Shown: in pieces, positions 1 through 64,000 of the stretch
Position numbering within the stretch: position 1 is the stretch's first letter
Layout of the letters: each line of letters opens with the position of its first letter
Sequence record: MN850580.1
Source: Escherichia phage momo
DNA: 64,000 nucleotides
Reading direction: 5' to 3' (one strand)
Notes under the pieces: generated by a model
Seen by the model: only the letters and a program-made list of their open reading frames with translations
What the model was told of the DNA's origin: nothing
The model's database searches: none
Position numbers and translations under genes: made by a program

Positions 1-486
<486 letters not shown>

Positions 487-488
487 TT

Positions 489-929
489 ATGAATACAAAA
501 GCATTAGCAGCAAAGTTTAGTTACGGTGACACTGTATCGCATTCTGAGATGGATACTTTCTTAGGTATTGTGAAGCCAACTTATCAAGGTGACATTGTTA
601 AGTACGAAGATGAAATGAAAGCTTATGCGCTTACACGTCTAAACCGACTTGAGAAGTTTATTGAAAAACTTCTTAAAGAAGAGAAGATTTATCTGGTTGC
701 TTCAATGGGTGTTGGTTATCGTGTGGTTGAACCTAAGCATCAAGCAACTATTGCAAAACGTAAAATGTCTGGTAAGATTGGTCGAGCTTTAAAGCAAGCT
801 ACTCAAGCGATTGAGAATGTGAATACTATGGCACTTAGTCATCAAGAACGTTCACGACTGATTGAACAGCAAAACCATTTAGCTGCTATGAAAGCTAACA
901 TTAATAAGCAACGTAGAAAACCTTTCTAA
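489..929 (+). CDS. hypothetical protein
   Basis: 146-aa ORF starting 3 nt after upstream stop; followed by hairpin+T-run. Confidence 0.5.
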   Translation: MNTKALAAKFSYGDTVSHSEMDTFLGIVKPTYQGDIVKYEDEMKAYALTRLNRLEKFIEKLLKEEKIYLVASMGVGYRVVEPKHQATIAKRKMSGKIGRALKQATQAIENVNTMALSHQERSRLIEQQNHLAAMKANINKQRRKPF

Positions 930-938
930 GTTGACTAG

Positions 939-966
939 GTAGCCTCTTCGGAGGCTCCTTTTTAAA
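939..966 (+). terminator. rho-independent terminator
   Basis: agcctc-ttcg-gaggct hairpin followed by ccttttt. Confidence 0.6.
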
Positions 967-967
967 A

Positions 968-1300
968 GGTCTTTAAACAGGGTCTTTTAATGAGGTAGTA
1001 TACGGTATGGTGGGGTAGGGTGAGGTCTAGTTTGGTAAGGTAGGGTCTGGTATGGGTAGTTAGTCTCAACTACATAAAAATGAGACTTACCTTATTAAAA
1101 GGTCTTTAAAGAGGGTCTTTTAATGAGGTTGAGTTTGGACAGGTGTGGCATGGTCTGGTAATGTATGGTTTGGTGAAGTAATGTACGGTTTGGTGAAGTA
1201 ATGCAAGGTATGGGTAGTTAATCGGAGCTACATTAAAATTCGATTACATCACTTAAGAGTCTTTGAAAGGGTTTTTAAGTGATGTCTGGTCAGGTGTTGT
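968..1300. repeat. non-coding direct-repeat region: three ~27-bp copies of RGTCTTTRAA-N-AGGGTYTTTTAAKTGAKG (968, 1101, 1258), tandem 20-bp units at 1161-1220, G/T-rich ggtNtgg runs
   Basis: Read directly; no ORF of 60 aa or more in this interval. Confidence 0.6.
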
Positions 1301-1395
1301 CCAGTATGGCAAAGCATGGTTCTGTTCGGTAGGGTTTGGTATGGAAGGATGGCAGTAGCCTTATAAAAAATCTGCCAAATAAGCTATAAAATCTG

Positions 1396-1424
1396 TTGAC
1401 AAGTCAGGTGTTATAGCTTATTTT
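1396..1424 (+). promoter_or_regulatory. sigma70-like promoter candidate (TTGACA-N17-TATTTT)
   Basis: -35 TTGACA at 1396-1401, 17-nt spacer, -10-like tatttt; about 45 nt upstream of ATG at 1469. Confidence 0.4.
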
Positions 1425-1468
1425 TATACTCAATGTAATACAAAATTTAATATAACTTTGAGGTCATT

Positions 1469-1852
1469 ATGAAAAAGATTTTATTAGCTGCTGCAATGGT
1501 TATGGCAATAAATTTACCAGTCAATGCAACAGAACTTCCAAATGTTGACTTATCAGGTGTTTCAGAAGACACTTGTCAGATTGTAAAAGGTGTTGCTCTG
1601 GCTAATGGTGAGCTACTTAAACCAATCTCTGAAGAGTCTTTAACAGAGATGACTGATAAGGTAACTGACTATCAGTATCGTGTTCTTGCAGAGTATTTCC
1701 TGCAATCTGCAAATATCAAAGAGAAGCACCATGATGATATTGATGTACAGGCTATGCTTAATCATCGTATCCAGTTTAAAGAAGATTTGATGCAAAAAGC
1801 TATGTATGGTGTTGAGTATTTCTTAGAAAACAGAAGCTGCACAGGTATTTGA
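1469..1852 (+). CDS. secreted/periplasmic protein of unknown function
   Basis: N-terminal signal-peptide-like MKKILLAAAMVMAINLPVNA. Confidence 0.55.
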   Translation: MKKILLAAAMVMAINLPVNATELPNVDLSGVSEDTCQIVKGVALANGELLKPISEESLTEMTDKVTDYQYRVLAEYFLQSANIKEKHHDDIDVQAMLNHRIQFKEDLMQKAMYGVEYFLENRSCTGI

Positions 1853-1853
1853 T

Positions 1854-2066
1854 ATGGCTCTTAAAAAGTTACATCCCAGAAGCGGTTATGGTAAGATAAT
1901 TGACGATACAGACGGCTTTACAGTCTTTACAGTTATCTGTCAAGATGATTCACAGATTGAAAAGGCTCTTGATGATTATCTTAACGATGAACGTGAAAAG
2001 GTTAGGGCTACAAACATAGATTCATTGATTGACACTTCACGCAAACGGAAGAAGAAAGATGAATGA
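1854..2066 (+). CDS. hypothetical protein
   Basis: 70-aa ORF, tightly packed with neighbours. Confidence 0.4.
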   Translation: MALKKLHPRSGYGKIIDDTDGFTVFTVICQDDSQIEKALDDYLNDEREKVRATNIDSLIDTSRKRKKKDE

Positions 2067-2358
2067 AGTTTTTGACCCTTATGCTCCACAAGATGATTGG
2101 GAGGCTGATAGAGAGGCTGAAATGGAGAGTTATATTTGTCCAATGGATGTAGACGAAATGAGAGACTTCGTTGCACATCGTTTTAAGAGAGAGATTAAAT
2201 CCAGAGGTCTTTCTCAAGAGCAAGTTGCTAAAATTTGTGGTATCTCTCAGGCTCGTGTATCCAACATAATCCACCTCACTGGTAATGTTTCCCTTGAGTA
2301 TATGTTGGAAGTATGTGAAAAATTTGGTGTTAATTTCAATTTAAGGTTGGCAGACTAG
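2059..2358 (+). CDS. helix-turn-helix (XRE-like) DNA-binding protein
   Basis: LSQEQVAKICGISQARVSNI HTH motif; ATG at 2059 overlaps upstream stop (ATGAATGA); track ORF begins 2029. Confidence 0.55.
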   Translation: MNEVFDPYAPQDDWEADREAEMESYICPMDVDEMRDFVAHRFKREIKSRGLSQEQVAKICGISQARVSNIIHLTGNVSLEYMLEVCEKFGVNFNLRLAD

Positions 2359-2359
2359 T

Positions 2360-2719
2360 ATGAAACGTGAAAACATTATCCACTCTGAAAACTTCGCATT
2401 AGGCTTTTATGGTGTACCTACTCACCTTGAAAAGTATTATGGTGTAAAGATTCTTTCCAATCTCATTATGGCTTACAAAGATGGTAAGATTAAGCATACT
2501 GAGAAGAAACGTGTCATGGGCTATATGGCTGTAGGTTCAGCAATCTCGAACATTAAGTTGGAAACAACTAGCAGTCAGATTGTAAAAGACCACTTCATCA
2601 AAGAGCTTTACCAAAATCTTGATGGTGTAGATGTTCAGGCTGTTTGGCTGGATGTTGATGGTCATAATTACACAAGTTTTGTTTTCAAAAACGATGACAT
2701 TAAGTGTTTGTTCCCATAA
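2360..2719 (+). CDS. hypothetical protein
   Basis: 119-aa ORF in operon-like packing. Confidence 0.5.
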   Translation: MKRENIIHSENFALGFYGVPTHLEKYYGVKILSNLIMAYKDGKIKHTEKKRVMGYMAVGSAISNIKLETTSSQIVKDHFIKELYQNLDGVDVQAVWLDVDGHNYTSFVFKNDDIKCLFP

Positions 2720-2732
2720 TAGGTGATTAACT

Positions 2733-3248
2733 ATGATTGATATCTTCTTACAAGATGCTCATGCAGACTTCCTTAAAGAGATGCTTAAAAAGTTTATGGC
2801 TTCACAGTATGAGAATGAAGCATCTTTTAAAATAGTTACATGTGGCGACGAAGCTGGTTTTGTTGAGATTGAGCATGAAGGTACTGGAAAGACTGTTTGT
2901 AAGTTACCTGATAGTATGTTCTCTAAAACGTTCTTAACAAAGACTAGTATAAATGTTAAGCTTGTACCACAGATTGAAACATACTCTGGTACAGACTACC
3001 CTAAAGGTTTTAAGTCACTAATGAAGTACTTCTTAGATGACTTTGTGGGTAATCTTCTGAGGGAGGTAAAAGAAAGTCGTACAGTGTTAACTGTAGAGAA
3101 CATGGGAGGAACTATCAAGGTCACTTCTGACTGCTTTGTGATGAGCCTCTTCGACTTCGTTCCTAAGAACTTTGATGGTATTCTGGATGAAGAAGATGAC
3201 TGTGTAGACTTTATATTGGTTCTTGAGCCAGTTTTTGAGGTTAAATAG
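2733..3248 (+). CDS. hypothetical protein
   Basis: 171-aa ORF. Confidence 0.5.
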   Translation: MIDIFLQDAHADFLKEMLKKFMASQYENEASFKIVTCGDEAGFVEIEHEGTGKTVCKLPDSMFSKTFLTKTSINVKLVPQIETYSGTDYPKGFKSLMKYFLDDFVGNLLREVKESRTVLTVENMGGTIKVTSDCFVMSLFDFVPKNFDGILDEEDDCVDFILVLEPVFEVK

Positions 3249-3509
3249 ATGAAAATTGAACACTGCTATGAGTCTGATGGAACACCTATCCGATGTCCAC
3301 ATTGTGGGTGTACAGACTTACAAGGTGAGGTAAGTGAAATAGTCAACGGTCATATTGCTGAAGAGAGTACAAGGTGTACAGGATGTAATGAAATCATTGC
3401 TTTCTGGGCTTATGGTTCATACCAACCTACACCACACTTAATCTACCATAGCAATAAAGCTGTGAAGAATGTTATCAACTGGTTCATTAAGAAAGGATTT
3501 ACAAAATGA
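3249..3509 (+). CDS. small zinc-ribbon protein
   Basis: CPHCGC ... CTGCNE cysteine pairs. Confidence 0.45.
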   Translation: MKIEHCYESDGTPIRCPHCGCTDLQGEVSEIVNGHIAEESTRCTGCNEIIAFWAYGSYQPTPHLIYHSNKAVKNVINWFIKKGFTK

Positions 3510-4051
3510 TTAAATTAATCTTTGCAAGTGGTGAAAATGGGGAGTTTGGTACTCCAACTGGTATGCCGTGGCCTCGACATAAACAGGATATGCAAGAGTT
3601 TAAGAGACTCACTAAAAACAACTTAGTAGTAATGGGGAATGAGACTTTCAAGACTCTGGGTAGTAAACCTTTACCAGAACGTGCAAACCTCATCTTAACA
3701 AACTCTGTACCATACTTAGGCATAGACTTTGGCAAAGATGAGGTAATGTATGCTAAGGCCAGCAAAGAATCCTTTGGAGCATTTTTGAAGTATCTCGATA
3801 GCTCTATTGATGAAGATATCTTTGTAATTGGTGGTGCAGGTGTCCTTGTCAATGCTTTACCATATGCTGGTGTAGTTTTCCATACAGTTTTCCATAAAGT
3901 TACTGAAGAGGCCACTGTGTATTTACCTTTTGAAAACTTCTTTGAGAAGCTGTATGATAACCGTGTATTTACAAAGGTACAGTCAAAACCATCAGAGGAT
4001 GGTAAAGCAACCTTTGAAATTTATGTTCCACAAGTAAAAGGACACTTTTGA
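3506..4051 (+). CDS. frd: dihydrofolate reductase
   Basis: GTPTGMPWPRHKQDMQEFKRLT, VVMGNETFKTLG, FVIGGAGV motifs typical of DHFR; overlaps thymidylate synthase gene. Confidence 0.8.
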   Translation: MIKLIFASGENGEFGTPTGMPWPRHKQDMQEFKRLTKNNLVVMGNETFKTLGSKPLPERANLILTNSVPYLGIDFGKDEVMYAKASKESFGAFLKYLDSSIDEDIFVIGGAGVLVNALPYAGVVFHTVFHKVTEEATVYLPFENFFEKLYDNRVFTKVQSKPSEDGKATFEIYVPQVKGHF

Positions 4052-4052
4052 T

Positions 4053-4952
4053 ATGTCACAAGCAGATACAAGTTACAAAAATATCCTGAACCATGTTTTA
4101 TCCGTTGGTGAACTGCGTACTACAAGAACTGGAGATGTTATCTCTGCATTTGCTCCACCACAGTTTCGCTTTGATATGCGTACTGGTTTTCCACTCTTAA
4201 CATCTAAACAGGTGTTTACACGGCAAGTTATTGGGGAAGCTTTATGGTTCCTGAACGGTGAGAATAAGCTTGGTGAACTTCGTTACCGTACTTGGGGTGA
4301 AAATGATGGGGAACGCTGGACTATCTGGTCAGATGATTTTAAACGCTGGTTAAGCTCTAACTATTCTTCTGAACAAGACTGGTTAGAGGATGCAGGTGGG
4401 AGAATCTACGGGGTTCAGTGGAGAAACTTTGAAGGTCATAATGGTTGTGTTGTAGACCAGTTAGAGACCTTAGTAACGAAGATGAAAGGTGATATCACAG
4501 ACCGTTACATGCTTGTTAATGCTTGGAATGCAGCAGATATTGCAGCTAACTCAATGGCTTTAGCACCTTGTCATGTTCTGTTTCAGATTTATATCACTAA
4601 CGAAGGTGAAGTTGACTTACAATGGTATCAACGTTCTGTAGACACCTTTTTAGGACTTCCGTTTAACATTGCATCTTATGGTTTTATTCTGGAAGTTCTT
4701 TGCAAGATGACTGGATACACTCCACGGTACTTGATAGGTGTCTTTGGAGATACTCAGATTTATCAGAACCATATGAAACAGGTTTATGAACTGATGAATA
4801 ATGAAGAGTTCCATGCACCTACTTTTGAGATTGGTGTGCAGCTTAACACTCTAAGTGATTTAAAACACCTTACTGCAAGTGATTTTATTGGTGGCATTAA
4901 CAACTACCAACATGCAGGGAAGATTGAAGCACCTCTGTCAGTAGGTAAGTAA
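4053..4952 (+). CDS. thyA: thymidylate synthase (ThyA family)
   Basis: RTGTG-like, LAPCH active-site cysteine, QWYQRS, FLGLPFNIASY motifs. Confidence 0.85.
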   Translation: MSQADTSYKNILNHVLSVGELRTTRTGDVISAFAPPQFRFDMRTGFPLLTSKQVFTRQVIGEALWFLNGENKLGELRYRTWGENDGERWTIWSDDFKRWLSSNYSSEQDWLEDAGGRIYGVQWRNFEGHNGCVVDQLETLVTKMKGDITDRYMLVNAWNAADIAANSMALAPCHVLFQIYITNEGEVDLQWYQRSVDTFLGLPFNIASYGFILEVLCKMTGYTPRYLIGVFGDTQIYQNHMKQVYELMNNEEFHAPTFEIGVQLNTLSDLKHLTASDFIGGINNYQHAGKIEAPLSVGK

Positions 4953-4990
4953 AACAAAAAAGGCTCCCGTAAAAAGGAGCCTTAAACTTT
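4951..4990. terminator. bidirectional hairpin terminator between convergent operons
   Basis: aggctcc-loop-ggagcct with A/T runs on both sides. Confidence 0.6.
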
Positions 4991-5360
4991 ATTTTTCAGT
5001 ATTCTTTGTGTTCTTTTCAGTAATAGCTTGGAGGGCTGATACTGATTGAGCCAGATTGTTCACACTGTCAGAGAATTTATCAAGAGTTTTGGTAAGTTTT
5101 GCGTTTTCACCCTTAACATTCTCTAACTGAACTTTCTGGTTCTCCATCCCTAGCTGAATCAGTCTCATGTCAGACTGTAAATCACGAATAGCTGAATAGT
5201 TACTTTTGGAATAATTATCTAGCTGCTGTAACTTTGTTGTGACAGATACTTCTTGCTTACCACTTGAGACTTGCATCGTGGTATACATCCCAATAACACT
5301 AAAAATACCAACTACAATTGCACCAATATTATTTTTAAAAGCTTCCTCTAGCCACTTCAT
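4989..5360 (-). CDS. membrane-anchored coiled-coil protein
   Basis: N-terminal hydrophobic helix IGAIVVGIFSVIGMY then heptad-rich region. Confidence 0.45.
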   Translation of the reverse strand: MKWLEEAFKNNIGAIVVGIFSVIGMYTTMQVSSGKQEVSVTTKLQQLDNYSKSNYSAIRDLQSDMRLIQLGMENQKVQLENVKGENAKLTKTLDKFSDSVNNLAQSVSALQAITEKNTKNTEK

Positions 5361-5555
5361 TTATTTCTCCCCCTTAAAAGCTTTTTCTAAGTTATCTACG
5401 AACTCATCATCAATAGGTGTGTCTGTTTTACTCGCAAGGTATCTTGCAAGCTTAAAGAACACTTTCTCAATCATGTATTCACTTAGAAGGGATAAAATGA
5501 GTTTCCAGAAGAAGCTACCTAGATTTTTTAGAAGAATTGCTAGGATTGTAGGCAT
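5361..5555 (-). CDS. small hypothetical protein
   Basis: 64-aa ORF abutting downstream gene. Confidence 0.35.
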   Translation of the reverse strand: MPTILAILLKNLGSFFWKLILSLLSEYMIEKVFFKLARYLASKTDTPIDDEFVDNLEKAFKGEK

Positions 5556-5634
5556 TTAATCACCTCATCAGCCAAGATGGTGAGAATACCCATAAAGAAT
5601 ATTAACACCATCTTAACAATCAGTCAACAAGGGA

Positions 5635-8166
5635 TTAAGCAGTTCTTACCCAAGCCATTAACTTGTAGAACTGGTTAGTAACACTAAATGCTGAACCAGA
5701 ACCTGTACCACCAGTGTTACCACTAACTGTATGAGTGTGAGCACCGATACCTACACTGTGAGCATGGTTACCAGCAGAAGCGGCAGTACCACTTACAGAG
5801 TGGGTGTGAGCACCGTTAGCATCGGTGTAACCCGGTCCTACACCAATACTACCACCACCACCACCAGAGTAGTGTGTAGAGTTCTGACCAATCCACGAAA
5901 TGGAATGGTTGTGGTTACCAGCAGATGAAGTAGAGCCACTTACAGAGTGAGCGTGAGCACCAGTCGTGTTAGTGTTTTTTGTTCCGTAGTCAAAAGATGA
6001 AGTGGTAGCAGAAAAACTGTGAGTGTGTGATGGTAAGTTACCAACAGCTAACGTCACAGAATCTGAACCACCTGTTGTAGCAACATCTGAACCGTTAGCT
6101 GCTGCAACCCTGATAGTTCTACCAACACCATTGTTCAGGTACGTCCAAGTTAACCCAGGCAGTGCTGTATTAGGGTTAACATTACTGTTAAACCACGTTA
6201 CAATGCCTACTGGATAGATTTTGTTAAGGTCTGTAGAGTCACTTACTGCCTGTGCAATCTTCTGGTCAGTCTCAGATTTAGTATATGCACCAATATCTGA
6301 AGGGCTTGGCTTCAAGAGACTAGTGTAATAGTAAGCAATTGTGCCAGCAACATAATCAGATGGGGCGTTGTCAGATGTCTCTGGAAACTCAAACAGTTGC
6401 ACTGTTGCATTAGATGATGACTGAACCCTAGCTGTCGTATCGTTTTGATAGTTGCCAACTACGCAATAGATGTCATAGTTATCACCAGAGGTATTAACAT
6501 ACCCAATTTGACTTACAACAGTATTCGGTGAGTTTTTCCATGCAACAACATTTAAGCCTTTTGGGTCACCATTCCCTGTCCTAAGAACAATTTCTGTCTT
6601 ACAGGCTTGGTCAACTTCGCCAAAGTTAAATCCAGCCCCCCCAAAAAGTTCAATCACCGCTGTTGAGGTGGCTTGCGGCATACTGACAGTAGCAATCTTA
6701 GCCCATTTACCAGCACCACCAGTATTGAATCCAGTGCTCCTTACTCTCAGATACCGGTTATCAGCGGATGATTTGTTATAGTATCTCTCATCAATGTTAG
6801 ACCAATCTGAAGGTTGAACTTGACCAATGATTCTAACATTTTTAGTCAGTAAGAAATCATCTAGCACATACATCGTAGTTGCAGTTGTGCTGTTATGGAT
6901 AACAAGTCTTTCTGGGTTGGATGATTCCCCATTCCCAATGTACCACCTTCTAGCACCATCAGCATTATAACCAGCAAAGTATAGCTCTCCGTCTTGTGTA
7001 GTATTCTTTAGCTGTAACAATGAGCCATTCTGATTAATAATCTGTGCAGACCTGAAAGTGTTTACATCACTTAACTTAGCAAGATTACTCAAAGTTCCTG
7101 CTGGGATGTATCTAGAGTCAATGTTAGTCCAATCTGAAGGTTGTACTTGACCAGTAATTTTCACAGTCTTAGTAGTGGTAATTACATTTGACAAAGAGAT
7201 AGTTGTACTCGTGGTGTAGTTATGTAGGTTGACTACAGAATCAGAGTTATCAGTCCCTAAGTAGAACTTGTTTGTCCCATCAGCCTTCTGCCCCAGCAAG
7301 TACAGTCCAGTTGCAGCAGTGGCATTCTTAATGACCAGCACAGCATTATCTCTGGTAATATTGAACTCTCCTACAAAATTGTTAATACCCCTGAAGGTGT
7401 TATTACCAACTAGCTGCGCAAATCTCTGATTAGCTGCTGTCTGAGTAAAGTATCTAGCATCTAAGTTAGAGAAGTCAGAAGGCTGAACTTGACCAGTGAT
7501 TTGGATTGATTTGTTCACAGAGATTAGGTTAGCTAAAATCGCTACGTATGCACCAGATTTAACGTTTTTTAAAACAAGGTTGTCTGTGCCTCTATTATCA
7601 TTACCTAGATACCACCTATTAGTACCATCTGCATCTTGACCACGAATATACAGCGGCATCCCTTGTGTAATATTCTTAGCAATAAGAGCTTCATTGTCAG
7701 AGAGAATAGCTTGAGTGGCTCTAAAGGTGTTATTTACAGCCAACCTTGCATATCTTGCATCATTCTCTTCATTAGTTCTCATCCCAAGTTCATTAGGGCT
7801 TGGCTTATTAAGAGTATGGTAAACAGTTGCAGACCTTGAAGCATCTGCAATAGTTAGTTTAAGACCATTTGCATTGATTTTAAAAGCCTTTAAAACATCC
7901 CCCATAGTAATCTCAGAAGAACCTGTAGGGTCAAATACTGCCTTACCACCATAAAGTAACTTGACAATTCCTAAGTCACCCGTCATAGTGCTACCAGCAA
8001 TCTGGACAAACCTTTCTAGTTTAAAAGATGCTAAGAAGTCTTGATAGGTCATTCGACGGTCTTCATCACCCAACATTTCAGGTCTCTTTTTAACCCTGAC
8101 ATGAAGAAGGTCGTCTGAACGAATTGTATCAATTGAGTTTAATTCACTCAACTTGTAATCTGCCAT
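5635..8166 (-). CDS. tail fiber protein (long, repeat-domain, C-terminal HxH repeats)
   Basis: Repeated ITGQVQPSDWxNID units; C-terminal HTHS/HAHS/HNHS His-x-His repeats. Confidence 0.7.
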   Translation of the reverse strand: MADYKLSELNSIDTIRSDDLLHVRVKKRPEMLGDEDRRMTYQDFLASFKLERFVQIAGSTMTGDLGIVKLLYGGKAVFDPTGSSEITMGDVLKAFKINANGLKLTIADASRSATVYHTLNKPSPNELGMRTNEENDARYARLAVNNTFRATQAILSDNEALIAKNITQGMPLYIRGQDADGTNRWYLGNDNRGTDNLVLKNVKSGAYVAILANLISVNKSIQITGQVQPSDFSNLDARYFTQTAANQRFAQLVGNNTFRGINNFVGEFNITRDNAVLVIKNATAATGLYLLGQKADGTNKFYLGTDNSDSVVNLHNYTTSTTISLSNVITTTKTVKITGQVQPSDWTNIDSRYIPAGTLSNLAKLSDVNTFRSAQIINQNGSLLQLKNTTQDGELYFAGYNADGARRWYIGNGESSNPERLVIHNSTTATTMYVLDDFLLTKNVRIIGQVQPSDWSNIDERYYNKSSADNRYLRVRSTGFNTGGAGKWAKIATVSMPQATSTAVIELFGGAGFNFGEVDQACKTEIVLRTGNGDPKGLNVVAWKNSPNTVVSQIGYVNTSGDNYDIYCVVGNYQNDTTARVQSSSNATVQLFEFPETSDNAPSDYVAGTIAYYYTSLLKPSPSDIGAYTKSETDQKIAQAVSDSTDLNKIYPVGIVTWFNSNVNPNTALPGLTWTYLNNGVGRTIRVAAANGSDVATTGGSDSVTLAVGNLPSHTHSFSATTSSFDYGTKNTNTTGAHAHSVSGSTSSAGNHNHSISWIGQNSTHYSGGGGGSIGVGPGYTDANGAHTHSVSGTAASAGNHAHSVGIGAHTHTVSGNTGGTGSGSAFSVTNQFYKLMAWVRTA

Positions 8167-8185
8167 TATAAATTTTCCTCTTAAA

Positions 8186-8203
8186 AGGGGCTATACAGCC
8201 CCT
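8186..8203 (-). other. intergenic hairpin between the two tail fiber genes
   Basis: aggggct-atac-agcccct perfect 7-bp stem. Confidence 0.4.
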
Positions 8204-8212
8204 GTAAAGAAA

Positions 8213-9361
8213 TTAAGCTGTTCTCTGCCATACATACAATACGAAGGATGGCTGTTCAACACTAAATGCTTGACCAGAACCAGTTGGACCAGTTGTGCCA
8301 GAGTGCGAATGCTCACCTGCTCCGGTTACTGTTACTGTTGCTGAGTGGCTGTGGGAACCAATTGCAACAGAATGGCTGTGAGCACCAATACCAACCGTAT
8401 GATTATGCGCACCAATTGCTACAGAGTGAGTGTGGTTGTTAGCTGTTGTCAGCGTAGCTCTTGGGTCATAGCTTGCCCCCTCAACTGATAAACCTCTCCA
8501 ACCACCATCAGCATAACCACGATTAATGAATGTTGTTTGTGTTAAACCAGCAGCACTGGTTGTTCTGTTACCATAGTCATAAGTAGATACAGTCTTTGTT
8601 CCATAGTCAAACGTTGTAGTCCCTTTAGTACCGTAGTCAAAAGCACTGATAGAGGCCGTTGCACCGTGTGTGTGACCACCACCAGTGACGTATACTGAGT
8701 GAGTATGTGCAGGAATGTTGTTAACTGTCAGTGCAGTAGTCTGCGAACCAAACGTTGAGCCAACTGGCCTAGAAGCACTATCATAACCTACAAGTGCTCT
8801 TCCTTTTGAAACTAGCTCCCAAGTACCTCCACAAATTAAATATGTAGAAGGGTTTGCAGGATTCATAGAGAGATGGATAGTACCTACTGGATAAGAAGCC
8901 TGAACAGCCTTGTACAAGTTATTTACTGCTCTTGCTGTAGCATACTTATCTGCATCCTCGTTATAAAGGTTAGATGTCACCCAGTTCTGAACATTACTTA
9001 ACCCAACCTGTGCCTTAGTGGTATTGTGTGGGTTGCTCTTATCATCAATATGTTGTTGAATAAGATTATTAACCTCTTCTGAAGACATAATCTGTAGATT
9101 TGCTCTTGCCTCAGCTACATTAACAATGTCTGATAAGTTATTTTCAGCAACTAACTGGAGAGCATTAATAACGTTATCTAAACCAATTTGTGTCTTAGTA
9201 ACACCATGAGGGTTATTTCTTAGGCTTGAGTGTGGAGCAAGTAATTGCTCAAGAGTGCATCTCTTATCCTCGATACCCTGTTTAAGATGGAAGATATCAC
9301 TAAGGTCAATTGGTAAGGCTGCTTGAGGCAAGGCACTAATTTGAATTTCACCTACTGCCAT
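8213..9361 (-). CDS. tail fiber protein (HxH repeat C-terminus)
   Basis: HTHSVAIGAHNHTVGIGAHSHSVAIGSHSHS repeats. Confidence 0.7.
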   Translation of the reverse strand: MAVGEIQISALPQAALPIDLSDIFHLKQGIEDKRCTLEQLLAPHSSLRNNPHGVTKTQIGLDNVINALQLVAENNLSDIVNVAEARANLQIMSSEEVNNLIQQHIDDKSNPHNTTKAQVGLSNVQNWVTSNLYNEDADKYATARAVNNLYKAVQASYPVGTIHLSMNPANPSTYLICGGTWELVSKGRALVGYDSASRPVGSTFGSQTTALTVNNIPAHTHSVYVTGGGHTHGATASISAFDYGTKGTTTFDYGTKTVSTYDYGNRTTSAAGLTQTTFINRGYADGGWRGLSVEGASYDPRATLTTANNHTHSVAIGAHNHTVGIGAHSHSVAIGSHSHSATVTVTGAGEHSHSGTTGPTGSGQAFSVEQPSFVLYVWQRTA

Positions 9362-9363
9362 TA

Positions 9364-17361
<7,998 letters not shown>

Positions 17362-17362
<1 letters not shown>

Positions 17363-17601
17363 TACATTTTTCCTGCTCTTCTAAGTTCGTTGTAAGCAAT
17401 TTCCTCTTTATACGACCTCTGAATTTCAAGAAATTGTCTCAATGATAATAAATCAGAGAATGTCATAGCAAAGAGTTGGTCAAGTGTTTCTTTACACCCT
17501 TCCATACCATAAATAGCAAGCACAAATTTCATCTCGTCTGCTTCTTCATAGGTTGCCTCTACAGCAGCATCAGTCAGTGGTGTCTGTAGAGTGTTACCCA
17601 T
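17362..17601 (-). CDS. tail assembly chaperone, frameshift extension part
   Basis: In -1 frame relative to upstream ORF; reachable by slip at TTTTTTC. Confidence 0.5.
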
Positions 17602-17603
17602 GT

Positions 17604-18002
17604 TTACTGAGAAGTTAGGCTTTTGAAAATGCTTGCTTCGAAAAAACTTCCGAAGTTTGCCTCCAGCGCAAATGCTAAGTAATCAATAAATTCACCATAG
17701 TTTGCTTGGAAGTATGTATCAATATTAAGTGGGAAGTCATCAACAGTTGCCCCTTGAAATAACAGGGTTGCCATCTCTTCAAGGTTAATTTCTTCAATTC
17801 TGTCAAAACAAGCTTCAACAAGTTCTTTAAATGGAACCATTGGAGCTTCTTTCTTATCCTTGTCAGTCAGACTTGATAGCATCTGTGCAAAGGTTGGAAC
17901 AACAATTTTACCCAACTTCATAGACATCTTAATACCATCTCTTGCCCCAAGCAGAACGATATTTACTTTCTTGCCATTAATTACTCTAGATTCTGTTTTC
18001 AT
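17604..18002 (-). CDS. tail assembly chaperone
   Basis: Between tube and tape measure genes; ends just after slippery heptamer. Confidence 0.55.
   Translation of the reverse strand: MKTESRVINGKKVNIVLLGARDGIKMSMKLGKIVVPTFAQMLSSLTDKDKKEAPMVPFKELVEACFDRIEEINLEEMATLLFQGATVDDFPLNIDTYFQANYGEFIDYLAFALEANFGSFFEASIFKSLTSQ
17640..17646 (-). promoter_or_regulatory. -1 programmed ribosomal frameshift slippery site (U UUU UUC)
   Basis: mRNA AGU UUU UUC GAA; -1 slip reads FFRSKHFQKPNFSVN and joins MGNTLQTPL of ORF 17362..17601. Confidence 0.55.
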
Positions 18003-18027
18003 TGTGATTCCTTAATACTTTTAAAAG

Positions 18028-18064
18028 AAACAAAAAAGGGGAAGACCTTTTAAAGTCTCCCCCT
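18028..18064 (-). terminator. rho-independent terminator downstream of tail tube gene
   Basis: gggggagac-loop-gtcttcccc hairpin followed by T-run on minus strand. Confidence 0.55.
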
Positions 18065-18075
18065 TATAGGATTTA

Positions 18076-18522
18076 TTAAACACTTGACGCTGGAATTGTA
18101 GAAGTGTAGTCTAGCTTCTCACAACCAAAAATCCAAGTTTTAGAGTTCTGGTCACGACCAAGTTCAATCTGTGGTAATTCCTGCAACCAAGCATTAATAC
18201 CAGTTGCCAGAACAGAGCCTGATGGGTCGTAGATTACGAAGTTAGAAGAGATATCTTCTTCAAGTTCCATATTGTCTTGTTTAGCTTGAATTGCAGAAAG
18301 CATCTGGTTAGAGAGAGAAGTCTGCATTAGCTCAATCTCAATAGTACCTGTCTTGTCTGCATTTCGTGTCAGAGCAACCTGACCACCTGCACCAACAACT
18401 GGTGTCACAAGTGGTGATGTTCTCTGTAGACGCAAGAATGAGTCTGGAGCAAAGCCTTCAATAGCAATGCCGTTCCAGCTACATACAACGTCTTTAGGGG
18501 AATATTGCTGATACATAGCCAT
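18076..18522 (-). CDS. tail tube protein
   Basis: 148 aa immediately downstream of sheath gene, followed by terminator. Confidence 0.55.
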   Translation of the reverse strand: MAMYQQYSPKDVVCSWNGIAIEGFAPDSFLRLQRTSPLVTPVVGAGGQVALTRNADKTGTIEIELMQTSLSNQMLSAIQAKQDNMELEEDISSNFVIYDPSGSVLATGINAWLQELPQIELGRDQNSKTWIFGCEKLDYTSTIPASSV

Positions 18523-18537
18523 TCCAATTTACCTCTA

Positions 18538-19890
18538 TTATTCGTAAGCCACTGTACCTTTCAAGTCAACATCCAAGATAGCCCCTGCTAAGATACCTGC
18601 GAAGGTAACATCTTTCAGGATACGTGCTTTCTTGTCTGCTAAAGCAACTTGAGAGGCTTTAGGAACATTAACTGTGTAAGATGACAGGAAGTTTCTGTTG
18701 ACTGCTCTTTGCAGAGAGGTTTCAATGACTTGACGAATACGGGTAATACCAGTATCATCATAAGTAATCTTACCACCCTTCTGGTTAATTAGCAAGTCTC
18801 TCAGAGAAGTTTTCAGGTCTGATTCTAACCAGTCAACACCACGGACGATATCAATCCATTCCCCACCAGAAGTAATCCCTCTACGAACCACTGGAACACC
18901 ACCATCAAGGTCAATAAAGTTACAGTGACGTACATCTAAAGCAGACTTCTGAATACTTGTCAGAGGTCTCTGATTAGATGGTTGTAGAGAAGCTGCTACA
19001 CCAGTTAGCTGAGCATTACCCCAAGCAATTGAACCTGCATCATATGGAGCACCATAAGCAATGTATGCCATCTCTGGGTAATCTTCTGCTGCTGCGTGAT
19101 GCCACAAGCAAACTGTACGAGTGTACATATTCTTAGCAAGCTGTGCTGGAACATCATTTGCACTGGCTAATTCTGTACCTTGTAGGGCTGTTACATCAGA
19201 GTTAGCCGTAAAGAAGATTTTCTTACGAGCCTGAATCTCAGAAGCCATTGCTAAGACAAACTGTTGAGTTCTGTCTTCTGCTGCAATGAAATACCAGTCA
19301 GTAGAGTAAGCTTCGATAGCTGCCAGAGCAGTTGCTGCTGTATCAGCAGTTGTACTTGCAATATATACAGTCTGTGCTGTGGTTGTTACTTTCACAAAGT
19401 CATTATCACCAGCTTTGGTAATAATCATTGTGGCAGAGCCATTGCTACCAGTTACATTCACAGAAACCTTATCTTTGATTGTTGGGTCAGCTTCAATCTG
19501 TGTTTTAAACTGTTGCAACACTACCTCAGCAGTGTCTGAATCTTGTGCTGTGTACTGGTATGGTTGAGAAATTCCACCGCCAACAGCTACAGTAATTGAG
19601 TAGTCTGTACTTTCGGTAACGGCATCAGGAATTGATACAGTGTACTGCATAGCACGTCTACCAATATAAAGCTGAGTTACTTTAGGAGTCTGACTCCAAA
19701 GTTGTTTAGCAGCCTTATATGCAGCAGACCTCTCATCGAAATCTTCAGCAACTTCAGTTAAGGAAGTGTAACCACGCACTCTTTCTTCAAAGTTATCTGT
19801 TGAAGCTAAGAATAGTGGCAAACCAAAACCTTCTCTTGTAGTTCCTGCGGTGTTCAATGTAATATCTACATTAACAATTGGATTCCACAT
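18538..19890 (-). CDS. tail sheath protein
   Basis: 450 aa, position upstream of tube gene in contractile-tail module. Confidence 0.6.
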   Translation of the reverse strand: MWNPIVNVDITLNTAGTTREGFGLPLFLASTDNFEERVRGYTSLTEVAEDFDERSAAYKAAKQLWSQTPKVTQLYIGRRAMQYTVSIPDAVTESTDYSITVAVGGGISQPYQYTAQDSDTAEVVLQQFKTQIEADPTIKDKVSVNVTGSNGSATMIITKAGDNDFVKVTTTAQTVYIASTTADTAATALAAIEAYSTDWYFIAAEDRTQQFVLAMASEIQARKKIFFTANSDVTALQGTELASANDVPAQLAKNMYTRTVCLWHHAAAEDYPEMAYIAYGAPYDAGSIAWGNAQLTGVAASLQPSNQRPLTSIQKSALDVRHCNFIDLDGGVPVVRRGITSGGEWIDIVRGVDWLESDLKTSLRDLLINQKGGKITYDDTGITRIRQVIETSLQRAVNRNFLSSYTVNVPKASQVALADKKARILKDVTFAGILAGAILDVDLKGTVAYE

Positions 19891-20490
19891 TTATTTTACC
19901 CCTTTGGAGTCTACATCTAGATGGATAGTATATTCTGGTGGCTCTTGTCCTTCTTCATAAACCAACTCACCATCAACAATGACACGCTCAATAATACTTC
20001 CACGTTCATCCTTCAGGACTGAGTTTTTTACAAGAGTTACAACAAGAGGCGCAGAATTTTCGAAATCTGTATTGAGATAAGTGTAGTCATTCGGGATAGC
20101 TCCAGTGTCTAGTACTGTAGCTCCTGTTTCTTCAAGGATTAAATCTCTGACTGAACTCATCTCTAATCGTTGTTTAAGCTCAAGCATAATACTGTGAGCA
20201 CCTTTACCATTTACCGTAATCAATACAGGAATCTGAAAAGCAATTCTGTAGCAAACTACATCATCCTCAACAAACTTATCAAGAACCCAACCATAAGGTG
20301 TTGCAGCATCTTGACAATATACGGTGATAAATGGCTGGTCAGGTTTTAAACCTTTGTCATTTGAGTTATCAGAAGGGTAAGCTCTAATTACGTTTGGCCT
20401 ATTATTTTTATCACGAGCTAGTCTGTGACCAATAACATCCACTAAGGTTCTAACTAGACCTTTTTCAAGTTCTGCTGTTTCTAACTGCAT
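19891..20490 (-). CDS. tail completion/neck protein
   Basis: Position between head and tail modules. Confidence 0.4.
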   Translation of the reverse strand: MQLETAELEKGLVRTLVDVIGHRLARDKNNRPNVIRAYPSDNSNDKGLKPDQPFITVYCQDAATPYGWVLDKFVEDDVVCYRIAFQIPVLITVNGKGAHSIMLELKQRLEMSSVRDLILEETGATVLDTGAIPNDYTYLNTDFENSAPLVVTLVKNSVLKDERGSIIERVIVDGELVYEEGQEPPEYTIHLDVDSKGVK

Positions 20491-20866
20491 TCATTTTATC
20501 CCTTCTAATAATGATATATTCATAATGGGACGTATGGGCTAATTGCTGTGACCAATCCATAGTCATAAATACTTCATACTCATGACCATCAATCATAACA
20601 ATATCAGACTCATTCCACTCTACATCATCTGAAGTTCTAAGTTTATATGTGGTATACAGGATTCTTGTATCGGTAAGCCTGATACCTTCCGGTAAAGCAA
20701 TCTGTGTACCATTCTTTACAGAACCTTTGATATATGGCTGGATATTACCTTTGCAGTTAACCTCTACAATATCTTGTGAAGCTACCCAATCACCATCATC
20801 ATTATAATAACCATCTTCAGAGACTTTACGCTTTACTACAAAGCTGTGTCTGTTTAAGAGTCTCAT
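20465..20866 (-). CDS. head-tail joining protein
   Basis: Position. Confidence 0.4.
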   Translation of the reverse strand: MRLLNRHSFVVKRKVSEDGYYNDDGDWVASQDIVEVNCKGNIQPYIKGSVKNGTQIALPEGIRLTDTRILYTTYKLRTSDDVEWNESDIVMIDGHEYEVFMTMDWSQQLAHTSHYEYIIIRRDKMNAVRNSRT

Positions 20867-21345
20867 TTCTTAATACCCTTCTTAGTAGAAATTTTATAAG
20901 CAAGGTTATCTCTTAAGTCACCTGTCTCAACAAGAGGTGCGTTAAAGCCTTTTTTCTTGACTGTGGAAGGTGCGTTAGGAGGGAGGATAGCAGAATTACC
21001 AAAGCCCCTTTTAATTGCCTTTTGAGCATTCTTTGCAAATGCTTCTAAGGTGTCTGAAGGGTCTGTGTTGAGACTGCTAAGTTGCTTATATAGATTCTTC
21101 TTAGTCTGCTCTAACAAGGTCTGTTTGTTTAGCATCATAGTGATTTCAAACAACCTACGATATACTTTACCAGAAGCTGAAGGAACCCCAATAACTTCTT
21201 GTAAATACATTAAAGCAGGATAAGAAAAACCAGAGCTATGTTGACCTTGTTCTTGAAAATACCCAACTTGAGCATTAGCCGTTTGCAAGTTCTTCATAGC
21301 CCCGACTAATTTTGCTCTAGCGGGGTGAATAACCCTTTTAACCAT
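20863..21345 (-). CDS. head-tail joining protein
   Basis: Position. Confidence 0.4.
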   Translation of the reverse strand: MVKRVIHPARAKLVGAMKNLQTANAQVGYFQEQGQHSSGFSYPALMYLQEVIGVPSASGKVYRRLFEITMMLNKQTLLEQTKKNLYKQLSSLNTDPSDTLEAFAKNAQKAIKRGFGNSAILPPNAPSTVKKKGFNAPLVETGDLRDNLAYKISTKKGIKK

Positions 21346-21794
21346 TATTCATCTCGCTCGATAATAAATACGCCATTAACACGGTTGCAGTAATCTCTGC
21401 CTTCGTATCTGGCAGCGTCACCATATTCTGTGTATTTCTTGACAGAGCAAGGATTCTGACGACGCATGTCAATATCACACTGATTAATACCACCTGCATA
21501 GGGTAGTCCTGAAACAGAGCTTTTAACAAGGTCGTCATAAACAGCTTTCAGAGACTTGAATCTGGAAGAGTTACGTAAATAAACACCACCAACCTTCTCA
21601 TCTCCCATCTTGGCTACTTGAAAGAGTAAATATTTAAGAGCTTTGATGGCTGCTTTCTTTTCATCCTTTCCAGATTCTAGATAGAACCACTCTAGCACAG
21701 ACTGCTCAATAAGAATTTCATCATTATTGGTGTCTGTGCAGAGGATTCTTACTCTATCAAGAGGGTTATTGGCTGGGTCGCCTGTATAACACAT
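21345..21794 (-). CDS. head-tail connector/adaptor protein
   Basis: Position directly downstream of capsid gene. Confidence 0.4.
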   Translation of the reverse strand: MCYTGDPANNPLDRVRILCTDTNNDEILIEQSVLEWFYLESGKDEKKAAIKALKYLLFQVAKMGDEKVGGVYLRNSSRFKSLKAVYDDLVKSSVSGLPYAGGINQCDIDMRRQNPCSVKKYTEYGDAARYEGRDYCNRVNGVFIIERDE

Positions 21795-21815
21795 TCATAA
21801 CCCTCCTTAAGAATA

Positions 21816-22925
21816 TTATTCTTGAGCGTCAGAACGAACATCTACCAGCAACTGAGGACGTGTGCAGTATGGCAGCATGTAAGAGTGAGCTTCAAAGTCA
21901 ATACCTTCGTCACGGTCTTTTTCGTATTCGAATACGTACAGTTCCTGACCCAGAGTATTTGCATAACCCATCTTAGGACATGGGCCATATGCCACTTCGA
22001 AGATGTTGTTTGCTTCACCCAGCATAGAAACGTTAGGGAAAGCATGACCTACACCTACAGTTCCATCCTGAGTAACACCATCAATACTAACCAGAGTATG
22101 AACCTTACCACGCTTGTCTTTGAACTTACCGTTGTACTGGACAAACTTAACACCACCGTAGTAGAAAGTGTTCATATGAGCCTGAACGCCGTCAGCACCA
22201 CCAGTTCTCAGAGAACCAGTAATCTGTTGCCAAGCCAGTGGAGTCTGCTGTGCAAGATAAGCGTCACGAATCTTAGGGTGCTTAACCAGTTTGCTGAAGA
22301 ATACACGGTCAACAACTACGTGAATTTCTTCACCGTTGATTACAGTGCCAGTCTTAGCTTCGTCTTCCATGTGCATACGCAGTTCTTCAATAGCAGCATC
22401 GATGTCAGCATTAGGGTTGTCAAGGTCGAAGTAAATAGTCTTCTTCTCAACGTCGAACTGCTTGTACAGGTCAGCATACAGAGTACCACGAGCATCAACA
22501 ACTTTACCCTTCAGAGCTTGCATAAACAAGAACTCACGAGTAATATCGAACTTGGTACGAATCTTCATCAGCTTCTTAGCACGTACTACAGCTTCAGTAG
22601 TCAGTTCGTTTGCAGTGCCTGGCTGACGTACACCCTGAATCTCATCAGGAGTAATGCTTTCAACTTCTTTGAAGTACATCATTGGGAAGCTGATTTGACG
22701 AACACGCTCAGGTGCGCTAGTCTCTGCTTTACGGCTATCACGGTCTACCGCATCAAGCAAGCTAACATCCCAATCAGTCAAGTCCATAAGGAAAGTAGTT
22801 TGGGTGATTGGTGCTGAACGGAACAGACCTAAGTTGGAAATATACCCATAAGTATTAGGGATAGACTGGACTTCACCAGTCAGGTCAGCAAGGAAAAATC
22901 TGCTTTTTTCAGAATTAGTCAACAT
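21816..22925 (-). CDS. major capsid protein
   Basis: 369 aa, downstream of protease/scaffold and decoration-like gene. Confidence 0.7.
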   Translation of the reverse strand: MLTNSEKSRFFLADLTGEVQSIPNTYGYISNLGLFRSAPITQTTFLMDLTDWDVSLLDAVDRDSRKAETSAPERVRQISFPMMYFKEVESITPDEIQGVRQPGTANELTTEAVVRAKKLMKIRTKFDITREFLFMQALKGKVVDARGTLYADLYKQFDVEKKTIYFDLDNPNADIDAAIEELRMHMEDEAKTGTVINGEEIHVVVDRVFFSKLVKHPKIRDAYLAQQTPLAWQQITGSLRTGGADGVQAHMNTFYYGGVKFVQYNGKFKDKRGKVHTLVSIDGVTQDGTVGVGHAFPNVSMLGEANNIFEVAYGPCPKMGYANTLGQELYVFEYEKDRDEGIDFEAHSYMLPYCTRPQLLVDVRSDAQE

Positions 22926-22958
22926 TGTAAAATTCTCCAGAATGTCTTATTATTGTTA

Positions 22959-23336
22959 TTACAGGCCAGTTGGTACGAAATCAATACCTTTAGCAGCCAG
23001 AGCTTTCTTGACTTCAGTAGCATCAACGCTTGATTCAAGAGTTAGCAGGTCTTTCAGTTCTGCATCACGGTGGATACCTACCACTTTCAACTGACCATGA
23101 TAAGACAGTTGCAGGTCTGCGTAGAAATTAACGATACATACAGAGTCTGCTTGGGCTTCTTCTCCAGCTTGTACCTTAGTACCATCTGCTTTCAGAACTT
23201 CACCTACGCGGTATTCTGTTGGAGCAACTGGAGTGTACTCTTTACGAGAGTGGCCTGTTGGTGTAATCTGTTCCCAAAGAATGATATCATTCAGAGGTTC
23301 TCTGTTACCTAACTTAGTAAAACCTTGATATGCCAT
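22959..23336 (-). CDS. head decoration-like protein
   Basis: 125 aa between protease/scaffold and capsid genes. Confidence 0.4.
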   Translation of the reverse strand: MAYQGFTKLGNREPLNDIILWEQITPTGHSRKEYTPVAPTEYRVGEVLKADGTKVQAGEEAQADSVCIVNFYADLQLSYHGQLKVVGIHRDAELKDLLTLESSVDATEVKKALAAKGIDFVPTGL

Positions 23337-23347
23337 TATTGTGTTCC

Positions 23348-24694
23348 TTATTTGATAAGAGATTTTAGAGCATTCTGGAGAGCCAGTTTGCGTTGTTCAG
23401 CGGTGTCTTCGGAAGCATTCTTAGCTGGTTCTTTTTCTTCTTCAACCAAATCAGCTTCGCCGTCATTACCCATTTCTTCCATAGCATTAGAATGTTCAAG
23501 AACAGCACCAGCAGTTTCTTTCAGCTTGGTAATTTCTGATTCTTTTTCTTCCATTGCAGAAGCATGGGACGCGATAGTTTCATTAAGTTTCTGGTTAGCA
23601 CCTTCCATAGCATTCATAAACAGAACACTCAGAGGGTTATCAAGACCAGCACCTAAAATAGTCGTTGCAGCTTCTTTTGCATCAAATCCAAAAGCTTCAG
23701 CAGAAGCAGAAATCTTATTAGTCAAATCTGACAAAGCAGCTTCCTGTTCTTTAGCTTTCATTTGAGCAACCTGAAGACGCAAAGCTTCTAGTTCTTGCTT
23801 TTCTTGTTCAGTCATTTCTTCACCTGAATTGTTAACGTTTAAACTTACAGGAGCCTCTTCAGAACCTTGTAAGTAATTTAAGAAATCATCTTGAGACATG
23901 ATTGAGTTAATTAAACCAAGTTCAAGAGCTTCCTGAGCAGAATAAACATTCGCCTCAGTATTCTTTACAGCTTCTTCAGAGAGATTACGAGATTCAGCTA
24001 CAAAACCTGTAAAGGTTGCGTAGGTATCATTAATTCTCTTTTGAAGTCTTTCTTTGCTTTCTTCTGAAAGTGCTTGGAATGGTGAACCCATACCTTTAAA
24101 CTCACCAGCCTTGATGACGTTAATTGTTACGCCATTCTTTTCAAATGCTTTAGTTAATTCCTGATGAACCATAATTACACCAATAGAACCAACATCTGCA
24201 TCTGGTGATGCAATAATTTCTTCAGCAGAAGATGCAAGAGCGTATGCAGCGGAACAAGCGAACTCATCTACATAAGCAATAATTTTCTTTTGGCCTCTTG
24301 AAGCCATGATGTGACGTGCTAATTCAAAGCAACCTGAAGCTTCACCGCCACCAGAATCAATGTGCAGAACAATAGTCTTGATTGACTCATCTGCTAAAGC
24401 TTCGTCAAAGCCTCTACGCAAACCTTCATAAGAGCTTAATCCACCTGTACACATTGCATCAATGAATGTCATACGATGGGTTAAACCGCCCATAATAGGG
24501 ATAATAGCAATGTCATCTTTCACTTTTAAAAGACTTCTTGCTTCACCTTTGGGTTTATCAAAGTTTACTGCTGCTTGGACATCACCCAGCAATCTGTTAT
24601 TCACATAAGTTGCTGCTGAGTGAGCTAATGATTCAGTGGCTAGTAAAGGTTGGTTGAATAATCTATCAGCAAGTCTGAAGATATTCGAACTCAT
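23348..24694 (-). CDS. prohead serine protease (S49/ClpP-like) fused to scaffold-like C-terminal domain
   Basis: N-terminal GGxxSGCFELARHI-type S49 peptidase region; C-terminal charged, helical scaffold-like region. Confidence 0.7.
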   Translation of the reverse strand: MSSNIFRLADRLFNQPLLATESLAHSAATYVNNRLLGDVQAAVNFDKPKGEARSLLKVKDDIAIIPIMGGLTHRMTFIDAMCTGGLSSYEGLRRGFDEALADESIKTIVLHIDSGGGEASGCFELARHIMASRGQKKIIAYVDEFACSAAYALASSAEEIIASPDADVGSIGVIMVHQELTKAFEKNGVTINVIKAGEFKGMGSPFQALSEESKERLQKRINDTYATFTGFVAESRNLSEEAVKNTEANVYSAQEALELGLINSIMSQDDFLNYLQGSEEAPVSLNVNNSGEEMTEQEKQELEALRLQVAQMKAKEQEAALSDLTNKISASAEAFGFDAKEAATTILGAGLDNPLSVLFMNAMEGANQKLNETIASHASAMEEKESEITKLKETAGAVLEHSNAMEEMGNDGEADLVEEEKEPAKNASEDTAEQRKLALQNALKSLIK

Positions 24695-24705
24695 TTTTAC
24701 TCACC

Positions 24706-25038
24706 CTATTTGTTTAAATCTACAGAGACTGAAGAGATAACATAGATACCTTCTTCAGCAAAGAATTGAGGTTTGCTAAGAGCACCAGTTGCCACGCATT
24801 TATCGTTAGCATCCCACAAGCTATAGTGTGAGACCGTTGCAGAAGCTGGGACAGTAATGTTAACTGTGTCTTCTGAGGCAATTAAGCCATTATCCGGTTC
24901 AGAAAAATAAATAGCCACTGGCTGAGTAACCTTATTTGCTGTAGGGTCTGCCGTTGGGTCTACATTGTGTAAAATAATAGTCGTTGGGGTTAGCGTGGCG
25001 AGGATTTTATTCTTACCATCAATAGTTAATGTTCCCAT
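24706..25038 (-). CDS. hypothetical head-module protein
   Basis: Position. Confidence 0.4.
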   Translation of the reverse strand: MGTLTIDGKNKILATLTPTTIILHNVDPTADPTANKVTQPVAIYFSEPDNGLIASEDTVNITVPASATVSHYSLWDANDKCVATGALSKPQFFAEEGIYVISSVSVDLNK

Positions 25039-25538
25039 TAATTAAACCTTACTTTTTGTTTAAGGGCTGTTGAATGGTTACCAGATTCATCTACCACATT
25101 TACAATCATATCATATACTTTGCCTTTGACAAGTACTTTGTAATCATTTTGTGAAAAAATGTATTCAAGTCTGTTTGTTTCTTTATTAACTGTCATTGGA
25201 GATTGAAATGCAGTGTCGAGGGTAATGAAAGCGGCTTCAATGCTATTAACATTGATACGTTTATTCTCGCAGTTATATAACTTTACACCCAAAAGGCATG
25301 AACTGTCAAATGGAATTTTAACAATTTCACTACAATTTCCTGAAATAAACGGTTTTCCACTCATTGGTGCATCAAGTAACCTACAAATAGTGAAAACGTC
25401 AGAGGCTCCACCATCACTTACATAACCTGAAAGGCTAACCCTTGAGCCAGCCTCTACAGATAATTTGTCAGTGATAATAAGAACACCTCTATACGAATGC
25501 ACTCGTGTAGCATTTGAAATAGAGATAACTTCAGCCAT
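25038..25538 (-). CDS. hypothetical head-module protein
   Basis: Position. Confidence 0.4.
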   Translation of the reverse strand: MAEVISISNATRVHSYRGVLIITDKLSVEAGSRVSLSGYVSDGGASDVFTICRLLDAPMSGKPFISGNCSEIVKIPFDSSCLLGVKLYNCENKRINVNSIEAAFITLDTAFQSPMTVNKETNRLEYIFSQNDYKVLVKGKVYDMIVNVVDESGNHSTALKQKVRFN

Positions 25539-27013
25539 TATTTATTTGCCTTATTTGCTGTGCTTGGGTCTTTCGCTGAAGGTGTCTTTGCAGTACCTTC
25601 TCCAGCAGTCTTATAACCATCTCCTGAACGGCTTTGGCTATTTGGAGAAAGCTTTTCAGATACTGGTTGAGACTCATCAGCAGGAGGAAGACCAATATGC
25701 TCTCTAAGCTTGTTAGATAGCTCTTTGTCAACTTCCAAAGCACCTACTGCAACAGTCTTCTGGATATAAGAACCAATTGCTTCAAGGTCTGGAGTTTCGA
25801 TATCATCATATGTGATTTGTACATGTTCTTCATCGTCCCACATATTAAGAGCATAAGTCTGTGCAACTAAATCACGGTTAATTACGTTCTTAATTTGCTT
25901 CAGCAGAATATCTACTGACATTGCTAATAAGCTTGTCTTAGAATCTGCAAGAGAGAATGAACCATATTTTGACTGACCCATAGCAAGAACATCTGACATA
26001 AATGCCATCATAATCTGCTTGGAATATCTGTCAATAATAGAACCTGTGTCGTATGCTTTAGCACCCTGTCTAGAAACTAATGAGAACTCGAAAATATCCT
26101 CTTTAGTATCTGGGTCGATATATCTAGGCCAGATTAAACCTGCTCTGTCATTTGCAATCATATCATTAACAACAGTTTTGCAGTATTGTACGAAAGCTTT
26201 CTTTTCAGGTTCTGCATTTTCATCCAGATAGTCCGGTGGTAAACCAATCTTTGGCATACCAACCAAGTCTCTTGAAACACCAACAGCTTCATACTCTTCA
26301 ATCTGTACTTTATACTTCCACGGCACATAAGCATTAAGTAATGGTGAACGACCTTCTGGGTTTCCATATTCATCGTCATACTTAAACAGCATGAATTTAG
26401 CTCGTGGAAGTTTTCTTGTCAGTGGTCTTTCTCCGAGATTAATTGCTCCAGCAATATGTGAAACATTTCTCAGATTCTGTCTAACACCAGTAACTTTTCT
26501 AAAGTCTTCGTCAAAGTACCACTTATCAAGCGTTGACTGGTTTCTGATTGGCAATTTAGCCCATCCGATTAAACCATCATCGAATTTTGATTGGTACTTC
26601 CCTTTCTTACCCTGACGCTTCTTATAAACTTTTTCGTTAACACAGAATCCATAAGTGCAGAATGACATTACAGAGTTAATAAAATCTGCCCAATCATGCT
26701 CCATGTCATCCATTAAAGAATTAAAGAAGTCTGCTCTTTCAAGCATTTTAGGGTCTTGCTCTTTTCCCTTTGGAGGTACGAATCTCCAGTTGACTTTTCT
26801 GACAAACATCTTAATAATATTTACAGATGCTGCTACAGCAGGGTCACGCATCATTAATTGGAAAGTTTTAATACTTTCAGGGAACCTTAGTGCCTGACGA
26901 GGTTCTTCATAGATTCTTCCATTCTTAACCTTCAGACCCAAAGAACCTACTTCACCCATTCTAAATGGTGGTAAGCTTTCTTGTGTTTCTGTAATATCTG
27001 CCATTCTTCTCAC
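25538..27013 (-). CDS. portal protein
   Basis: 491 aa directly downstream of large terminase, acidic C-terminus. Confidence 0.65.
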   Translation of the reverse strand: MRRMADITETQESLPPFRMGEVGSLGLKVKNGRIYEEPRQALRFPESIKTFQLMMRDPAVAASVNIIKMFVRKVNWRFVPPKGKEQDPKMLERADFFNSLMDDMEHDWADFINSVMSFCTYGFCVNEKVYKKRQGKKGKYQSKFDDGLIGWAKLPIRNQSTLDKWYFDEDFRKVTGVRQNLRNVSHIAGAINLGERPLTRKLPRAKFMLFKYDDEYGNPEGRSPLLNAYVPWKYKVQIEEYEAVGVSRDLVGMPKIGLPPDYLDENAEPEKKAFVQYCKTVVNDMIANDRAGLIWPRYIDPDTKEDIFEFSLVSRQGAKAYDTGSIIDRYSKQIMMAFMSDVLAMGQSKYGSFSLADSKTSLLAMSVDILLKQIKNVINRDLVAQTYALNMWDDEEHVQITYDDIETPDLEAIGSYIQKTVAVGALEVDKELSNKLREHIGLPPADESQPVSEKLSPNSQSRSGDGYKTAGEGTAKTPSAKDPSTANKANK

Positions 27014-27020
27014 CTAGCTA

Positions 27021-28637
27021 TCAACGTCTAAGCCCCTCATATGGGTTTCCTCTCACTAAGTCTGTGTGAGCACCCATTGATGGTGGCTTGAATAATTTAA
27101 CTTCGTTAAGACTGTTGAAAGCATCACTGGTAGCATCCACTTGGTCATCTTTAGTTTTGCCATCACCACAAAAGCCTTCAAGCTCTTGGAAATAAGCTTC
27201 GTTCCAACTACCTCTCAAAACTTTTACAAGTCCAGCTTCAGAAGCAGCAGAAAACCCCGCAAAGCGGGTAACTTTATCTTTATTTGTTGGTTTGGCTCTT
27301 GCTCGATAACCTTTCTCGGCAAGTTTCCTGATGAGGGATGTTGCGTAGGATTTACCAGCAGCGCCTGGGTCTTGAGGGATAAAAATACCAGTTCGCTTAC
27401 CGTCACTTTCAGCAGTCAAATTAATTTGTGTTTCGACTCCAGAGGGTCTATCTCTAAATCTTACTACATCAATGATATAATAGCAACCGTCTTTTTTAGA
27501 TTTACCCATCTTAACACCTGCTGTCCAGTCTGGATTAGGGTTAATTTCAGATGGTAAAGTTGCTGCTAAGTCCCATGCCCTAACATCAAATACATCCTCT
27601 GGGAGTGAATCAACAATTTCACACCATTGTCTTTGCCAATAGTTTGAACCTTCTGCACGAGCCTTCCAGTTACCGAAACGAAGTCTTGCAACGTTTACAG
27701 GGGTGTTGTTTTCCAACTTACCGCGATACTTTGGTTCTAAGAAGTCAAGAATTGGGTTATCATCAATCGTACCAGAGATGAAGGTGTATGTTTGAGGAAT
27801 CTCAAGAGGGAACATTTCAAGAATCTTGTCTCTCTCCCAATCAGAAACCATCACACCATCATTCATTACATACCAACGAATACGACCACACTTTTCAGGG
27901 TCTGGATAACCTTCTTCATCTAAGAATGGTTCTACCCAATCATAAATAAAGTGGTCTCTGTCTGGGTTCATGGAAATCTTCATGTATGAATCACCTTCAG
28001 CACCAGAACGTAGACGGGTTTGTAGGTATGAAATCTGTGAAGCAGAGAAGTGTGTACCTTCGTCAAAGTAAATAGCTGAGTATTCAATACCCTGATGACC
28101 TTCAGCGTGCTTTTCAAGTTCTAGGTAGGTAAACTTGATAGTCGCCCCAGAAGGGAATGTGATAGTCATTTTCTGCTCGTGAGGAATCCCACCAAACTTA
28201 CCAAATAGTTTCTTTGCAGCAGGCCATAAACCACCTTGTAACTGTGTTGTATTTCGACGGAAATATACAGCATTATAGTTAGGGTCTTCAATAAATCTTA
28301 AAGAGTCCATTAACAATGCAGCAGTTTTACCAGCACCAGCAGCACCACCATAAAGAACCAAGTCAGCATTAGTGTTTAAAAAGACCTCTTGAGAACCCGG
28401 TTGAGGGGCTACATAGTTCTTATCAGTCATCAATTTAAAGATAAGGCGAACTTGGTCTGGTGTGTATCTTAATAAAGTCAGAATTTGAGTTGGAAGGAAT
28501 TTAGAGGGGTCTTTACCGAATGATTTGATAATTTCTTTTACTTCATCAGAAAGCCCCAACTCTCCAGCTAGGACTTTCCTAACATCTTCCACTCGCTTCT
28601 GCTTAACAGCATTTAAGTCCATTAAGCACCTCCGCAA
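27021..28637 (-). CDS. terminase large subunit
   Basis: Walker A LYGGAAGAGKT, ATPase then nuclease-type C-terminal half, 538 aa. Confidence 0.85.
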   Translation of the reverse strand: MRRCLMDLNAVKQKRVEDVRKVLAGELGLSDEVKEIIKSFGKDPSKFLPTQILTLLRYTPDQVRLIFKLMTDKNYVAPQPGSQEVFLNTNADLVLYGGAAGAGKTAALLMDSLRFIEDPNYNAVYFRRNTTQLQGGLWPAAKKLFGKFGGIPHEQKMTITFPSGATIKFTYLELEKHAEGHQGIEYSAIYFDEGTHFSASQISYLQTRLRSGAEGDSYMKISMNPDRDHFIYDWVEPFLDEEGYPDPEKCGRIRWYVMNDGVMVSDWERDKILEMFPLEIPQTYTFISGTIDDNPILDFLEPKYRGKLENNTPVNVARLRFGNWKARAEGSNYWQRQWCEIVDSLPEDVFDVRAWDLAATLPSEINPNPDWTAGVKMGKSKKDGCYYIIDVVRFRDRPSGVETQINLTAESDGKRTGIFIPQDPGAAGKSYATSLIRKLAEKGYRARAKPTNKDKVTRFAGFSAASEAGLVKVLRGSWNEAYFQELEGFCGDGKTKDDQVDATSDAFNSLNEVKLFKPPSMGAHTDLVRGNPYEGLRR

Positions 28638-28643
28638 ATAGAA

Positions 28644-28844
28644 TTATTCAGAGTCTGTAGCAGTCTCTTCTTTCTTAACTTCGAACTTTGCATCAACAGC
28701 ATCAAGAAGTGCATCCATAGAGGCTTCTTTGATATCAATACCTGTTGCTACAGATAATCTATCTGCAATTGCCATGATAGTGTTCTGCATAAATTCTAGC
28801 TTTTTGTTAGCTTCATAAAGTTCTTTATAAACGGTCTCACTCAT
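28644..28844 (-). CDS. small hypothetical protein upstream of terminase
   Basis: 66-aa ORF with GGAG RBS. Confidence 0.4.
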   Translation of the reverse strand: MSETVYKELYEANKKLEFMQNTIMAIADRLSVATGIDIKEASMDALLDAVDAKFEVKKEETATDSE

Positions 28845-28877
28845 TATGTTTTCTCCAAATAATTAACCATGTTTCTC

Positions 28878-28905
28878 CTTAAAAAAGACGGCACAGAGAC
28901 CGTCA
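28878..28905 (-). terminator. rho-independent terminator ending the tRNA transcription unit
   Basis: gacgg-loop-ccgtc hairpin followed by TTTTTT on minus strand. Confidence 0.55.
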
Positions 28906-29066
28906 AGGAGAAACCACAATGTACGTCAGAGACATACTGTATAAGCCTTCTTATAAAGTATAACTCTGTAAAAAAGCCCTGTCTAAAAATACTCTTCGGT
29001 AGCGAAAGGAAGAATACTTATAGCAGGGCATTATTATTATTTTAATTGAGAGAGAGTAAAATAACT

Positions 29067-29142
29067 TGGAGAATCCGAAGGGACTCGAACCCTTATAAAC
29101 CTGTTTTGCAGACAGGCACATATCCATTTCTGTCACGGATTC
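29067..29142 (-). tRNA. tRNA-Cys (anticodon GCA)
   Basis: Hand-folded: acceptor GAAUCCG/CGGAUUC, anticodon loop CUGCAAA, T-loop UUCGAGU, CCA encoded. Confidence 0.7.
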
Positions 29143-29146
29143 AAAT

Positions 29147-29239
29147 TGGAGGAAGATACCAGACTTGAACTGGTACACCGATTTCTCAGCTACTGGCAGT
29201 TTAGCAAACTGCTCCCTTACCTTTTAGGGTTAATCTTCC
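29147..29239 (-). tRNA. tRNA-Ser (anticodon GCU), class II
   Basis: Anticodon stem GCAGU/ACUGC, loop UUGCUAA, long variable arm, T-arm ACCAG/CUGGU. Confidence 0.65.
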
Positions 29240-29240
29240 A

Positions 29241-29975
29241 TTATTTCTGTAATGCGCTCTTCATTTCTGGTGTTGCAATAGTGTCAATCACACCAGTTTT
29301 ACAAGCATCGTCAAACCAGTCTGGTAAGATACCTGCTAAGAACCCATTGATATTCGTTTTAAGGTACTCTGCAATAAGGGCAGCTTCTTCTTCAATCATC
29401 TGCACAACTTCATCTGCATAAGCTGTAATCTTTGAAATACCTTCATTAATCTTACTGACAGCTTGGTTAGCTAAATCAGAAACAGTATCAAGACCCTTAT
29501 CAATAGCATCTTGTAAGTCACTTAACACACCATTAACACTATCTAGTGTACTGTTCATCATGTCAATAGCTTTTTGACCATACTCTGTAGCAACACCCAT
29601 GATACCACTGAATGGTGTACAACCAACTTGTTCTCCTGCTGCACCCATAACATTGGAATACCCCTTTGCTACCTGCATACGTGATGAAAACTCATCAATA
29701 GATTTTTGACCGTAGTCTGTCAGAGTTTTAGTAGTTGCTGTAGTGCTTGTAAGGCTTGTTGTAAAGCTGTTTAGAAGGACTGTTGTAAGTCCAGCAGCAA
29801 CAAGTTTCTCCTTCATTGTAGGGTCTGTTACAGAACTAATAGAGCTTACAAGTGATGTAGAAGCAGCTACGGTTCCACCGAGAACTGCTGCACCAGTAAT
29901 AAGCGGGTTAGAGAACCCTTTACCAGTTTTTAAGAGATTAAAAATCTCCTTACCTTGTTCTGTCATCTCTTTCAT
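29241..29975 (-). CDS. hypothetical protein embedded in tRNA array
   Basis: Track ORF 29241..30038 uses GTG that overlaps tRNA-Phe; internal ATG at 29975 has AAGGTG RBS. Confidence 0.5.
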   Translation of the reverse strand: MKEMTEQGKEIFNLLKTGKGFSNPLITGAAVLGGTVAASTSLVSSISSVTDPTMKEKLVAAGLTTVLLNSFTTSLTSTTATTKTLTDYGQKSIDEFSSRMQVAKGYSNVMGAAGEQVGCTPFSGIMGVATEYGQKAIDMMNSTLDSVNGVLSDLQDAIDKGLDTVSDLANQAVSKINEGISKITAYADEVVQMIEEEAALIAEYLKTNINGFLAGILPDWFDDACKTGVIDTIATPEMKSALQK

Positions 29976-29991
29976 TAAGCACCTTTGAAAT

Positions 29992-30068
29992 TGGTAGTCC
30001 AGTGGGATTTGAACCCTCTTCTCATGTTTTTCAGACACGCGCTTTAACCATATAAGCTACTTGGACTA
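29992..30068 (-). tRNA. tRNA-Phe (anticodon GAA)
   Basis: Acceptor UAGUCCA/UGGACUA, anticodon stem CGUGU/ACAUG, loop CUGAAAA. Confidence 0.6.
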
Positions 30069-30073
30069 TAAAT

Positions 30074-30149
30074 TGGGGTGACCTACGGGATTTGAACCCG
30101 TATAGACCATGTTCACAGCATGGGTCATTACCGTTTATGATAAGGCCAC
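30074..30149 (-). tRNA. tRNA-His (anticodon GUG)
   Basis: Anticodon stem CCAUG/CAUGG, loop CUGUGAA, T-arm ACGGG/CCCGU. Confidence 0.7.
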
Positions 30150-30180
30150 ATTTAAGGACTCTCGCAAGAATCCTTAGAAG

Positions 30181-30256
30181 TGGCAGCGGCATAAGGATTT
30201 GAACCTTAATAGGACAGCTTCAGAGGCTGCTGCATTGCCAGTTATGCTATACCGCT
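30181..30256 (-). tRNA. tRNA-Gln (anticodon CUG)
   Basis: Acceptor AGCGGUA/UGCCGCU, D-stem GCAU/AUGC, anticodon loop CUCUGAA. Confidence 0.65.
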
Positions 30257-30261
30257 AAATT

Positions 30262-30340
30262 TGGTACTCCATATCGGATTCGAACCGATACATAACACAG
30301 ATTTTAAGTCTGGCCTCTCTGCCAATTGGAGTAATGGAGC
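30262..30340 (-). tRNA. tRNA with leucine anticodon UAA, class-I length (short variable loop)
   Basis: Acceptor GCUCCAU/AUGGAGU, T-arm AUCGG/CCGAU, anticodon loop CUUAAAA, 7-nt variable loop. Confidence 0.5.
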
Positions 30341-30341
30341 A

Positions 30342-30417
30342 TTGGCGGGGGATGTTGGAATTGAACCAACTTCTTCGATTTCAAAGACCGAGGTTTTAAC
30401 CTTGTAAACTAATCCCC
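30342..30417 (-). tRNA. tRNA-Gln (anticodon UUG)
   Basis: Anticodon stem UCGGU/AUCGA, loop CUUUGAA, T-arm GUUGG/CCAAC. Confidence 0.55.
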
Positions 30418-30426
30418 TTTAAATCT

Positions 30427-30984
30427 TTACTTTCTCAGTGGATGAATAAAGAATGCCAACATAACTCTTTCCCTTGAGAATGCTCTTTCTTCTGGGACAA
30501 CACTTTTTAGTTTCCATCCAACATAAATTCTCCAGTAAAACTGTTTACCAAAGATTTTAATTGACGGAATAAAAGCGAATAATCCCCAAGCATTGTTGTT
30601 CCACATTAGGAGATAACCTGTCTGATTATCTTCAGGGTCAGAACTTACGTTGATATTACCTTTCCACTTAGTAACATCTTTTACATCTCTTCCTAATACA
30701 TGGTAAGAGAAGTTATAAGCTTTGTTTCTCCAGAGCCATCCAACTCTCTGCATATAAACACCGAGCTTGCCAATCTTTCTAATCTTAGCCCATCTTTTAA
30801 TGTGACCTTCATCACCATCAATAGGGTTGTCATATGTCTCCATCCATCTGAATCCAAAAGGTAGATGCCCTTTCTTCTCACTATAGAATGGAACTACAAA
30901 AGGTGCTAAGATAACTGCTAAGGTTGCTGCCAATGGGTCTAACAAAGCTAGGAAAATCCATGAAGCATACTTCAAATATCTCAT
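30427..30984 (-). CDS. membrane protein embedded in tRNA array
   Basis: 185 aa, N-terminal hydrophobic segments (IFLALLDPLAATLAVILAPFVVPF). Confidence 0.5.
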   Translation of the reverse strand: MRYLKYASWIFLALLDPLAATLAVILAPFVVPFYSEKKGHLPFGFRWMETYDNPIDGDEGHIKRWAKIRKIGKLGVYMQRVGWLWRNKAYNFSYHVLGRDVKDVTKWKGNINVSSDPEDNQTGYLLMWNNNAWGLFAFIPSIKIFGKQFYWRIYVGWKLKSVVPEERAFSRERVMLAFFIHPLRK

Positions 30985-31003
30985 TTAAATAGCCTCTTTA
31001 AAT

Positions 31004-31079
31004 TGGCGCAGGATAAGGGATTCGAACCCCTATTAACAGCTTCGTAGACTGCTGCTCTATCCATTTGAACTAATCCTGC
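31004..31079 (-). tRNA. tRNA-Arg (anticodon ACG)
   Basis: Acceptor GCAGGAU/AUCCUGC, anticodon loop CUACGAA, T-loop UUCGAAU. Confidence 0.65.
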
Positions 31080-31084
31080 AAAAT

Positions 31085-31162
31085 TGGTGTTCCAAGACGG
31101 ATTCGAACCGTCACTAGTACAAGGTTTGAGCTTGCATCCTCTGCCAATTGGGATATTGGAAC
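31085..31162 (-). tRNA. tRNA with leucine anticodon CAA, class-I length
   Basis: Acceptor GUUCCAA/UUGGAAC, anticodon stem GCAAG/CUUGU, loop CUCAAAC, 6-nt variable loop. Confidence 0.5.
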
Positions 31163-31163
31163 A

Positions 31164-31238
31164 TGGTACTCACTAAAGGACTTGAACCTTTTTCTTCATC
31201 TTGTAAGGGTGATGTTTTACCATATAAACTAAGCGAGT
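31164..31238 (-). tRNA. tRNA-Val (anticodon UAC)
   Basis: Acceptor ACUCGCU/AGUGAGU, anticodon loop CUUACAA (one stem mismatch). Confidence 0.5.
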
Positions 31239-31242
31239 ATGA

Positions 31243-31328
31243 AAGAGGTCTGAAGTTGTGCCGCTAACTCAACTCCGTGGAATTTGTTACGGTCTTCAGT
31301 TGACACCAGCGGTCTTTCACTTGACCTC
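31243..31328. ncRNA. unassigned structured element in tRNA array (tRNA-like ends, no canonical T-loop)
   Basis: 7-nt terminal complementarity agaggtc/gacctct enclosing internal inverted repeats (ctgaag/cttcag, ccgt/acgg); no clean cloverleaf. Confidence 0.25.
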
Positions 31329-31333
31329 TGAAT

Positions 31334-31409
31334 TGGTGCTCCCACAAGGATTCGAACCCTGATAAGTTGCTTACAAGGCAACCGTAATAGCCAATTATAC
31401 GATAGGAGC
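31334..31409 (-). tRNA. tRNA-Thr (anticodon UGU)
   Basis: Acceptor GCUCCUA/UGGGAGC, anticodon stem GUUGC/GCAAC, loop CUUGUAA. Confidence 0.7.
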
Positions 31410-31416
31410 ATTAATT

Positions 31417-31491
31417 TGGAGCATCCAGAGGGAATCGAACCCTCAACCTCAGTTTGGAAGACTGTAATTTTCCCGTTTAAACTATGGATGC
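31417..31491 (-). tRNA. tRNA-Gly (anticodon UCC)
   Basis: Acceptor GCAUCCA/UGGAUGC, anticodon loop CUUCCAA, T-arm GAGGG/CCCUC. Confidence 0.65.
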
Positions 31492-31497
31492 ACTAAT

Positions 31498-31573
31498 TGG
31501 TGGAGTCACTGAGAATTGAACTCAGTTCCCAAGTTTGCAAAACTCGAATTTTAACCATATAAACTATGACCCC
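31498..31573 (-). tRNA. tRNA-Ala (anticodon UGC)
   Basis: Acceptor GGGGUCA/UGACUCC with G3-U70, anticodon loop UUUGCAA. Confidence 0.65.
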
Positions 31574-31579
31574 ATTGTT

Positions 31580-31655
31580 TGGTACAGGTGGAGGGAATTG
31601 AACCCATCGTCTTACTGATTAAGAGTCAGCCGCATAACCATTTTGCTACACCTGC
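31580..31655 (-). tRNA. tRNA-Lys (anticodon CUU)
   Basis: Acceptor GCAGGUG/CACCUGU, anticodon stem GCUGA/UCAGU, loop CUCUUAA; T-stem has two non-canonical pairs. Confidence 0.55.
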
Positions 31656-31662
31656 ATTAATT

Positions 31663-31740
31663 TGGTAGGAGACAAGGGATTCGAACCCTCAAACATCTCG
31701 TTCTAAGCGAGATAGGTTTACCAATTACCGTCAATCTCCC
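31663..31740 (-). tRNA. tRNA with leucine anticodon UAG, class-I length
   Basis: Clean fold: acceptor GGGAGAU/GUCUCCU, anticodon stem UCUCG/CGAGA, loop CUUAGAA, 5-nt variable loop. Confidence 0.55.
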
Positions 31741-31998
31741 ATTAAATCTTTTTAGAGAACTTCTAAGAACCTAAGCAACAAGGTTCCACAACAAGCTGTA
31801 ATAACCTTAGAAGCCCTCTAAAAAGACCTAAAAAGGTCTTTGCATAGTCTTGTTTAATCCGGTGACTAGAACCTTTGGAGAGCTTGATATTATCTCTTCT
31901 CCGTGACACCTACTAGGTGCTTTACTGTGCGTGTACGACAATACACTAGGGATACCAAAGCAACATCCGAATGAAGCTTGGCTTTAAATCTTATTAGG

Positions 31999-32086
31999 CG
32001 GTAAGTAAAGGAGTCGAACCCTCACCGTATCTCTACAGTGGCAACTGTTTTCAAGACAGTTTGGCTACCATTAGCCGCTACCTACC
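31999..32086 (-). tRNA. tRNA-Ser (anticodon UGA), class II
   Basis: Acceptor GGUAGGU/ACUUACC, anticodon stem ACUGU/ACAGU, loop CUUGAAA, about 20-nt variable arm. Confidence 0.6.
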
Positions 32087-32098
32087 CCTAATAAGACT

Positions 32099-32181
32099 TT
32101 GGCATGGGACGGAGGAGTTGAACCACTTTGAAACGGTTTTGGAGGCCGTTGCTCATGCCTTAGAGTCTTAACATCGTCCCA
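32099..32181 (-). tRNA. tRNA candidate, possibly Trp (anticodon CCA), atypical D region
   Basis: Acceptor GUGGGAC/GUCCCAU, CCA encoded, loop CUCCAAA resembling tRNA-Trp; D region about 7 nt longer than usual. Confidence 0.35.
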
Positions 32182-32325
32182 CACTATAATTCGAAGCTTA
32201 CCGTATTTTCACAACACTGTAAAGCCCCTTCTCAGATTATTTACATGTTCTGGAAAACATGAGATACAGACCACCTCCTTACACGGAGACCCGATAAGGT
32301 CGTCTAAGTAATCTGCTAACTAAAT

Positions 32326-32404
32326 TGGTCGAGGCGGCAGGACTCGAACCCGCATACTCCACTTACTCGGTTAACGGCGGTTTAGAAGACCGCTGAGATA
32401 CGCC
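32326..32404 (-). tRNA. tRNA candidate, possibly Arg (anticodon UCU), atypical
   Basis: Acceptor CGGGGCG/CGCCUCG, T-arm GCGGG/CCUGC, hairpin GCGGU-CUUCUAA-ACCGC, but D-arm not resolvable. Confidence 0.35.
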
Positions 32405-32655
32405 CCGTAATTATCTTTAAAGACTCTCTTAGAAAGCCCTTAAAGATGCCCACCTTATTAATCATACCGTGGGCTAGTACGCCAAATTCTTTGATGAGGG
32501 ATTGGAAGACCTCACTGGTGTTTAGCCTATCAAGCTACTGCCAGAAAAACATTGTCGTTTGCATTTATTTTAAATTTGCAAAATAGACGCTACGCAACGA
32601 AAACTAAGGTTACTATAAAGTAGTCGCATCTCAATGTCAACAACTTTATTGAAAT

Positions 32656-32731
32656 TGGTACTGGTAGGTGGAATCGAACCACCGATGTTCCCTTATCAGG
32701 GGAGTGTTATAACCTTCTTAACTATACCAGC
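32656..32731 (-). tRNA. tRNA-Ile (anticodon GAU)
   Basis: Acceptor GCUGGUA/UACCAGU, D-stem GUUA/UAAC, anticodon loop CUGAUAA. Confidence 0.65.
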
Positions 32732-32732
32732 T

Positions 32733-32809
32733 TGGAGGTTCAGATGGGAATCGAACCCACATTCATAGGGCTTATGAGACCCTTGCATTACCTTATCTGC
32801 GACTGAACC
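32733..32809 (-). tRNA. tRNA-Met type (anticodon CAU)
   Basis: Acceptor GGUUCAG/CUGAACC, anticodon stem AGGGU/GCCCU, loop CUCAUAA. Confidence 0.6.
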
Positions 32810-32813
32810 ATAT

Positions 32814-32889
32814 TGGTAGAAGTGGAGGGATTCGAACCCATCGCCTGTCAGATTAAAAGTCTGCCGCATCACCATTCTGCTACACTTCC
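32814..32889 (-). tRNA. tRNA-Lys (anticodon UUU)
   Basis: Acceptor GGAAGUG/CACUUCU, anticodon loop CUUUUAA; same T-stem irregularity as tRNA-Lys(CUU). Confidence 0.55.
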
Positions 32890-32896
32890 ATTAAAT

Positions 32897-33035
32897 TATC
32901 TTTGTAGATAAGCTACCCAGACTTGCTTAAGGTCTGTAGCGATGTGACTTTTTGGGTTTAAATCTAGAATTTACCCTTTCACCCTTTGTGGTCGCATACT
33001 CACAGGTAAGCTTAATAACTTATCTACAAAGATAA
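32897..33035. repeat. 17-bp perfect inverted repeat bracketing about 105 bp of non-coding sequence
   Basis: ttatctttgtagataag at 32897-32913 and reverse complement cttatctacaaagataa at 33019-33035. Confidence 0.6.
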
Positions 33036-33320
33036 TTACCAGACCGTTGTTTATCATCTTAAGTGCTACCATTACACCAACTCGACCTCTGCCGAGTGAA
33101 GGAATCGAACCTTCGCCTTTTCTTTACCGAGAAATAGATTGTTTAAGTTTTGCTGTAAACGGTCTTCTGTAAATTTGTTGAGCCAGACCAAGTTTTAAAT
33201 TTTTTCAAAATTGAATTGGCTTGAAAATATCATACATTCTTGCTGTATTTGGTCTTCTACTCCTTTAAAGAATACTCGTAAGAACTCTTTAAGGGAGGGG
33301 CTAAATAGCCCTCTCAAAAT

Positions 33321-33398
33321 TGGCGGTTACGAAGGGATTTGAACCCTCATCATCTCCCGTGACAGGGGAGTATTTTAACCAAATTAAACTACATAACC
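33321..33398 (-). tRNA. tRNA-Asp (anticodon GUC)
   Basis: Acceptor GGUUAUG/CGUAACC, anticodon stem CUCCC/GGGAG, loop CUGUCAC. Confidence 0.7.
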
Positions 33399-33403
33399 TT
33401 TAT

Positions 33404-33491
33404 TGGTGTGCCGTGTAGGAGTCGAACCTACCGAGTCTCAATGACAAGGGATTTACAGTCCCCACCGCTACCATCTACGGGATAACGACAC
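33404..33491 (-). tRNA. tRNA-Tyr (anticodon GUA), class II
   Basis: Acceptor GUGUCGU/ACGGCAC, anticodon stem GGGGA/UCCCU, loop CUGUAAA, long variable arm. Confidence 0.65.
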
Positions 33492-33499
33492 ATTTAATT

Positions 33500-33576
33500 T
33501 GGCGGTTAGTCAGGGATTCGAACCCTGTGCCATTCGCTTAACAGGCGACCGCACATACCTTATGTGCTTCCTAACC
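33500..33576 (-). tRNA. tRNA-Asn (anticodon GUU)
   Basis: D-stem GCAC/GUGC, anticodon loop CUGUUAA, T-arm CAGGG/CCCUG. Confidence 0.65.
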
Positions 33577-33654
33577 TTAATACATTGCCAGACCGTGTTT
33601 TTTCTTTTATCCGCAAAAAAGTATTTTGTTGCTGAATACGGTCTTCTGCAAAAT

Positions 33655-33731
33655 TGGAGGCGGGTGCAGGAGTCGAACCTGCCGATACCATGCTAATGAG
33701 ACATGTGAGACGCCCTTTCTCTATACCCGCA
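33655..33731 (-). tRNA. tRNA-Met type (anticodon CAU), second copy
   Basis: T-arm GCAGG/CCUGC, anticodon stem CAUGU/GCAUG, loop CUCAUUA (U at 37 unusual). Confidence 0.5.
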
Positions 33732-33822
33732 ATTCTTAATGACCAGACCAAATCTCTTCTTTGTCCGATTTACCTTCAGATGAATAAGATTAAGTTTGCT
33801 GTAATTGGTCTTCTGTCAAAAC

Positions 33823-33900
33823 TGGCGTTCCAGAAGGGATTTGAACCCTCAGATATCCACTTTGAAAGAGTGGTGACTATACCATTTTGTCTACTGGAAC
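33823..33900 (-). tRNA. tRNA-Glu (anticodon UUC)
   Basis: Acceptor GUUCCAG/CUGGAAC, anticodon stem CCACU/AGUGG, loop CUUUCAA. Confidence 0.7.
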
Positions 33901-33907
33901 ATTAATT

Positions 33908-33984
33908 TGGTCTCTGTTGGAGGACTTGAACCTCCGGCCTTACCGCCCCAAACGGAACGCTCTACCAATCTGAGCTAAACAGAG
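33908..33984 (-). tRNA. tRNA-Pro (anticodon UGG)
   Basis: Acceptor CUCUGUU/AACAGAG, D-stem GCUC/GAGC, anticodon loop UUUGGGG, T-arm GGAGG/CCUCC. Confidence 0.7.
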
Positions 33985-34102
33985 ATAAACTTTTCAAACT
34001 CTATGTAACCACTTTAACATTATTTTTTAGTGGTTGTCAAGAACTTTTTTAAAATATTTTTCAGTATCTTAGAAAAGCTCTCATTTCGTTTCTATGTAGA
34101 AC

Positions 34103-34131
34103 ATATTAAAGGGTATCAAACACATTGTCAA
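34103..34131 (-). promoter_or_regulatory. sigma70-type promoter driving the tRNA array (TTGACA-N17-TAATAT)
   Basis: Minus strand reads TTGACAatgtgtttgatacccttTAATAT; lies between vWA gene stop and first tRNA. Confidence 0.6.
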
Positions 34132-34149
34132 TACCCTTTTTAAAACTTT

Positions 34150-35565
34150 TTACCAGATATAACGGTCAATCATTACTGCTTTGAGCATTACACTGATTGG
34201 GTCAAACTTCTCACCACCAAGCAGAGCTTTTAAAGTGGCTGGAGAGAACCCTGATACCATTGCTACACCGTTATCCTTAACAGATACTTCGCAAGTACCA
34301 TTACGGTTTGCTAAGTACCAGAATACCAGTTGTGGCATCTCATATCCAGCTTTTTTGTACTTACTCTGAATTGCTTCAAAGTTTGTACGACCGTTAGCTC
34401 CATCAACCTGATTGAACTCCATATCGGAGAAGATGATAAGCTTACTTGGCATATCTTTCTGAGTCAAGTTGTTTCTTTTACCTGTTTCAAGAATGCGGTC
34501 AAAAGCTGCTTGTAAGTTAGTTGAGCCATATTCAACGTGTCGCATCACCTGACGATGACGGTTTCGTAAATCACCACTCAGTTCGATGAAGTGAGGGTTT
34601 GTTGAATAAACCATTAACTCATTCTTAAAGCAACCTGTATTGCGTTCTGCTACATACAAGGCAAGTGATACACCAATATCCAGAGCAGTAATGGAGCCAA
34701 AATTCACCCAAGACATTGAACTTGATACATCAGACATACACAAGATGTTTTCACCTTCTGCCATCCAGTTTGGTAGTGCTTTCCACTGCTCATTAGCAAC
34801 ATCTGCATTACCATACTTGACAGATTTAATCACATCGTATGGGTAAACAGCACCAGCGTTAATCTTAGTCTCACCTTTTGATAAGGACTCGATGTAAGAT
34901 TTGTAACGCTCTCCATCTTTACGGTTAAACAGTTTTTGGTAACGTGCAGCAGCAAGTGAAGGAATCTTACTGTAGTCAATCTTACCAAACTCGTTAGCAG
35001 AGATTTTTTGCTCAACTGTATCAGATAGTGCAGACAACAGTGTGCGGTACTCTTTCTCACTCAAGTTGGCAAACTTGCAGAAACGTTTTACAAACTGCTT
35101 ATGACGTGGTTTGACTCGTGGTAACCACTTAGCTGCCAAACCTGCTGTTGCAGGGTCTAGTAATGCTGCTTCTAAATGCTTGAAGGCATCTGTCTCGAAA
35201 CGAGTACCCACGAAGATTTTGAAATCATCAAAGCGACCAAGCTCTGCAATCTTATCCATAATGCGAAGAACCTGTGTAGACTCTAGAACTTTATCTTCAA
35301 TCGCTTGAAGTAAAACAGTTCGGAAAGCTTTACGCTCACCCATACCTTCTCGTACATCTCGCATATGCAGTAAAATACGAACTGCAACATCAACATCCTC
35401 ATGCAAAGCTTTGTAGAACAAGTCTGGTAAGATTTCTACATTGCTACGGCTAGAACCAGCAGCTTTGTAAAAGTCCACAAGAGCAGACATTGATGAAGTA
35501 TGGTTTACAGCACCATTTTCAGTTCGACCTGCATGAAGGTGCACATGTTTAAATAATTCGCTCAT
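34150..35565 (-). CDS. vWA (MIDAS) domain protein with N-terminal helical domain
   Basis: MIDAS-like ILCMSDVSSSMSW around residue 277 with downstream hydrophobic strands (LIIFSDMEF); about 270-aa helical N-terminal domain. Confidence 0.55.
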   Translation of the reverse strand: MSELFKHVHLHAGRTENGAVNHTSSMSALVDFYKAAGSSRSNVEILPDLFYKALHEDVDVAVRILLHMRDVREGMGERKAFRTVLLQAIEDKVLESTQVLRIMDKIAELGRFDDFKIFVGTRFETDAFKHLEAALLDPATAGLAAKWLPRVKPRHKQFVKRFCKFANLSEKEYRTLLSALSDTVEQKISANEFGKIDYSKIPSLAAARYQKLFNRKDGERYKSYIESLSKGETKINAGAVYPYDVIKSVKYGNADVANEQWKALPNWMAEGENILCMSDVSSSMSWVNFGSITALDIGVSLALYVAERNTGCFKNELMVYSTNPHFIELSGDLRNRHRQVMRHVEYGSTNLQAAFDRILETGKRNNLTQKDMPSKLIIFSDMEFNQVDGANGRTNFEAIQSKYKKAGYEMPQLVFWYLANRNGTCEVSVKDNGVAMVSGFSPATLKALLGGEKFDPISVMLKAVMIDRYIW

Positions 35566-35646
35566 ATTTTACTCTCTTCTCTCATTTGTTGTTTGATGTG
35601 ACAGACTTTAGAGCAACTTTGTAGAGTCTGTCAACACCTTTTAAAA

Positions 35647-36018
35647 TTATTTTTTGAGAGTCGCTACAGCAGAGAACGTTGGTTTGTTATCTGTCTGTTG
35701 TTGACCACCACTATCAGGAGTCTTCTTAGTGTCTGCTGCAAGTGCTTTCATCTCACCTGCTGAGTGAGTAAAGATAGTTTTACCGACCTCAATCATACTC
35801 TTGATGGTTACGTCATCTGTGTTTAACCCGAACTCTGCAAGCTTAGCAGCATCCCTTGTAACAATCGCTTCAAATAACTTTGCAGCAAACTCAGCAGAAT
35901 TGTCAATGGTCAGTTGAGCTTTTACAAGTGAGCTTTTGTTGCGAGAGCCTTTTGGTCTTCCAGATGGGTTTCCAGATTGGCCTTTTTTAAACTGGCCTTT
36001 GTTTGTTCTGTTTTTCAT
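35647..36018 (-). CDS. small basic protein (GNPxGRPKG motif)
   Basis: N-terminal KGQFKKGQSGNPSGRPKGSRNK. Confidence 0.45.
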   Translation of the reverse strand: MKNRTNKGQFKKGQSGNPSGRPKGSRNKSSLVKAQLTIDNSAEFAAKLFEAIVTRDAAKLAEFGLNTDDVTIKSMIEVGKTIFTHSAGEMKALAADTKKTPDSGGQQQTDNKPTFSAVATLKK

Positions 36019-36267
36019 TGGTATGCCTCTTATAAGACCTCTTAAAAGGCTTTTAAGATAAAAGATAGATATCCAGAAAGATATCTGTTTAAATAGCCTT
36101 TTTAGAGGAACCTTTTAAGTTATCTTCTAAGTATTTATAAGCCTACACCTTGTCAAGTACTTTGTCAACAACTTTTTTAACTTGCAATAGTTCTTGACTT
36201 GTTGTATGGATTACTGTACCATCTTACTTAAAGCTGTAGGTCTGCCTTGTTCTACAAAGGAGACTTA

Positions 36268-36429
36268 ATGAGAAAATCAAATAAACCGAAGAAAGGTAAG
36301 AATACCAATCACTGTAAGGAATCAAAAAGGGTAGAGTTAATCTACTATTCATCCTCTGAAATTGGTCTGTACCTGTTCTTTCAAAATTACAGAAGACAAG
36401 AGGATTATCTATGTGTAGTTCCCAATTAG
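36268..36429 (+). CDS. small basic protein
   Basis: ATG at 36268 preceded by AAAGGAGA RBS; track ORF begins at TTG 36247. Confidence 0.35.
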   Translation: MRKSNKPKKGKNTNHCKESKRVELIYYSSSEIGLYLFFQNYRRQEDYLCVVPN

Positions 36430-36644
36430 AAATCGCAGATATTATAGATTTATATCAAACTGCAAAGAGTCATGGCTATATAACCTCAATTGGAAAGAAT
36501 AGTCACTATGATGCTTTGACTGGAATGTATTTCAGGGCAATGGCTCAATCTAGTGAACAACACTTAATGGTTTCTTCCAGTGAGTTTACTTCGTTTCTCT
36601 ATTGCAGCAAAATTATAAATCGCAGGAGAACTGAAAAATGTTAA
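36411..36644 (+). CDS. hypothetical protein
   Basis: 77-aa ORF. Confidence 0.4.
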   Translation: MCSSQLEIADIIDLYQTAKSHGYITSIGKNSHYDALTGMYFRAMAQSSEQHLMVSSSEFTSFLYCSKIINRRRTEKC

Positions 36645-37228
36645 CAGTAAGTTTTAATTACAATAGTGATGGCTCTGTATCAATTAATTCACCATATGCA
36701 AATGACCTACTTAAAGAGCTAGTCAATCAGTGTGATAGAGGTCTTCACTATGTTCAAAATTCTTTTAAACAGAAGACTATTGCTAATAACTTGATGCGTG
36801 TAACAGTGACGGCATCGAATCCAAATTATGACTTTGATAGTGAAAGTCCGTACTCATTAGTTGCGCTTGGAGAGAGCAGCCAATTCAAACTTGTTTGCCA
36901 CGACTCAGAAACATTTCTTAAGGTATTTTCCAACCTTATCCATAATAATAAGTACAGCTACGTTGATAGTAGTGTAAACTTCTATCCAGCAAACTATACA
37001 TGTTTGTTGGTTGATAATATGAGAAAAAGTAAGCAAGAGCCTACAGAAATTTCATTTGATGTGAACTCTAGTCCAGACGCAGAAACAAGTAAGAACTTTG
37101 ATATGAGTTACGCATTGTCACTTAGTAAGAAATCCGAGTTCATTGATTATGTCAATGGATTTGGTTTTAAGTTTGATGAGAGTATGAATCTTAAAAAACT
37201 TAAGAACCTACTTAAGACCAAAGCTTAA
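36638..37228 (+). CDS. hypothetical protein
   Basis: 196-aa ORF. Confidence 0.5.
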   Translation: MLTVSFNYNSDGSVSINSPYANDLLKELVNQCDRGLHYVQNSFKQKTIANNLMRVTVTASNPNYDFDSESPYSLVALGESSQFKLVCHDSETFLKVFSNLIHNNKYSYVDSSVNFYPANYTCLLVDNMRKSKQEPTEISFDVNSSPDAETSKNFDMSYALSLSKKSEFIDYVNGFGFKFDESMNLKKLKNLLKTKA

Positions 37229-37275
37229 GTGTGAATAGGGGCTGATGCCCCTTTAACTATTTATAAGGATATTTA

Positions 37276-37647
37276 ATGAAAGCTAAGAGTGCAAAAGACT
37301 TTTATTGCTTCCTACAATCCTATATCAATTCCGTGCAAAATGGTGAAAGGTACAACCTTAATGATGTTATCCCAACACCTTTGACATGGAGACTCAGTAA
37401 GTGGCCTGAAGAAGATATTACACCAACAAGCGAACAGCGTACCTACAAACCTGAAATCAATATTCCAGATTCTGAGAATCTATTATATCCAATGTTCCAT
37501 ATTGTTGGTCTTGGAAGATTCCTTATGGATATCCAGTATGTAATTGGTAAAGGTTATAAGGTTAAAGGTATTGTTGTTGGTGATGTATCTCCGCATCACA
37601 AAGGTTATTTTAGACTAAACGCACATTTAGAGGCTAAAAAGAAATGA
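37276..37647 (+). CDS. hypothetical protein, paralog of N-terminal domain of next gene
   Basis: Shares about 100-aa N-terminal similarity with 37644..38528 product (GxRY, WPExDI, KPxxxxPxSxxLLY, FxMDxQY). Confidence 0.5.
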   Translation: MKAKSAKDFYCFLQSYINSVQNGERYNLNDVIPTPLTWRLSKWPEEDITPTSEQRTYKPEINIPDSENLLYPMFHIVGLGRFLMDIQYVIGKGYKVKGIVVGDVSPHHKGYFRLNAHLEAKKK

Positions 37648-38528
37648 TTAAAGCAAAGACTTACCCAGACTTCAAAGAGTTTGTGAAGGGTTTCATTGCA
37701 AATGTAAAGGCTGGTAAGAGATATGATTTTAGAACATATCAAGAGGCTATTTTACCACTTACCTATAGTTCATATTGGCCTGAAGCTGATATTGCAGAAG
37801 TTGAGAAGTTTGACTACAAACCAGACTACAAAGTTCCATTTAGTGACGAATTGCTTTACAGTGTTGGTGCACAGATGAGAACTGCTGATTTCTTCATGGA
37901 TTTGCAGTATGCAATCATCAATGGTAAAGATGTTGACACAATTTACTGTGAATGGTTGGCAAGAGTTAAGCCGTTCTCAATGTTGAATGCTAAGTTGAAG
38001 GATGCTATTAAGCCACCAGCAATTACTCAGCAACCGACAGGTCAAACAGTCAATGAGGGTGGCACACTTACTCTAAGCATTCTAGCAACTAACGCCACTG
38101 GATATCAGTGGAAGAAGGATGGTGAGGACATCCCTAGTGCCAATTCTGCAACTTACACAAAACAGTCAGTAGCACCTTCTGACGCTGGTTCATACACTTG
38201 TGTTGTATCTGGAGAGGGTGGAACAAGTGTTACTTCAGATGCAGCAACAGTTACTGTGAATGCACTTCCAGTAATCACTCAACAGCCAGCAAATCAAGAA
38301 ATCACTGAAGGTGAGACCTTAACGCTGAATGTTGTGGCTACTGGTGCAACAAGTTACCAGTGGAAGAAAGGTGAGGAAGACATCCTCGATGCAACTACTG
38401 CAACTTACACCAAAGAAGGTGCAACCACCGCTGATGCAGGAAGCTACACTTGTGTAGTGACTGGCGCAGGTGGCTCTGTAACATCTAACGCAGCAACAGT
38501 TACAGTTAATCCAGCAGGGGAGGCATAA
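37644..38528 (+). CDS. protein with two tandem Ig-like domains
   Basis: Two about 80-aa repeats ITQQP..EG.TLTL..ATGAT.YQWKK..Y...AGSYTCVV..TVTVN. Confidence 0.55.
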   Translation: MIKAKTYPDFKEFVKGFIANVKAGKRYDFRTYQEAILPLTYSSYWPEADIAEVEKFDYKPDYKVPFSDELLYSVGAQMRTADFFMDLQYAIINGKDVDTIYCEWLARVKPFSMLNAKLKDAIKPPAITQQPTGQTVNEGGTLTLSILATNATGYQWKKDGEDIPSANSATYTKQSVAPSDAGSYTCVVSGEGGTSVTSDAATVTVNALPVITQQPANQEITEGETLTLNVVATGATSYQWKKGEEDILDATTATYTKEGATTADAGSYTCVVTGAGGSVTSNAATVTVNPAGEA

Positions 38529-38992
38529 TGCAACTCTCAAGAAAAGGTTTAGAGGCTATTAAGTTCTTTGAAGGTCTGAAGTTAGAGGCTTACGAAGACT
38601 CTGCCGGAATCCCAACAATCGGTTATGGAACAATCCGTATTGACGGAAAACCTGTTAAGATGGGTATGAAAATTACTGCTGAACAAGCTGAACAGTATCT
38701 TCTTGCAGATGTTGAAAAATTCGTTGCAGCAGTGAATAAAGCCATCAAGGTTCCAACTTCTCAGAACGAGTTTGATGCACTTGTAAGTGAAACATACAAC
38801 ATCGGTATCACAGCTATGCAGGATTCCACATTTATCAAGCGCCACAATGCTGGTAATAAGGTCGGTTGTGCAGAAGCTATGCAGTGGTGGAACAAGGTTA
38901 CAGTCAAAGGTAAGAAGGTCACTTCAAACGGCCTGAAAAACAGACGTAGAATGGAAGCTGACATTTATCTTGACAGTGTATACCCAAAGTAA
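38528..38992 (+). CDS. endolysin, lysozyme (GH24/T4-lysozyme-like)
   Basis: FEGLKLEAYEDSAGIPTIGYG catalytic-region motif; start overlaps upstream stop. Confidence 0.75.
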   Translation: MQLSRKGLEAIKFFEGLKLEAYEDSAGIPTIGYGTIRIDGKPVKMGMKITAEQAEQYLLADVEKFVAAVNKAIKVPTSQNEFDALVSETYNIGITAMQDSTFIKRHNAGNKVGCAEAMQWWNKVTVKGKKVTSNGLKNRRRMEADIYLDSVYPK

Positions 38993-39001
38993 TATCTTCA
39001 T

Positions 39002-39030
39002 AGGCTCCTTCGGGAGCCTTTTTTATTTTC
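39002..39030 (+). terminator. rho-independent terminator after endolysin
   Basis: aggctcc-ttcg-ggagcct followed by ttttttatttt. Confidence 0.7.
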
Positions 39031-39043
39031 TAAGGAGAAAACT

Positions 39044-39442
39044 ATGAAGCTTTGGGCTAGTGACTTTGGAACTTTTAAGTACACTCGTAACGGCTCGCTT
39101 GTACGTATCATTGGAAGTAACGTTGTTACAGTTGGAGATAAGGTACATACAAGGTTTACTGTTGAGTTGGTTGAACTATCGCCTATTGAGTCTGCTAATA
39201 ATGGTTTATTCAAGTTTGAAACTTACCATGTAAATGAGCATGGACAGTTTAATACTCTAGGTGAAAGTGGTCTCGATATTATTTCAGAGAACCCATTGAC
39301 AAGAGAGCAACTTGCAGGTTACTATAAAACCATTCTTGAAAGAACTTTGGCGACACATGAGCATGAAGCCAGATATCACATTGAACGGTGTGAAGTTCTA
39401 AAAGCAAAAATCGAACAAGCAGAGAGAGGTTTTTATGAATAA
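39044..39442 (+). CDS. hypothetical protein
   Basis: 132-aa ORF with AAGGAGAA RBS. Confidence 0.5.
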   Translation: MKLWASDFGTFKYTRNGSLVRIIGSNVVTVGDKVHTRFTVELVELSPIESANNGLFKFETYHVNEHGQFNTLGESGLDIISENPLTREQLAGYYKTILERTLATHEHEARYHIERCEVLKAKIEQAERGFYE

Positions 39443-39833
39443 AGATGTTAGAGATATCCAAGTAAAAGTTGACACGTTTGGCCATGATGGTCGAGAAGAT
39501 ATAGGTTTTGCCGATGCAGTAATATACAAGTGCAACGGAGATTTATTCCTTCAGTTTACAGGGTCTGGAAGCACACTTCATCGAGTACGAGATGATGAAG
39601 ATGGTTGTCCTGTATTTGGTTGGTTTGACAGGGAGTTCCCTCTTTACGCAATCCACTACCCAGATGGTGGTGAAGATTGGACAACCCAATCAATCTTTGA
39701 TGAGCTTAATGGTGTTCCAGTTGAGCAAGAAGAGCGAGAGCCTGTTGAACTTACCTTCACCTTTATCAAAGAAGAGAAAGTAGGTGACTTGTCAGTAACT
39801 GAAGCAATTCAAGTCTCACAGGTGATTCGTTAA
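39435..39833 (+). CDS. hypothetical protein
   Basis: 132-aa ORF. Confidence 0.5.
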   Translation: MNKDVRDIQVKVDTFGHDGREDIGFADAVIYKCNGDLFLQFTGSGSTLHRVRDDEDGCPVFGWFDREFPLYAIHYPDGGEDWTTQSIFDELNGVPVEQEEREPVELTFTFIKEEKVGDLSVTEAIQVSQVIR

Positions 39834-40126
39834 TGAGTAAAGTACAGGTTATTTTCCCTATTTGTGACTTCTCACTAGAGCGTGAACTTGACCTGTACGA
39901 AGAAATTACTGACGAAATTATCTGGTCTGTTGTAGAAGAGGCTATCAAGAAACTGTATGGTGGCCTCTTAAATCCATCAAGTAAAAAGCTCACTACTAAG
40001 CAAGTAGCTGATACGTACACTTCATATGATGCCTACAACAAGCCTTTTGAGAACACCTGCTTTGACCTTATGGTAGGTAATAATAAAGTCAACTATTTCT
40101 TCGTCAGAGAGTTTAACGATGAGTAA
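39833..40126 (+). CDS. hypothetical protein
   Basis: 97-aa ORF. Confidence 0.45.
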   Translation: MSKVQVIFPICDFSLERELDLYEEITDEIIWSVVEEAIKKLYGGLLNPSSKKLTTKQVADTYTSYDAYNKPFENTCFDLMVGNNKVNYFFVREFNDE

Positions 40127-40463
40127 GCTCCATGTCACAGTTTACAAAAACTTCTCAGATATTAAAGAGTCTTTAACAAATAAGCTTGACTTACAACGTA
40201 AAAGACTCTTCTTAATGTACGATATAGACAACTACAACCATCCTAAAGAGTTTAACTACAAAGATGGTACAAAGGTTGTTGAGTTTGAAGATTCTGTAAC
40301 GGTGTATGTCAAGTATGACTTGCCAGCAAAGTACATAGGGATGCTAGAGTACTACATATTCAAACATACTGGTATGCGTGGTGAATCTGTCAAGATATCT
40401 TCTATAGAAGTTTTTGAGAAACCTAACACACAACTTAAAAAGTATTTAATGAGGAAACTGTAA
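40119..40463 (+). CDS. hypothetical protein
   Basis: 114-aa ORF. Confidence 0.45.
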   Translation: MSKLHVTVYKNFSDIKESLTNKLDLQRKRLFLMYDIDNYNHPKEFNYKDGTKVVEFEDSVTVYVKYDLPAKYIGMLEYYIFKHTGMRGESVKISSIEVFEKPNTQLKKYLMRKL

Positions 40464-41044
40464 TGTCCGAAGAGCAACAGAATATTACTCCACAAGTAAC
40501 ACTAGTCCAACATTTTGGAAACATTGAAGGGTGTGTTGCACTTTTTCAACCAAGCATCAACTCTCCTGCAAAAGTTTGTAAGTTGACTATGAATGTGAAC
40601 AATATCAGTGTTTGCCTTGTTGATGAAGTTCAATATTTCAAGTTTAATGACAGAGAGGTTGATGCTGCACTATTGAAGTACCGAGCAAGCCTCGAAAAAG
40701 ACATCGACCACAAAGAACTTGTAACACTGTTTGGTGACCTTCACAAGCTTCTTGAAAAGGTTATGAAGCGCACATACTACATGAACAATGGTTCAATCAT
40801 CACCACTTTGATTTCACCATGTATATCAGAGCCAATTTTAACTGATGACGGTGGATACTACGTGGTAGCATCAGCAGACTCTGATTGGTGGATGAAGAAC
40901 ACAGCACTTAAAACAGTGATTGAGGCTATCCGCGAACATATCCCTTCATTCAGCCCGTGGAAAGGTAAAAGTGATGATTTCATTGCACTATTGAGTGAAG
41001 AGAGTAACAAGCGCAGTGCATTGCTGCCTAAAAAATACTCTTGA
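40463..41044 (+). CDS. hypothetical protein
   Basis: 193-aa ORF. Confidence 0.5.
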   Translation: MSEEQQNITPQVTLVQHFGNIEGCVALFQPSINSPAKVCKLTMNVNNISVCLVDEVQYFKFNDREVDAALLKYRASLEKDIDHKELVTLFGDLHKLLEKVMKRTYYMNNGSIITTLISPCISEPILTDDGGYYVVASADSDWWMKNTALKTVIEAIREHIPSFSPWKGKSDDFIALLSEESNKRSALLPKKYS

Positions 41045-41127
41045 CCGAGTATACAATATTGACTATGATGGGAGCTATCGAGAGGTAGTTCCCTTTTTAG
41101 TTTCTAGATAAGAGACATGGTAAAAGA

Positions 41128-41346
41128 ATGAAAAAGTTAACTACAGTTGAAGATTACTACAAACTTTCCCTGTTAGAACAGTATCGTAGAAGCCAGAATA
41201 TCAGAAAATGCTACGGTAAACACGCTGAAGGTGACTTTTACCGTTGCTATGATGCAGATTTAAAAGGCGTAACACCTAGAGGGAAAGTCCTGCAAAGACT
41301 TGTTGACCTTGAGTGGAACAAACGATTGAGAGGGGTTGGAAAATGA
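41128..41346 (+). CDS. hypothetical protein
   Basis: 72-aa ORF. Confidence 0.4.
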   Translation: MKKLTTVEDYYKLSLLEQYRRSQNIRKCYGKHAEGDFYRCYDADLKGVTPRGKVLQRLVDLEWNKRLRGVGK

Positions 41347-41846
41347 TTTACGAAGAAAGATACAAGATAGATTTTCAGGATACTTGCCATCATACTTCTT
41401 TAAGAGTGACGAAACCAAATGGAGAGGTTGGTATCATAGCACATTTTGGTGGTGATTATTGGTATGGTACAGGTTGCTTTGAAGGCTACACTCAAGAATA
41501 CCTGAAAGCTTTCTACAGAGACTTTGCAAATGACTACAACAGAGTTGTTGACGAAAAGAATAAGTGTATTAAGCATGAACACCATGCCAGAGGTTGCCTA
41601 AGTATTGTTATGGTACTGGCGTTCTTCTTAGCAATGCTACTGGCAGTATCAGCAATTAGCTGCATAGCTCAAGATTTGACCATTACACAGATTACTACAA
41701 AGATACATGATATCTGGTACTTGTATGCTGTTCCTTTAGCTGGTATTATCATCTCACTAATAAGGTTCAGAGTTCATAAGAAACGACTTAAGGACTCAGA
41801 GATTAAACTTGAAGAGGTAAGTAAAGAATGCAACCTACAATTATAG
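41313..41846 (+). CDS. membrane protein
   Basis: Two hydrophobic helices in C-terminal half (LSIVMVLAFFLAMLLAVSAI, LYAVPLAGIIISLI). Confidence 0.5.
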   Translation: MEQTIERGWKMIYEERYKIDFQDTCHHTSLRVTKPNGEVGIIAHFGGDYWYGTGCFEGYTQEYLKAFYRDFANDYNRVVDEKNKCIKHEHHARGCLSIVMVLAFFLAMLLAVSAISCIAQDLTITQITTKIHDIWYLYAVPLAGIIISLIRFRVHKKRLKDSEIKLEEVSKECNLQL

Positions 41847-41922
41847 CTGTATGTGTTCGTTTTGCAATCGCTGAAATGATTAACAAGGCAATCTTAAAAG
41901 ATGCCTATGGAGAGACTAAGCA

Positions 41923-42147
41923 ATGATTAAGACACCTGTACCAATTTTTGGATTTCCTTCTATAGAAGAGTTCAAAGTTTATCTTGACAAAAACTTCTAC
42001 AACGAGCAGCCTGTTACTTTGCTGAAGAGTGACTTATCAGAGCTTCTTGATATGGTTATTAAGGCAACTTCTGAGAAGGAGCCTGAACAGAAAGCTGAGA
42101 AGAAGACTAGTAAGAAATCCGATAAGAAGACTGAAAAGTCTGAGTAA
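41923..42147 (+). CDS. hypothetical protein with Lys/Glu-rich tail
   Basis: 74-aa ORF. Confidence 0.4.
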   Translation: MIKTPVPIFGFPSIEEFKVYLDKNFYNEQPVTLLKSDLSELLDMVIKATSEKEPEQKAEKKTSKKSDKKTEKSE

Positions 42148-42199
42148 TAACTTAGGGGTTACTTGATAGCCCCTTTGTAGAAGCTTAGAAGGTAGCGAA

Positions 42200-42664
42200 A
42201 TGAAAATTAAAGAAGTCGTTCAAAAAGCAATGCTTGACAACTCAACTAAAGATGAAATGTACAAAGAGATTTGTGATAAGTTGAATTGTTCAAGACATGC
42301 TGCTAAGGCTCTTGTACATTGTTTTATCTGGGAATGCTCAGAGGCTTATATGCAATATGTAGCTTTTGAAAGTTCTCACTTGCTAGGTGATGTAGAAGCT
42401 GGTGATAAGCTAAAAGAGCCTGAGATGAAAACAGTCCCTAGAGTCGGTAATACATACCCTCTTAAAGATTTCAAGACTGGAAAGATTGTTGCAAAAGGTG
42501 TAGTAGAATCTGTCTATCATGATGGTAAATACTTACTTAAAATATTTGAGTATGACAGCCACTATACGCACTTATGTGGGATTACATTCTTAGTAACAGA
42601 AGAAGACCTTATTAAGCACAACAGCAACAAGTTTGCAGTACCAGCCTACCAAGTTTTACGATAA
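42200..42664 (+). CDS. hypothetical protein
   Basis: 154-aa ORF. Confidence 0.5.
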   Translation: MKIKEVVQKAMLDNSTKDEMYKEICDKLNCSRHAAKALVHCFIWECSEAYMQYVAFESSHLLGDVEAGDKLKEPEMKTVPRVGNTYPLKDFKTGKIVAKGVVESVYHDGKYLLKIFEYDSHYTHLCGITFLVTEEDLIKHNSNKFAVPAYQVLR

Positions 42665-43226
42665 TGTTGTGATAGCTATGGAAAAAGATAACTTAAAAGA
42701 AGTTGAAGGTAACTACCTAGTCCTTGACTGGAGTGATGTTCGTGAAGCACTCTCCGAAGAAAATCTTGACTGGTTCCAACAAATTATCTTTGCAGTACGA
42801 CATACCAGAGAAGTTGAAAATGGTAAAGAGCCACTTGAAGGAATCTTTGTAGAGAAGTCTTATCCGTTCTATGAAGACACTTTACAGAAAGTTAAAATGT
42901 ACTTTAAACAGAAGAACCGTAAAGTGGTCACTATGGTATCTCTTGGTGGACAGAGTATGTCTGTGATGGAAGATATCAACCCTAAGAGACCGAGCAAAGG
43001 TGTCTGTATAAAAATCACAGGGCATGAAGAGTATATCTCAGTGGACGATTTTAGTGTGTTCTGTAATGGTTCTGCTGTCTTTAATGGGTTTCACTATGAT
43101 ATCCGAGTGTACCCAATCAAGGGAGATGATATCATGATGCAGATATTCGATAACAACAATGGATTTACTCATTTTTATCAGACAACCAAGTCATCATTAA
43201 AAACAGTTCTGGAAACACTGATTTAA
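42633..43226 (+). CDS. hypothetical protein
   Basis: 197-aa ORF. Confidence 0.5.
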   Translation: MQYQPTKFYDNVVIAMEKDNLKEVEGNYLVLDWSDVREALSEENLDWFQQIIFAVRHTREVENGKEPLEGIFVEKSYPFYEDTLQKVKMYFKQKNRKVVTMVSLGGQSMSVMEDINPKRPSKGVCIKITGHEEYISVDDFSVFCNGSAVFNGFHYDIRVYPIKGDDIMMQIFDNNNGFTHFYQTTKSSLKTVLETLI

Positions 43227-43236
43227 AATATCTTAA

Positions 43237-43270
43237 GAGCCTCCTTAATTGGGGGCTTTTTAATTTTTAT
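43237..43270 (+). terminator. rho-independent terminator ending the + strand block
   Basis: gagcctcc-ttaatt-gggggctt hairpin followed by tttttaattttta. Confidence 0.55.
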
Positions 43271-44880
43271 AAAATTTTATCGGTTGTCCCAACCTCTGGG
43301 TCACCATCATATGTGAATAAAATATCTACCCTTCTTAACAACCTTCTTAAGCTTACTCTCTATATATAGTTATATAGTACTATATAGTATCTTAGTATCT
43401 ATCTAGTGGTCTTAATAGCCCCTCTGTATAGCCCTTCTAAATAGCCTTCTAAACACTCTTCTAACAAGCCTTCTTAATAACCTATACAATCACCTTAACC
43501 ATTCCTCTACACACTCTTAGAAGCTCCTATACACCTCTTAATCTCTATGTCAGCTATGATACCCTCTATAGGTGTTCACTAGGTACTACTAAGCCTCTAT
43601 ATAGACTGTTTTAACAAACTTAACAGGAATATCTTCACAGACTTTATCTCACAAGGTCTAACACGGCACTAACAAGGTATCTTATAAGCCTGTTTCTACC
43701 TGTATTTTTAAAAGACTGTATAGGTAATTATTCAGAATCTTAAAATTTTTATAAAATAGAGCTATCAAGTCATTTTTTAGGGTCTTTGAAGGAACTGAAA
43801 AATATCTGTAGAAGATGTATATCTGCTTGGTAGCCCTTAACAGCCCCCTTACAAGTACTTTGCAAAATTTTAAAATATCCTTAACAATCTCTTAACAGTT
43901 CTCACACCTTCTTAACAACTCTTCAAAGGTCTTAACAGATTCTTAACAGAACTAACAAGGATGTAACAGTTTTCTAACAAGTGCTGAATAGGCTTTACAG
44001 AATCTTAACAGATGACTAACAAGAGCTAAGTAGTTAAATGTTAAGAGTTATTTTGTTAAGATAATTAACAAGTTTCTAACAAGTGTTTAATCTTTTTAAC
44101 AAGCTATTAACATGGTCACTACTCTTTTCTTATCGTTCCCTTTGCTTCTTAGTGATTCTTTAAACATACCTCTTAAAAGCCCTCTATAGCTCCTTGTAAG
44201 CTCTTTTAAGTCTCTTCCTAGTATTTACCCCCAACTATACAGACACCTCTTTATAAGGCTTTACAGAAGCTTTAAAGGCTATGTCAAAGGCTCTTACAAG
44301 GCTTTTACATGGTCTTAACAGAGATTTAACAAGGGGCTAACAAGTTGCTAACAAGTGCCTTAAAAGCATAACTATGTAGGGTTTGTTAAGAAATTGTTAA
44401 GAAAATGTTAAGGGGGCTAGCATTTACGTAACTTTTAAGCTACTTCAAAATAACTTTTAAACTACTTCAAAATAACTTTATAGCCCCCTTCTTAGATATT
44501 CACAAGATAGCTAACGAGATAATAAAGCTTACACCCTTATAAGATTCTTTTAAGTCTCTGGGAAGCTTTATAAAGGGCTTTTTAGGGTGAGTTAATGCAA
44601 TCCCTTAAGTTAGGTTGATAAGGCTGTTATAGAGCTTTATAGAGCGTTTAAACGGTTGCCCTTCCCTTTCGGGTTATGGGCTTATATTTAAGTTGATTTG
44701 ATAAAAGGCTATAGAGTAGACTATAGAGTTATTGCTTTTTAAGGTCTGATAAGATTCTGGAAAGGAAAGGGAAAGGGCTGTATAAGGGATTTGATAAGAC
44801 GTAAAAAAGCCCCTATGAGATAGACTCTATCGAATCTATATGGGAAAGGGGCTGTAAAGGTATCTGGGGCTATTTAGCCC
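43271..44880. repeat. 1.6-kb non-coding word-repeat region (YTAACAR, CTTCTAA, TATAGT words; tandem 21-bp repeat at 44437-44478)
   Basis: No ORF of 60 aa or more on either strand; YTAACAR words at about 10-12 bp spacing in 43900-44110. Confidence 0.65.
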
Positions 44881-44891
44881 CGTTGCGGCGT

Positions 44892-45140
44892 TTAGTTAGT
44901 GCCTTTTTTGTCGTAGTACAGGGAGACAATTTTTTCACCCCAGTAGTGGTATGTATAACCCTCTTTGAGAACTTCCTGTTTTGTTTCTTTCCAGAATTCA
45001 TCAGAGGGGTTGTAGTCACTGATGGTCTGGCTGATGAGGCCTTTCACCATTTCAAAGGTGTTATCAGTACCTACAAGGTCAAATTTAACGTCCAGAGAGT
45101 AGAAGCCGAATTCGTTAACAGTTGCGCGGATAGTAGCCAT
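44892..45140 (-). CDS. small hypothetical protein (cassette-flanked)
   Basis: ATG preceded by conserved CCTAAACTGGAGATTCTAAA block. Confidence 0.5.
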   Translation of the reverse strand: MATIRATVNEFGFYSLDVKFDLVGTDNTFEMVKGLISQTISDYNPSDEFWKETKQEVLKEGYTYHYWGEKIVSLYYDKKGTN

Positions 45141-45219
45141 TTTAGAATCTCCAGTTTAGGAAGTTGATTAAGGGTTTTATTTAGTGGGGAAGGTCATTCC
45201 CTCCCCGTTGATTGACAAT
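45141..45219 (-). repeat. type A upstream cassette (stem-loop GGGGAGGGAATGACCTTCCCC + conserved RBS block)
   Basis: Near-identical copies at 46312, 47536. Confidence 0.6.
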
Positions 45220-45750
45220 TTACAGACTTTTGATTGTCTCGTCAATATCTTTTTCAATATCTTTTAAAGTTTTTTCTAAGTTCTTGATATTGAAAGATAA
45301 GCCCTCTCCTAGTGTCTTAGAGTAACCGCTAGGACGTGAGTTATATAGTTCGATTTCTTCCACTTCGAAGAGACTAACCAACTCACCGCTTACACTGTAA
45401 GCCATTGAAACAGTATTTACAGGGGCTTTATAAAACTTGTTTAAGGACTTGATAGAACGTTCATAAGCCATTTTATAACCGTTTAAAAGGTTTTTAACGT
45501 GGTTACGAACGTTTTTGCACTCATCTAAGTAAATCTCTAAGAATAACGGTAATAATTCCGCTACAGCTTGCATAAAGTGAGAGACTACAACAGTAGAAAC
45601 ATTACGGCGATGAATGTAATAAGCCCCGTTTTCTGACTTAGTGATGGTTGCAAAGTGTACCCCATTGCAGCGAAATTCGTATGTGTCTTTTACAGGTTTT
45701 GACATTACAGCATTTGAACGAATGAAGTTGATAGCTTTAAACTTGTTCAT
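45220..45750 (-). CDS. hypothetical protein
   Basis: 176-aa ORF with cassette upstream. Confidence 0.5.
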   Translation of the reverse strand: MNKFKAINFIRSNAVMSKPVKDTYEFRCNGVHFATITKSENGAYYIHRRNVSTVVVSHFMQAVAELLPLFLEIYLDECKNVRNHVKNLLNGYKMAYERSIKSLNKFYKAPVNTVSMAYSVSGELVSLFEVEEIELYNSRPSGYSKTLGEGLSFNIKNLEKTLKDIEKDIDETIKSL

Positions 45751-45830
45751 TTTGACTCTCCTAGTTTAAGGATTTTATTTAGTGAGGAAGGTCATCCCTC
45801 CCGTTGATTAGTAATTTACTTGTTTTGATA
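45751..45830 (-). repeat. type A cassette, diverged copy
   Basis: ttagtgaggaaggtcatccctcccgttgattag variant. Confidence 0.5.
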
Positions 45831-45969
45831 GCTGATTGCAAGCAATTTTTTAAGCTTATCTATAAAGAATCTTTTAAGTGAATCCCTTTTAGATAAACCC
45901 CCTCGAACAAAGTTACCAATGTCAAGGGGTATTGTCAACACTTTTTAAAAGTTTTTTGTAAGTTATTGA

Positions 45970-46311
45970 TTAACTGATGAATATTTTTTCAGGCTTTACA
46001 TAGCTGATACGTTGACTTTTTAGAAGGTCATCCCAGATTATCGCGGCAATGTGACCATATCCGGCCTCACGTAAGAGCTTCATTGCTTTACTTCTCGTTT
46101 CAAAACGGCTTGCGTAGTACTCACTATTCAGAGTTGTTTTCTTCCCTTCATTGTCTACATGAATAATCTGCATTACGTGAAAGGGGCTTGTGTCCTCGCC
46201 TTTGTTCCACTGTTCAAAGTATTTTAGGCACTGCATAGGCGACATCTTATCACTAACCTGAGTTGACCAAGATGCGCCAGCTTTATCGGTAATTACGGTT
46301 ACATAAGCCAT
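45970..46311 (-). CDS. hypothetical protein
   Basis: 113-aa ORF. Confidence 0.5.
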   Translation of the reverse strand: MAYVTVITDKAGASWSTQVSDKMSPMQCLKYFEQWNKGEDTSPFHVMQIIHVDNEGKKTTLNSEYYASRFETRSKAMKLLREAGYGHIAAIIWDDLLKSQRISYVKPEKIFIS

Positions 46312-46401
46312 TTTTAGAATCTCCAGTTTAGGACTTTACTTAGTGGGGAAGGTCATTCCCTCCCCGTTGATTGACAATTTACAGACTTTTATCAGGCTTG
46401 T
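46312..46401 (-). repeat. type A upstream cassette
   Basis: Copy of 45141-45219 element. Confidence 0.6.
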
Positions 46402-46635
46402 CTAGTCTTTTTCAATGATAATTTCATATTGACCGTCAACGCTGTCAAAATAGATGCCGTCTTTATCTTCTGTCTTAAAGTAGCATTGTATATCATCACT
46501 TGCGGGATAGTCTTGCCGTGCTATCTGGCAAACTTGAATAGCATTTTCTTTACTTCCTGTAAACTCTTCAAGCCCTTTAAAATCGCATGAATGACCATTA
46601 CAGATGGAAAGGATGAGGTAAACGGTTGTAAGCAT
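46402..46635 (-). CDS. small hypothetical protein, N-terminal hydrophobic segment
   Basis: 77-aa ORF, MLTTVYLILSICNG start. Confidence 0.45.
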   Translation of the reverse strand: MLTTVYLILSICNGHSCDFKGLEEFTGSKENAIQVCQIARQDYPASDDIQCYFKTEDKDGIYFDSVDGQYEIIIEKD

Positions 46636-46652
46636 GATTTAAGCCCCCTAAA

Positions 46653-46669
46653 AGCCCCTACAAGGGGCT
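46653..46669 (-). other. intergenic hairpin
   Basis: agcccct-acaa-ggggct. Confidence 0.35.
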
Positions 46670-46678
46670 GATTAGTGT

Positions 46679-64000: not shown

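Follow-up and report, generated by a model that had tools for sequence, protein, structure and literature searches.

Between the open reading frames at positions 489-929 and 1469-1852 of Escherichia phage momo, no ORF of at least 60 amino acids crosses positions 930-1468, which raises the question of what this region does for the phage. Positions are given in the window, i.e., the whole stretch of 64,000 nucleotides of the sequence record MN850580.1 that was analyzed here. An earlier examination of the letters (the sequence-only reading) had already remarked on this gap of about 500 bp without ORFs, and had proposed that it is a regulator-binding array, an origin-like element, or a small RNA locus. 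We find that positions 957-1376 are, with high probability, a guide-RNA array, namely the downstream one in a VIPR system of type II that belongs to the SUSP1 clade. VIPR (Viral Interference Programmable Repeat) is a CRISPR-like phage weapon first described in a preprint of June 2026, the available text of which presents it as combining Vipr, a small RAMP protein encoded by the phage, with vap, an accessory gene, and with guide RNAs, the vrRNAs (bioRxiv 10.64898/2026.04.26.720920). The array is already explained by this one preprint, i.e., since mid-2026, because it belongs to the clade in which VIPR was characterized.

Other sources gave little information on the region. A scan of positions 700-1700 against Rfam, with E-values up to 10, produced only chance-level matches. 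Our search of the literature on intergenic repeats of Felixounavirus or on GGU repeats returned nothing covering the region, and one paper on phage gene essentiality in which it is not treated.

Organization of the locus

The source phage is a Felix O1-like myovirus of the genus Felixounavirus, and the region is 98.8% identical to that of the E. coli phage vB_EcoM_Shy (hereafter Shy). The comparison with related phages that had been suggested shows that the region is conserved: it matches 230 phage records, nearly all of Felixounavirus or close relatives, and at least 80% of the query is covered at one place in 130 of them. The array is made of three tandem modules (957-1087, 1090-1245, and 1246-1376), each composed of a head hairpin, a tract of YNNGG pentamers (respectively, 12, 17, and 12), and a 32-nt tail folding as a pseudoknot (Table 1). 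The features listed by the sequence-only reading are all present, within 1-3 nt of where it had placed them. Its 27-bp direct repeats correspond to a motif of 27-29 nt found without mismatch at 967-995 and 1100-1128; two of the three copies it had counted are thus exact, whereas the third (1259-1277) has diverged. The chance expectation from shuffled sequences is 0.00 and 0.11 matches. The tandem 20-bp unit was recovered by TRF at 1158-1203 (period 20, 2.3 copies, 96% matches), and the promoter-like TTGACA-N17-TATTTT was found again at the end of the region.

Table 1. Features of the vipr-vap1 locus and of its downstream array, in window coordinates
Feature	Positions	Strand	Description
3' part of vipr	1..486	+	C-terminal 161 aa of a 195-aa RAMP-fold protein; N-terminal 34 codons outside the window
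vap1, VIPR accessory gene	489..929	+	146 aa; same position as SUSP1 agp038
Terminator-like GC hairpin after vap1	941..956	+	Consensus scan: 6-bp stem with 4 G-C pairs, then CCTTTTTAAA; also in Shy
Head hairpin 1, type I	957..995	+	Inverted repeat I16; MFE fold; directly 5' of tract 1
vrRNA-1 tract	996..1055	+	12 YNNGG pentamers; NN = AG AC AT GG AG GA CT TT AA AG CT AT
Tail 1, H-type pseudoknot	1056..1087	+	S1 1056-1061/1068-1073; S2 1062-1067/1082-1087; A-rich loop 1074-1081
Head hairpin 2, type I	1090..1128	+	Inverted repeat I7; MFE fold, 18-19-bp stem
vrRNA-2 tract	1129..1213	+	17 pentamers; 20-nt (four-pentamer) tandem duplication at 1158-1203
Tail 2, pseudoknot	1214..1245	+	Compensatory variant in stem 2 (AATCGG/TCGATT)
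Head hairpin 3, type II	1246..1284	+	Inverted repeat I10, 11 nt, 100% complementary; stem sequence differs from type I, complementarity kept
vrRNA-3 tract	1285..1344	+	12 pentamers; NN = CT CA GT CC AT AA AT TC TC AG TT AT
Tail 3, last-unit pseudoknot variant	1345..1376	+	AAGG..GGCAG..CCTT..CTGCC
A/T-rich 19-nt inverted repeat closing the array	1377..1424	+	I1: 89% complementary, 9 nt between arms
Sigma-70-like promoter for the next gene (1469-1852)	1396..1424	+	10/12 consensus positions; overlaps the 1377-1424 inverted repeat

The two genes upstream of the array identify the system. The Vipr fragment encoded in the window is identical to SUSP1 Vipr at 158 of its 161 positions (98%), above the 90% Vipr identity that serves as clade limit in the available preprint text, and vipr, the gene of a small (~20 kDa) minimal RAMP protein, adjoins the array. 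Vap1 is 99-100% identical in 18 Felixounavirus/Suspvirus loci of IMG/VR, including that of SUSP1 (L018, 99%). It matches phrog_5926 and has no significant match in Pfam; its assignment as an accessory, predicted DNA-binding protein is taken from what is available of the preprint (bioRxiv 10.64898/2026.04.26.720920).

The order of the full locus is promoter, two vrRNAs (just outside the window), vipr, vap1, and three vrRNAs. In Shy, two further modules form a second array immediately before the part corresponding to the window, directly behind a near-consensus promoter. The 18 IMG/VR relatives, which were fetched using the protein encoded at 489-929, all have one to three modules on each side of the same two genes (18/18). 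One of them, L018, is exactly the GenBank sequence of SUSP1 (NC_028808.2) over the locus, with one upstream and three downstream modules, and the preprint describes for SUSP1 one vrRNA upstream of vipr and three downstream of vap1 (bioRxiv 10.64898/2026.04.26.720920). We also observed a head-like motif lacking a stem, GAGTCTTCTGTTGAGGGTTCTTTAC, between the last upstream guide and the ribosome-binding site of vipr (Shy, L003 4935-4960); it is present in all relatives.

Composition and length of the pentamer tracts

GGT recurs at spacings of 5 nt, or multiples of 5 nt, in the three tracts (996-1055, 1129-1213, and 1285-1344); in the first, the successive spacings are 5, 5, 5, 5, 10, 5, 5, and 5. 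When both strands were scanned, no other place in the 64-kb window had GGT in at least 5 of 10 consecutive in-phase positions. The G/T-rich runs previously seen behind the direct repeats are therefore real, in the form of strictly phased pentamers, but they are not appendages of the repeats: the pentamer tracts are the functional guide.

Related phages provided 70 distinct tracts from 22 sources, with 9-18 pentamers each, and the length is an exact multiple of 5 nt in 68 of them. Over the 70 tracts, position 1 of the pentamer is T (0.89) or C (0.10), i.e., a pyrimidine at a frequency of 0.99, and G dominates at positions 4 (0.80) and 5 (0.98), whereas positions 2 and 3 are near random, with entropies of 1.92 and 1.88 bits. 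The conservation of these positions and of lengths in multiples of five, when set against the near-random NN, indicates selection on the frame and on the GGY. The NN bases and the copy number vary freely among phages whose flanking proteins are nearly identical. This matches the published description of vrRNAs, in which there are 9-16 YNNGG repeats whose GGY is conserved and whose NN is hypervariable (bioRxiv 10.64898/2026.04.26.720920). The second guide of the array has 17 repeats because of its internal 20-nt duplication, one more than the range given in the available preprint text, and related phages have up to 18. The duplication, which adds four pentamers and keeps the frame, is absent from phage nataliec. 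It may show how the tracts grow, or it may mark a guide that is decaying.

Conserved structures in the tails and heads

The tails fall into four sequence families that all fit a single H-type pseudoknot with an A-rich third loop. Over 29 distinct tails, 94.3% of the cells are paired, a value that drops to 31-41% when the partners are slid by 1-3 columns. Ten of the 12 pairs show changes on both sides, and none of 500 shuffles reached the observed covariation. Across tail types, both partners are altered in each of the six S2 pairs, and tail 3 departs from types a to c in S1 as well as in S2, through paired changes. The preprint describes a conserved 3' tail of about 40 nt in vrRNAs, which is a pseudoknot in the SUSP1 clade (bioRxiv 10.64898/2026.04.26.720920). 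The short hairpin gtctca...tgagac that had been noticed in the region (arms at 1059-1068 and 1081-1090) is stem 2 of this pseudoknot.

The heads form two sequence families with the same pairing: 92-94% of the cells are paired over 49 distinct heads, and 7 of the 13 pairs have changes on both sides. Folding predicts a stem of up to 18 bp, the outer part of which covaries. In its apical part, five pairs do not vary over the 49 heads, and three of these are G.U pairs, which are possible only in RNA of the + strand. Two relatives (L012 3599-3662 and L017 3593-3656) have a 22-nt insertion (AAATTATATTCGAwAGAGTATCTCAT) in the apex of a type II head, which shows that an otherwise invariant apex tolerates an insertion.

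These structures weigh on the idea that the region works as DNA, either as the iterons of a replication origin or as an operator array for a neighbor such as the HTH protein encoded at 2059-2358. In favor of this idea, the region has direct repeats, genes of DNA metabolism (ligase, DHFR, thymidylate synthase) are found nearby, and a promoter-like site stands at the end of the region. However, protein-binding sites should keep their sequence, whereas the stems described above change sequence and keep complementarity. Moreover, the tail pseudoknot is impossible in duplex DNA and the fold is strand-specific through its G.U pairs, both of which argue against an origin or a site bound in double-stranded form. 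Nor would one expect the number of pentamers and the NN bases to vary between phages whose flanking proteins are 99-100% identical, or the NN bases to match a foreign element in a fixed register (see below). We thus regard a DNA-level element as extremely improbable. Two of the three proposals of the sequence-only reading, the origin-like element and the regulator-binding array, are not supported, given the covarying pseudoknot, the strand-specific hairpin, and the complementarity of the NN bases to the foreign element. Its third proposal, a small RNA locus, was right: the region holds three guide RNAs (vrRNAs). The HTH protein was the wrong partner; the partner is the RAMP-fold Vipr, encoded upstream at 1-486.

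Candidate signals for transcription and processing

The T-run of the terminator-like hairpin that follows vap1 (957-966) doubles as the 5' arm of the first head hairpin. A promoter scan detected no promoter-like site between vap1 and the array. Since the downstream array lies behind a terminator-like hairpin and has no such site of its own, its predicted mode of expression is read-through from upstream.

The boxA element bound by NusB/NusE has the consensus GCUCUUUAACAA. The apical GGUCUUUAAAca of the heads resembles it, and the heads might be, besides the guide function of the array, nut- or boxA-like antitermination signals, or Csp-binding sites, allowing read-through past the vap1 terminator and the array. 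The position of the array, behind a terminator-like hairpin and without its own promoter, would suit such a role, as would the invariance of the apical bases in the 49 heads. On the other hand, boxA must be single-stranded and GGUCUUUAAAca is predicted to be paired within the 18-bp stem, no Rfam family was matched, and the vrRNA of the satellite described below has its own promoter and terminator and works without such a hairpin. We therefore consider antitermination by the heads unlikely.

The lengths of the modules point to another role. Tract and tail together span about 95, 120, and 95 nt. These lengths agree with those reported for the SUSP1 RNAs, about 100 nt, only if the 39-nt head is left out, and we therefore read the head as a punctuation or processing signal. 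The hairpin predicted ahead of each tract is most likely such an element between guides. Cleavage at this hairpin, by RNase III or through a Cas6-like activity of Vipr, may define where the guide starts; alternatively, the hairpin may be a nucleation site for the coating of the repeats by Vipr. The satellite, which has a single guide with its own promoter and terminator and no head, fits a role of the head in the processing of multi-guide transcripts. We tentatively propose that in type II VIPR arrays the head forms a functional module in its own right, which the available text of the preprint does not describe; we hold this to be possible rather than probable.

Targets in an E. coli satellite

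A blastn search of the Shy locus against complete E. coli genomes gave matches in 148 chromosomes, confined to one vrRNA-like stretch where no gene is annotated. The stretch belongs to an element of about 11.5 kb inserted at wrbA-ymdF, tonB-yciI, yecE, or dinB-lafU. The element encodes a large serine recombinase, a baseplate protein, a tape-measure protein, and several small proteins, with an HNH endonuclease in most variants. Most variants also have a small invertase-like recombinase, and sometimes a Dam-like methylase or an AP2-domain gene. The element carries its own guide, in the order promoter, array, tail, and terminator, without a head hairpin. The variants extracted (L143 10266-20871, from E. 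coli S40, and L144-L152) have about 1.5-2 kb of unannotated sequence that holds this guide RNA, and a further locus, L142, is a remnant of the satellite riddled with IS. No vipr is annotated in the satellite, which presumably borrows Vipr from the helper phage. The baseplate protein of the satellite is 75% identical to the product of 14358-15131 in the window. On the - strand of the phage, the baseplate (14358-15131) and tape-measure (15155-17362) genes have, respectively, 75% and 30-43% amino acid identity to their satellite counterparts, which makes the phage a plausible helper. This element is the satellite of the preprint, which reports that 18 of the 20 natural targets of the SUSP1 system are on a satellite phage (bioRxiv 10.64898/2026.04.26.720920).

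We scored 68 in-frame guides against ten satellite variants (116 kb) under a rule in which one base of the target is skipped after each NN, omitting the conserved last pentamer. At a threshold of at least 80% NN match, 53 of the 68 guides have a site in the satellites, against one of 68 in 116 kb of flanking chromosome. The difference persists at 90% or more (38 guides in the satellites, none in the flanks) and for perfect matches (6 vs 0). When the skip is set to 0, 2, or 3 bases, when the order of the NN is reversed, or when each NN is swapped, only 0-1 guides reach 90%. The one-base-skip rule is thus re-derived here from the target matches. In the first variant studied in detail, the skipped base falls at codon position 3 in most matches within coding regions.

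The three guides of the window differ in how well they match. The first guide matches 19 of 22 NN positions (86%) at an equivalent unannotated intergenic site in several variants, best in L143 at 19605-19636 (-), where the predicted site is AAGACCAGAGGTAGTGACCTGTTAAACAGGCC (E. coli S40). An exact search of IMG/VR with the target pattern of this guide gave no match. The third guide matches 20 of 22 positions (91%) at the same site of a hypothetical gene of ~185 aa in L145, L147, L149, and L150, and 18 of 22 in L143, L144, and L148; its predicted site is CTACAGAATCCAATGAAAATATCATCAAGCTT (FORC_041). For the second guide, the first eight repeats match at 16 of 16 NN positions in L152 at 9996-10018 (-), inside a satellite gene, which none of 300 shuffles achieved. 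L152 is the most divergent variant, and in this partial site the skipped base is off the codon wobble position. Neither a full-length target nor a match of the 3' half of the second guide, the half with the 20-nt duplication, was found in the ten variants. The partial match ends exactly at the start of the duplicated block. As for self-targets, none reaches 80% NN match in the 64-kb window, beyond which the genome extends for about 25 kb; the best values in the window are 0.73, 0.69, and 0.68.

The matches also bear on the possibility that the RNA is a decoy or sponge without guide function, in which GGU spaced by 5 nt wraps a ring- or filament-forming RNA-binding protein, for titration or for control of downstream translation. 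The geometry of a triplet plus a 2-nt spacer in 11-18 copies does resemble a TRAP site, and the arrays of other phages often end just before a ribosome-binding site. Yet a sponge gives no reason why the NN should match the satellite only with a one-base skip and only in their native order, and the protein that goes with the arrays shares its fold with the RAMP proteins of CRISPR rather than with TRAP. A sponge also predicts that scrambling the NN has no effect, when the opposite is reported for SUSP1, and DNA binding and reprogrammable repression have been shown (bioRxiv 10.64898/2026.04.26.720920, available text). We judge a sponge to be very improbable, and retain the reading of the tracts as guides. 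Several more specific candidates were discarded given the complementarity of the NN to the satellite and the RAMP fold: a TRAP-like ring-protein site, a CsrA/Hfq sponge, and an opposite-strand rut site; G-quadruplex or R-loop origin priming, and clusters of primase or Chi sites. SD-like ribosome landing pads, pairing with the CCA end of tRNA, boxA/nut, and Csp sites were set aside for the same reasons.

Pentamer arrays in other viruses

An exact search of IMG/VR for (GGTNN)6GGT identified at least 120 very diverse viral contigs (L022-L141). Among the matches listed, 45 are heterogeneous arrays and 36 of 120 have a Vipr homologue, as detected with the type II profile in the short stretch fetched. 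The punctuation between guides varies among the matches listed, and includes A/T-rich spacers, GC hairpins, GGCAGGT, or GGTAAGGCTAATGG. In another clade of Vipr (L135 ~739-900 (+), L095 ~1379-1500 (-), and the 3' end of L044 (-)), a single guide follows vipr and its tail resembles a minihelix of tRNA acceptor stem and T-arm (CTCCCTAC...AAGGTTCGATTCCTTGGTAGGGAG). ARAGORN called no tRNA in these three tails. The tRNA-like tail may be a 3' handle or a processing signal; the available text of the preprint does not mention it. The search also catches pentanucleotide microsatellites, i.e., repeats of (GGTCG)n, (GGTTG)n, or GGTTAGGTTAGGTAA, some of them inside long open frames (L024, L033, L049, L052, L099, L100, L107, L116, and others). 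These look like a different phenomenon from vrRNAs.

Proposed mechanism

The following mechanism would account for the locus. Transcription of the + strand would start at the strong promoter that precedes the upstream array and continue through vipr and vap1 into the downstream array. The transcript would then be cut into RNAs of about 100 nt, each made of a pentamer tract and its pseudoknotted tail of ~40 nt, a delimitation that we infer here; in SUSP1, vrRNAs of ~100 nt were observed by sRNA-seq and co-purify with Vipr (bioRxiv 10.64898/2026.04.26.720920). Copies of Vipr would coat the YNNGG repeats, holding the GGY and exposing the two variable bases. The co-purification and the requirement for GGY are shown in the preprint, and the geometry of each repeat is its model (bioRxiv 10.64898/2026.04.26.720920). 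The exposed dinucleotides would pair with double-stranded DNA reading NNxNNx..., with one base skipped per repeat, and transcription of the target would be blocked, as one-base-skip pairing with DNA and reprogrammable repression of transcription have been shown for SUSP1 (bioRxiv 10.64898/2026.04.26.720920). The natural target would be the 11.5-kb E. coli satellite, silenced by the guide complex. Considering that this satellite has baseplate and tape-measure genes related to those of the phage, the most likely role of the array is defense of the phage against a parasite. In this scheme, the steps that would follow transcription are carried over from the 98%-identical SUSP1 system, and the anatomy, the fold, and the target complementarity come from our analysis. 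The basis of this mechanism is one preprint, which has yet to be peer reviewed (bioRxiv 10.64898/2026.04.26.720920).

The phage is thus a natural example of VIPR, with five guides per genome of which three are within the window. The central claims in the available text of the preprint, i.e., the pentamer code, the RAMP fold, the one-base skip, and the targeting of satellites, are reproduced here in a different set of phages from sequence alone. For annotation, ORF-free stretches of this kind in Felix O1-like phages should be labeled vrRNA arrays, and the two flanking "hypothetical proteins" vipr and vap1. More broadly, the VIPR systems represent a recently reported mode of DNA reading by RNA, and have been proposed as an ancestor of CRISPR effector complexes.

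Comparison with known systems

The closest system is the type II VIPR of SUSP1, with which the locus shares the gene order, the YNNGG code, the families of tail pseudoknots, and the downstream array of three guides, as well as the same kind of E. coli satellite targeted under the one-nucleotide-skip rule. The two differ in the NN content of their guides. SUSP1 has one upstream guide, whereas Shy, the close relative of our phage, has two. SUSP1 is a Suspvirus, whereas the phage studied here is a Felixounavirus and has one guide with 17 repeats.

The Class 1 CRISPR systems, with their filaments of Cas7-family RAMP proteins (Cascade, Csm/Cmr), resemble VIPR in several respects: a RAMP-fold protein oligomerizes along a guide RNA, the pairing with the target is periodically interrupted, the variable guide is capped by a conserved structured handle, and the system is used in conflicts between genetic elements. 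However, VIPR lacks identical repeats with acquired spacers and has no cas1/cas2 or other cas genes. The period also differs, 5 nt with 2 pairing bases in VIPR against 6 nt with 5 pairing bases in Class 1 CRISPR, and VIPR, a virus-encoded system, skips one base of the target per repeat. A CRISPR-Cas locus has near-identical repeats of 23-50 nt in alternation with unique spacers, and cas genes that include an adaptation module. The repeats of our locus are only the head, tail, and pentamer modules, and their neighbors are vipr, vap1, and unrelated small ORFs; what is shared with CRISPR-Cas is the RAMP fold only.

Two other systems are comparable at the level of RNA. A TRAP site consists of (G/U)AG triplets with spacers of 2-3 nt, bound by a ring of 11 or 12 TRAP subunits that controls a downstream terminator or ribosome-binding site. 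The sites of the Bacillus trp leader are similar to the vrRNA tracts in having about 11 or more conserved triplets with 2-nt spacers, in single-stranded RNA, bound by repeated protein subunits. The similarity is limited to the period, since the triplet is (G/U)AG rather than GGY and the protein fold is unrelated; the spacers are informative in VIPR and not in TRAP, and VIPR targets DNA whereas TRAP acts by attenuation. Finally, the pseudo-ToxI repeats of phages, which mimic type III antitoxins, are also tandem pseudoknotted non-coding RNAs used in conflict, but the units of ToxI, which are 36 nt long and near-identical, act directly as inhibitors of a toxin protein and have neither a pentamer code nor a nucleic-acid target.

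What the first reader, a model, noticed from the sequence alone, without database searches (positions are those of the whole stretch)
3506..4952. Overlapping DHFR and thymidylate synthase genes closing the early + strand block
Classic phage thymidylate-synthesis pair with a 2-nt gap, ending at a bidirectional terminator shared with the convergent tail-fiber operon. Expected for a virulent phage; noted for completeness and as a marker of genome type.
Basis: established knowledge. Interest (0 to 1): 0.2.

Follow-up and report, generated by a model that had tools for sequence, protein, structure and literature searches.

The report
Felix O1-type phage DHFR–thymidylate synthase pair
This is the ordinary, already-annotated pair of phage genes (dihydrofolate reductase followed by thymidylate synthase) that lets a Felix O1-like virus make its own thymidine nucleotides; the only mildly unusual point is that the synthase carries a few lineage-specific changes in its substrate pocket.

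Summary
The window is a Felixounavirus (Felix O1-like) genome, 96–99% identical to many GenBank phages in which these two genes are already annotated. ORF 3506–4051 is a DHFR (Pfam 3e-22, PHROG 1e-52) and ORF 4053–4952 is a ThyA-type thymidylate synthase (Pfam 3e-73, above the TIGR03284 equivalog cutoff). Catalytic residues are intact and both genes are under strong purifying selection. The two genes do not overlap and the gap is 1 nt, not 2. The real 4-nt overlap is between the upstream 86-aa ORF and DHFR. The hairpin at 4960–4983 is real and is the published Felix O1 t79/t80 terminator. It directly abuts two small membrane-protein genes rather than the tail-fibre gene. Felix O1 RT-PCR puts DHFR and TS in the delayed-early and middle classes. 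The TS groups with true synthases, not hydroxymethylases: it has His147 and Asn177, a DHFR partner, and relatives' DNA is unmodified. One oddity: all Ounavirinae TS have Tyr for Arg127', usually Gln for His207, and a 1–2-residue C-terminal extension, none of which occurs in 76 other viral TS. Side observation: the terminator loop has flipped repeatedly among relatives. Low interest; already known.

The parts
3249..3509 (+). Upstream 86-aa ORF of unknown function with CxxC...CxxC cysteines. Its stop overlaps the DHFR start codon (ATGA, 3506-3509). It is part of a tightly packed gene chain: 2733-3248, 3249-3509, 3506-4051, 4053-4952.
   Evidence: phrog_2993 (unknown function) E=2.4e-42; no Pfam hit
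3493..3497 (+). Shine-Dalgarno-like AAGGA, 8 nt upstream of the DHFR ATG
   Evidence: read directly from the sequence
3506..4051 (+). Dihydrofolate reductase gene (181 aa), orthologue of Felix O1 ORF81
   Evidence: PF00186 3.3e-22 (79 bits, cutoff 25); phrog_316 1.1e-52; PDB DHFRs to 3.5e-13. Residues equivalent to E. coli D27, W22, F31, M42-G43-T46, L54, R57, I94-G95-G96 and T113 are conserved. dN/dS 0.03-0.30.
3930..3958 (+). Sigma-70-like TTGAAA-17-TATGAT inside the 3' end of the DHFR gene, about 95 nt upstream of the TS ATG. Possible internal promoter for TS; not demonstrated.
   Evidence: Best match (10/12) in the scan. Hexamers are invariant in all Felixounavirus haplotypes while nearby wobble positions vary. 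phiEa21-4 has a perfect TTGACA-16-TATAAT at the equivalent place, annotated as a promoter.
4038..4042 (+). Shine-Dalgarno-like AAGGA inside the end of the DHFR gene, 10 nt upstream of the TS ATG
   Evidence: read directly from the sequence
4053..4952 (+). ThyA-type thymidylate synthase gene (299 aa), uninterrupted (no intron), orthologue of Felix O1 ORF80
   Evidence: PF00303 2.9e-73 (247 bits); TIGR03284 204 bits against a cutoff of 108; phrog_160 5.3e-96; PDB TS to 5e-49. Has R25, E62, W92, Y119, R151, C173-H174, Q193-R194-S195, D197, N205 and Y237; deviations are Y152 (Eco R127), Q235 (Eco H207) and a C-terminal +GK. dN/dS 0.01-0.15.
4960..4983 (.). Two-way intrinsic-terminator hairpin (8-bp stem, 8-nt loop) flanked by an A-run (4953-4959) and a T-rich run (4988-4996). 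Same element as Felix O1 t79/t80.
   Evidence: PMC3185647 Table 2; annotated as terminators on both strands in phage ASO1B; stem conserved in 31 relatives including phiEa21-4
4989..5360 (-). Convergent 123-aa ORF (N-terminal transmembrane helix plus coiled coil). This is the gene that actually abuts the terminator on the minus strand. A relative annotates it as 'holin'.
   Evidence: phrog_4038 (unknown function)
5361..5555 (-). 64-aa hydrophobic ORF upstream of the 123-aa ORF
   Evidence: phrog_402 (unknown function)
5599..5627 (-). Conserved promoter-like TTGACT-17-TAATAT (TG-extended), between the tail-fibre gene stop and the small-ORF pair
5635..8166 (-). Tail-fibre gene (843 aa), the nearest tail-fibre gene to the convergence point
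   Evidence: annotation in relatives

Best explanation
The two ORFs are the functional folate and thymidylate module of a Felix O1-like virulent myovirus. The ThyA enzyme methylates dUMP to dTMP, using 5,10-methylene-tetrahydrofolate as both carbon donor and reductant, and releases dihydrofolate. The DHFR encoded immediately upstream reduces dihydrofolate back to tetrahydrofolate with NADPH. Together they keep dTMP synthesis running for replication of an A+T-rich, unmodified genome.

The genes are the last two of a tightly packed rightward chain (0-nt, -4-nt and +1-nt junctions, each with its own AAGGA ribosome-binding site), so they are probably co-transcribed and translationally coupled. TS may also have a promoter of its own inside the end of the DHFR gene. 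Transcription ends at a hairpin that also stops the converging leftward unit.

Shown here: gene identity, intact catalytic residues, purifying selection, conserved synteny and hairpin stability. Inferred: enzymatic activity, coupling, promoter use and termination.
For: The profile matches are far above curated cutoffs, and both proteins match solved TS and DHFR sequences.

The TS is 36% identical to E. coli ThyA and to T4 td, but only 19% and 25% identical to the T4 dCMP and SPO1 dUMP hydroxymethylases. It carries the synthase-type residues Cys146-His147, Gln165, Asn177 and the LPFNIASY motif, where the hydroxymethylases differ. Positions 147 and 177 are the two that best separate synthases of unmodified genomes from base-modifying homologues (PMC8670742).

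Only a true synthase produces dihydrofolate and so needs a DHFR partner (PMC4528723). DHFR sits directly upstream in this phage, in all 31 relatives, in T4, and in 33 of 76 diverse viral ThyA loci.

The DHFR keeps the catalytic Asp and the NADPH and folate motifs. Its departures from E. coli (Tyr100 to Leu and others) are shared with the active T4 enzyme.

dN/dS is 0.01-0.15 for TS and 0.03-0.30 for DHFR.

DNA of the close relative VpaE1 is cut by all six restriction enzymes tested and is reported to be unmodified (PMC4690856). The Felixounavirus Bas63 is highly sensitive to restriction-modification systems (PMC8594841).

The terminator and the convergent transcription units are described for Felix O1 (PMC3185647).
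Against: No enzyme from this lineage has been assayed.

The TS departs from near-universal TS features at three places. Arg127' is Tyr in 32 of 32 Ounavirinae. His207 is Gln in 31 of 32. The C-terminus is 1-2 residues longer than usual. By contrast, 76 other viral TS have Arg (75) or Lys (1) at 127, His (76) at 207, and 74 of them end at the canonical position.

On the + strand the T-run is separated from the hairpin by AAAC, so termination of the DHFR-TS transcript may be leaky.

Felix O1 RT-PCR gives different peak times for the two genes (10 min versus 25 min), so simple co-transcription is not the whole story.
Confidence: 0.93

Rival explanations
1. The ThyA homologue is not a canonical thymidylate synthase. 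With a remodelled nucleotide pocket and C-terminal lid, it makes a different product (for example 5-hydroxymethyl-dUMP) or uses a different nucleotide substrate.
For: There are lineage-specific changes at three sites that contact the dUMP phosphate (Arg127' to Tyr), the 3'-OH (His207 to Gln) and the lid that closes the active site (C-terminal +1/2 residues, with length varying among close relatives). These changes are absent from 76 other viral TS. The SPO1 hydroxymethylase also lacks Arg at the 127 position, where it has Gln.
Against: His147, Asn177, Gln165, Tyr94, Trp80 and the full LPFNIASY folate/dUMP motif are synthase-type, and identity to hydroxymethylases is only 19-25%. A conserved, abutting DHFR makes sense only if dihydrofolate is produced (PMC4528723). 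A natural TS with Gly at Arg127' is enzymatically active, and mutagenesis shows this position is permissive (PMC6005164). phiEa21-4 keeps His207. VpaE1 DNA is reported unmodified with no modification genes (PMC4690856). No dTTP-exclusion genes are reported for Felix O1 (PMC3185647).
Confidence: 0.04
2. The two proteins mainly serve a non-enzymatic role as virion (baseplate) components. This was once proposed for T4 DHFR and TS (recalled from the older T4 literature).
For: The genes lie next to the tail-fibre and baseplate block. There is an analogy with older T4 claims (own knowledge, not tested here).
Against: Felix O1 virion proteomics lists 17 structural proteins. Gp80 and Gp81 are not among them (PMC3185647 abstract). 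The genes are on the opposite strand from the structural block and are not expressed late. Conservation of the catalytic residues argues for enzymatic function.
Confidence: 0.01
3. The genes are dispensable or decaying cargo with no current function.
For: By analogy, T4 td and frd are non-essential on wild-type hosts (own knowledge). No essentiality data for this pair were found.
Against: Both genes are intact in all 32 Ounavirinae examined. They show strong purifying selection despite synonymous saturation (dS above 1 against the 80%-identity genera).
Confidence: 0.02

Closest known systems
Felix O1 ORF81 (DHFR) and ORF80 (thymidylate synthase) with terminators t79/t80 (PMC3185647)
   Same: These are orthologues. 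The gene order is the same and the junction is the same as in the other Felixounavirus relatives examined. They sit at the same convergence point of the 96-80 and 41-79 transcription units, and the hairpin sequence is identical (ggctcctttttacgggagcc read on the late strand). The TS is 98-100% identical in protein sequence to many Felixounavirus records.
   Different: Nothing of substance. This window is another isolate of the genus; its TS protein is 100% identical to that of phage NBEco005.
Phage T4 frd-td (DHFR-thymidylate synthase)
   Same: The order is the same (DHFR then TS on one strand) and the genes abut. Both TS have an insertion after the 'WFL' helix and lack Trp83. The DHFRs share a one-residue insertion before the catalytic Asp, and Leu in place of Tyr100.
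   Different: T4 frd and td overlap by 4 nt (ATGA); here there is a 1-nt spacer. T4 td carries a group I intron with I-TevI; this gene is uninterrupted. T4 td keeps Arg127, His207 and the canonical C-terminus. Identity is only 36% for TS and 26% for DHFR.
Vibrio parahaemolyticus / VAAP-clade thymidylate synthase (PMC6005164)
   Same: It is a natural TS that lacks the fourth phosphate-binding arginine (E. coli Arg127'). It is shown to be active, with a raised Km for dUMP.
   Different: The VAAP enzymes have Gly at that site and are cellular. The Ounavirinae enzymes have Tyr, plus His207 to Gln and a C-terminal extension. They have not been assayed.
SPO1 gp29 dUMP hydroxymethylase and T4 gp42 dCMP hydroxymethylase
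   Same: They belong to the same superfamily (PF00303 fold) and use the same catalytic Cys and folate-dependent C5 chemistry.
   Different: Identity is only 25% and 19%. They have Asn or Thr in place of His147 and lack Gln165. Their 'LPFNIASY' region and C-terminal lid are altered or absent. SPO1 gp29 has no adjacent DHFR, and hydroxymethylases in general do not need one (PMC4528723). gp42 has Asp at position 177.

Membership tests
Thymidylate synthase ThyA (PF00303 / TIGR03284, EC 2.1.1.45) | Full-length profile match above the curated cutoff | tested here: met
   PF00303 246.7 bits (cutoff 24.3), profile positions 2-266 of 266. TIGR03284 equivalog 204 bits (cutoff 108.35).
Thymidylate synthase ThyA (PF00303 / TIGR03284, EC 2.1.1.45) | Catalytic nucleophile Cys146 in the Pro-Cys-His motif, with His147 | tested here: met
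   ALAPCH, with C173-H174; invariant in 32 Ounavirinae..
Thymidylate synthase ThyA (PF00303 / TIGR03284, EC 2.1.1.45) | Asn177, which sets dUMP rather than dCMP specificity | tested here: met
   N205 in LPFNIASY. Role of this position as described in PMC8670742.
Thymidylate synthase ThyA (PF00303 / TIGR03284, EC 2.1.1.45) | Essential phosphate-binding arginines Arg21, Arg126' and Arg166 | tested here: met
   R25, R151 and R194 are invariant.
Thymidylate synthase ThyA (PF00303 / TIGR03284, EC 2.1.1.45) | Fourth phosphate-binding arginine, Arg127'. It is near-universal but not required for activity, so it is not a strict criterion. | tested here: not met
   Tyr152 in 32 of 32 Ounavirinae, against Arg 75 / Lys 1 in 76 other viral TS. 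The position is permissive in mutagenesis, and a natural Gly variant is active (PMC6005164).
Thymidylate synthase ThyA (PF00303 / TIGR03284, EC 2.1.1.45) | Ligands of the deoxyribose 3'-OH, His207 and Tyr209 | tested here: inconclusive
   Tyr237 is present. His207 is replaced by Gln235 in 31 of 32 (phiEa21-4 keeps His). His is found in 76 of 76 other viral TS. Gln could still donate a hydrogen bond (inference).
Thymidylate synthase ThyA (PF00303 / TIGR03284, EC 2.1.1.45) | C-terminal lid ending at the E. coli Ile264 equivalent | tested here: inconclusive
   The ...IEAPLSV motif is present but followed by G or GK. 74 of 76 other viral TS end at the canonical residue.
Thymidylate synthase ThyA (PF00303 / TIGR03284, EC 2.1.1.45) | Catalysis: dUMP + CH2-THF gives dTMP + DHF | not testable with these tools
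   This needs an enzyme assay or thyA complementation. Indirect support comes from the DHFR partner and from unmodified DNA in relatives.
Dihydrofolate reductase (PF00186, EC 1.5.1.3) | Profile match above the curated cutoff | tested here: met
   79.4 bits (cutoff 25); phrog_316 1.1e-52. All specific NCBIfam DHFR models (the trimethoprim-resistance Dfr models and the type 3 DHFR equivalog) score far below their cutoffs, so it belongs to none of those named variants.
Dihydrofolate reductase (PF00186, EC 1.5.1.3) | Catalytic acid (E. coli Asp27) and folate-site residues Trp22, Phe31, Leu54 and Arg57 | tested here: met
   D28, W22, F32, L56 and R59.
Dihydrofolate reductase (PF00186, EC 1.5.1.3) | NADPH-binding motifs (M-G-x-x-T; I-G-G; Thr113) | tested here: met
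   M43-G44-N-E-T47, I108-G109-G110 and T127.
Dihydrofolate reductase (PF00186, EC 1.5.1.3) | NADPH-dependent reduction of dihydrofolate | not testable with these tools
   This needs an assay or folA complementation.
dUMP / dCMP hydroxymethylases (considered, not adopted) | Non-His at position 147, altered 165 and 176-177 region, TS C-terminal lid absent or unrelated, no DHFR partner | tested here: not met
   The window protein has His, Gln, Phe-Asn and the APLSV lid motif, with a DHFR abutting. Identity is 19-25% to gp42 and gp29.
Bidirectional intrinsic (rho-independent) terminator | Stable G+C-rich hairpin followed by a U-run on each transcript | tested here: inconclusive
   Hairpin stability is -13.9 and -18.1 kcal/mol, z = -3.7 and -4.6. 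The minus-strand transcript has the U-run immediately after the stem. On the plus strand the run is offset by AAAC. Termination itself is not testable here.

The most novel reading that the evidence does not exclude
The thymidylate synthase of Felix O1-like phages (whole subfamily Ounavirinae) has a naturally remodelled nucleotide pocket: Arg127' to Tyr, His207 to Gln, and a C-terminus lengthened by a variable 1-2 residues. This could mean it does something other than standard dTMP synthesis. It might have a different nucleotide substrate or product, or distinctive kinetics or inhibitor resistance that matter to the phage.
Probability: 0.05. Interest if true: 0.5.

Novelty: already known. Interest (0 to 1): 0.1.

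Why it matters
The main value is as a genome-type marker. It confirms the window is a Felixounavirus with the standard phage dTMP-cycle module and thymine-containing DNA. The only point that could interest an enzymologist is that this subfamily provides a second natural class of ThyA lacking one of the four 'invariant' phosphate-binding arginines, after the active Vibrio enzyme. It also has changes at the 3'-OH ligand and the C-terminal lid. Showing that it is fully active would add to what is known about how much of the TS active site is really indispensable.

Tried and rejected
- Hydroxymethylase reading: I aligned the protein with T4 gp42 and SPO1 gp29, fetched from their genome records. 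It was rejected on residues 147, 165 and 177, the C-terminal motif, low identity and the DHFR partner.
- Intron or other RNA element in or near TS: the ORF is uninterrupted, and an Rfam scan of 2500-6000 gave only two sub-threshold chance hits.
- Defence-system role: no PADLOC matches for the two enzymes, the upstream 86-aa ORF or the two small convergent ORFs.
- Named trimethoprim-resistance DHFR types: all NCBIfam Dfr models score far below their cutoffs, so no such call is justified.
- Antisense ORF 3499..3915 (138 aa, GTG start): it lies wholly inside the DHFR gene and is not annotated in the relatives examined, so I treat it as spurious.
- Gene-essentiality data for the Felixounavirus Bas63: the paper's text does not mention these genes and no supplements are held.
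- Not run: the large homology searches and structure prediction. Sequence evidence was already decisive, and a monomer model cannot show Arg126'/127', which come from the partner subunit.

Full report
**What is there.** The stated interval holds two same-strand ORFs, 3506..4051 (181 aa) and 4053..4952 (299 aa). The DNA from 3200-5400 is 96-99% identical over its full length to more than 200 phage records of the genus Felixounavirus (Felix O1-like myoviruses of Escherichia, Salmonella and Shigella). Where annotated, these records call the two genes dihydrofolate reductase and thymidylate synthase. The 299-aa protein is 100% identical to the 'thymidylate synthase' of phage NBEco005. The window as a whole has the Felix O1 layout: a short + block ending at 4952, then a long - block of tail, head and tRNA genes with 25 tRNAs.

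**Identity of the proteins.**
- The 181-aa protein matches Pfam DHFR_1 (E=3.3e-22), PHROG 316 'dihydrofolate reductase' (1.1e-52) and solved DHFRs (to 3.5e-13).
- Aligned with E. coli FolA and T4 Frd, fetched from their genome records, it keeps the catalytic Asp (D28), Trp22, Phe32, the M-G-x-x-T and I-G-G nucleotide-binding motifs, Leu56, Arg59 and Thr127. Its departures (Tyr100 to Leu, and a one-residue insertion before the Asp) are shared with the T4 enzyme.
- The 299-aa protein matches Pfam Thymidylat_synt end to end (E=2.9e-73). It exceeds the cutoff of the TIGR03284 equivalog (204 against 108 bits). It matches PHROG 160 (5.3e-96) and solved thymidylate synthases (to 5e-49).

**Synthase or hydroxymethylase?** Phage ThyA homologues can be dCMP or dUMP hydroxymethylases, so I aligned the protein with E. 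coli ThyA, T4 Td, T4 gp42 and SPO1 gp29.
- It is 36% identical to both true synthases, and 19% and 25% identical to the hydroxymethylases.
- It has the synthase residues Arg21, Glu58, Trp80, Tyr94, Arg126, Cys146-His147, Gln165-Arg166-Ser167, Asp169, Asn177 and Tyr209, plus the LPFNIASY motif.
- Positions 147 and 177 are the two that best separate synthases of unmodified genomes from base-modifying homologues (PMC8670742).
- Only a true synthase oxidises the folate to dihydrofolate and so needs DHFR (PMC4528723). Here DHFR abuts the gene.
- DNA of the close relative VpaE1 is cut by all six enzymes tested and is reported to be unmodified (PMC4690856). The Felixounavirus Bas63 is 'remarkably sensitive' to restriction-modification systems (PMC8594841).
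- Both genes are under strong purifying selection: TS dN/dS 0.01-0.15 and DHFR 0.03-0.30, including comparisons where synonymous sites are saturated.

I conclude, with about 0.93 confidence, that this is a working DHFR and ThyA thymidylate cycle.

- The genes neither overlap nor have a 2-nt gap. TGA is at 4049-4051, T at 4052 and ATG at 4053, so the spacer is 1 nt. This junction is identical in 30 Felixounavirus-type loci. The more distant phiEa21-4, and T4, have a 4-nt ATGA overlap instead.
- The overlap that does exist is between the upstream 86-aa cysteine-rich ORF (3249..3509) and the DHFR start. With the 171-aa ORF before it (2733..3248), this forms a tightly packed four-gene chain.
- Each enzyme gene has an AAGGA 8-10 nt before its ATG.
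- The hairpin at 4960-4983 is real, with z-scores of -3.7 and -4.6 against shuffles. It is the published Felix O1 terminator pair t79/t80 (PMC3185647 Table 2). It is a textbook terminator for the leftward transcript. For the rightward DHFR-TS transcript the U-run is offset by AAAC.
- The leftward genes that abut it are two small hydrophobic ORFs (123 and 64 aa; the former is annotated 'holin' in one relative, and the Felix O1 paper lists gp79, the last gene of the 41-79 unit, among its holin candidates), not the tail-fibre gene.
- Between them and the tail-fibre stop lies a strongly conserved TTGACT-17-TAATAT plus an inverted repeat. phiEa21-4 has a canonical terminator there. The small ORFs may therefore be a separate unit at the end of the late-strand block.
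- Felix O1 RT-PCR places ORF81 (DHFR) at 10 min and ORF80 (TS) at 25 min, so 'early' should read delayed-early and middle.

**How classic is the pair?** In 76 diverse viral contigs with a ThyA homologue (33-44% identical to this one), 33 have a DHFR gene upstream on the same strand, mostly abutting. None has one downstream.

**The one unusual thing.** Across 32 Ounavirinae sequences, E. coli Arg127' (one of four arginines that hold the dUMP phosphate) is always Tyr. His207 (a 3'-OH ligand) is Gln in 31 of them. The C-terminus runs 1-2 residues (G or GK) beyond the canonical end. Among the 76 other viral TS these positions are Arg 75 / Lys 1 and His 76, and 74 end at the canonical residue. Position 127' is known to tolerate substitution. 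The Vibrio parahaemolyticus enzyme, which naturally has Gly there, is active with a higher Km; its authors called it the first natural case (PMC6005164). I therefore read these changes as a lineage-specific variant of a working synthase. I leave about 5% for a real change in substrate or product.

**Things noticed on the way.**
- The 8-nt loop of the terminator occurs as CGTAAAAA in the window and 13 relatives (three more carry a one-base length variant of it), and as its reverse complement TTTTTACG in 14 others. At least 7 switches are needed on a neighbour-joining tree of the surrounding 3.9 kb. This is recurrent inversion between the perfect stem arms, and it leaves the stem, and presumably the function, unchanged.
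- A sigma-70-like TTGAAA-17-TATGAT sits inside the end of the DHFR gene, about 95 nt before the TS start. Its hexamers are invariant across Felixounavirus haplotypes while neighbouring wobble positions vary. phiEa21-4 has a perfect consensus promoter at the equivalent place. This would fit the different peak times of the two transcripts, but it is unproven. The promoter scan as a whole is not enriched over shuffles (9 found, 7.7 expected).

**Verdict.** This is an ordinary, correctly interpreted and already published feature, with a few positional details to correct.

Noticed in passing
window 4968-4975 (loop of the hairpin at 4960-4983); loci L008-L038: The terminator loop is CGTAAAAA (or a one-base length variant) in the window and in 16 relatives, counting phiEa21-4. 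It is the exact reverse complement TTTTTACG in 14 relatives. The stems are identical. At least 7 orientation changes are needed on a tree of 30 taxa, so the loop has flipped repeatedly between the inverted-repeat arms.
   Followed up: partly
window 3930-3958 (+), inside the 3' end of the DHFR gene; L038 about 2877-2904: A sigma-70-like TTGAAA-17-TATGAT lies about 95 nt upstream of the TS start. Its hexamers are invariant in all Felixounavirus haplotypes although nearby wobble positions vary. phiEa21-4 has a perfect TTGACA-16-TATAAT at the same relative position. This may be an internal promoter for TS, and would fit Felix O1 ORF81 and ORF80 peaking at 10 and 25 min.
   Followed up: partly
window 5556-5634 (-): The intergenic region between the tail-fibre stop and the 64-aa ORF is very conserved, even in genera only about 80% identical. 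It contains a TG-extended TTGACT-17-TAATAT, overlapped by the inverted repeat AAGATGGTG...CACCATCTT. phiEa21-4 has a canonical terminator there instead.
   Followed up: partly
window 4989-5360 and 5361-5555 (-): Two small ORFs with hydrophobic N-termini (123 aa with a coiled coil; 64 aa) sit between the tail-fibre gene and the terminator. Both fall in PHROG families of unknown function. One is annotated 'holin' in a relative, and the Felix O1 paper lists gp79, the last gene of the 41-79 unit, among its holin candidates.
   Followed up: no
window 4053-4952 (residues Y152, Q235, C-terminal GK): The Ounavirinae TS lack Arg127' (Tyr instead), mostly lack His207 (Gln instead), and have a 1-2-residue C-terminal extension. 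None of 76 other viral TS shows any of these changes.
   Followed up: yes
window 3249-3509 (+): An 86-aa ORF with two CxxC pairs (zinc-ribbon-like), of unknown function (phrog_2993). It is joined to DHFR by an ATGA overlap.
   Followed up: no
window 29067-33984 (-): A cluster of 25 tRNA genes, including two tRNA-Met and pairs for Gln, Lys and Ser and three for Leu. The Felix O1 paper reports 22.
   Followed up: no
window 5635-8166 and 8213-9361 (-): Both tail-fibre proteins end in histidine-rich repeats of the type (G)AH(T/S)H(S/T)V... The first also contains three internal copies of a roughly 100-aa repeat ending in 'ITGQVQPSD(F/W)(S/T)N(L/I)D(A/S/E)RY' (read from the translations).
   Followed up: no
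window 3499-3915 (-): A 138-aa GTG-start antisense ORF lies entirely inside the DHFR gene. It is not annotated in the relatives examined and is very likely spurious.
   Followed up: no

Follow-up and report, generated by a model that had tools for sequence, protein, structure and literature searches.

The window analysed here is a stretch of 64,000 nucleotides from Escherichia phage momo (MN850580.1), and it contains a large tRNA array on the minus strand. ARAGORN identifies 25 tRNA genes, all on this strand, between 29067 and 33984. These are exactly the limits given in an earlier note made from the sequence alone, whose list of anticodons also agrees with ARAGORN's. With Rfam, 23 of the 25 genes reach the tRNA gathering score, and 24 tRNA matches are found in all, including a weak Arg-UCU-like gene at 32329-32407. 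The tRNA scores go up to 65 bits, and hundreds of GenBank phages have this array annotated, which excludes a chance finding. The canonical genes are listed below; each was found by ARAGORN and Rfam unless stated otherwise.

33908-33984, minus: tRNA-Pro (UGG)
33823-33900, minus: tRNA-Glu (UUC)
33655-33731, minus: tRNA with CAU anticodon and U1.C72 mismatch (Met, initiator or Ile2); ARAGORN, missed by Rfam
33500-33576, minus: tRNA-Asn (GUU)
33404-33491, minus: tRNA-Tyr (GUA); ARAGORN
33321-33398, minus: tRNA-Asp (GUC)
32814-32889, minus: tRNA-Lys (UUU)
32733-32809, minus: tRNA with CAU anticodon, second copy
32656-32731, minus: tRNA-Ile (GAU)
31997-32086, minus: tRNA-Ser (UGA), the sole tRNA without an encoded CCA end (also from sequence)
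31663-31740, minus: tRNA-Leu (UAG), short variable region (also from sequence)
31580-31655, minus: tRNA-Lys (CUU)
31498-31573, minus: tRNA-Ala (UGC)
31417-31491, minus: tRNA-Gly (UCC)
31334-31409, minus: tRNA-Thr (UGU)
31164-31238, minus: tRNA-Val (UAC)
31085-31162, minus: tRNA-Leu (CAA), short variable region
31004-31079, minus: tRNA-Arg (ACG)
30343-30418, minus: tRNA-Gln (UUG)
30262-30340, minus: tRNA-Leu (UAA), short variable region
30181-30256, minus: tRNA-Gln (CUG)
30074-30149, minus: tRNA-His (GUG)
29992-30067, minus: tRNA-Phe (GAA)
29147-29239, minus: tRNA-Ser (GCU)
29067-29142, minus: tRNA-Cys (GCA)

The window shares 96-97% nucleotide identity with many GenBank phages, annotated Felixounavirus arrays among them, and this similarity places it in Felixounavirus, as a Felix O1-type myovirus. 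The tRNA array itself is already annotated and published, with counts of 17-23 tRNAs per genome (PMC8300805). The Felixounavirus/Ounavirinae clusters of Felix O1, wV8, Bas63, allfine, LinBro and others are 96-97% identical over the whole 5.1-kb region. Their tRNAs come in the same order, DUF7217 and DUF7338 genes are likewise embedded, and the array lies between a DUF2828 gene and the terminase; for the tRNAs we see no material difference. Mooglevirus has the same array gene order as the window. Between genera the tRNA content differs, and the arrays of relatives carry inserted HNH endonuclease genes. In both Lys tRNAs the T-stem, AUGGG/CCCUC, contains U.U and A.C mismatches, a feature that had been taken as a sign of duplication within the phage. 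They are indeed paralogues with a common irregular T-stem, but the duplication is old, since Mooglevirus and the distant locus L007 already have both copies.

Two aberrant genes, the Arg-like and Trp-like candidates of the earlier note, bring the array to 27 tRNA-like genes, the number that this note had estimated.

32326-32407, minus: Arg-UCU-like aberrant tRNA; Rfam tRNA model, 31.7 bits, and comparison with Mooglevirus and L007
32100-32182, minus: Trp-like aberrant tRNA; comparison across phage groups

The Arg-UCU-like gene has a 7-bp acceptor stem, the anticodon loop CUUCUAA, a T-arm, an encoded CCA and a variable region of 23 nt, and it has no D-arm. Mooglevirus (at the same place) and L007 carry a canonical tRNA-Arg(TCT), whereas the Felixounavirus form has lost the D-arm. 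The Trp-like gene has an irregular D-arm, together with G73 and an encoded CCA terminus, and its 9-nt anticodon loop CCUCCAAAA holds the anticodon CCA. It falls under the threshold of every tool (21 bits, E=1.1, with a tRNA-Sec model), but it is real: it is kept in three phage groups, namely Felixounavirus, Mooglevirus and L007, and its anticodon stem is compensated between groups (AACGG/CCGUU versus GUAAG/CUUAC). The potential coverage of all 20 amino acids stands for the 19 served by canonical tRNAs, while Trp is served by this aberrant gene only.

The phage has 39% GC, 68% of its codons end in A or U, and AGA makes up 42% of Arg codons in the ORFs of the window. E. coli uses the codons served by these tRNAs far less than the phage does. 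The tRNAs, mostly with U34 anticodons, would be an AT-rich phage's own decoding set for its commoner codons, and they would also help when host tRNAs are absent or under attack. Felixounavirus isolates infect Syn61-delta-3, and the infecting phages were described as encoding the appropriate seryl-tRNA (PMC12269064). In Bas63, most genes of the tRNA region are dispensable on laboratory hosts.

The array had been described with a strong promoter at its right end, a terminator at its left end and two embedded protein genes.

34103-34131, minus: promoter-like P1, TTGACA-17-TAATAT; 10/12 consensus positions
34011-34040, minus: promoter-like P2, TTGACA-18-TAAAGT, with upstream TG
32612-32640, minus: internal promoter-like P3, TTGACA-17-TATAGT; 11/12 consensus positions
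30427-30984, minus: embedded gene for a protein of 185 aa (Pfam DUF7338) whose N-terminus is hydrophobic; ORF and Pfam
29241-29975, minus: embedded gene for a protein of 244 aa (Pfam DUF7217), which relatives annotate as 'putative membrane protein'
28970-29029, minus: intrinsic terminator, hairpin GCCCUG...CAGGGC then UUUUUU; folding and relatives' annotation

Both embedded genes belong to real Pfam families, and the strong P1 and the terminator are present. The terminator hairpin (29029-28976) is followed by U6, the folded stretch has -28.2 kcal/mol (z = -4.35), and the records of relatives annotate a terminator at this array-end position. The additional P2 and P3, the latter being the best promoter-like site of the region, argue against one simple unit. 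Minus-strand transcription of the array would start from at least three promoters of the sigma-70 type and end at the intrinsic terminator.

Directly upstream of the array lies a gene whose homology to Ro60 had been missed.

34150-35565, minus: gene for a Ro60/TROVE-like protein of 471 aa (Pfam DUF2828 and DUF7788); Pfam, AF2 and Foldseek

The AF2 model of the protein has a pLDDT of 87 and a pTM of 0.87. In a Foldseek search against the PDB, the top 12 matches are all Ro60/TROVE proteins with near-full-length alignments (E 1e-8 to 9e-7), and for 11 of the 12 the TM-score normalised by query length is 0.55-0.65. The MIDAS residues of the vWA domain (D279-x-S281-x-S283, T349, D381) are invariant. 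On the basis of the predicted structure, the product is a full-length structural homologue of Ro60/TROVE. Pfam TROVE does not match the protein, which is a divergent Ro60 paralogue of the DUF2828/DUF7788 branch, and for these reasons its RNA-binding mode may differ. The Bas63 orthologue gp130 has independently been called Ro60-like and counters ppl defence (10.1101/2024.10.10.617714).

The gaps between the first tRNAs, treated as spacers in the earlier note, hold four repeated modules, Ya-Yd (33818-33036). GenBank records and papers on these arrays annotate no RNA in these gaps. Scores are given for R1, a CM built from distant phage loci only, and for the Rfam family RF01414.

33740-33818, minus: Ya, short Y-like/Class-I-like module; R1 35.9 bits, E=2.7e-7; RF01414 19.7 bits
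33585-33651, minus: Yb, short Y-like module; R1 36.8 bits, E=1.6e-7; RF01414 26.7 bits
33180-33262, minus: Yc, short Y-like module; R1 26.6 bits, E=1e-4
33036-33172, minus: Yd, long Y-like module; MFE fold and orthologue comparison

The window has four copies of the pattern AGAAGACC...GGTCTGG on the minus strand, all of them inside the array. In the predicted folds all four modules share a handle, which consists of a 7-bp terminal stem, 3 nt and then a single-stranded CAGCAA; the stem begins A-G, finishes C-U and leaves an unpaired 3' G. Stem and spacer are AGACCAA/UUGGUCU and UUA in Ya, AGACCGU/ACGGUCU and AUU in Yb, and AGACCAA/UUGGUCU and AUA in Yc. The outer stems covary from Ya to Yd (UGAC/GUCA, with an AGA/G internal loop in Ya; UUGC/GCAA; GAGU/GCUC; UUAC/GUAA). 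As the handle sequence is almost invariant within the Felixounavirus and Mooglevirus groups, the covariation stems from paralogues and distant phages. Module positions are syntenic between the two groups. Ya and Yb start 3-4 nt past the CCA end of the preceding tRNA, and the next tRNA follows 8 nt on. In the MFE fold of Yd the handle encloses a circularly permuted tRNA-like domain with a T-arm (GAAGG-UUCGAUU-CCUUC), an acceptor-like hairpin (ACUCGGC-AGAG-GUCGAGU) and a D-arm (GUGU-AAUGGUA-GCAC). Yd orthologues keep this four-helix layout with a fully compensated acceptor-like stem, and this stem covaries fully in them and in the distant module L079_9686.

The same handle is found beside the DUF2828 genes of most distant phage loci. 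In 75 such loci (1.05 Mb) a strict descriptor of the handle has 81 matches on the gene strand and none on the opposite strand; shuffles give 0.33. Of the 81, 43 are no more than 500 nt away from the DUF2828 gene, on either side. Up to six copies occur per locus, kilobases apart (six in L067, five each in L021 and L079), while 27 of the 75 loci have no match, partly due to truncated contigs and the strictness of the descriptor. Among 79 unique modules, 75 have exactly 3 nt between stem and motif. In a non-circular helix test the 5' motif occurred 106 times, and for 75 of these a complementary 7-mer was found, versus 4.6 expected. Stems covary freely, geometry is fixed and G-U pairs are tolerated. 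When R1 is run on both strands of the window, its best three matches are Yb, Ya and Yc; on 51 untrained loci it gives 40 matches, all on the gene strand and none opposite. Half of 60 distant loci (30) contain tRNA or tmRNA genes, 226 in total, all on the strand of the DUF2828 gene.

Among the closest known systems are the Y RNAs of bacteria and phages that accompany Ro60/Rsr, above all YrlA (Rfam RF02553; Chen et al. 2014, PMC4201824), together with the phage system phiLo Ro60-Yrl (PMC12135203). As in these, the small RNAs adjoin a Ro60-fold gene on the same strand, several paralogous RNAs occur at one locus, and the 5' and 3' ends pair into a stem that bears a conserved motif on its 5' side. 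As in YrlA, one class has a permuted T-arm, acceptor-like hairpin and D-arm with the GG / UUCGA elbow intact. Long modules in distant loci match the Rfam YrlA core at 24-39 bits, with E-values as low as 5e-5. These scores fall short of the gathering score, which is 69, and the model does not match Yd itself. The handle is without the published Ro-binding motif, GNCGAAN0-1G in YrlA or GGUCCGA in vertebrates (PMC4201824); it has UWCAGCAA after a 7-bp stem, where YrlA has GNCGAAN0-1G / CGAA. Further differences are that the protein belongs to a branch undetected by Pfam TROVE, and that these RNAs lie inside a tRNA array, whereas those of the Y RNA systems are free-standing.

By description, the modules also correspond trait for trait to the dictyostelid Class I RNAs (RF01414; Kjellin et al. 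2021, PMC7919456). These are ~60 nt long, with an AAG start, a variable A/U-rich interior, a CUG(U) end and a freely covarying terminal stem of 6-7 bp whose closing pair is always G-C. Beside the stem lies the motif CCUUACAGCAA (U3, C6, C9, A10 and A11 near-invariant), compared with NUWCAGCAA in the phages. All seven sub-threshold RF01414 matches fall on modules (two in the window, on Ya and Yb, and five at distant loci), with 20-36 bits under a gathering score of 41.5 and a stem-to-motif distance off by ~1 nt in the CM alignment. Class I RNAs are reported to be confined to Dictyostelia, to have a DUSE promoter and to partner with the RRM protein Rnp1A (PMC7919456). The likeness may be due to either homology or convergence. 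The tRNA regions of T4 and T5 also carry extra small stable RNAs, non-tRNAs encoded in the tRNA cluster and freed by tRNA processing enzymes; to our knowledge, no Ro60-like protein is encoded beside these clusters.

It might be asked whether the modules are independent RNAs. They could be part of the tRNA array only, as spacers or signals for cutting the tRNA precursor (RNase E or RNase III sites, stabilising hairpins), unconnected with the upstream protein. The tight placement of Ya and Yb, 3-4 nt and 8 nt from tRNA ends, and the many distant copies interleaved with tRNAs (L021, L079) are consistent with this. However, we consider it unlikely: most inter-tRNA junctions of the window are without the element, 43 of the 81 distant copies stay close to the DUF2828 gene on either side, and the element adjoins this gene even where no tRNA turned up within 8 kb (loci including L013, L023, L036, L039, L056, L065, L066, L080 and L081). 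An elaborate tRNA-like interior, or 'cargo', with YrlA-type permutation would also be unexpected for a cleavage signal. Since about half of the copies directly precede or follow the DUF2828 coding sequence, on its own strand, they might be cis-regulatory structures acting on the Ro60-like mRNA or on transcripts nearby, such as autoregulatory binding sites, attenuators or 3'-end stabilisers, and a handle-binding protein could feed back on its own mRNA. This seems quite improbable for copies that in the window begin ~330 nt downstream of the gene, past two promoters and two tRNAs, and that elsewhere number up to six per locus over kilobases. Cargo of at least 100 nt with tRNA mimicry is atypical of a UTR element, and a U-tract is absent after the stem.

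Terminal inverted repeats around a variable cargo could also suggest DNA-level repeats, for example miniature inverted-repeat elements, or recombination or homing-endonuclease targets that shuffle tRNA genes. The HNH genes inserted in relatives' arrays and the genus-to-genus differences in tRNA content would fit such an origin, which we nevertheless regard as very improbable. The strict strand asymmetry (81 versus 0 for the descriptor, 40 versus 0 for R1), a single-stranded motif conserved on one strand alone, the tolerated G-U pairs and the free covariation of stems at fixed geometry are properties of RNA rather than of DNA sites, and the positions in Felixounavirus and Mooglevirus are syntenic, not scattered.

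The overall explanation that we consider probable is a conserved two-part module, composed of the Ro60-like gene and the tRNA cluster with its interleaved Y-type partner RNAs. The genomic linkage and the analogy with Ro60 and Y RNAs suggest that Ya-Yd are expressed as Y-RNA-type partners of the Ro60-like protein. The handle would be the protein-binding platform and the variable interior its cargo, which in Yd would be a permuted tRNA-like body with a T-arm, a closed acceptor-like hairpin and a D-arm, as in bacterial YrlA. As Ya and Yb lie so close to their flanking tRNAs, normal tRNA processing (RNase P, 3' trimming) would free both at no added cost. While the tRNA array was known, the Y-like modules in its gaps were unannotated, and the pairing of such RNAs with a Ro60-like gene recurs in many unrelated phages. 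The resulting RNP would most likely work on RNA metabolism in infection. It might recruit or block host exoribonucleases, or tRNA-directed enzymes by means of the tRNA-like cargo, and its action would aid the escape of the phage from host defence.

We show here that the gene for a Ro60-fold protein stands immediately upstream of a known tRNA cluster, and that four members of a structured-RNA family are found in the window, one of which is a tRNA mimic. The family combines a fixed geometry with free covariation of its stem, and its linkage to the DUF2828 gene family is strict and strand-specific.

The array itself is the standard Felixounavirus cluster, and there is nothing new in it. The earlier note had described about 27 tRNA genes at 29067-33984 on the minus strand, and this observation is confirmed, although its main object is ordinary and already known. 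ARAGORN reproduces the limits and the strand exactly with 25 tRNA genes, to which two aberrant genes, one Arg-UCU-like and one Trp-like, can be added to give 27. Rfam reports 24 tRNA matches at or above the GA of 29 bits (top 65 bits), 23 of which coincide with ARAGORN genes. By cloverleaf and curated thresholds the array genes are bona fide tRNAs, the Arg-UCU-like and Trp-like genes being the aberrant ones, and the CCA end is encoded in all ARAGORN tRNAs except tRNA-Ser(UGA). The suggested coverage of potentially all 20 amino acids stands for the 19 that the ARAGORN set provides, but tryptophan would be added only by the aberrant gene. The 5.1-kb array region has matches in 408 phage records and is at least 80% covered in 235 of them, the best being Escherichia, Salmonella and Shigella Felixounavirus phages with 96-97% identity and 100% coverage. 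The homologous stretch of phage allfine is annotated with portal, terminase, a small ORF, 25 tRNAs with two embedded CDSs and two 'hypothetical' genes, and the window shares with the annotated Felixounavirus arrays the synteny of DUF2828 gene, tRNAs with two embedded ORFs, small ORF and terminase. A comparative paper gives 17-23 tRNAs for each Felixounavirus genome (PMC8300805). Furthermore, the recoded strain Syn61-delta-3 is infected by only a few phages, Felixounaviruses among them, and the infecting phages are described as encoding an appropriate seryl-tRNA (PMC12269064). From the annotated relatives, the published tRNA counts and this infection we conclude that the array is no new find and that its function has been demonstrated at least in part.

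The flanking and embedded elements described earlier are likewise found. The right-end promoter TTGACA-17-TAATAT is present at 34131-34103, the left-end terminator is a hairpin with U6 at 29029-28970, and the two embedded protein genes belong to the Pfam families DUF7217 and DUF7338. The array is not one simple operon, because a second promoter is found at 34040-34011 and a stronger internal one, P3, at 32640-32612 (11 of 12 consensus positions). Rfam searches of the window with gathering and permissive settings gave no known family besides tRNA at threshold. We attribute weak tmRNA and permuted-tmRNA matches at 32409-32714 (15-28 bits) to chance, and the miRNA and plastid-UTR matches are tRNA mirror images or noise. 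The tmRNA matches (15.4 bits, and 27.6 bits for the permuted form, GA 47; probably chance) fall in a stretch of 248 nt without annotated gene downstream of P3 (32409-32714, minus strand), which is promoter-proximal and unexplained.

Several tRNA genes of the array are unusual, in particular the two aberrant ones:
32326-32407, minus strand: Arg-UCU-like aberrant tRNA; Rfam match at 32329-32407, 31.7 bits
32182-32100, minus strand: Trp-like aberrant tRNA with G73, encoded CCA end and CCA anticodon

In the Arg-UCU-like gene the acceptor stem, the anticodon arm and the T-arm are normal, but the D-arm is lacking and the variable region has 23 nt. A canonical tRNA-Arg(UCU) is found at the equivalent position in Mooglevirus phages and in the distant viral locus L007. 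The codon concerned, AGA, is the phage's commonest Arg codon (42% of Arg codons in 41 long ORFs of the window), and the tRNA matching it is a D-armless aberrant gene in Felixounavirus whereas it is canonical in Mooglevirus. Either the odd tRNA-Arg(UCU) works, or the phage depends on the host's rare tRNA. The Trp-like gene was called by no tool in the ARAGORN and Rfam searches of the window. It carries its anticodon within a conserved 9-nt loop, CCUCCAAAA, has an irregular D-arm, and is kept in Felixounavirus, Mooglevirus and L007, where the changes in the anticodon stem are fully compensated (AACGG/CCGUU versus GUAAG/CUUAC). The three Leu-anticodon tRNAs (31663-31740, 31085-31162 and 30262-30340) are 78-79 nt long including CCA and all keep A73; their variable region is short, about 8-9 nt, in contrast to the long class II arm of bacterial tRNA-Leu. 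Since E. coli LeuRS is not known to require the long variable arm, these tRNAs may be charged with leucine despite their short arm. The CAU anticodon occurs in two copies, 33655-33731 and 32733-32809; the first, with a U1.C72 mismatch, is not recovered by Rfam. Both are without the three G-C pairs at 29-31/39-41 typical of initiators, and their candidate identities are elongator Met, initiator-like and lysidine-Ile; ATA makes up only 5% of the Ile codons in the window ORFs.

The predicted structure of the protein encoded directly upstream of the array (34150-35565, minus strand) indicates that the gene is a Ro60 homologue. In Pfam the 471-aa protein matches only DUF2828 and DUF7788 and shows no match to TROVE (PF05731); phmmer against PDB sequences likewise returned nothing, and no Ro60, and only the fold search worked. 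The AlphaFold (AF2) model, built from a 32-sequence alignment, has a pLDDT of 87 and a pTM of 0.87. In a Foldseek search of the PDB its top 12 matches are all Ro60/TROVE proteins, essentially full-length and with E-values of 1e-8 to 9e-7, namely Xenopus Ro60 with and without RNA, human Ro60, D. radiodurans Rsr and the Ro60 of Thermus phage phiLo. The TM-score normalised by query length is 0.55-0.65 for 11 of the 12, and 0.41 for D. radiodurans Rsr. The predicted model shows the Ro60/TROVE architecture of a HEAT-like helical repeat ring followed by a vWA domain with a MIDAS, whose residues D279, S281, S283, T349 and D381 are invariant. The orthologue in phage Bas63, gp130, was independently judged to be Ro60-like and counters the ppl defence system, and the same study speculated that some annotated tRNAs are Y RNAs, of which none was identified (10.1101/2024.10.10.617714).

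Candidates for such RNAs are found in the gaps of the array. The sequence AGAAGACC occurs in four copies on the minus strand of the 64-kb window, all of them within the array, and each is followed after 53-123 nt by GGTCTGG, which on the minus strand is confined to these places. The four modules, which begin about 330 nt downstream of the Ro60-like gene, are:
33818-33740, minus strand: Ya, starting 3-4 nt past the CCA of the preceding tRNA and stopping 8 nt short of the next tRNA
33651-33585, minus strand: Yb, with the same distances of 3-4 nt past the preceding CCA and 8 nt short of the next tRNA
33262-33180, minus strand: Yc, after tRNA-Asp
33172-33036, minus strand: Yd, after tRNA-Asp, enclosing a permuted tRNA-like body

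RNAfold predicts a common terminal architecture for 4 of 4 modules, with a 4-bp outer stem, an internal loop of AGA (3 nt) over G (1 nt), a 7-8-bp helix AGACCNN/NNGGUCU, 3 nt and a single-stranded CAGCAA. We refer to the terminal stem with its CAGCAA as the handle and to the interior as the cargo. The outer stems differ among the four modules yet pair in each (UGAC/GUCA, UUGC/GCAA, GAGU/GCUC and UUAC/GUAA). An alternative register, in which a GGTCT...AGACC stem encloses a tRNA, was ruled out, as the series opens with AGAAGACC and closes with GGTCTGG, and the outer stems pair only in this order. In the case of Yd, the predicted cargo consists of a T-arm (GAAGG-UUCGAUU-CCUUC), an acceptor-like hairpin with a tetraloop and a D-arm (GUGU-AAUGGUA-GCAC). 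This layout is retained in the orthologues of Michonne and Sf14 and in a distant copy, L079_9686, and the acceptor-like stems of the Yd relatives change on both strands (ACUCGGC/GUCGAGU, ACCCUUC/GAAGGGU, ACACG/CGUGU and CACCCCG/CGGGGUG). All four modules are syntenic in Mooglevirus, and they are annotated in none of the relatives' records examined.

Three other spacers of the array also have structure. A 147-nt element between Yd and tRNA-Lys(UUU) (32890-33036, minus strand) has a 23-bp terminal stem around about 100 nt (-45 kcal/mol, z = -5.9). Within it lies a small hairpin, AGACC-UUAAGCAA-GUCUGG, similar to a degenerate handle. The Mooglevirus blastn matches end ahead of this element, which is thus either variable or mobile. 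The 95-nt spacer between tRNA-Thr and tRNA-Val (31239-31333, minus strand) forms a stable long hairpin (-30.7 kcal/mol, z = -2.9) and carries GAAGACCGUAACAA, which may be a decayed remnant of the 5' half of a handle; in Michonne and Sf14 the gap at this place is similarly long. The 256-nt gap from tRNA-Ser(UGA) to tRNA-Leu(UAG) (31741-31996, minus strand) contains a small terminator-like hairpin, AAAGACC-UUUUUA-GGUCUUU with U's, at 31820-31841. In phage Michonne the equivalent gap is occupied by an HNH endonuclease gene, and HNH genes inside the array are also found in several Felixounavirus relatives.

In distant phages the module recurs as a widespread family tied to DUF2828 genes. We used 80 viral contigs encoding relatives of the Ro60-like protein, mostly 39-47% identical to it. 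In 30 of 60 scanned loci we find tRNA or tmRNA genes, 226 in total, every one on the strand of the DUF2828 gene and often beginning immediately after it. The exact Felix motif AGACC...GGTCT was not found in the distant loci, and the family becomes visible only once the stem sequence is relaxed and the search is anchored on CAGCAA. A strict descriptor ([AG]G plus 5 nt, 1-4 nt, CAGCAA, 12-170 nt, the complementary 7-mer, then G), applied to 75 non-Felix loci of 1.05 Mb, gave 81 matches on the gene strand, 0 on the opposite strand and 0.33 per shuffled set. At least one match is present in 48 of the 75 loci, and 43 of the 81 matches lie within 500 nt of the DUF2828 gene (21 upstream, 22 downstream). 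The spacer between stem and motif is exactly 3 nt in 75 of 79 unique copies, in which the first stem pairs are A-U and G-C and the remaining five stem positions are variable. Counting pairs in descriptor-selected sequences is circular for the percentage paired, and we therefore added a permuted-stem control and a train/test split. In the non-circular test the 5' motif alone occurs 106 times on the gene strand and 16 times on the other. A complementary 7-mer follows within 170 nt in 75 of the 106 cases, where 4.6 are expected with permuted stems, and the next base is G in 73 of these 75. As this test does not select for pairing, we conclude that the helix is real.

A covariance model trained on 39 short modules from distant loci only (R1) leads back to the window. 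Searched over both strands of the whole window, its best three matches are Yb (36.8 bits, E = 1.6e-7), Ya (35.9 bits, 2.7e-7) and Yc (26.6 bits, 1e-4), and in 51 untrained loci it gives 40 further matches, all on the gene strand. Module lengths are bimodal, with short modules of about 47-70 nt and long, cargo-carrying ones of about 90-185 nt. The long-module cargo is often a tRNA-like core of the YrlA type and sometimes a non-permuted tRNA body or another conserved domain. Other cargo on the same handle is seen in L008, L011, L012 and L025 (for example L008 3133-3233), in L047 (7755-7855) and in L079 (10520-10616). It includes a conserved domain, ...GAACCUUUCUGGAGGGGAAAGCAAAAACUCGCC..., common to four distant loci, and a non-permuted tRNA body with D-arm, anticodon arm and T-arm, where the handle takes the place of the acceptor stem; one of these modules is a 55-bit tRNA by Rfam. 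In eight distant loci (L020, L021, L024, L028, L032, L045, L053 and L071) phage-encoded tmRNA genes share the strand of the DUF2828 gene and are no more than a few kb away from it, which suggests a broader 'translation/RNA-rescue' gene neighbourhood.

The modules might be thought to be processing signals of the tRNA array, cis-regulatory UTR elements or repeats at the DNA level. All three explanations are disfavoured by the observations in distant phages, since the modules adjoin the DUF2828 gene even in loci where no tRNA was found within 8 kb, are dispersed in multiple copies with complex cargo and show complete strand asymmetry.

A Y-RNA-like family agrees with these observations, and the comparison with Y RNAs and YrlA (RF02553) shows several common features. 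Like these RNAs, the modules are encoded beside a Ro60 orthologue, the distant ones all on the strand of the DUF2828 gene. They also have a terminal stem formed by the 5' and 3' ends around a large internal loop or module, as seen in the folds, the covariation and the non-circular test. The tRNA-like domain of YrlA, with T-arm, acceptor-like stem-loop and D-arm, is matched by the predicted Yd fold and its covarying orthologues, and the permuted order described for YrlA (PMC4201824) is the same in Yd. In contrast, the published Ro-binding motifs near the 5' end, GNCGAAN0-1G in bacteria and GGUCCGA in vertebrates (PMC4201824), are not found in the phage modules, whose conserved motif is NUWCAGCAA. 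The YrlA core of RF02553 can be aligned with long modules of L021, L067 and L079 at 24-39 bits and E-values down to 5e-5, the best score, 38.9 bits in L067, being below the gathering threshold of 69 bits. Yd cannot be assigned to RF02553, since the Rfam YrlA model gives no match to it even in a 256-nt search.

Among the other Rfam models, only that of the Dictyostelium Class I RNAs (RF01414) touches the modules, with 26.7 bits for Yb, 19.7 bits for Ya and 28-36 bits for short modules elsewhere; the best phage score, 36.1 bits, does not reach the gathering threshold of 41.5 bits. Every one of these sub-threshold matches coincides with a module. Class I RNAs are described as about 60 nt long, starting with AAG and ending with CUGU. 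Their terminal stem of 6 bp covaries except for an invariant G-C pair, their motif is CCUUACAGCAA and their interior is variable; the class is stated to be unique to Dictyostelia (PMC7919456). This description matches the phage consensus almost feature for feature. The phage modules have a consensus (A)A-AG...CU-G(U/A) and a median length of 66 nt. They also carry the 11-nt motif beside the 5' stem strand (U3, C6, C9, A10 and A11 near-invariant), where CAGCAA itself is required by our descriptor and hence preset in the compared modules. The U preceding CAGCAA is found in at least 90% of the 39 aligned short modules (A3 column 11), and a covariance-model alignment of phage modules to the Rfam consensus likewise brings the motifs together. 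The DUSE promoter about 60 nt upstream, the dictyostelid host and the Rnp1A partner of Class I RNAs are eukaryote-specific and inapplicable to a phage. To our knowledge, these abundant RNAs have had no assigned function since 2004. The DUF2828 family is present in plants, algae and mimiviruses, and our look-up for a Dictyostelium member (an approximate plant-like probe, an exhaustive phmmer search with a plant fragment, cluster names and a cryptophyte query) returned only plants, green algae and one cryptophyte. We regard the resemblance as a lead and not as a result. A speculative reading, which we hold to be rather unlikely, is that Ro60-like proteins of the DUF2828 branch, wherever this branch is present, recognise their RNAs by the stem-plus-UWCAGCAA handle. 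Class I RNAs might then be related to a widespread phage Y-RNA family, by homology or through horizontal acquisition, and act via a Ro60-like RNP, and the phage handle might be a modular adaptor that presents tRNA-like or other cargo to the ring protein and so manipulates host RNA decay or defence.

For the phage itself, we propose that Ya-Yd would be freed by tRNA processing and bound to the Ro60-like ring via the handle. The phage may benefit from the resulting RNP through a modulation of RNA decay in the host or of tRNA-directed enzymes, as suggested by analogy with the Ro60-Y RNA-PNPase complexes of bacteria and phage phiLo and by the anti-ppl phenotype of Bas63 gp130.

The novelty lies in an unannotated, statistically solid Y-RNA-like family that shares the array. 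It varies the Ro60-Y RNA theme and may be linked to a eukaryotic RNA class that is so far an orphan. The array 'spacers' give concrete, testable candidates for the Y RNAs only guessed at in the Bas63 study. An RNA family is now tied with strong statistics to the uncharacterised DUF2828/DUF7788 proteins, which are common in phages and also found in giant viruses and plants, and the descriptor and covariance model can be used to annotate these RNAs. The Dictyostelium Class I RNAs gain an unexpected lead. The findings also offer a reason for the joint occurrence of tRNA arrays and Ro60-like genes in phages. Should the RNP act on exoribonucleases of the host or on tRNA-directed defence enzymes, it would represent an RNA-based anti-defence device of a new class.

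Follow-up and report, generated by a model that had tools for sequence, protein, structure and literature searches.

In Escherichia coli, the long variable arm defines the class to which tRNA-Leu belongs but not its leucine identity (PMC9976931). The nucleotides that matter for identity are A73, A14, A15-U48, G18G19 and A20a; neither the sequence nor the fold of the extra arm correlates with leucylation, and E. coli variants without the arm remain active (PMC9976931; PMC6614811, introduction). [quoted passage not shown] These constructs provide a mechanistic precedent for the charging of armless phage tRNAs, although they were made in the laboratory and some also lack the anticodon arm, whereas the phage tRNAs considered here are natural, complete and conserved. 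Type-I tRNA-Leu is also found in animal mitochondria, where the identity of tRNA-Leu(UUR) depends mainly on A73 and A14 (PMC9976931). Unlike the phage tRNAs, however, the mitochondrial tRNA is floppy and A/U-rich in structure, comes from a separate evolutionary lineage and relies on a LeuRS dedicated to mitochondria.

A bacterial counterpart is the type-I tRNA-Leu(CAA) of Streptomyces coelicolor, which like the phage tRNAs is short, with a 5-nt variable loop, and which occurs alongside type-II tRNA-Leu in a cytoplasm that has just one LeuRS (PMC6614811). In this system leucine identity does not depend on A73, and the S. coelicolor enzyme (ScoLeuRS) relies on a special leucine-specific domain (PMC6614811). 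The E. coli enzyme (EcLeuRS) failed to leucylate the S. coelicolor tRNA, and the authors describe it as an enzyme for type-II tRNA-Leu only. Within this enzyme, the leucine-specific domain is reported to prefer tRNAs whose variable loop is large, and the C-terminal domain to touch the arm at nucleotides 47f-47i (PMC6614811). A Streptomyces phage tRNA-Leu is a weak match to the CAA tRNA described below, at 75.7% identity. The host of the phage is E. coli or Salmonella, and its tRNAs carry the E. coli identity set; the likeness to Streptomyces is one of architecture.

Among phages, an altered variable region has been described for tRNA-Tyr of T5, a phage copy of a type-II tRNA that differs from the host version in this region and resists the retron-Eco7/PtuAB defence (PMC13096335). 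There the arm is altered but kept and the defence that targets the tRNA has been demonstrated, whereas the phage tRNA-Leu has lost its arm altogether and is not known to be the target of any such defence. No description of type-I tRNA-Leu architecture in phages was found in the literature searched.

The window analysed is a 64-kb stretch of DNA from a Felixounavirus, a Felix-O1-like E. coli phage that is near-identical to Escherichia phage LinBro. ARAGORN finds 25 tRNAs in the whole window and Rfam one additional match. The three genes of interest lie in an array at positions 29067 to 33984, in which all 25 ARAGORN tRNAs lie on the minus strand, interspersed with some small ORFs, and which is syntenic in the phages allfine, SUSP1, Arno18 and Fifi318. 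A scan for promoters and terminators gave 15 promoter-like sites in comparison to 11.9 +/- 3.0 expected, which is not above chance; no transcription unit is claimed. The tRNAs would be transcribed within the minus-strand array and then matured with their encoded CCA.

The tRNA-Leu(UAA) gene (30262 to 30340, minus strand; 76 nt plus CCA, 79 nt in total; Rfam 47.5 bits) has G1.U72, A73, the anticodon loop CUUAAAA and a 7-nt variable region, GUUAUGU, at positions 44-48 of the standard numbering. Its D arm is of the leucine type, with a 3-bp stem, C13.A22 and the loop A14 A15 U16 U17 G18 G19 C20 A20a. The tRNA-Leu(CAA) gene (31085 to 31162, minus strand; 75 nt plus CCA, 78 nt in total; Rfam 47.0 bits) has G1-C72, A73, the anticodon loop CUCAAAC, the same type of D arm and a 6-nt variable region, and its U26 is able to pair with A44. 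The tRNA-Leu(UAG) gene (31663 to 31740, minus strand; 75 nt plus CCA, 78 nt in total; Rfam 44.5 bits) has G1.U72, A73, the anticodon loop CUUAGAA, the 5-nt variable region UGUUU and one extra, bulged or mismatched nucleotide in the D stem. Each was called by ARAGORN, and each match to the Rfam model RF00005, for which the gathering score is 29, covers the full model. The cloverleaf is the minimum-free-energy fold of the CAA and UAG tRNAs but not of the UAA tRNA, which also has a C27.U43 mismatch; these two features of the UAA tRNA and the D-stem irregularity of the UAG tRNA were counted as structural blemishes against function.

The original prediction, made by folding the sequence by hand, was of three tRNAs of 75-79 nt with exactly these anticodon loops, A73 and variable loops of 5-7 nt, and the ARAGORN and Rfam calls agree with it in each respect; automated folding by ARAGORN changes no anticodon and reveals no long variable arm. 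The suggestion that the UAG tRNA has the cleanest fold did not hold up, given that its Rfam score is the lowest of the three and its D stem carries the irregular nucleotide. The anticodons occupy positions 34-36 of 7-nt loops with U33, in a register on which ARAGORN and Rfam agree, and all have the form of a leucine anticodon (NAG or YAA, with A35). An encoded CCA follows A73 in all three. The variable regions, of 7 (UAA), 6 (CAA) and 5 (UAG) nt, form no helix and so are not type II, which has more than 10 nt and a helix; short and unpaired in a 7/5 cloverleaf, they are type I, although the canonical type-I region has 4-5 nt, as in the UAG tRNA, and those of the CAA and UAA tRNAs are slightly longer. 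The three intervals are confirmed as real tRNA-Leu genes without a long extra arm. All three already carry a tRNA-Leu annotation.

The prediction had also noted that the array lacks a canonical long-arm tRNA-Leu, and this is the case for the 25 ARAGORN tRNAs and the extra Rfam match across the 64-kb window. The remaining 23 kb of LinBro, the closest genome, which probably falls beyond the window, contains zero tRNAs. Two degenerate tRNA-like elements in the array were considered as a hidden long-arm tRNA-Leu and rejected: that at 32329-32407 has a UCU anticodon loop and lacks a D arm, and that at 32106-32180 is a weak Sec-like match.

The presence of such degenerate elements, together with some imperfect pairs in each of the three leucine tRNAs, could be taken to mean that the genes are not adaptors at all but decaying tRNA relics, or tRNA-like RNAs that act as decoys for tRNA-targeting defences or as processing signals. 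Thermodynamic folding alone provides weak evidence on this point, with z-scores of only -1.4 to -1.6 for the leucine tRNAs, and covariation was relied on instead. An alignment of 16 short leucine tRNAs was assembled from four Ounavirinae lineages (three named genera and the unclassified Arno18), BF23, an Aeromonas phage and a Rhodococcus phage. Compensatory changes occur at 18 of 20 pairs, and 94.6% of cells are paired, with a covariation score of 0.915 as compared to 0.249 for shuffled and at most 0.15 for slid controls. Covariation thus supports the four cloverleaf helices proposed for the short leucine tRNAs. Such compensatory changes across the sampled Ounavirinae lineages are not expected of relics, nor are the intact anticodon loops, T loops and CCA ends, the match between the anticodons and codons that the phage over-uses, or the near-identity of the UAA copy in more than 200 genomes. 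In 215 of 272 phage records that copy has an identity of at least 99%, in comparison to about 96-97% for the flanking 5 kb, a difference that points to purifying selection. A non-adaptor role is thus regarded as highly improbable.

The original prediction had offered two alternatives, either compact leucine tRNAs or tRNAs with an altered charging identity that would cause recoding. The first is supported by the identity elements, by alignment with the host isoacceptors, by the covariation and by published isotype scores. All of the reported identity elements for E. coli LeuRS are retained in the sequences of the three tRNAs, namely A73, U8-A14, A15:U48, G18G19 with A20a, and U54/U55/C56/A58. 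The nucleotides of U8-A14 and A15:U48 are present in each of the three, from which the tertiary pairing itself is inferred. The D loops of the UAA and CAA tRNAs read C13-AAUU-GG-CA-GA, resembling the E. coli GAAU(U/C)GGUAGA, and that of the UAG tRNA has the same spacing; in each, G18G19 lies four nt past position 13, and N20 and A20a come next. The D stem is of the 3-bp kind, with the extra or bulged nucleotide in the UAG tRNA. The T loop is UUCGAAU in all three, which supplies U54, U55, C56 and A58 at the elbow. In the alignment, no sequence departs from G18, G19, A20a, U33, A35, U48, the T loop or A73, and conservation of U8, A14 and A15 is 90% or higher.

Along their full length the phage tRNAs can be aligned with leuZ, leuX and leuW of E. 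coli, and the sole systematic difference is the absence of 8-10 nt at the arm. Anticodons, A73, U8-A14, A15:U48, the spacing of G18G19 and A20a, the T loop and a 3-bp D stem with a 13.22 mismatch are shared with the host tRNAs, and G1.U72 is common to leuZ. The host tRNAs are 85-87 nt long including CCA, with a helical variable region of 13-15 nt, whereas the phage tRNAs have 5-7 unpaired nt. The phage tRNA-Leu(UAG) has C32, A37 and the extra D-stem nucleotide, where leuW has U32 and G37. For each of the three homologues in the Mooglevirus Sf14, Leu is the top isotype by the tRNAscan-SE models; for the UAG homologue it leads Ile2 by just 1.7 bits (PMC12482277).

These comparisons point to three functional phage type-I leucine tRNAs that are leucylated by the host LeuRS, a reading to which a probability of about 80% is assigned; charging by the host LeuRS is the most likely route on the basis of the sequence elements. 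Bacterial LeuRS probably ignores both the anticodon and the extra arm, in which case a tRNA-Leu could shed its arm and keep its identity. The preference of EcLeuRS for armed tRNA-Leu means that charging of the phage tRNAs could be inefficient. If the host LeuRS does charge them, the tRNAs would be natural and conserved proof that an enterobacterial LeuRS needs no type-II arm, which so far has been shown only with engineered minimal tRNAs, and they would qualify the published claim that the E. coli enzyme takes type-II tRNA-Leu only.

Only three things speak for the second alternative, in which the armless tRNAs are charged by another synthetase and UUA, UUG and CUA take on, in part or entirely, the meaning of a different amino acid in phage proteins: the tRNAs depart from the canonical type-II form, EcLeuRS does not charge a foreign type-I tRNA-Leu, and the Leu and Ile2 models nearly tie for the Sf14 UAG homologue. 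Such recoding was assessed by codon position in two phage proteins, NAMPT and thymidylate synthase, each aligned with one solved homologue, a small sample. At TTA, TTG or CTA positions the aligned residue is L in 11 of 25 cases and one of I, L, V, M or F in 19 of 25; at CTT, CTC or CTG positions the values are 15 of 35 and 26 of 35. Recoding was rejected, given that the residues aligned to the two sets of codons are no different in these two proteins with one homologue each. The three tRNAs retain A73 and all elbow elements of leucine identity, they lack the G3:U70 of alanine identity, and their anticodons do not match the Ile, Met, Val and Phe synthetases, which read the anticodon. The anticodons read UUA, UUG and CUA and no stop codon, so these are not suppressors. 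Furthermore, UUA, UUG and CUA are already decoded as leucine by the host leuZ, leuX and leuW, such that recoding would be ambiguous, and TTA, TTG and CTA together make up 54% of the leucine codons of the phage.

A phage-encoded LeuRS was also sought and rejected, as no synthetase turned up when 17 of the window's larger ORFs, including all 10 of at least 400 aa, were scanned with Pfam. The scanned ORFs encode tail fibre, tape measure, NAMPT, terminase, portal, capsid, ThyA and similar proteins. One ORF of 788 aa, at 57154-59520, has no Pfam match of any kind, which argues against a class-I synthetase, and no synthetase is annotated in the other 23 kb of LinBro. The proposal of altered charging and recoding found no support and is the least probable of the readings considered. 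Annotators should take short phage tRNA-Leu calls neither for errors nor for evidence of recoding.

As compact leucine tRNAs, the three would add to decoding capacity, with the UAA tRNA reading UUA and UUG, the CAA tRNA reading UUG, and the UAG tRNA reading CUA and CUG and possibly further CUN codons. Across 69 ORFs in the window, TTA accounts for 29% of leucine codons, CTA for 12%, TTG for 12.5% and CTG for 14%. The corresponding shares in E. coli are roughly 13%, 4%, 13% and 50%. The A/T-rich phage appears to use UUA/UUG/CUA-type codons far above the level of E. coli, which would serve them via minor tRNAs.

Other type-II tRNAs of the array provide an internal comparison. The tRNA-Ser(GCU) (93 nt; 29147 to 29239, minus strand; ARAGORN) and tRNA-Ser(UGA) (90 nt; 31997 to 32086, minus strand; ARAGORN and Rfam) keep the long extra arm, and the tRNA-Tyr(GUA) (88 nt; 33404 to 33491, minus strand; ARAGORN) keeps an extra arm with a 3-bp stem. 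They probably do so because SerRS and bacterial TyrRS depend on the arm. In a sample from IMG/VR that was neutral as to tRNA class, 48 of 186 leucine tRNAs (about 26%) are short-armed, as compared to none of 61 serine and 2 of 26 tyrosine tRNAs. Loss of the arm from leucine tRNAs but not from serine or tyrosine tRNAs in the array, and from leucine but not serine tRNAs in the viral contigs, is what the known identity rules predict.

Short-armed leucine tRNAs occur in every Ounavirinae genus sampled, in BF23 and in a T5-like Aeromonas phage, with a 5-nt variable region in the homologues from Arno18, Fifi318, BF23 and AhP_Mru1. BF23 and T5 are Tequintavirus phages of the Demerecviridae, a different family from that of the Felixounavirus phage. 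The tRNA-Leu(UAG) of BF23 is 77 nt long and armless, with about 76% identity overall to the phage UAG tRNA and the same T arm, GAGGGTTCGAATCCCTT. The T5 counterpart at this locus is an 85-nt tRNA-Leu(UAG) with a small arm, so that the two forms interchange between close relatives. The premise that phage tRNA-Leu is class II, on which the original prediction built, thus holds for T5 but not for BF23, nor for viral contigs, where short-armed leucine tRNAs are common. The compact tRNA-Leu is not unique to this phage but common in phage tRNA clusters.

The arm may have disappeared neutrally, by deletion bias or compaction, or else because a tRNA that carries it is at a disadvantage. In the latter case, a host defence or a phage-triggered nuclease would recognise or cut the long arm of tRNA-Leu, and armless copies still competent for LeuRS would escape; this is unlikely. 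It is also rather unlikely, if a little less so, that selection removed the arm as the target of such a nuclease and that armless copies sustain leucine decoding once the host type-II tRNA-Leu is destroyed, a proposal that extends and does not exclude charging by the host LeuRS. T-even infection cleaves host tRNA-Leu1, and nothing relevant was found in the literature searched on T4-induced tRNA-Leu cleavage. VapC52 is reported to cleave tRNAs at the anticodon loop or the variable loop, and phage tRNAs evade anticodon nucleases by changes to the loop (PMC10264068; cited in PMC12482277). No nuclease that targets the tRNA-Leu arm was found in the literature searched, however, and the bacterial Schlafen that has been studied cleaves type-I rather than type-II tRNAs, in the anticodon arm. 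Armed leucine tRNAs are kept by T5 and by the Rhodococcus phage Trina. A neutral account is enough, since LeuRS alone can do without the arm and it is precisely the leucine isotype that has lost it. Precedents for counter-immunity at present are limited to tRNA-Tyr arms and anticodon loops, and the phage tRNAs open a simple test of variable-arm loss as a counter to tRNA-targeting immunity. The compact leucine scaffolds may also serve tRNA engineering.

The distribution of the short form speaks for an adaptive loss, in that short-armed leucine tRNAs are found in at least two unrelated coliphage lineages and are concentrated in large arrays of the virulent type. In the IMG/VR sample, they make up 32 of 82 leucine tRNAs (39%) in stretches with at least 10 tRNAs but 2 of 44 among near-solitary tRNAs. 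An adaptive loss, if true, would explain both this concentration in the large tRNA arrays of virulent phages and the recurrence in unrelated lineages. A73 is present in 150 of the 156 unique short leucine tRNAs from IMG/VR.

The tRNA array of this phage contains three real tRNA-Leu genes of the short-armed kind. By ARAGORN the window has 25 tRNA genes, every one on the minus strand and between 29067 and 33984. Those with leucine anticodons are tRNA-Leu(UAA) at 30262-30340 (79 nt with CCA, anticodon loop CUUAAAA, variable region of 7 nt), tRNA-Leu(CAA) at 31085-31162 (78 nt with CCA, loop CUCAAAC, 6 nt) and tRNA-Leu(UAG) at 31663-31740 (78 nt with CCA, loop CUUAGAA, 5 nt). The general tRNA model of Rfam places the genes identically, with full-length matches of 47.5, 47.0 and 44.5 bits, respectively, against a gathering score of 29. 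All three encode CCA and have A as the discriminator, and their variable regions are without a helix in the ARAGORN drawings and bracket strings. The extra arm is kept in tRNA-Ser(GCU) (93 nt), tRNA-Ser(UGA) (90 nt) and tRNA-Tyr (88 nt) of the same array, and no long-arm tRNA-Leu is called by ARAGORN or Rfam in the 64 kb. The original prediction had described these loops, A73, variable loops of 5-7 nt and the lack of a long-arm tRNA-Leu in the array, and automated folding by ARAGORN gives neither different anticodons nor a long variable arm. Because gene calls, loops, A73 and arm lengths all match, that observation is confirmed, except for the view that the UAG fold is the cleanest: its Rfam score is the lowest of the three, and its D stem closes only with one nucleotide bulged or mismatched. 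The extra nucleotide of this D stem (GACGGU...ACCU) is kept in the phages SUSP1 and Arno18. The same tRNA has A37 and C32, versus G37 (the m1G37 site) and U32 in E. coli leuW. A G1.U72 wobble opens both tRNA-Leu(UAA) and tRNA-Leu(UAG), as it does E. coli leuZ and, among the matches listed, 60 of 156 short tRNA-Leu from IMG/VR. Promoter-like matches in the window are not above chance.

The cloverleaf is also reflected in covariation among 16 short tRNA-Leu drawn from four Ounavirinae lineages, BF23, an Aeromonas phage and a Rhodococcus phage. Standard pairs fill 94.6% of the cells of this alignment, and the covariation score of 0.915 compares with 0.249 after shuffling of columns and with no more than 0.15 after a shift of pairing partners by 1-3 columns. 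By itself, thermodynamic folding says less: the cloverleaf is recovered for the CAA and UAG tRNAs, a slipped fold is preferred for the UAA tRNA, and the z-scores are only about -1.5.

Leucine identity is indicated by an alignment of 22 sequences, in which phage tRNA-Leu were combined with leuZ (UAA), leuX (CAA) and leuW (UAG) of E. coli K-12 and the long-arm tRNA-Leu of T5 and Trina. The phage tRNAs match the E. coli isoacceptors end to end and differ systematically only in lacking 8-10 nt at the extra arm; the type-II tRNA-Leu of the host have every other element in common with them. G18, G19, A20a, U33, A35, U48, the T-loop nucleotides G53, U54, U55, C56 and A58, and A73 are invariant in all 22, and U8, A14 and A15 are at least 90% conserved. 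The D arm is of the leucine type, with a 3-bp stem, 13.22 unpaired, G18G19 preceded by four nucleotides, and A20a as an addition behind position 20. These conserved elements are those that the literature gives for identity with E. coli leucyl-tRNA synthetase (LeuRS), namely A73, A14, the A15-U48 pair, G18G19, A20a and the D/T-loop contacts (PMC9976931; PMC6614811). The enzyme does not read the anticodon, leucylation correlates with neither sequence nor folding of the long arm, and arm-less variants are still active provided that they keep A73 and the contacts of the elbow (PMC9976931; PMC6614811). For the homologues in Mooglevirus Sf14, a 2025 study reports that tRNAscan-SE isotype models rank Leu first in all three cases, at 67.4, 49.1 and 60.2 bits, with a margin over Ile2 of only 1.7 bits for the UAG homologue (PMC12482277).

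Judged by these elements, the three appear to be leucine tRNAs and are predicted LeuRS substrates, but they are in tension with a published description of the E. coli enzyme as charging type-II tRNA-Leu only, which argues against confident charging (PMC6614811). In that work, the one study of a type-I tRNA-Leu from bacteria, tRNA-Leu(CAA) of Streptomyces coelicolor is not leucylated by E. coli LeuRS, type-I competence is attributed to the leucine-specific domain of the Streptomyces enzyme, and crystal contacts are noted between the C-terminal domain of E. coli LeuRS and arm nucleotides 47f-47i (PMC6614811). A73 is not an identity element in the S. coelicolor system (PMC6614811), so this tRNA may just be without the set of elements that specifies leucine in E. 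coli.

The original prediction had offered two interpretations, compact tRNA-Leu or a different charging identity that leads to recoding. The benign half is probably right, given the identity elements and the alignment; that the tRNAs carry another amino acid is highly improbable. If the codons were recoded, those read by the three tRNAs should face residues other than leucine in homologous proteins. The phage NAMPT and thymidylate synthase, a small sample, were aligned with their best solved homologues. TTA, TTG and CTA face leucine at 11 of 25 aligned positions (44%) and I, L, V, M or F at 19 (76%), much as CTT, CTC and CTG do at 15 (43%) and 26 (74%) of 35, with no hint of another meaning. 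Recoding is further opposed by host leuZ, leuX and leuW, which decode the same codons as leucine, and by the weight of TTA, TTG and CTA, together 54% of leucine codons in phage ORFs. As read from the sequences, G3:U70 is absent from all three tRNAs and none of their anticodons fits an anticodon-reading synthetase. No aminoacyl-tRNA synthetase was found by Pfam in 17 of the larger ORFs of the window, including all 10 of at least 400 aa; the matches are to tail fibre, tape measure, terminase, portal, capsid, thymidylate synthase, NAMPT and similar proteins.

Counted over 69 window ORFs without overlap, leucine codon shares are TTA 29%, CTT 27%, CTG 14%, TTG 12.5%, CTA 12% and CTC 6%. In E. coli, CTG makes up about half of leucine codons, TTA and TTG about 13% each and CTA about 4%, and UUA, UUG and CUA are served by single-copy minor tRNAs. 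Because these shares differ, the phage anticodons cover leucine codons that are over-used relative to the host, and the likely role of the tRNAs is the usual codon supplementation. The Sf14 study likewise classed all three as consistent with that model (PMC12482277).

Over the 5-kb tRNA region, identity to numerous Felix-O1-like phages that infect E. coli and Salmonella is 96-97%, and the 1.56 kb that spans the three genes is 100% identical to Escherichia phage LinBro (Felixounavirus, Ounavirinae). By mapping, about 23 kb of LinBro lies outside the window; it holds replication and nucleotide-metabolism genes, with no annotated synthetase or tRNA. Syntenic short tRNA-Leu occur across the subfamily, in Suspvirus SUSP1, Pectobacterium phage Arno18 and Erwinia Kolesnikvirus Fifi318, whose set is UAA, AAG and CAA. 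They are 77-79 nt with CCA, and the tRNA-Ser and tRNA-Tyr of each array stay long. Of 272 phage records that match the UAA gene, 215 do so at 99% identity or more, a closer conservation than that of the flanking DNA. In well-annotated relatives, among them phage allfine, all three genes are given as tRNA-Leu, as they are in hundreds of GenBank records; certain records list the same sequences as tRNA-OTHER or leave them unannotated.

The premise that phage tRNA-Leu is class II holds for T5 and fails in general, because BF23, AhP_Mru1 and Trina carry short forms. The tRNA-Leu(UAG) of Tequintavirus BF23 (locus L006, 5997-6073) is 77 nt and armless, adjoins tRNA-Ala, and has a T arm identical to that of its counterpart in the window. 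At the same locus beside tRNA-Ala, T5 has an 85-nt gene with a small extra arm of 2-3 bp (locus L005, 11625-11709), so that two closely related Tequintaviruses differ in form. Aeromonas phage AhP_Mru1 (Demerecviridae) has three tRNA-Leu of 77 nt, with tRNA-Ser of 85 and 90 nt. Rhodococcus phage Trina (locus L008, 4990-6125) mixes a short tRNA-Leu(UAA) of 74 nt with long tRNA-Leu(CAA) of 86 nt and tRNA-Leu(UAG) of 83 nt; thus both architectures coexist in one actinobacterial-phage array. Other close likenesses, besides the BF23 homologue, are the type-I tRNA-Leu of animal mitochondria and S. coelicolor and engineered arm-less E. coli tRNA-Leu. The window tRNAs are further type-I tRNA-Leu and no new kind of system. 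They do correct the assumption that bacterial and phage tRNA-Leu is always type II; no remark on type-I tRNA-Leu in phages was found in the full-text literature, a coverage that takes in few subscription journals.

Viral contigs of IMG/VR were scanned twice with a pattern of Leu-type D loop, NAR anticodon and T loop, once for short variable regions only and once for any length; both scans gave at least 120 matches and are used as samples, namely the matches listed, and the assignment of loci to the class-neutral scan is inferred from the row count. Among the matches listed in the class-neutral sample, 48 of 186 ARAGORN tRNA-Leu (26%) are short-armed, with the long-arm count probably raised by host tRNA-Leu genes at integration sites of proviral contigs. 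Short arms are found in 32 of 82 tRNA-Leu in stretches with at least 10 tRNAs versus 2 of 44 where the gene is nearly solitary, and in 0 of 61 tRNA-Ser and 2 of 26 tRNA-Tyr, again among the matches listed. Unique short tRNA-Leu from both scans have A73 in 150, U8 in 151 and A14A15 in 134 of 156, the same profile as 174 long-armed ones among the matches listed; G18G19, A20a and U48 are forced by the pattern itself. On the simplest account, the identity rules would make the extra arm dispensable to bacterial LeuRS and hence, under genome deletion pressure, free to decay in tRNA-Leu only. The two scans tested this prediction outside the phage family, and their contrast between tRNA-Leu and tRNA-Ser is the one expected from the identity rules. 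SerRS depends on the extra arm, and bacterial TyrRS uses it as well.

It is also conceivable, if rather unlikely, that arm loss is adaptive, in that an armless tRNA-Leu might, by analogy, escape a nuclease with specificity for the type-II arm. Host tRNA-Leu1 is cleaved on T-even infection, which lends this some plausibility. So does a proposal that phage tRNAs escape anticodon nucleases by loop changes (PMC10264068). Against it, no nuclease that recognises the tRNA-Leu arm was found in the literature, and the bacterial Schlafen described to date acts on type-I tRNAs, which it cuts in the anticodon arm. The idea is a testable one for tRNA-targeting immunity.

Two alleles of tRNA-Leu(UAG) occur among otherwise near-identical phages. 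The anticodon stem is UCUCG/CGAGA in the window and CCAUC/GUUGG in SUSP1 (locus L002, 3205-3282) and about 90 other records (the group at 89.7% identity), the latter resembling CCGUC/GUCGG of BF23. Because the stems differ at 8 of 10 nucleotides with pairing kept at 4 of 5 pairs, and given the BF23 resemblance, the comparison suggests either that Felix-O1-like and T5-like phages have exchanged sequence or that the anticodon stem is under diversifying selection.

A 26th tRNA-like gene, missed by ARAGORN and scored at 31.7 bits by Rfam, lies at 32329-32407 on the minus strand. Acceptor stem, anticodon arm (loop CUUCUAA; UCU, Arg AGA), T arm, A73 and CCA are all present, but the D arm is replaced by only 4 nt, and an insertion of about 22 nt precedes the T arm. 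The element, identical in allfine, may be either a gene in decay or a tRNA of unusual, D-armless form. A canonical tRNA-Arg(UCU) is present in SUSP1, at the corresponding place of the array, and in Arno18 and Fifi318; AGA accounts for 42% of phage arginine codons. The spacer after the Arg-like element (32409-32598, minus strand) gives partial matches to tmRNA models that are most likely spurious (15.4 bits versus a gathering score of 47). A weak element at 32106-32180 (minus strand), with a 9-nt loop CCUCCAAAA and 21.3 bits to the tRNA-Sec model of Rfam (E = 0.12), is probably a decayed tRNA gene. Directly upstream of the array, a 471-aa ORF (34150-35565, minus strand) with DUF2828 and DUF7788, annotated in SUSP1 as an RNA-binding protein, may be relevant to these odd RNAs. 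Two conserved minus-strand ORFs lie inside the array, at 29241-29975 (DUF7217, a putative membrane protein by the allfine annotation) and 30427-30984 (DUF7338). Unrelated to the leucine tRNAs are an ORF with tandem immunoglobulin-like domains (37644-38528, plus strand) and one with a macro domain (51531-52316, minus strand).

Follow-up and report, generated by a model that had tools for sequence, protein, structure and literature searches.

Four candidate Y-RNA-like small RNAs in the tRNA array of a Felix O1-like phage, linked to a gene for a divergent Ro60-fold protein

Four copies of a short motif in the tRNA array of Escherichia phage momo (MN850580.1) probably mark four small non-coding RNA genes, the products of which would be Y-RNA-like partners of a divergent Ro protein encoded by the phage. 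The DNA analysed, a stretch of 64,000 nucleotides referred to here as the window, is of the Felixounavirus (Felix O1-like phage) type, and its tRNA array is encoded by the minus strand, the only one on which the features described below can be read sensibly. The motif, TTGCTG-N5-GGYCTTCT, occurs four times, always on the plus strand (at 33150, 33240, 33629 and 33796; 0.05 copies expected from shuffled sequences), which confirms the recurrence at about 33150, 33240, 33630 and 33795 noticed in a first-pass annotation of this DNA, and a repeat search places all copies in one family (D7). Its counterpart CCAGACCRW, present seven times in the window against 1.1 expected, provides 3' partners at 33039, 33183, 33588 and 33743. 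On the minus strand, each motif copy constitutes the 5' half of one of four RNA units of 65–135 nt (units A to D; Table 1). All four adopt the same fold, with an outer helix of 3 bp, an asymmetric internal loop (5'-AGA/3'-G) and an inner helix of 7 bp that is directly followed by a conserved single-stranded UUACAGCAA, and with a 3' arm that terminates in GGUCUGG. The interior enclosed by this helix varies freely, from 27 to 224 nt, with unrelated sequences. Rather than a promoter or a processing signal, as had been considered, the motif appears to be the 5' arm and conserved single-stranded segment of a discrete RNA, and of the interpretations offered earlier it is that of small non-coding RNAs that fits the motif-bearing units. 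The first-pass annotation had not taken the minus strand for that of the RNA and had missed two further points: every motif pairs with a GGTCTGG arm downstream of it, and a Ro60-fold gene, which gives the units their likely meaning, lies directly upstream.

Units A and B start 6 nt past the CCA end of one tRNA and stop ~10 nt ahead of the next. Neither ARAGORN nor the Rfam tRNA model at threshold reports any of the four units as a tRNA, and units A–C are devoid of any tRNA sequence. The interior of unit D, which matches the Rfam tRNA model at 15.2 bits in truncated form, is predicted to fold into a four-way junction (Table 1), and its acceptor-like hairpin shows compensatory changes in phages Sf14, SUSP2 and KPS64. 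A tRNA-like fragment with a T arm and no matching acceptor had been described at 33095–33120; the T arm is real, but the acceptor thought to be missing is the adjacent closed hairpin, and the fragment is not a degenerate tRNA but a circularly rearranged tRNA-like module within unit D. The absence of a canonical cloverleaf from the stretches listed in the first-pass annotation holds, as ARAGORN and Rfam place none there. In the covariance-model search proposed in it, Rfam at gathering thresholds returns tRNAs and no other family in the whole window, and matches to the spacers at E ≤ 10 are mostly noise (microRNA, plastid and tmRNA-type families), except for RF01414, which recurs below threshold in the units.

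Table 1. Features of the tRNA array and of the adjoining gene, in window coordinates.
Feature	Position	Strand	Basis or remarks
Ro60-fold protein gene, 471 aa	34150..35565	minus	alpha-helical ring domain and vWA domain
Promoter, sigma-70-like	34131->34103	minus	TTGACA-17-TAATAT; consensus scan, 10/12
Promoter, sigma-70-like	34040->34011	minus	TTGACA-18-TAAAGT; consensus scan, 10/12
Unit A	33741..33817	minus	between tRNA-Glu and tRNA-Met; GAC / AGA / AGACCAA - UUA CAGCAA ... UUGGUCU / G / GUC (fold); R1 41.0 bits; strict pattern match
Unit B	33586..33650	minus	between tRNA-Met and tRNA-Asn; UGC / AGA / AGACCGU - AUU CAGCAA ... ACGGUCU / G / GCA (fold z = -2.26); R1 42.4 bits
Two adjacent hairpins	33262..33320	minus	between tRNA-Asp and unit C; fold z = -3.38; alifold
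Unit C	33181..33261	minus	GAGU / AGA / AGACCAA - AUA CAGCAA ... UUGGUCU / G / GCUC; fold; R1 32.2 bits; pattern scan
Unit D	33036..33172	minus	YrlA-like; terminal helices shared with A–C; CAGCAA at 33155-33150
V-like hairpin of unit D	33116-33138	minus	fold
T arm of unit D	33098-33114	minus	GAAGG-UUCGAUU-CCUUC; fold
Closed acceptor-like hairpin of unit D	33080-33097	minus	7 bp; fold
D-arm-like hairpin of unit D	33062-33078	minus	GG in loop; fold
Long hairpin	32894..33037	minus	closing stem ~22-24 bp, variable interior; inverted repeat I2
Internal promoter	32640->32612	minus	TTGACA-17-TATAGT; 11/12, best promoter match of the region
Promoter and structured leader of ~200 nt	32408..32655	minus	leader ends at non-canonical tRNA-Arg(UCU)
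tRNA-Arg(UCU)-like gene	32329..32407	minus	no normal D arm, long variable region; Rfam tRNA 31.7 bits
tRNA-Trp(CCA)-like gene	32100..32181	minus	non-canonical, aberrant D region, extended acceptor stem; sequence reading
Spacer between tRNA-Ser(UGA) and tRNA-Leu(UAG)	31741..31996	minus	conserved small hairpins
Hairpin, ~26-29 bp	31742-31831	minus	directly ahead of next tRNA; inverted repeat I1
Structured element, 95 nt	31239..31333	minus	between tRNA-Thr and tRNA-Val; closed by AGAGGUC/GACCUCU

The terminal helix, which includes G-U pairs, is maintained by covariation. In an alignment of 27 units from 7 phages that was trimmed and fitted to the helix, the inner helix is 97.9% paired and six of its seven pairs are altered on both sides; none of 500 shuffles matched what is observed, and pairing in slid controls is 30–40%. 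An unfitted MAFFT/RNAalifold analysis of eight long untrimmed units from six lineages recovers the same terminal helix, with compensatory changes in 6 of the 7 pairs and no pair broken. Neutral decay (broken helices, loss of the motif) is not seen in six Ounavirinae genomes. A model (R1) built from helix-anchored trimmed units found again those it was trained on and added a few (10238-10339 and 9424-9506 of the distant relative L006). On held-out units it was weak for Campylobacter and Vibrio (E about 0.5–1) and did not recover those of Mycobacterium and Cronobacter, and R1 is therefore too bound to gamma-proteobacterial sequence; a Python pattern scan generalised better.

The gene upstream of the units, which lie 333–1114 nt downstream of it on its strand, encodes a protein with the layout of Ro60/TROVE proteins, in which a ring of helical repeats precedes a vWA domain bearing a MIDAS motif (here D279-x-S281-x-S283). 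It contains the Pfam domains DUF2828 and DUF7788 and falls into PHROG 850, annotated as 'RNA-binding protein'. Its resemblance to Ro60 is one of fold comparison only, as Ro60 was not found among PDB sequences by phmmer with the single sequence or by a search with a 45-sequence profile and Pfam TROVE does not match the protein. The DUF2828/DUF7788 family comprises more than 700 phage records and is also annotated in plants and mimivirus-like sequences; a literature search on DUF2828 and UCP015417 found nothing usable. Between the gene and the first tRNA lie two sigma-70-like promoters (34011..34131; Table 1), which, judged by their match to the consensus, presumably start a transcript that contains both the tRNAs and the small RNAs. 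The interval given in the first-pass annotation (31243–33320) includes neither the protein gene nor two of the four motif copies.

Homologues of the gene have units of the same design within ~2.5 kb on their own strand not only in Ounavirinae but also in ten other phages, namely Klebsiella FBKp34, Aeromonas 4_4572 (8 units), Cronobacter S13, Campylobacter CP81, Mycobacterium Lolly9, Listeria List-36, Staphylococcus SEP9, Bacillus PJN02, Enterococcus Bill and Vibrio phi-pp2. Usually, one unit per phage contains T, acceptor-like and D modules, and those of FBKp34 and Lolly9 match the Rfam YrlA model below the gathering score (39.6 bits, E 3e-5, and 37.7 bits, E 1e-4, respectively). RNA-repair genes (RtcB-type ligase, RNA ligases, CCA-adding enzyme) are located near the loci of List-36, Serratia phage BF, Aeromonas phage and S13; in Serratia phage BF the gene is present and the strict pattern finds no unit. 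In the 1.5-kb flanks of an independent set of 75 IMG/VR loci, 74 matches occur on the gene strand (in 45 loci) versus 15 on the opposite strand, with 6.6 per strand in shuffles, and the matches share an (A)AG start and a CU-G end, neither of which was demanded by the scan. A motif-first scan of IMG/VR with a pattern off by one base gauges the false-positive rate of the structural criterion rather than its specificity: among the matches listed, at least 120, 108 were unstructured chance matches, 10 were 'structured' and without the gene versus ~8 expected by chance, and 2 were real and accompanied by the gene.

This arrangement resembles that of known Y RNAs. Y RNA genes share the strand of Ro60 and lie no more than 4 kb from it (Chen et al., 2014; PMC4201824), and the units, which adjoin a Ro60-fold gene on its strand, are well inside this distance. 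As in YrlA and YrlB (RF02553), the helix that joins the 5' and 3' ends is broken by an internal loop; a single RNA of each locus, here unit D alone, has the V, T, closed acceptor, D order of YrlA; the companion units A–C are, like YrlB, without the tRNA-like module; and RNA-repair genes are neighbours in several phages. However, the phage protein belongs to DUF2828/DUF7788 and not, as Rsr/Ro60, to TROVE, and the phage units, unlike YrlA, conserve the helix and UUACAGCAA instead of the Rsr-binding motif GNCGAAN0-1G. This motif is absent from the units of the window, which lack CGAA and read (G/U)(A/G)(C/U)AGAAGACC, its nearest equivalent being (C)AGAAG. Moreover, phage units number up to 8 per genome and are here interleaved with tRNA genes, and the Rfam YrlA model does not match unit D at E ≤ 10 (gathering score 69 bits). 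In the Thermus phage phiLo, binding of Yrl1/Yrl2 to phiRo60 and recruitment of PNPase have been shown (PMC12135203; PDB 9L5Y, 9KOP). These RNAs were picked by their CGAA motif and lie upstream of the gene, with neither CAGCAA nor a tRNA-array setting reported (PMC12135203), whereas the units described here, putative partners of the Ro-like protein, lie downstream.

For the expression, processing, binding and function of the units we infer the following course. The RNAs would be made from the 34131 and 34040 promoters within a poly-tRNA precursor, and could be released by the cuts that mature the flanking tRNAs, with RNase P acting at the 5' end of the next tRNA and 3' trimming proceeding to the helix. 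The tRNA cluster of phage T4 encodes the stable non-tRNA 'species 1 and 2' RNAs (rnaC and rnaD), which are released by tRNA-type processing, and the units are likewise small non-tRNA genes inside a phage tRNA cluster; T4 is not known to encode a DUF2828/DUF7788 protein. The bulged helix and CAGCAA may then constitute a docking site for the Ro-like ring, and the particle might, as Rsr/Y RNA/PNPase and the rsr-yrlBA-rtcBA repair operon suggest by analogy, gate the protein or tether it to tRNA-handling enzymes or an exoribonuclease, with a likely role in quality control or repair of RNA, probably tRNA, in infection. A precedent exists in Y-like RNAs that adjoin phage Ro60 and bind both Ro60 and host PNPase (PMC12135203; PMC4201824).

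Gene linkage differs from binding, and the RNAs could be real and independent of the Ro-like protein, acting as decoys or sponges (of an anticodon nuclease, a tRNA-modifying enzyme, Hfq/ProQ or a defence sensor) or as ligands of another phage protein encoded nearby. The tRNA-like module might bait tRNA-directed host enzymes, a DUF5681 gene also accompanies the locus in Ounavirinae, and the sole proven direct binder of a look-alike Dictyostelium Class I RNA is the RRM protein Rnp1A (PMC7919456). We consider this unlikely, since the Ro-like gene is the only one common to all loci examined, although these were picked by its presence, since the adjacency on one strand, over a few hundred nucleotides at most, that is seen in 11 lineages or more parallels the rule for Ro60 and Y RNAs (PMC4201824), and since phi-pp2 and CP81 have a unit within the gene's own leader, which suggests that the protein recognises it. 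That motif and partner arm are tRNA-processing punctuation, i.e., hairpins for nucleases (RNase E, RNase III, RNase P helpers) with no life after cleavage, seems distinctly improbable. Units A and B are placed exactly between tRNAs, and other spacers of the array have long tRNA-abutting hairpins that resemble processing sites. However, most tRNA junctions of the array are 1–8 nt long and without such an element, and in SEP9, Lolly9 and PJN02 the units are beside the Ro-like gene without flanking tRNAs, which ties the motif to the gene and not to tRNA processing. Moreover, a cleavage hairpin needs neither an invariant CAGCAA nor a variable interior that sometimes holds a whole tRNA-like module.

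The T-arm and D-arm sequences of unit D, the two odd tRNA-like genes close by and the HNH endonuclease genes inserted at the corresponding region of related phages could also suggest decayed or rearranged tRNA pseudogenes, produced by duplication and homing-endonuclease traffic, in which the motif is inherited junk. This is highly improbable considering that units A–C contain no tRNA sequence, that compensatory changes keep the terminal helix across phyla, that the motif stays unchanged all the way from Listeria phages to mycobacteriophages, and that the succession of T, closed acceptor and D is a specific YrlA permutation repeated in several lineages. Hardly credible is an action of the repeats as DNA (protein-binding sites, recombination or homing targets, origin-like repeats), to which short direct repeats with inverted partners near them in an insertion-prone region might point: the repeats are always oriented like the flanking tRNAs and the gene, with the strand bias of 74 to 15 matches, the helix contains G-U pairs and stays paired despite sequence change, and the partners are 30–224 nt apart with unrelated interiors, all of which indicates that the units act as transcripts.

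Beyond the Y RNAs, the one Rfam family with repeated matches over the full length of the units is RF01414, the Class I RNAs, a class hitherto considered exclusive to Dictyostelium. Its scores are 19.6–29.8 bits in Aeromonas and Klebsiella phages and, in the window, 26.7 bits for unit B (E 0.09 over all 4227 Rfam families) and 19.7 bits, sub-threshold, for unit A, no unit reaching the gathering score of 41.5 bits. Class I RNAs are ~60 nt long, start with AAG and end at the 3' terminus with CUG(U), the G of the former pairing with the C of the latter. They have a short terminal stem (6–7 bp) in which sequence varies and pairing is kept, and an adjacent 11-nt motif, CCUUACAGCAA, with (C)UUACAGCAA right after the 5' strand and before the variable interior (Kjellin et al., 2021; PMC7919456). 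The units of the window show the same features (AAG-ACCAA-UUACAGCAA...UUGGU-CUGG) except for a 3' end one base off CUGU, and those of the Aeromonas phage read AAG...CUUACAGCAA...CUGU within 50–63 nt. In contrast, Class I genes are eukaryotic, dispersed nuclear genes of dictyostelids driven by a DUSE ~60 nt upstream, with Rnp1A as proven binder (PMC7919456), whereas the units belong to a bacteriophage poly-tRNA transcription unit; in addition, Ounavirinae units have an extra outer helix and some phage units tRNA-like inserts. It is quite possible, if somewhat short of probable, that phage and Class I RNAs form one RNA class, set by recognition by the DUF2828/DUF7788 branch of Ro60-fold proteins and defined by the AAG start, the short covarying terminal stem, UUACAGCAA and the CUG(U) end. 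In that case, rather than having been invented by dictyostelids in connection with multicellularity, Class I RNAs would be the amoebal form of a widespread Y-RNA-like ribonucleoprotein, possibly derived from phage, bacterial or giant-virus sources, and it is at the phage loci that their missing protein partner would come to light. 'tRNAs' with a hairpin and UUCAGCA insert (FBKp34, S13, Aeromonas phage) would then be circular permutations of a YrlA-like unit, onto which the Ro-like protein may also dock. The near-identical design turns a 20-year-old question, that of the ligands and function of the abundant Class I RNAs, into a directly testable hypothesis.

Ro60/Y RNA particles occur in animals, some bacteria and a few phages, and the present locus suggests a far larger, unrecognised branch, in which two Pfam domains of unknown function, DUF2828 and DUF7788, have their own multi-copy RNA signature outside all Rfam models. 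Phage genes annotated as 'RNA-binding protein' gain concrete candidate ligands, and the units would account for gaps that recur without annotation in phage tRNA clusters, as well as for the spurious small ORFs and over-long 'tRNAs' found there. As the system adjoins tRNA and RNA-repair genes, a role in the contest over tRNA integrity in infected cells is suggested.

The remaining spacers of the array are heterogeneous and include a promoter with its leader, covarying hairpins, a conserved 95-nt RNA and two non-canonical tRNAs (Table 1), so that each of the interpretations listed earlier suits some spacer. Long covarying hairpins such as 32894-33037 and 31742-31831 may plausibly serve as processing signals, which does not hold for the motif, and an internal promoter suits the match at 32640. 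The 17-bp inverted repeat reported within the first of these hairpins is real and perfect, with its arms at 32897-32913 and 33020-33036, one base from where the second had been placed, and extends to 22 nt at 95% (32894-32915/33016-33037). The 148-nt fold around it has a z of -6.25, and its pairing is kept, with 11 compensatory pairs in six genomes, in spite of poor sequence conservation (identity of 65–70% in four of five relatives and 99% in AYO145A); it is a candidate double-strand-specific processing site or a separate ncRNA. The 31741..31996 spacer (z = -4.45) shows 7 compensatory pairs and contains a weak terminator-like hairpin (31841-31820) that was not called by the terminator scan. 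The two hairpins next to unit C are 97% conserved in four of five relatives and 80% in the fifth, and the ~200-nt leader is 86–99% conserved, has hairpins with compensatory changes and gives weak tmRNA-type matches in Rfam.

The AGAGGTC/GACCTCT ends noted at 31243–31328 indeed form the closing helix of the minimum-energy fold of the minus strand (-30.7 kcal/mol, z = -2.86). This 95-nt element is 91–97% identical across three genera, a conservation equal to that of the tRNAs and too high to reveal covariation. It includes ACUGAAGACCGU, which is like the 5' arm of a unit (direct repeat D12), but has neither CAGCAA nor a match to R1, and its assignment as a fifth, degenerate unit is rejected for now. 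BLAST found no homologue of it in more distant phages, and of the other array spacers searched against distant relatives (five in all) none was found either, only the tRNA-Trp-like gene being conserved there. This gene, which in Rfam matches just tRNA-Sec (21.3 bits), is 84–98% conserved, and a homologue with 75–80% identity precedes tRNA-Ser(UGA) in the distant relatives L005 and L006. The tRNA-Arg(UCU)-like gene exceeds the Rfam gathering score of 29 and is not called by ARAGORN; in the alignment, a canonical tRNA-Arg(UCU) fills its position in Sf14, SUSP2 and KPS64.

The motif-bearing spacers of the tRNA array are probably genes for Y-RNA-like small RNAs, linked to a divergent phage protein whose assignment to Ro60 rests on its predicted fold. 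This region of the window (31200-33900) shares 95-98% identity with more than 100 Felix O1-like phages (Felixounavirus), and the array contains 25 tRNA genes detected by ARAGORN (29067-33984), to which Rfam adds one weak tRNA (32329-32407). Because all 25 ARAGORN genes are on the minus strand, every feature is read on that strand here. The recurrent motif reported in the first-pass annotation is indeed present at 33150, 33240, 33629 and 33796 as TTGCTG-N5-GGYCTTCT, with four copies in 64 kb versus 0.05 expected and no further one in the window (repeat family D7). On the minus strand it reads (N)CAGAAGACC-N3-(U/A)CAGCAA and is followed 30-102 nt downstream by GGUCUGG, the plus-strand form of which (CCAGACC) occurs seven times in the window versus 1.1 expected, four of them in the motif-bearing units. 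These units, named A to D (see table), share a fold consisting of an outer helix of 3-4 bp, an internal loop (5' strand AGA, 3' strand G), an inner helix of 7 bp and a variable interior, with a single-stranded UUACAGCAA between the inner helix and the interior. The interior of unit D folds as a four-way junction, in which a V-like hairpin is followed by a T arm whose loop is UUCGAUU (the T-arm fragment noticed earlier, located at 33098-33114), a tetraloop-closed 7-bp acceptor-like stem and a hairpin resembling a D arm, its loop containing GG. Searching the 64-kb window with R1, a covariance model of the unit core, yielded no copy beyond the known units (best other match, E = 0.57).

Structured features of the tRNA array and its spacers
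Feature	Coordinates	Strand	Description
Unit A	33741-33817	minus	fills Glu-Met tRNA gap
Unit B	33586-33650	minus	fills Met-Asn tRNA gap
Two hairpins	33262-33320	minus	97% conserved in 4 of 5 relatives, 80% in contig L004
Unit C	33181-33261	minus	in 431-nt Asp-Lys tRNA gap
Unit D	33036-33172	minus	in 431-nt Asp-Lys tRNA gap
S5 hairpin	32894-33037	minus	closing stem ~22-24 bp; z = -6.25
S4 predicted promoter	32640->32612	minus	TTGACA-17-TATAGT; opens 32408-32655; best promoter match of the region
tRNA-Arg(UCU)-like gene	32329-32407	minus	lacks normal D arm; long variable region
Variable spacer	32182-32328	minus	extra tRNA-like insertion here in SUSP2, KPS64 and L004
tRNA-Trp(CCA)-like gene	32100-32181	minus	extended acceptor stem; aberrant D region
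S2 hairpin	31742-31831	minus	directly before tRNA-Leu; 26-29 bp; z = -4.45; 7 compensatory pairs
S1 structured element	31239-31333	minus	95 nt; 91-97% conserved across three genera, equal to tRNAs

The inner helix is supported by covariation. In a gapless, helix-fitted alignment of 27 helix-anchored cores from seven phages it is 97.9% paired, with two-sided changes in six of its seven pairs; pair 8:50, for example, switches between A-U and G-C and is U-A in the mycobacteriophage. The observed values were not reached in any of 500 shuffles, and sliding the structure by 1-3 columns lowered pairing to 30-40%. Since this alignment had been fitted to the helix, the test was repeated on an unfitted one: MAFFT and RNAalifold, applied to eight long units that were left untrimmed and represent six lineages, returned the same 7-bp helix, with six of seven pairs compensatory and none broken, and portions of the T and acceptor-like stems as well. 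The R1 model generalises poorly outside phages of gamma-proteobacteria.

The units are moreover associated with the Ro-like gene, which encodes the predicted Ro60-fold protein, across distant phages. In Klebsiella phage FBKp34, a member of another subfamily whose Ro-like protein shares 51% identity, a promoter and then at least three units come after the gene. These were detected with a strict pattern (a helix of 7 bp at positions -10 to -4 in which a single G-U is tolerated, then three unconstrained bases, CAGCAA and a partner arm 18-260 nt downstream), and two more motif copies were seen by eye. These units read (A)GAAGNN-UUACAGCAA...NNCUUCUG, and one of them contains the T, acceptor-like and D modules. 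The strict pattern also finds gene-adjacent, same-strand units in Sf14, SUSP2, KPS64, AYO145A, two metagenomic Ounavirinae-like contigs, Yersinia phage P778, Aeromonas phage 4_4572 (eight units), Cronobacter S13, Campylobacter CP81, Vibrio phi-pp2, Mycobacterium Lolly9 (three), Listeria List-36 (three), Staphylococcus SEP9 (three), Bacillus PJN02 (four) and Enterococcus Bill (two), and no unit in the Serratia BF locus. In total, about 60 true matches were obtained in 259 kb of loci chosen for carrying the Ro-like gene, versus 4.5 per strand in shuffles. In an independent set of 75 IMG/VR loci (homologues 38-47% identical, 1.5 kb either side only), the gene strand gave 74 matches in 45 loci versus 15 on the opposite strand and 6.6 per strand in shuffles. 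True matches share a start (A)AG and an end CU-G(U), neither of which is demanded by the pattern. A motif-first scan of IMG/VR, made with a pattern one base off and serving only to estimate how often the structural criterion is satisfied by chance, gave among the 120 matches listed 10 structured ones without the gene versus about 8 by chance, and two real ones, both with the Ro-like gene. The data show a conserved, covarying and multi-copy RNA architecture, one copy at each locus carrying a tRNA-like module, and its strand-specific linkage to the Ro60-fold gene spans phages of Gram-negative, Gram-positive and actinobacterial hosts.

Several identities had been proposed for these spacers, among them processing signals, internal promoters, atypical tRNAs and small non-coding RNAs. 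For the motif, a role in tRNA processing would suit its position between tRNAs; however, the units of SEP9, Lolly9 and PJN02 have no flanking tRNAs, which argues for tying the motif to the gene rather than to tRNA processing. The small-RNA reading, by contrast, probably holds for the motif-bearing spacers on the strength of their common fold, covariation and linkage to the gene across phages. Among known RNAs, the order V, T, closed acceptor and D of unit D is the architecture of bacterial YrlA Y RNAs, in which the RNA's own ends likewise lie where the anticodon stem would be (PMC4201824). With the YrlA model (RF02553) the tRNA-like unit scores 39.6 bits (E 3e-5) in FBKp34 and 37.7 bits (E 1e-4) in Lolly9, both short of the gathering score of 69, whereas unit D of the window gives no match, and the units differ from YrlA in lacking the published Rsr-binding motif GNCGAAN0-1G.

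Dictyostelium Class I RNA (RF01414) is unexpectedly similar to the units. The proposed Rfam check found no family at its gathering score on any unit, but RF01414 is the sole recurrent one, always on the correct strand, with full-length sub-threshold matches to units B (26.7 bits) and A (19.7 bits). Several Aeromonas and Klebsiella phage units are likewise matched over their full length, at 19.6-29.8 bits and again below the gathering score, and six units in a 1-kb Aeromonas stretch match with E-values of 0.003-1, which already include multiplication by 4227 families. Class I RNAs are defined as ~60 nt long, beginning with AAG and ending with CUGU, with a terminal stem of 6 bp that varies in a compensatory manner and the motif CCUUACAGCAA beside the stem, and are reported absent outside Dictyostelia (Kjellin et al., PMC7919456). 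Physarum and Protostelium are among the organisms without them. Every defining RNA feature is found among the phage units (e.g., Aeromonas AAG-AAUCA-UUACAGCAA...UGAUU-CUGU), and unit A of the window, AAG-ACCAA-UUACAGCAA...UUGGU-CUGG, is one base off at the 3' end; the phage units nevertheless depart from Class I RNAs in promoter and taxon and score below the Rfam threshold. The DUF2828 family of the Ro-like protein is also annotated in plants and mimivirus-like sequences. The unit family has no entry in Rfam 15, and no description of it was found in the literature searched.

As Y-RNA-like genes, the units would be transcribed as part of the poly-tRNA precursor, with promoters at 34131 and 34040, and would be freed when RNase P cuts at the following tRNA and the 3' end is trimmed. 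The bulged helix and CAGCAA would then dock on the Ro-like ring, possibly acting as in Rsr/Y RNA particles, where the ring is gated and tethered to PNPase or tRNA-repair enzymes (PMC4201824; PMC12135203; PMC7790460). Genes for an RtcB-type tRNA-splicing ligase, RNA ligases and a CCA-adding enzyme neighbour the Ro-like gene in List-36, Serratia BF, Aeromonas 4_4572 and S13, which would be consistent with a function in RNA repair or quality control while the phage infects. HD phosphohydrolase and ribosome-hibernation-factor genes also occur near the gene in this set, and phage Bill has a tmRNA within the same tRNA cluster.

In phi-pp2 (3958-4012 of locus L003) and CP81 (5931-6021 of locus L009) the Ro-like gene carries a small unit within its own leader. 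The phi-pp2 unit has the Shine-Dalgarno in its loop and the ATG in the 3' strand of the helix, a placement that suggests translational autoregulation by the Ro-like protein. The annotated ORF140 of CP81, which overlaps a unit, is probably spurious. Over-long 'tRNAs' of 111-121 nt (FBKp34, locus L002 6003-6116; S13, locus L008 7896-8016 and 8026-8138; Aeromonas 4_4572, locus L007 3527-3643), annotated as tRNA-Asp, tRNA-Ser or tRNA-OTHER and with good Rfam tRNA scores, contain between D arm and anticodon region an insert formed by a closed hairpin and UU(A/U)CAGCA. Their layout resembles a YrlA-like unit that has been circularly permuted, with an open acceptor bearing CCA and a loop-closed, putative protein-binding helix.

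The remaining spacers are heterogeneous and not one kind of element. As noted earlier, the listed stretches lack canonical tRNAs (ARAGORN, Rfam), and comparison with related phages, proposed as a check, showed 33262-33320, 31239-31333 and 32408-32655 to be largely conserved and the unit helix to covary. The Trp(CCA)-like gene, called by neither ARAGORN nor Rfam, has a C-A mismatch closing the anticodon loop and is 75-98% conserved, distant relatives included; the window's array contains no canonical tRNA-Trp. The Arg(UCU)-like form occurs in Felixounavirus and L004, with a canonical tRNA-Arg(UCU) occupying this position in Mooglevirus and Suspvirus. In S1 the AGAGGTC/GACCTCT ends of 31243-31328 pair as predicted, closing the minimum-energy fold; S1 shares ACUGAAGACCGU with the unit arm, lacks CAGCAA and is too invariant for covariation analysis. 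The internal-promoter reading finds support in spacer S4, whose leader after the predicted promoter is 86-99% conserved and forms several hairpins, some with compensatory changes. The 17-bp inverted repeat of S5 is real, one base away from its reported position (32897-32913/33020-33036), and extends to 22 nt at 95%. The S5 hairpin has only 65-70% identity in four of five relatives (99% in AYO145A), yet 11 pairs are compensatory. The long duplexes abutting tRNAs (32894-33037 and 31742-31831), with their compensatory pairs, are plausible double-strand-specific processing sites, so that the processing-signal reading survives for them and not for the motif.

The tRNA-like gene inserted in the variable spacer of SUSP2, KPS64 and L004 has a long insert (GGUCAAG...GUAGGUUCGACUCCUACCUUGACUGCCA) and is absent from the window. 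Two protein genes, DUF7338 (a predicted membrane protein) and DUF7217, lie inside the array at 30427-30984 and 29241-30038 (both minus strand), and the DUF7217 gene is syntenic in distant Ounavirinae-like contigs. In AYO145A (RefSeq) and other public records the spacers are covered by small hypothetical ORFs (orf047-049) and 'pseudo-tRNA' labels, with no ncRNA annotation; plus-strand ORFs of the window (e.g., 32446-32586 and 33047-33172) are most likely artefacts. The flanks of tRNA-Ser(UGA) (31986-31998/32087-32099) are complementary (13 nt, 92%), which would lengthen the precursor's acceptor stem, perhaps creating a helix for processing. Finally, the RNA strands of S4, S5 and S2 end just before the next tRNA in a hairpin with the 3' arm ...AAAGAU(A/U)A(U)U (32409-32423, 32894-32908, 31742-31755 and 31984-31997; direct repeats D16 and D17), an arm that may be a shared junction signal.

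What the first reader, a model, noticed from the sequence alone, without database searches (positions are those of the whole stretch)
43271..44880. 1.6-kb ORF-free word-repeat region where transcription converges
No ORF of 60 aa or more on either strand. The sequence is built from recurring short words (CTTAACAG, CTAACAAG, CTTCTAA, TATAGT), with YTAACAR copies spaced about one helical turn apart around 43900-44110 and a tandem 21-bp repeat at 44437-44478. It separates the rightward + strand block from the leftward small-gene block. Iterated short sites at helical spacing are characteristic of replication origins, packaging or terminal-repeat regions, or arrays of regulator-binding sites.
Basis: seen in the sequence. 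Interest (0 to 1): 0.6.

Follow-up and report, generated by a model that had tools for sequence, protein, structure and literature searches.

The report
Terminal-repeat region of Felix-O1-like phage
The gene-free, word-repeat stretch is the place where the linear DNA of this Felix-O1-type phage begins and ends: it holds the roughly 590-base terminal repeat already mapped in close relatives, so it is an ordinary, known feature, although the phased TTAACA words inside it look like an undescribed docking array for the packaging machinery.

Summary
The window is a Felixounavirus (Felix O1-like myovirus) genome. Window 43227-44891 has no conserved ORF, lies between two converging operons that each end in a terminator, and is built from strongly over-represented short words.

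Its central 589 bp (43829-44417) is the single, collapsed copy of the genus's short direct terminal repeat (DTR). Three relatives carry an exact 581-613-bp repeat at both record ends, and a fourth annotates a 581-bp repeat. All four have boundary sequences identical to the window's. The experimentally mapped DTR of UAB_Phi87 aligns to window 44409-43827.

The YTAACAR words are concentrated in the DTR:
- 20 of the window's 84 copies lie in 0.9% of its length.
- They share one helical phase (period 10.36 bp).
- Their cores are more conserved than the rest of the DTR, and DTR identity to relatives in other genera is above that of the two flanking genes.
- They persist in four Ounavirinae genera.
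- Indels within the DTR come in 11- or 22-nt steps.
- Inverted copies abut the right boundary.

The best reading is a concatemer junction whose phased words recruit the packaging and end-cutting machinery. That role is inferred, not shown. An origin or regulator role is neither supported nor excluded. The identity is already known, so interest is low to moderate.

The parts
43235..43260 (+). Intrinsic terminator closing the rightward (+) operon.
   Evidence: A 10-bp G+C-rich stem followed by a T run. Folding energy -15.2 kcal/mol, z -2.8. Annotated as a terminator at the same place in AYO145A.
43261..43828 (.). Left unique arm of the concatemer junction. It is non-coding, C-rich on the + strand, and has its own word families: TATATAG(T) at 43361-43407 and a 12-bp CCTTCTAA unit x4.6 at 43428-43483. 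It also holds long invariant blocks, for example 43585-43612 and 43653-43695.
   Evidence: Tandem repeat finder; k-mer enrichment; 12-genome alignment.
43814..43842 (.). Left DTR boundary block GATGTATATCTGCTT|GGTAGCCCTTAACA. The inferred end or cut lies between 43828 and 43829.
   Evidence: Sequence at the DTR edge is identical in ZX4221, Ro111lw and I14.1. The block is nearly invariant in 12 genomes of three genera (one or two variable columns) and recognisable in Erwinia phage Roscha1. Run-off sequencing of UAB_Phi87 places the end 2 nt to the left.
43829..44417 (.). Direct terminal repeat (589 bp), present once in this collapsed assembly. In virion DNA it would be present at both ends.
   Evidence: Exact repeats at both record ends: ZX4221 591 bp, Ro111lw 613 bp and I14.1 581 bp, all mapping to window 44417->43829. 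Pr103Blw annotates a 581-bp DTR with the same edge sequences. The UAB_Phi87 Fig. S1 DTR aligns to 44409->43827.
43836..44113 (+). Main array of about 15 direct YTAACAR words (spacings 11, 20, 20, 11, 9, 11, 11 ...). Two inverted copies (TGTTA at 44039 and 44054) lie in an AT-rich core.
   Evidence: Cores kept in 9-12 of 12 genomes. The same spacing pattern is found in Roscha1.
44315..44354 (+). Four direct YTAACAR words at exact 11-bp spacing. Copy number varies between phages by 11 or 22 nt.
44383..44412 (-). Three inverted words (TTGTTAAGAAA x2.7, 11-bp period) abutting the right DTR boundary.
   Evidence: Tandem repeat finder, 94% matches. The first two words are kept in 12 of 12 genomes. 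The third has one variable position, in Michonne and SUSP1. Inverted TGTTA copies also lie next to the equivalent boundary in Roscha1.
44410..44428 (.). Right DTR boundary AAGGGGGC|TAGCATTTACG. The inferred end or cut lies between 44417 and 44418.
   Evidence: At least seven database records start or stop exactly here.
44418..44802 (.). Right unique arm. It starts with a hypervariable segment that holds the 22-bp tandem duplication (44429-44479). It then carries the words TATAGAG x4 (44628, 44638, 44710, 44722), TGATAA(G) x4 and GGAAAGG x3, and a small hairpin at 44658-44681.
44803..44853 (-). Intrinsic terminator closing the leftward (-) operon. Its loop carries a 25-nt palindromic insertion (44815-44839).
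   Evidence: Folding energy -20.9 kcal/mol, z -5.1, followed by a run of six U. Annotated as a terminator in AYO145A. Insertion.
27021..28637 (-). Large terminase subunit, the enzyme expected to cut at the DTR boundaries. It acts in trans and lies about 15 kb away.
   Evidence: PHROG 979, E = 1e-233. Pfam Terminase_6N and Terminase_6C. No small-subunit gene could be recognised nearby.

Best explanation
The region is the concatemer-junction region of a Felixounavirus genome.

Layout. Window 43829-44417 (589 bp) is the short exact direct terminal repeat. The assembly has collapsed its two copies into one. On either side lie non-coding arms (43261-43828 and 44418-44802), and beyond them the terminators of the two operons that run toward the genome ends.

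Inferred mechanism. During late infection, genomes are joined head to tail through one DTR copy. Terminase cuts at the two invariant boundary sequences (CTGCTT|GGTAGCCC and AAGGGGGC|TAGCAT), and the DTR is duplicated so that each packaged genome carries it at both ends.

Inferred role of the words. The TTAACA-type words all lie on one face of the helix. They run in direct orientation through most of the DTR and in inverted orientation against the right boundary. I propose they are binding sites for an oligomeric recognition protein, either a small terminase or an equivalent phage factor. That protein would mark this DNA for packaging and position the cuts.

Shown: the homology, the position of the ends in relatives, and the enrichment, phasing and conservation of the words. 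Inferred: which protein binds, and that the words act in packaging and not in some other end-related function.
For: Identity of the phage.
- 256 phage records, almost all Felixounavirus, match the region.

Position of the ends.
- ZX4221, Ro111lw and I14.1 carry 100%-identical repeats of 591, 613 and 581 bp at both record ends. All map to window 44417->43829 with identical edge sequences.
- The Ro111lw and Pr103Blw DTRs come from PhageTerm read-start analysis (PMC6454146; PMC8303462). Pr103Blw annotates the feature.
- UAB_Phi87 ends were mapped by Bal31 digestion and run-off sequencing. The published DTR sequence aligns end to end with window 44409-43827 (PMC4837284).

Functional constraint on the words.
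- YTAACAR is enriched about 26-fold in the DTR.
- The cores share a 10.36-bp phase, R = 0.81.
- TAACA cores are invariant in 84% of columns, against 51% for the rest of the DTR.
- DTR identity to three relatives in other genera (Michonne, SUSP1, ESh21) is 73-75%, against 60-72% for the two flanking genes.
- Six of seven distinct indels in the DTR are 11 or 22 nt.
- Erwinia phage Roscha1 (Kolesnikvirus) aligns over only 128 nt. It still keeps the boundary block, the spacing pattern 11, 20, 20, 20, 9, 11, 11 and inverted copies near the other boundary.

Precedent.
- Small-terminase rings present helix-turn-helix motifs about one DNA turn apart, and pac sites contain sets of direct repeats (PMC4737164).
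- From my own knowledge: lambda cosB R sites, P1 pac hexamers, and the short-repeat arrays next to the T7 terminal repeat.
Against: - The ends of this particular phage were not mapped. The window shows one copy only, so the DTR is inferred by homology.
- No small-terminase gene or other DNA-binding candidate could be identified, so the proposed binding partner is hypothetical.
- In SPP1 and SF6 the small terminase showed little sequence specificity for the pac repeats (PMC4737164), so repeats need not mean specific binding.
- The long-range phase coherence is not significant once the short gaps are preserved (19% of nulls reach it).
- Unit-wise indels could reflect replication slippage and not selection for phase.
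- Run-off sequencing of UAB_Phi87 places the ends 2 nt and 8 nt from the PhageTerm-type boundaries, so the exact cut positions are uncertain by several bases.
Confidence: 0.6

Rival explanations
1. The word array is an iteron-type replication origin. A phage initiator binds the phased TTAACA words and opens the adjacent AT-rich DNA. The DTR would then be both the end and the origin.
For: Iterated short sites on one helical face. AT-rich stretches of 80% or more lie next to or inside the arrays, at 43707-43777 and 44027-44097. Strong conservation. A dual role would not conflict with the mapped ends.
Against: No strict DnaA box, only one relaxed match (at 43312, in the left arm, outside the word arrays), and no IHF site. 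No initiator-like gene flanks the region; both neighbours are small proteins of unknown function. The words are 7-8 bp, shorter than classical 17-22-bp iterons (my knowledge). GC skew follows gene orientation and gives no independent origin signal. The inverted copies sit exactly at a DTR boundary, which an origin does not explain.
Confidence: 0.15
2. The words bind a regulator or a nucleoid protein, of host or phage origin. The protein would silence or insulate the junction, protect the incoming DNA ends, or block read-through between the converging operons. It would have no role in packaging.
For: Phased, conserved sites. TTAACA resembles the -35 hexamer TTGACA, and several weak promoter-like matches use it. 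The region lies where two operons converge.
Against: Promoter-like matches are no more frequent than in shuffles (7 against 7.2). There is no gene to regulate inside the region. Both operons already have strong terminators. The arrays are confined to the DTR and do not sit at the operon ends.
Confidence: 0.1
3. The words have no function of their own. The junction is slippage-prone, non-coding filler, and its repeats arise and spread by replication slippage and recombination. Only the two boundary sequences matter.
For: Unit-wise indels of 11, 12 and 22 nt. A non-conserved 22-bp duplication at 44429-44479. Tiny palindromic insertions sit at different places in different phages.
Against: TAACA cores are clearly more conserved than the spacers between them (84% against 51% invariant columns). 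DTR identity to three relatives in other genera is above that of the neighbouring protein-coding genes. The array and its spacing survive in a genus whose junction otherwise barely aligns.
Confidence: 0.1
4. The region encodes one or more non-coding RNAs.
For: Long conserved non-coding blocks. One small hairpin (44658-44681) shows a compensatory change in Ro111lw.
Against: No Rfam family matches even at E <= 1, apart from a chance hit on the terminator. No tRNA. No excess of promoters. The hairpin's energy is ordinary, z -0.7. Conservation follows short words and not paired stems.
Confidence: 0.05

Closest known systems
Short direct terminal repeats of Felixounavirus: UAB_Phi87 608 bp (experimental), Ro111lw 613 bp and Pr103Blw 581 bp (PhageTerm).
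   Same: Homologous sequence: 86-92% alignment identity to Felixounavirus relatives, including ZX4221, Ro111lw, I14.1 and UAB_Phi87. Identical boundary sequences. The same position between the same two converging genes. The same word content.
   Different: Nothing essential. The window holds one collapsed copy and its own ends are unmapped. Lengths differ between phages through 11- or 22-nt unit indels and a 22-nt palindromic insertion. The published papers report only the length or sequence of the repeat, not its internal word architecture.
T7/T3 concatemer junction: a 160-bp or 230-bp terminal repeat flanked by arrays of short repeats, cut and duplicated during packaging (my knowledge; Ro111lw authors call its DTR 'similar to T7', PMC6454146).
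   Same: A short, exact, non-permuted DTR in non-coding DNA. Iterated short words in and around it. Packaging from concatemers with duplication of the repeat.
   Different: No sequence relationship. The DTR is about 3.7 times longer. Here the main word array lies inside the repeat, whereas in T7 it flanks it. The flanking operons converge on the ends, whereas T7 transcription is co-directional. The terminase is a T4-type Terminase_6 protein of a myovirus.
Small-terminase recognition sites: SPP1/SF6 pac boxes, lambda cosB R sites, P1 pac hexamers.
   Same: Several short repeats about one helical turn apart beside the terminase cut site. This fits a ring of helix-turn-helix motifs spaced one DNA turn apart (PMC4737164).
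   Different: Those phages use headful or cos packaging, with far fewer repeats (3-7) over 100-200 bp. Here about 25 words are spread over 590 bp. No small terminase is recognisable in this genome. Binding is untested.
Iteron-type replication origins (lambda ori, P1 oriR, plasmid iterons).
   Same: Phased direct repeats next to AT-rich DNA.
   Different: The words are much shorter than typical iterons. There are no arrays of DnaA or IHF sites and no adjacent initiator gene. The arrays coincide with mapped genome ends.

Membership tests
Felixounavirus short direct terminal repeat / concatemer junction | Sequence homologous to a DTR whose ends were mapped experimentally. | tested here: met
   The published UAB_Phi87 DTR (PMC4837284 Fig. 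S1) aligns over its full length to window 44409-43827. Identity is 83%, including gaps from text extraction.
Felixounavirus short direct terminal repeat / concatemer junction | Boundary sequences match those at which relatives' exact terminal repeats start and stop. | tested here: met
   CTGCTT|GGTAGCCC and AAGGGGGC|TAGCAT are identical in ZX4221, Ro111lw, I14.1 and Pr103Blw.
Felixounavirus short direct terminal repeat / concatemer junction | The stretch is present at both ends of this phage's own virion DNA (fixed termini, about twofold read depth). | not testable with these tools
   Only the assembled window is available. It holds one copy.
Felixounavirus short direct terminal repeat / concatemer junction | The genome belongs to the genus and encodes its large terminase. 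| tested here: met
   256 matching phage records, almost all Felixounavirus. Large terminase at 27021-28637: PHROG 979, Terminase_6N/6C.
Terminase (small-subunit) recognition array | Repeated short sites beside the cut site, spaced about one helical turn apart. | tested here: met
   11-bp modal spacing; 10.36-bp common phase, R = 0.81; words within 10 nt of both boundaries.
Terminase (small-subunit) recognition array | A small terminase or other recognition protein is encoded and binds the sites. | tested here: inconclusive
   No small-terminase family hit for the ORFs next to the large terminase or next to the region. Binding cannot be tested here.
Iteron-type replication origin | Host-factor sites (DnaA, IHF) and an adjacent initiator gene. 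| tested here: not met
   No strict DnaA box, one relaxed match in the left arm, and no IHF consensus. Flanking genes are of unknown function with no replication domain.
Iteron-type replication origin | Origin activity. | not testable with these tools
   Needs marker-frequency or 2-D gel data.
Known structured RNA families (Rfam) / tRNA | A covariance-model or tRNA match. | tested here: not met
   Only one sub-threshold hit, which lies on the terminator. No tRNA.

The most novel reading that the evidence does not exclude
The helically phased TTAACA array is a specific nucleoprotein platform that defines short-DTR packaging in the whole Ounavirinae subfamily.

In this reading, an unrecognised phage protein (no small terminase is annotatable) coats one face of the 590-bp repeat. 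The word copies point inward from both mature ends (5'-GCCCCCTTAACA... and 5'-GGTAGCCCTTAACA...). They would direct opposite-strand nicks at the two boundaries, giving the staggered cut that lets the repeat be duplicated.

This would be the first sequence-level model of DTR recognition and duplication outside the T7/T3 group. The array might also serve as the replication origin.
Probability: 0.3. Interest if true: 0.5.

Novelty: already known. Interest (0 to 1): 0.27.

Why it matters
The result explains the odd-looking stretch as a standard feature of a well-sampled phage genus.

Practical consequences:
- Assemblies of these phages should be opened at 44417/43829.
- The small "hypothetical proteins" that some records annotate inside the region are probably spurious.

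Open question: how short-DTR phages other than T7 and T3 recognise and duplicate their ends is largely unknown. The conserved, phased, orientation-switching TTAACA array, with its invariant boundary sequences, gives a concrete set of sites to mutate or footprint in tractable Felixounaviruses such as Bas63, Felix O1 and UAB_Phi87.

Tried and rejected
- Rfam scan at E <= 1: only a chance sub-threshold hit on the terminator.
- tRNA scan of 42000-64000: none.
- Sigma-70 promoter scan: 7 sites against 7.2 in shuffles.
- DnaA, IHF and Chi sites: no cluster. Only one relaxed DnaA match in the left arm, outside the word arrays.
- Conserved small ORFs: none of 40 aa or more is shared among 12 relatives, so the tiny CDSs annotated in some records (UAB_Phi87, Michonne, ESh21) are not supported.
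- TTTTTATAAAAT as a possible phage promoter: it occurs only twice in 64 kb, both times in this region, so it is not a general promoter.
- Search for a small terminase or DNA-binding protein among ORFs near the large terminase and next to the region: PHROGs and Pfam give only unknown-function families. The large terminase has no sequence match in the PDB.
[quoted passage not shown] The record is marked circular and the repeat does not coincide with the boundaries, so it looks like an assembly overlap.
- The GenBank record of UAB_Phi87 held here (87,603 bp) is not opened at the physical ends, so I used the paper's supplementary sequence.
- PhageMaP on Bas63 (10.1101/2024.10.10.617714): it designed guides per gene, and the text I searched reports no data for this intergenic region.
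- Literature searches for a description of the word array in Felix O1-like phages found none. That covers only the held library.
- GC skew follows gene orientation and gave no origin signal.
Full report
What the window is. A megablast of 43227-44891 against 50,697 phage records finds 256 matching records, and 198 of them cover at least 80% of the query. Nearly all are Felixounavirus (Felix O1-like myoviruses of Escherichia, Salmonella, Shigella and Citrobacter). The best matches are 94.6% identical. In annotated relatives the region lies between the same two genes: homologues of Felix01p050 on the left and Felix01p049 on the right. It carries only "repeat_region" or "terminator" features.

Checking the observation. 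Between the stop of the + strand gene (43226) and the stop of the - strand gene (44892), the only ORF of 30 aa or more is a 31-aa one. Among 12 aligned genomes, no ORF of 40 aa or more occupies the same place in more than a few close relatives. The stretch has the shortest open frames of any 1665-nt slice in the window. It is also exactly what random sequence of its composition would give (longest frame 69 aa; mean 65.9 in Markov-1 simulations). It is therefore plain non-coding DNA.

The words are real.
- YTAACAR occurs 84 times in the window. Of these, 25 lie in this 2.6% of its length and 20 lie in 43829-44417.
- TAACAAG occurs 9 times against 0.07 expected, CTTAACA 8 against 0.15, TATATAG 4 against 0.02 and TATAGAG 4 against 0.013.
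- Gaps of 11 bp dominate, then 20 and 31.
- The 19 + strand TAACA cores of 43829-44417 share one phase at a period of 10.36 bp (R = 0.81). No random placement out of 5000 reached that. A null that preserves the short gaps reaches it 19% of the time, so the signal is mainly local.

Only the window and phage allfine have it. Transcription does converge. There is a + strand terminator at 43235-43260 and a strong - strand terminator at 44803-44853 (-20.9 kcal/mol, z -5.1, followed by six U). AYO145A annotates both.

What it is. When sub-fragments were searched, many database records began or ended inside the region, most of them at one position. I fetched both ends of three such records. The first and last 591 bp of ZX4221, 613 bp of Ro111lw and 581 bp of I14.1 are 100% identical within each record. 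All three map to window 44417->43829.

In window orientation every one of these repeats starts GGTAGCCCTTAACA, preceded by GATGTATATCTGCTT. Every one ends GTTAAGGGGGC, followed by TAGCATTTACG. Pr103Blw annotates its first 581 bp as "short direct terminal repeat region", with the same edge sequences.

The literature says how these were obtained. PhageTerm read-start analysis gave 613 bp for Ro111lw, described as "similar to the phage T7" (PMC6454146), and 581 bp for Pr103Blw (PMC8303462). PhageTerm also reported direct terminal repeats for the Philippine isolates that include I14.1 (PMC11737134). For UAB_Phi87, time-limited Bal31 digestion and run-off sequencing gave a 608-bp DTR (PMC4837284). 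The Felix O1 paper had inferred short terminal repeats from the genome size (PMC3185647).

The UAB_Phi87 DTR sequence is printed in that paper's Figure S1. It aligns over its whole length with window 44409->43827. That is within 2 nt and 8 nt of the PhageTerm-type boundaries.

So window 43829-44417 (589 bp) is the single collapsed copy of the genus's direct terminal repeat. The finding as a whole has this order: terminator, left unique arm, DTR, right unique arm, terminator. In the mature linear genome both terminal gene blocks are therefore transcribed outward, toward the ends.

Anatomy. The three zones use different words.
- Left arm: TATATAG(T), a 12-bp CCTTCTAA unit x4.6, and long invariant blocks.
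- DTR: TTAACA-type words. About 15 direct copies lie in 43836-44113, with two inverted copies in an AT-rich core. A 200-bp stretch of degenerate relatives (CTTWAMAG) follows. Then come four direct copies at exact 11-bp spacing (44315-44354) and three inverted copies at 11-bp spacing (44383-44412) that run to within five bases of the right boundary.
- Right arm: a hypervariable start, then TATAGAG x4, TGATAA(G) x4 and GGAAAGG.

Read 5'->3' inward from either mature end, the DNA begins with a G/C-rich run followed by TTAACA: GCCCCCTTAACATTTTCTTAACAA at one end and GGTAGCCCTTAACAGCCCCCTTACAA at the other.

Evidence that the words are functional. I aligned 12 junctions: eight Felixounavirus (including the window), two Mooglevirus and two Suspvirus.
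- Both boundary blocks and most words are invariant or nearly so.
- TAACA core columns are invariant in 84% of cases, against 51% for the rest of the DTR.
- Between the window and three relatives in other genera (Michonne, SUSP1, ESh21), the DTR is 73-75% identical. The upstream gene is 60-63% identical and the downstream gene 68-72%.
- Of seven distinct indels of 5 nt or more inside the DTR, six are 11 or 22 nt. This fits unit slippage, or selection to keep the phase.
- Erwinia phage Roscha1 (Kolesnikvirus) matches the window over only 128 nt at 72%. That match is the left boundary plus the first words. Its record starts at the equivalent of the right boundary. Its roughly 438-nt DTR analogue has 13 direct and 7 inverted TAACA cores, while 3.6 kb of flanking coding DNA has 10 on both strands. 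The spacing series 11, 20, 20, 20, 9, 11, 11 mirrors the window's 11, 20, 20, 11, 9, 11, 11, and inverted copies lie against the other boundary.

How it most likely works. Established knowledge of short-DTR phages (T7/T3; Casjens and Gilcrease, as cited in PMC4837284) says that replication produces concatemers joined through one DTR copy. Terminase then cuts at fixed sequences and the repeat is duplicated during packaging. The window encodes the enzyme, a T4-type large terminase at 27021-28637.

I infer that the phased words are the recognition array. Small-terminase rings carry helix-turn-helix motifs about one DNA turn apart, and pac sites contain sets of direct repeats (PMC4737164). The inward-pointing copies at both boundaries would suit cuts on opposite strands, as the classical staggered-nick model of repeat duplication requires.

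The weak points are these.
- This phage's own ends are unmapped.
- No small terminase or other DNA-binding candidate could be recognised.
- In SPP1 and SF6 the repeats turned out not to be bound specifically.

I put the identity of the region at about 0.95, and the packaging role of the words at about 0.5-0.6.

Rivals.
- Iteron origin. It is compatible with the phasing and with AT-rich patches. It lacks clusters of DnaA or IHF sites, an adjacent initiator gene and any skew signal, and it does not explain words placed at the boundaries.
- Regulator or insulator. Promoter-like sites are at chance level and there is nothing to regulate inside.
- Non-functional slippage-prone filler. The core-versus-spacer conservation and the cross-genus persistence argue against it.
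- Non-coding RNA. There is no Rfam or tRNA hit, and conservation follows words and not stems. One small hairpin (44658-44681) has a compensatory change in Ro111lw but an unremarkable energy.

Comparison and novelty. The feature is a member of the published Felixounavirus DTR class. Homology, boundaries, genus and terminase are all met, and only direct end-mapping of this isolate is missing. It works like the T7/T3 concatemer junction but is unrelated in sequence. It is 3.7 times longer, has its main word array inside the repeat (in T7 the arrays flank it), and lies between converging operons.

None of the papers I could search describes the internal word architecture. That part is a modest new observation inside a known feature. 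My verdict: already known, low to moderate interest.

Noticed in passing
window 1-64000: GATC does not occur once in 64 kb. Dinucleotide-preserving shuffles give 176 +/- 11 matches on both strands. This is complete avoidance of the Dam / MboI / Sau3AI site.
   Followed up: partly
L015 (UAB_Phi87), L008 (Ro111lw), L010 (PC79-13), L007 (ZX4221), L022-L029; aligned to window about 43976, 44033, 44058, 44145 and 44650: A 21-23-nt palindromic insert, GGGATTGGTAACAATACCAAT(T), sits at five or more different positions of the junction in different phages. It often lies between TA dinucleotides inside a CTAAC or TTAAG word. It is absent from this window. In IMG/VR it occurs in eight stretches. Seven are from contigs of about 88-94 kb, and six of those align to the window's junction region. 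The eighth is a 4-kb contig with no match to the window. It looks like a miniature mobile palindrome, and its 22-nt length keeps the 11-bp phase.
   Followed up: partly
window 44815-44839; also L015, L016, L017, L018: A second small palindrome, about 25 nt (ATGAGATAGACTCTATCGAATCTAT), sits in the loop of the - strand terminator here and in ZX4221. It is found at other places in UAB_Phi87 (about 44480), Michonne and ESh21 (inside the + terminator) and SUSP1 (about 44800). In IMG/VR it occurs in ten stretches. Six are from contigs of about 87-90 kb and four from shorter contigs of 22-59 kb. I did not map any of them back to the window.
   Followed up: partly
window 43829-44417 against 11 relatives: Six of the seven distinct indels inside the terminal repeat are 11 or 22 nt, and the other is 21 nt. 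In the left arm the indels are in 12-nt units.
   Followed up: yes
window 44658-44681: A small hairpin, GCCC-TT-CCC-TTTC-GGG-TTAT-GGGC, is conserved in 12 genomes. Ro111lw has a compensatory change (GCCA...TGGC and CCCC...GGGG). Its energy is not unusual, z -0.7. It could be a backup + strand terminator or a protein site.
   Followed up: partly
database records seen: Record problems.
- GU169904 'Staphylococcus phage SA1' (147 kb) contains this Felixounavirus junction at 94.8% identity, so the record is probably chimeric or contaminated.
- PP892526 (I14.1), a Felixounavirus, carries a Tequintavirus taxonomy line.
- Several records annotate tiny 'hypothetical proteins' inside the non-coding junction.
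   Followed up: no
window 43264-43275 and 43746-43757: The palindromic TTTTTATAAAAT occurs exactly twice in the window, both times in the left arm. Both copies are invariant in 12 genomes. Its function is unknown.
   Followed up: partly
window 28644-30038 (- strand): No small-terminase gene is recognisable next to the large terminase. The neighbouring ORFs (66 aa, 75 aa, and a 265-aa DUF7217 protein) have no assigned function.
   Followed up: partly
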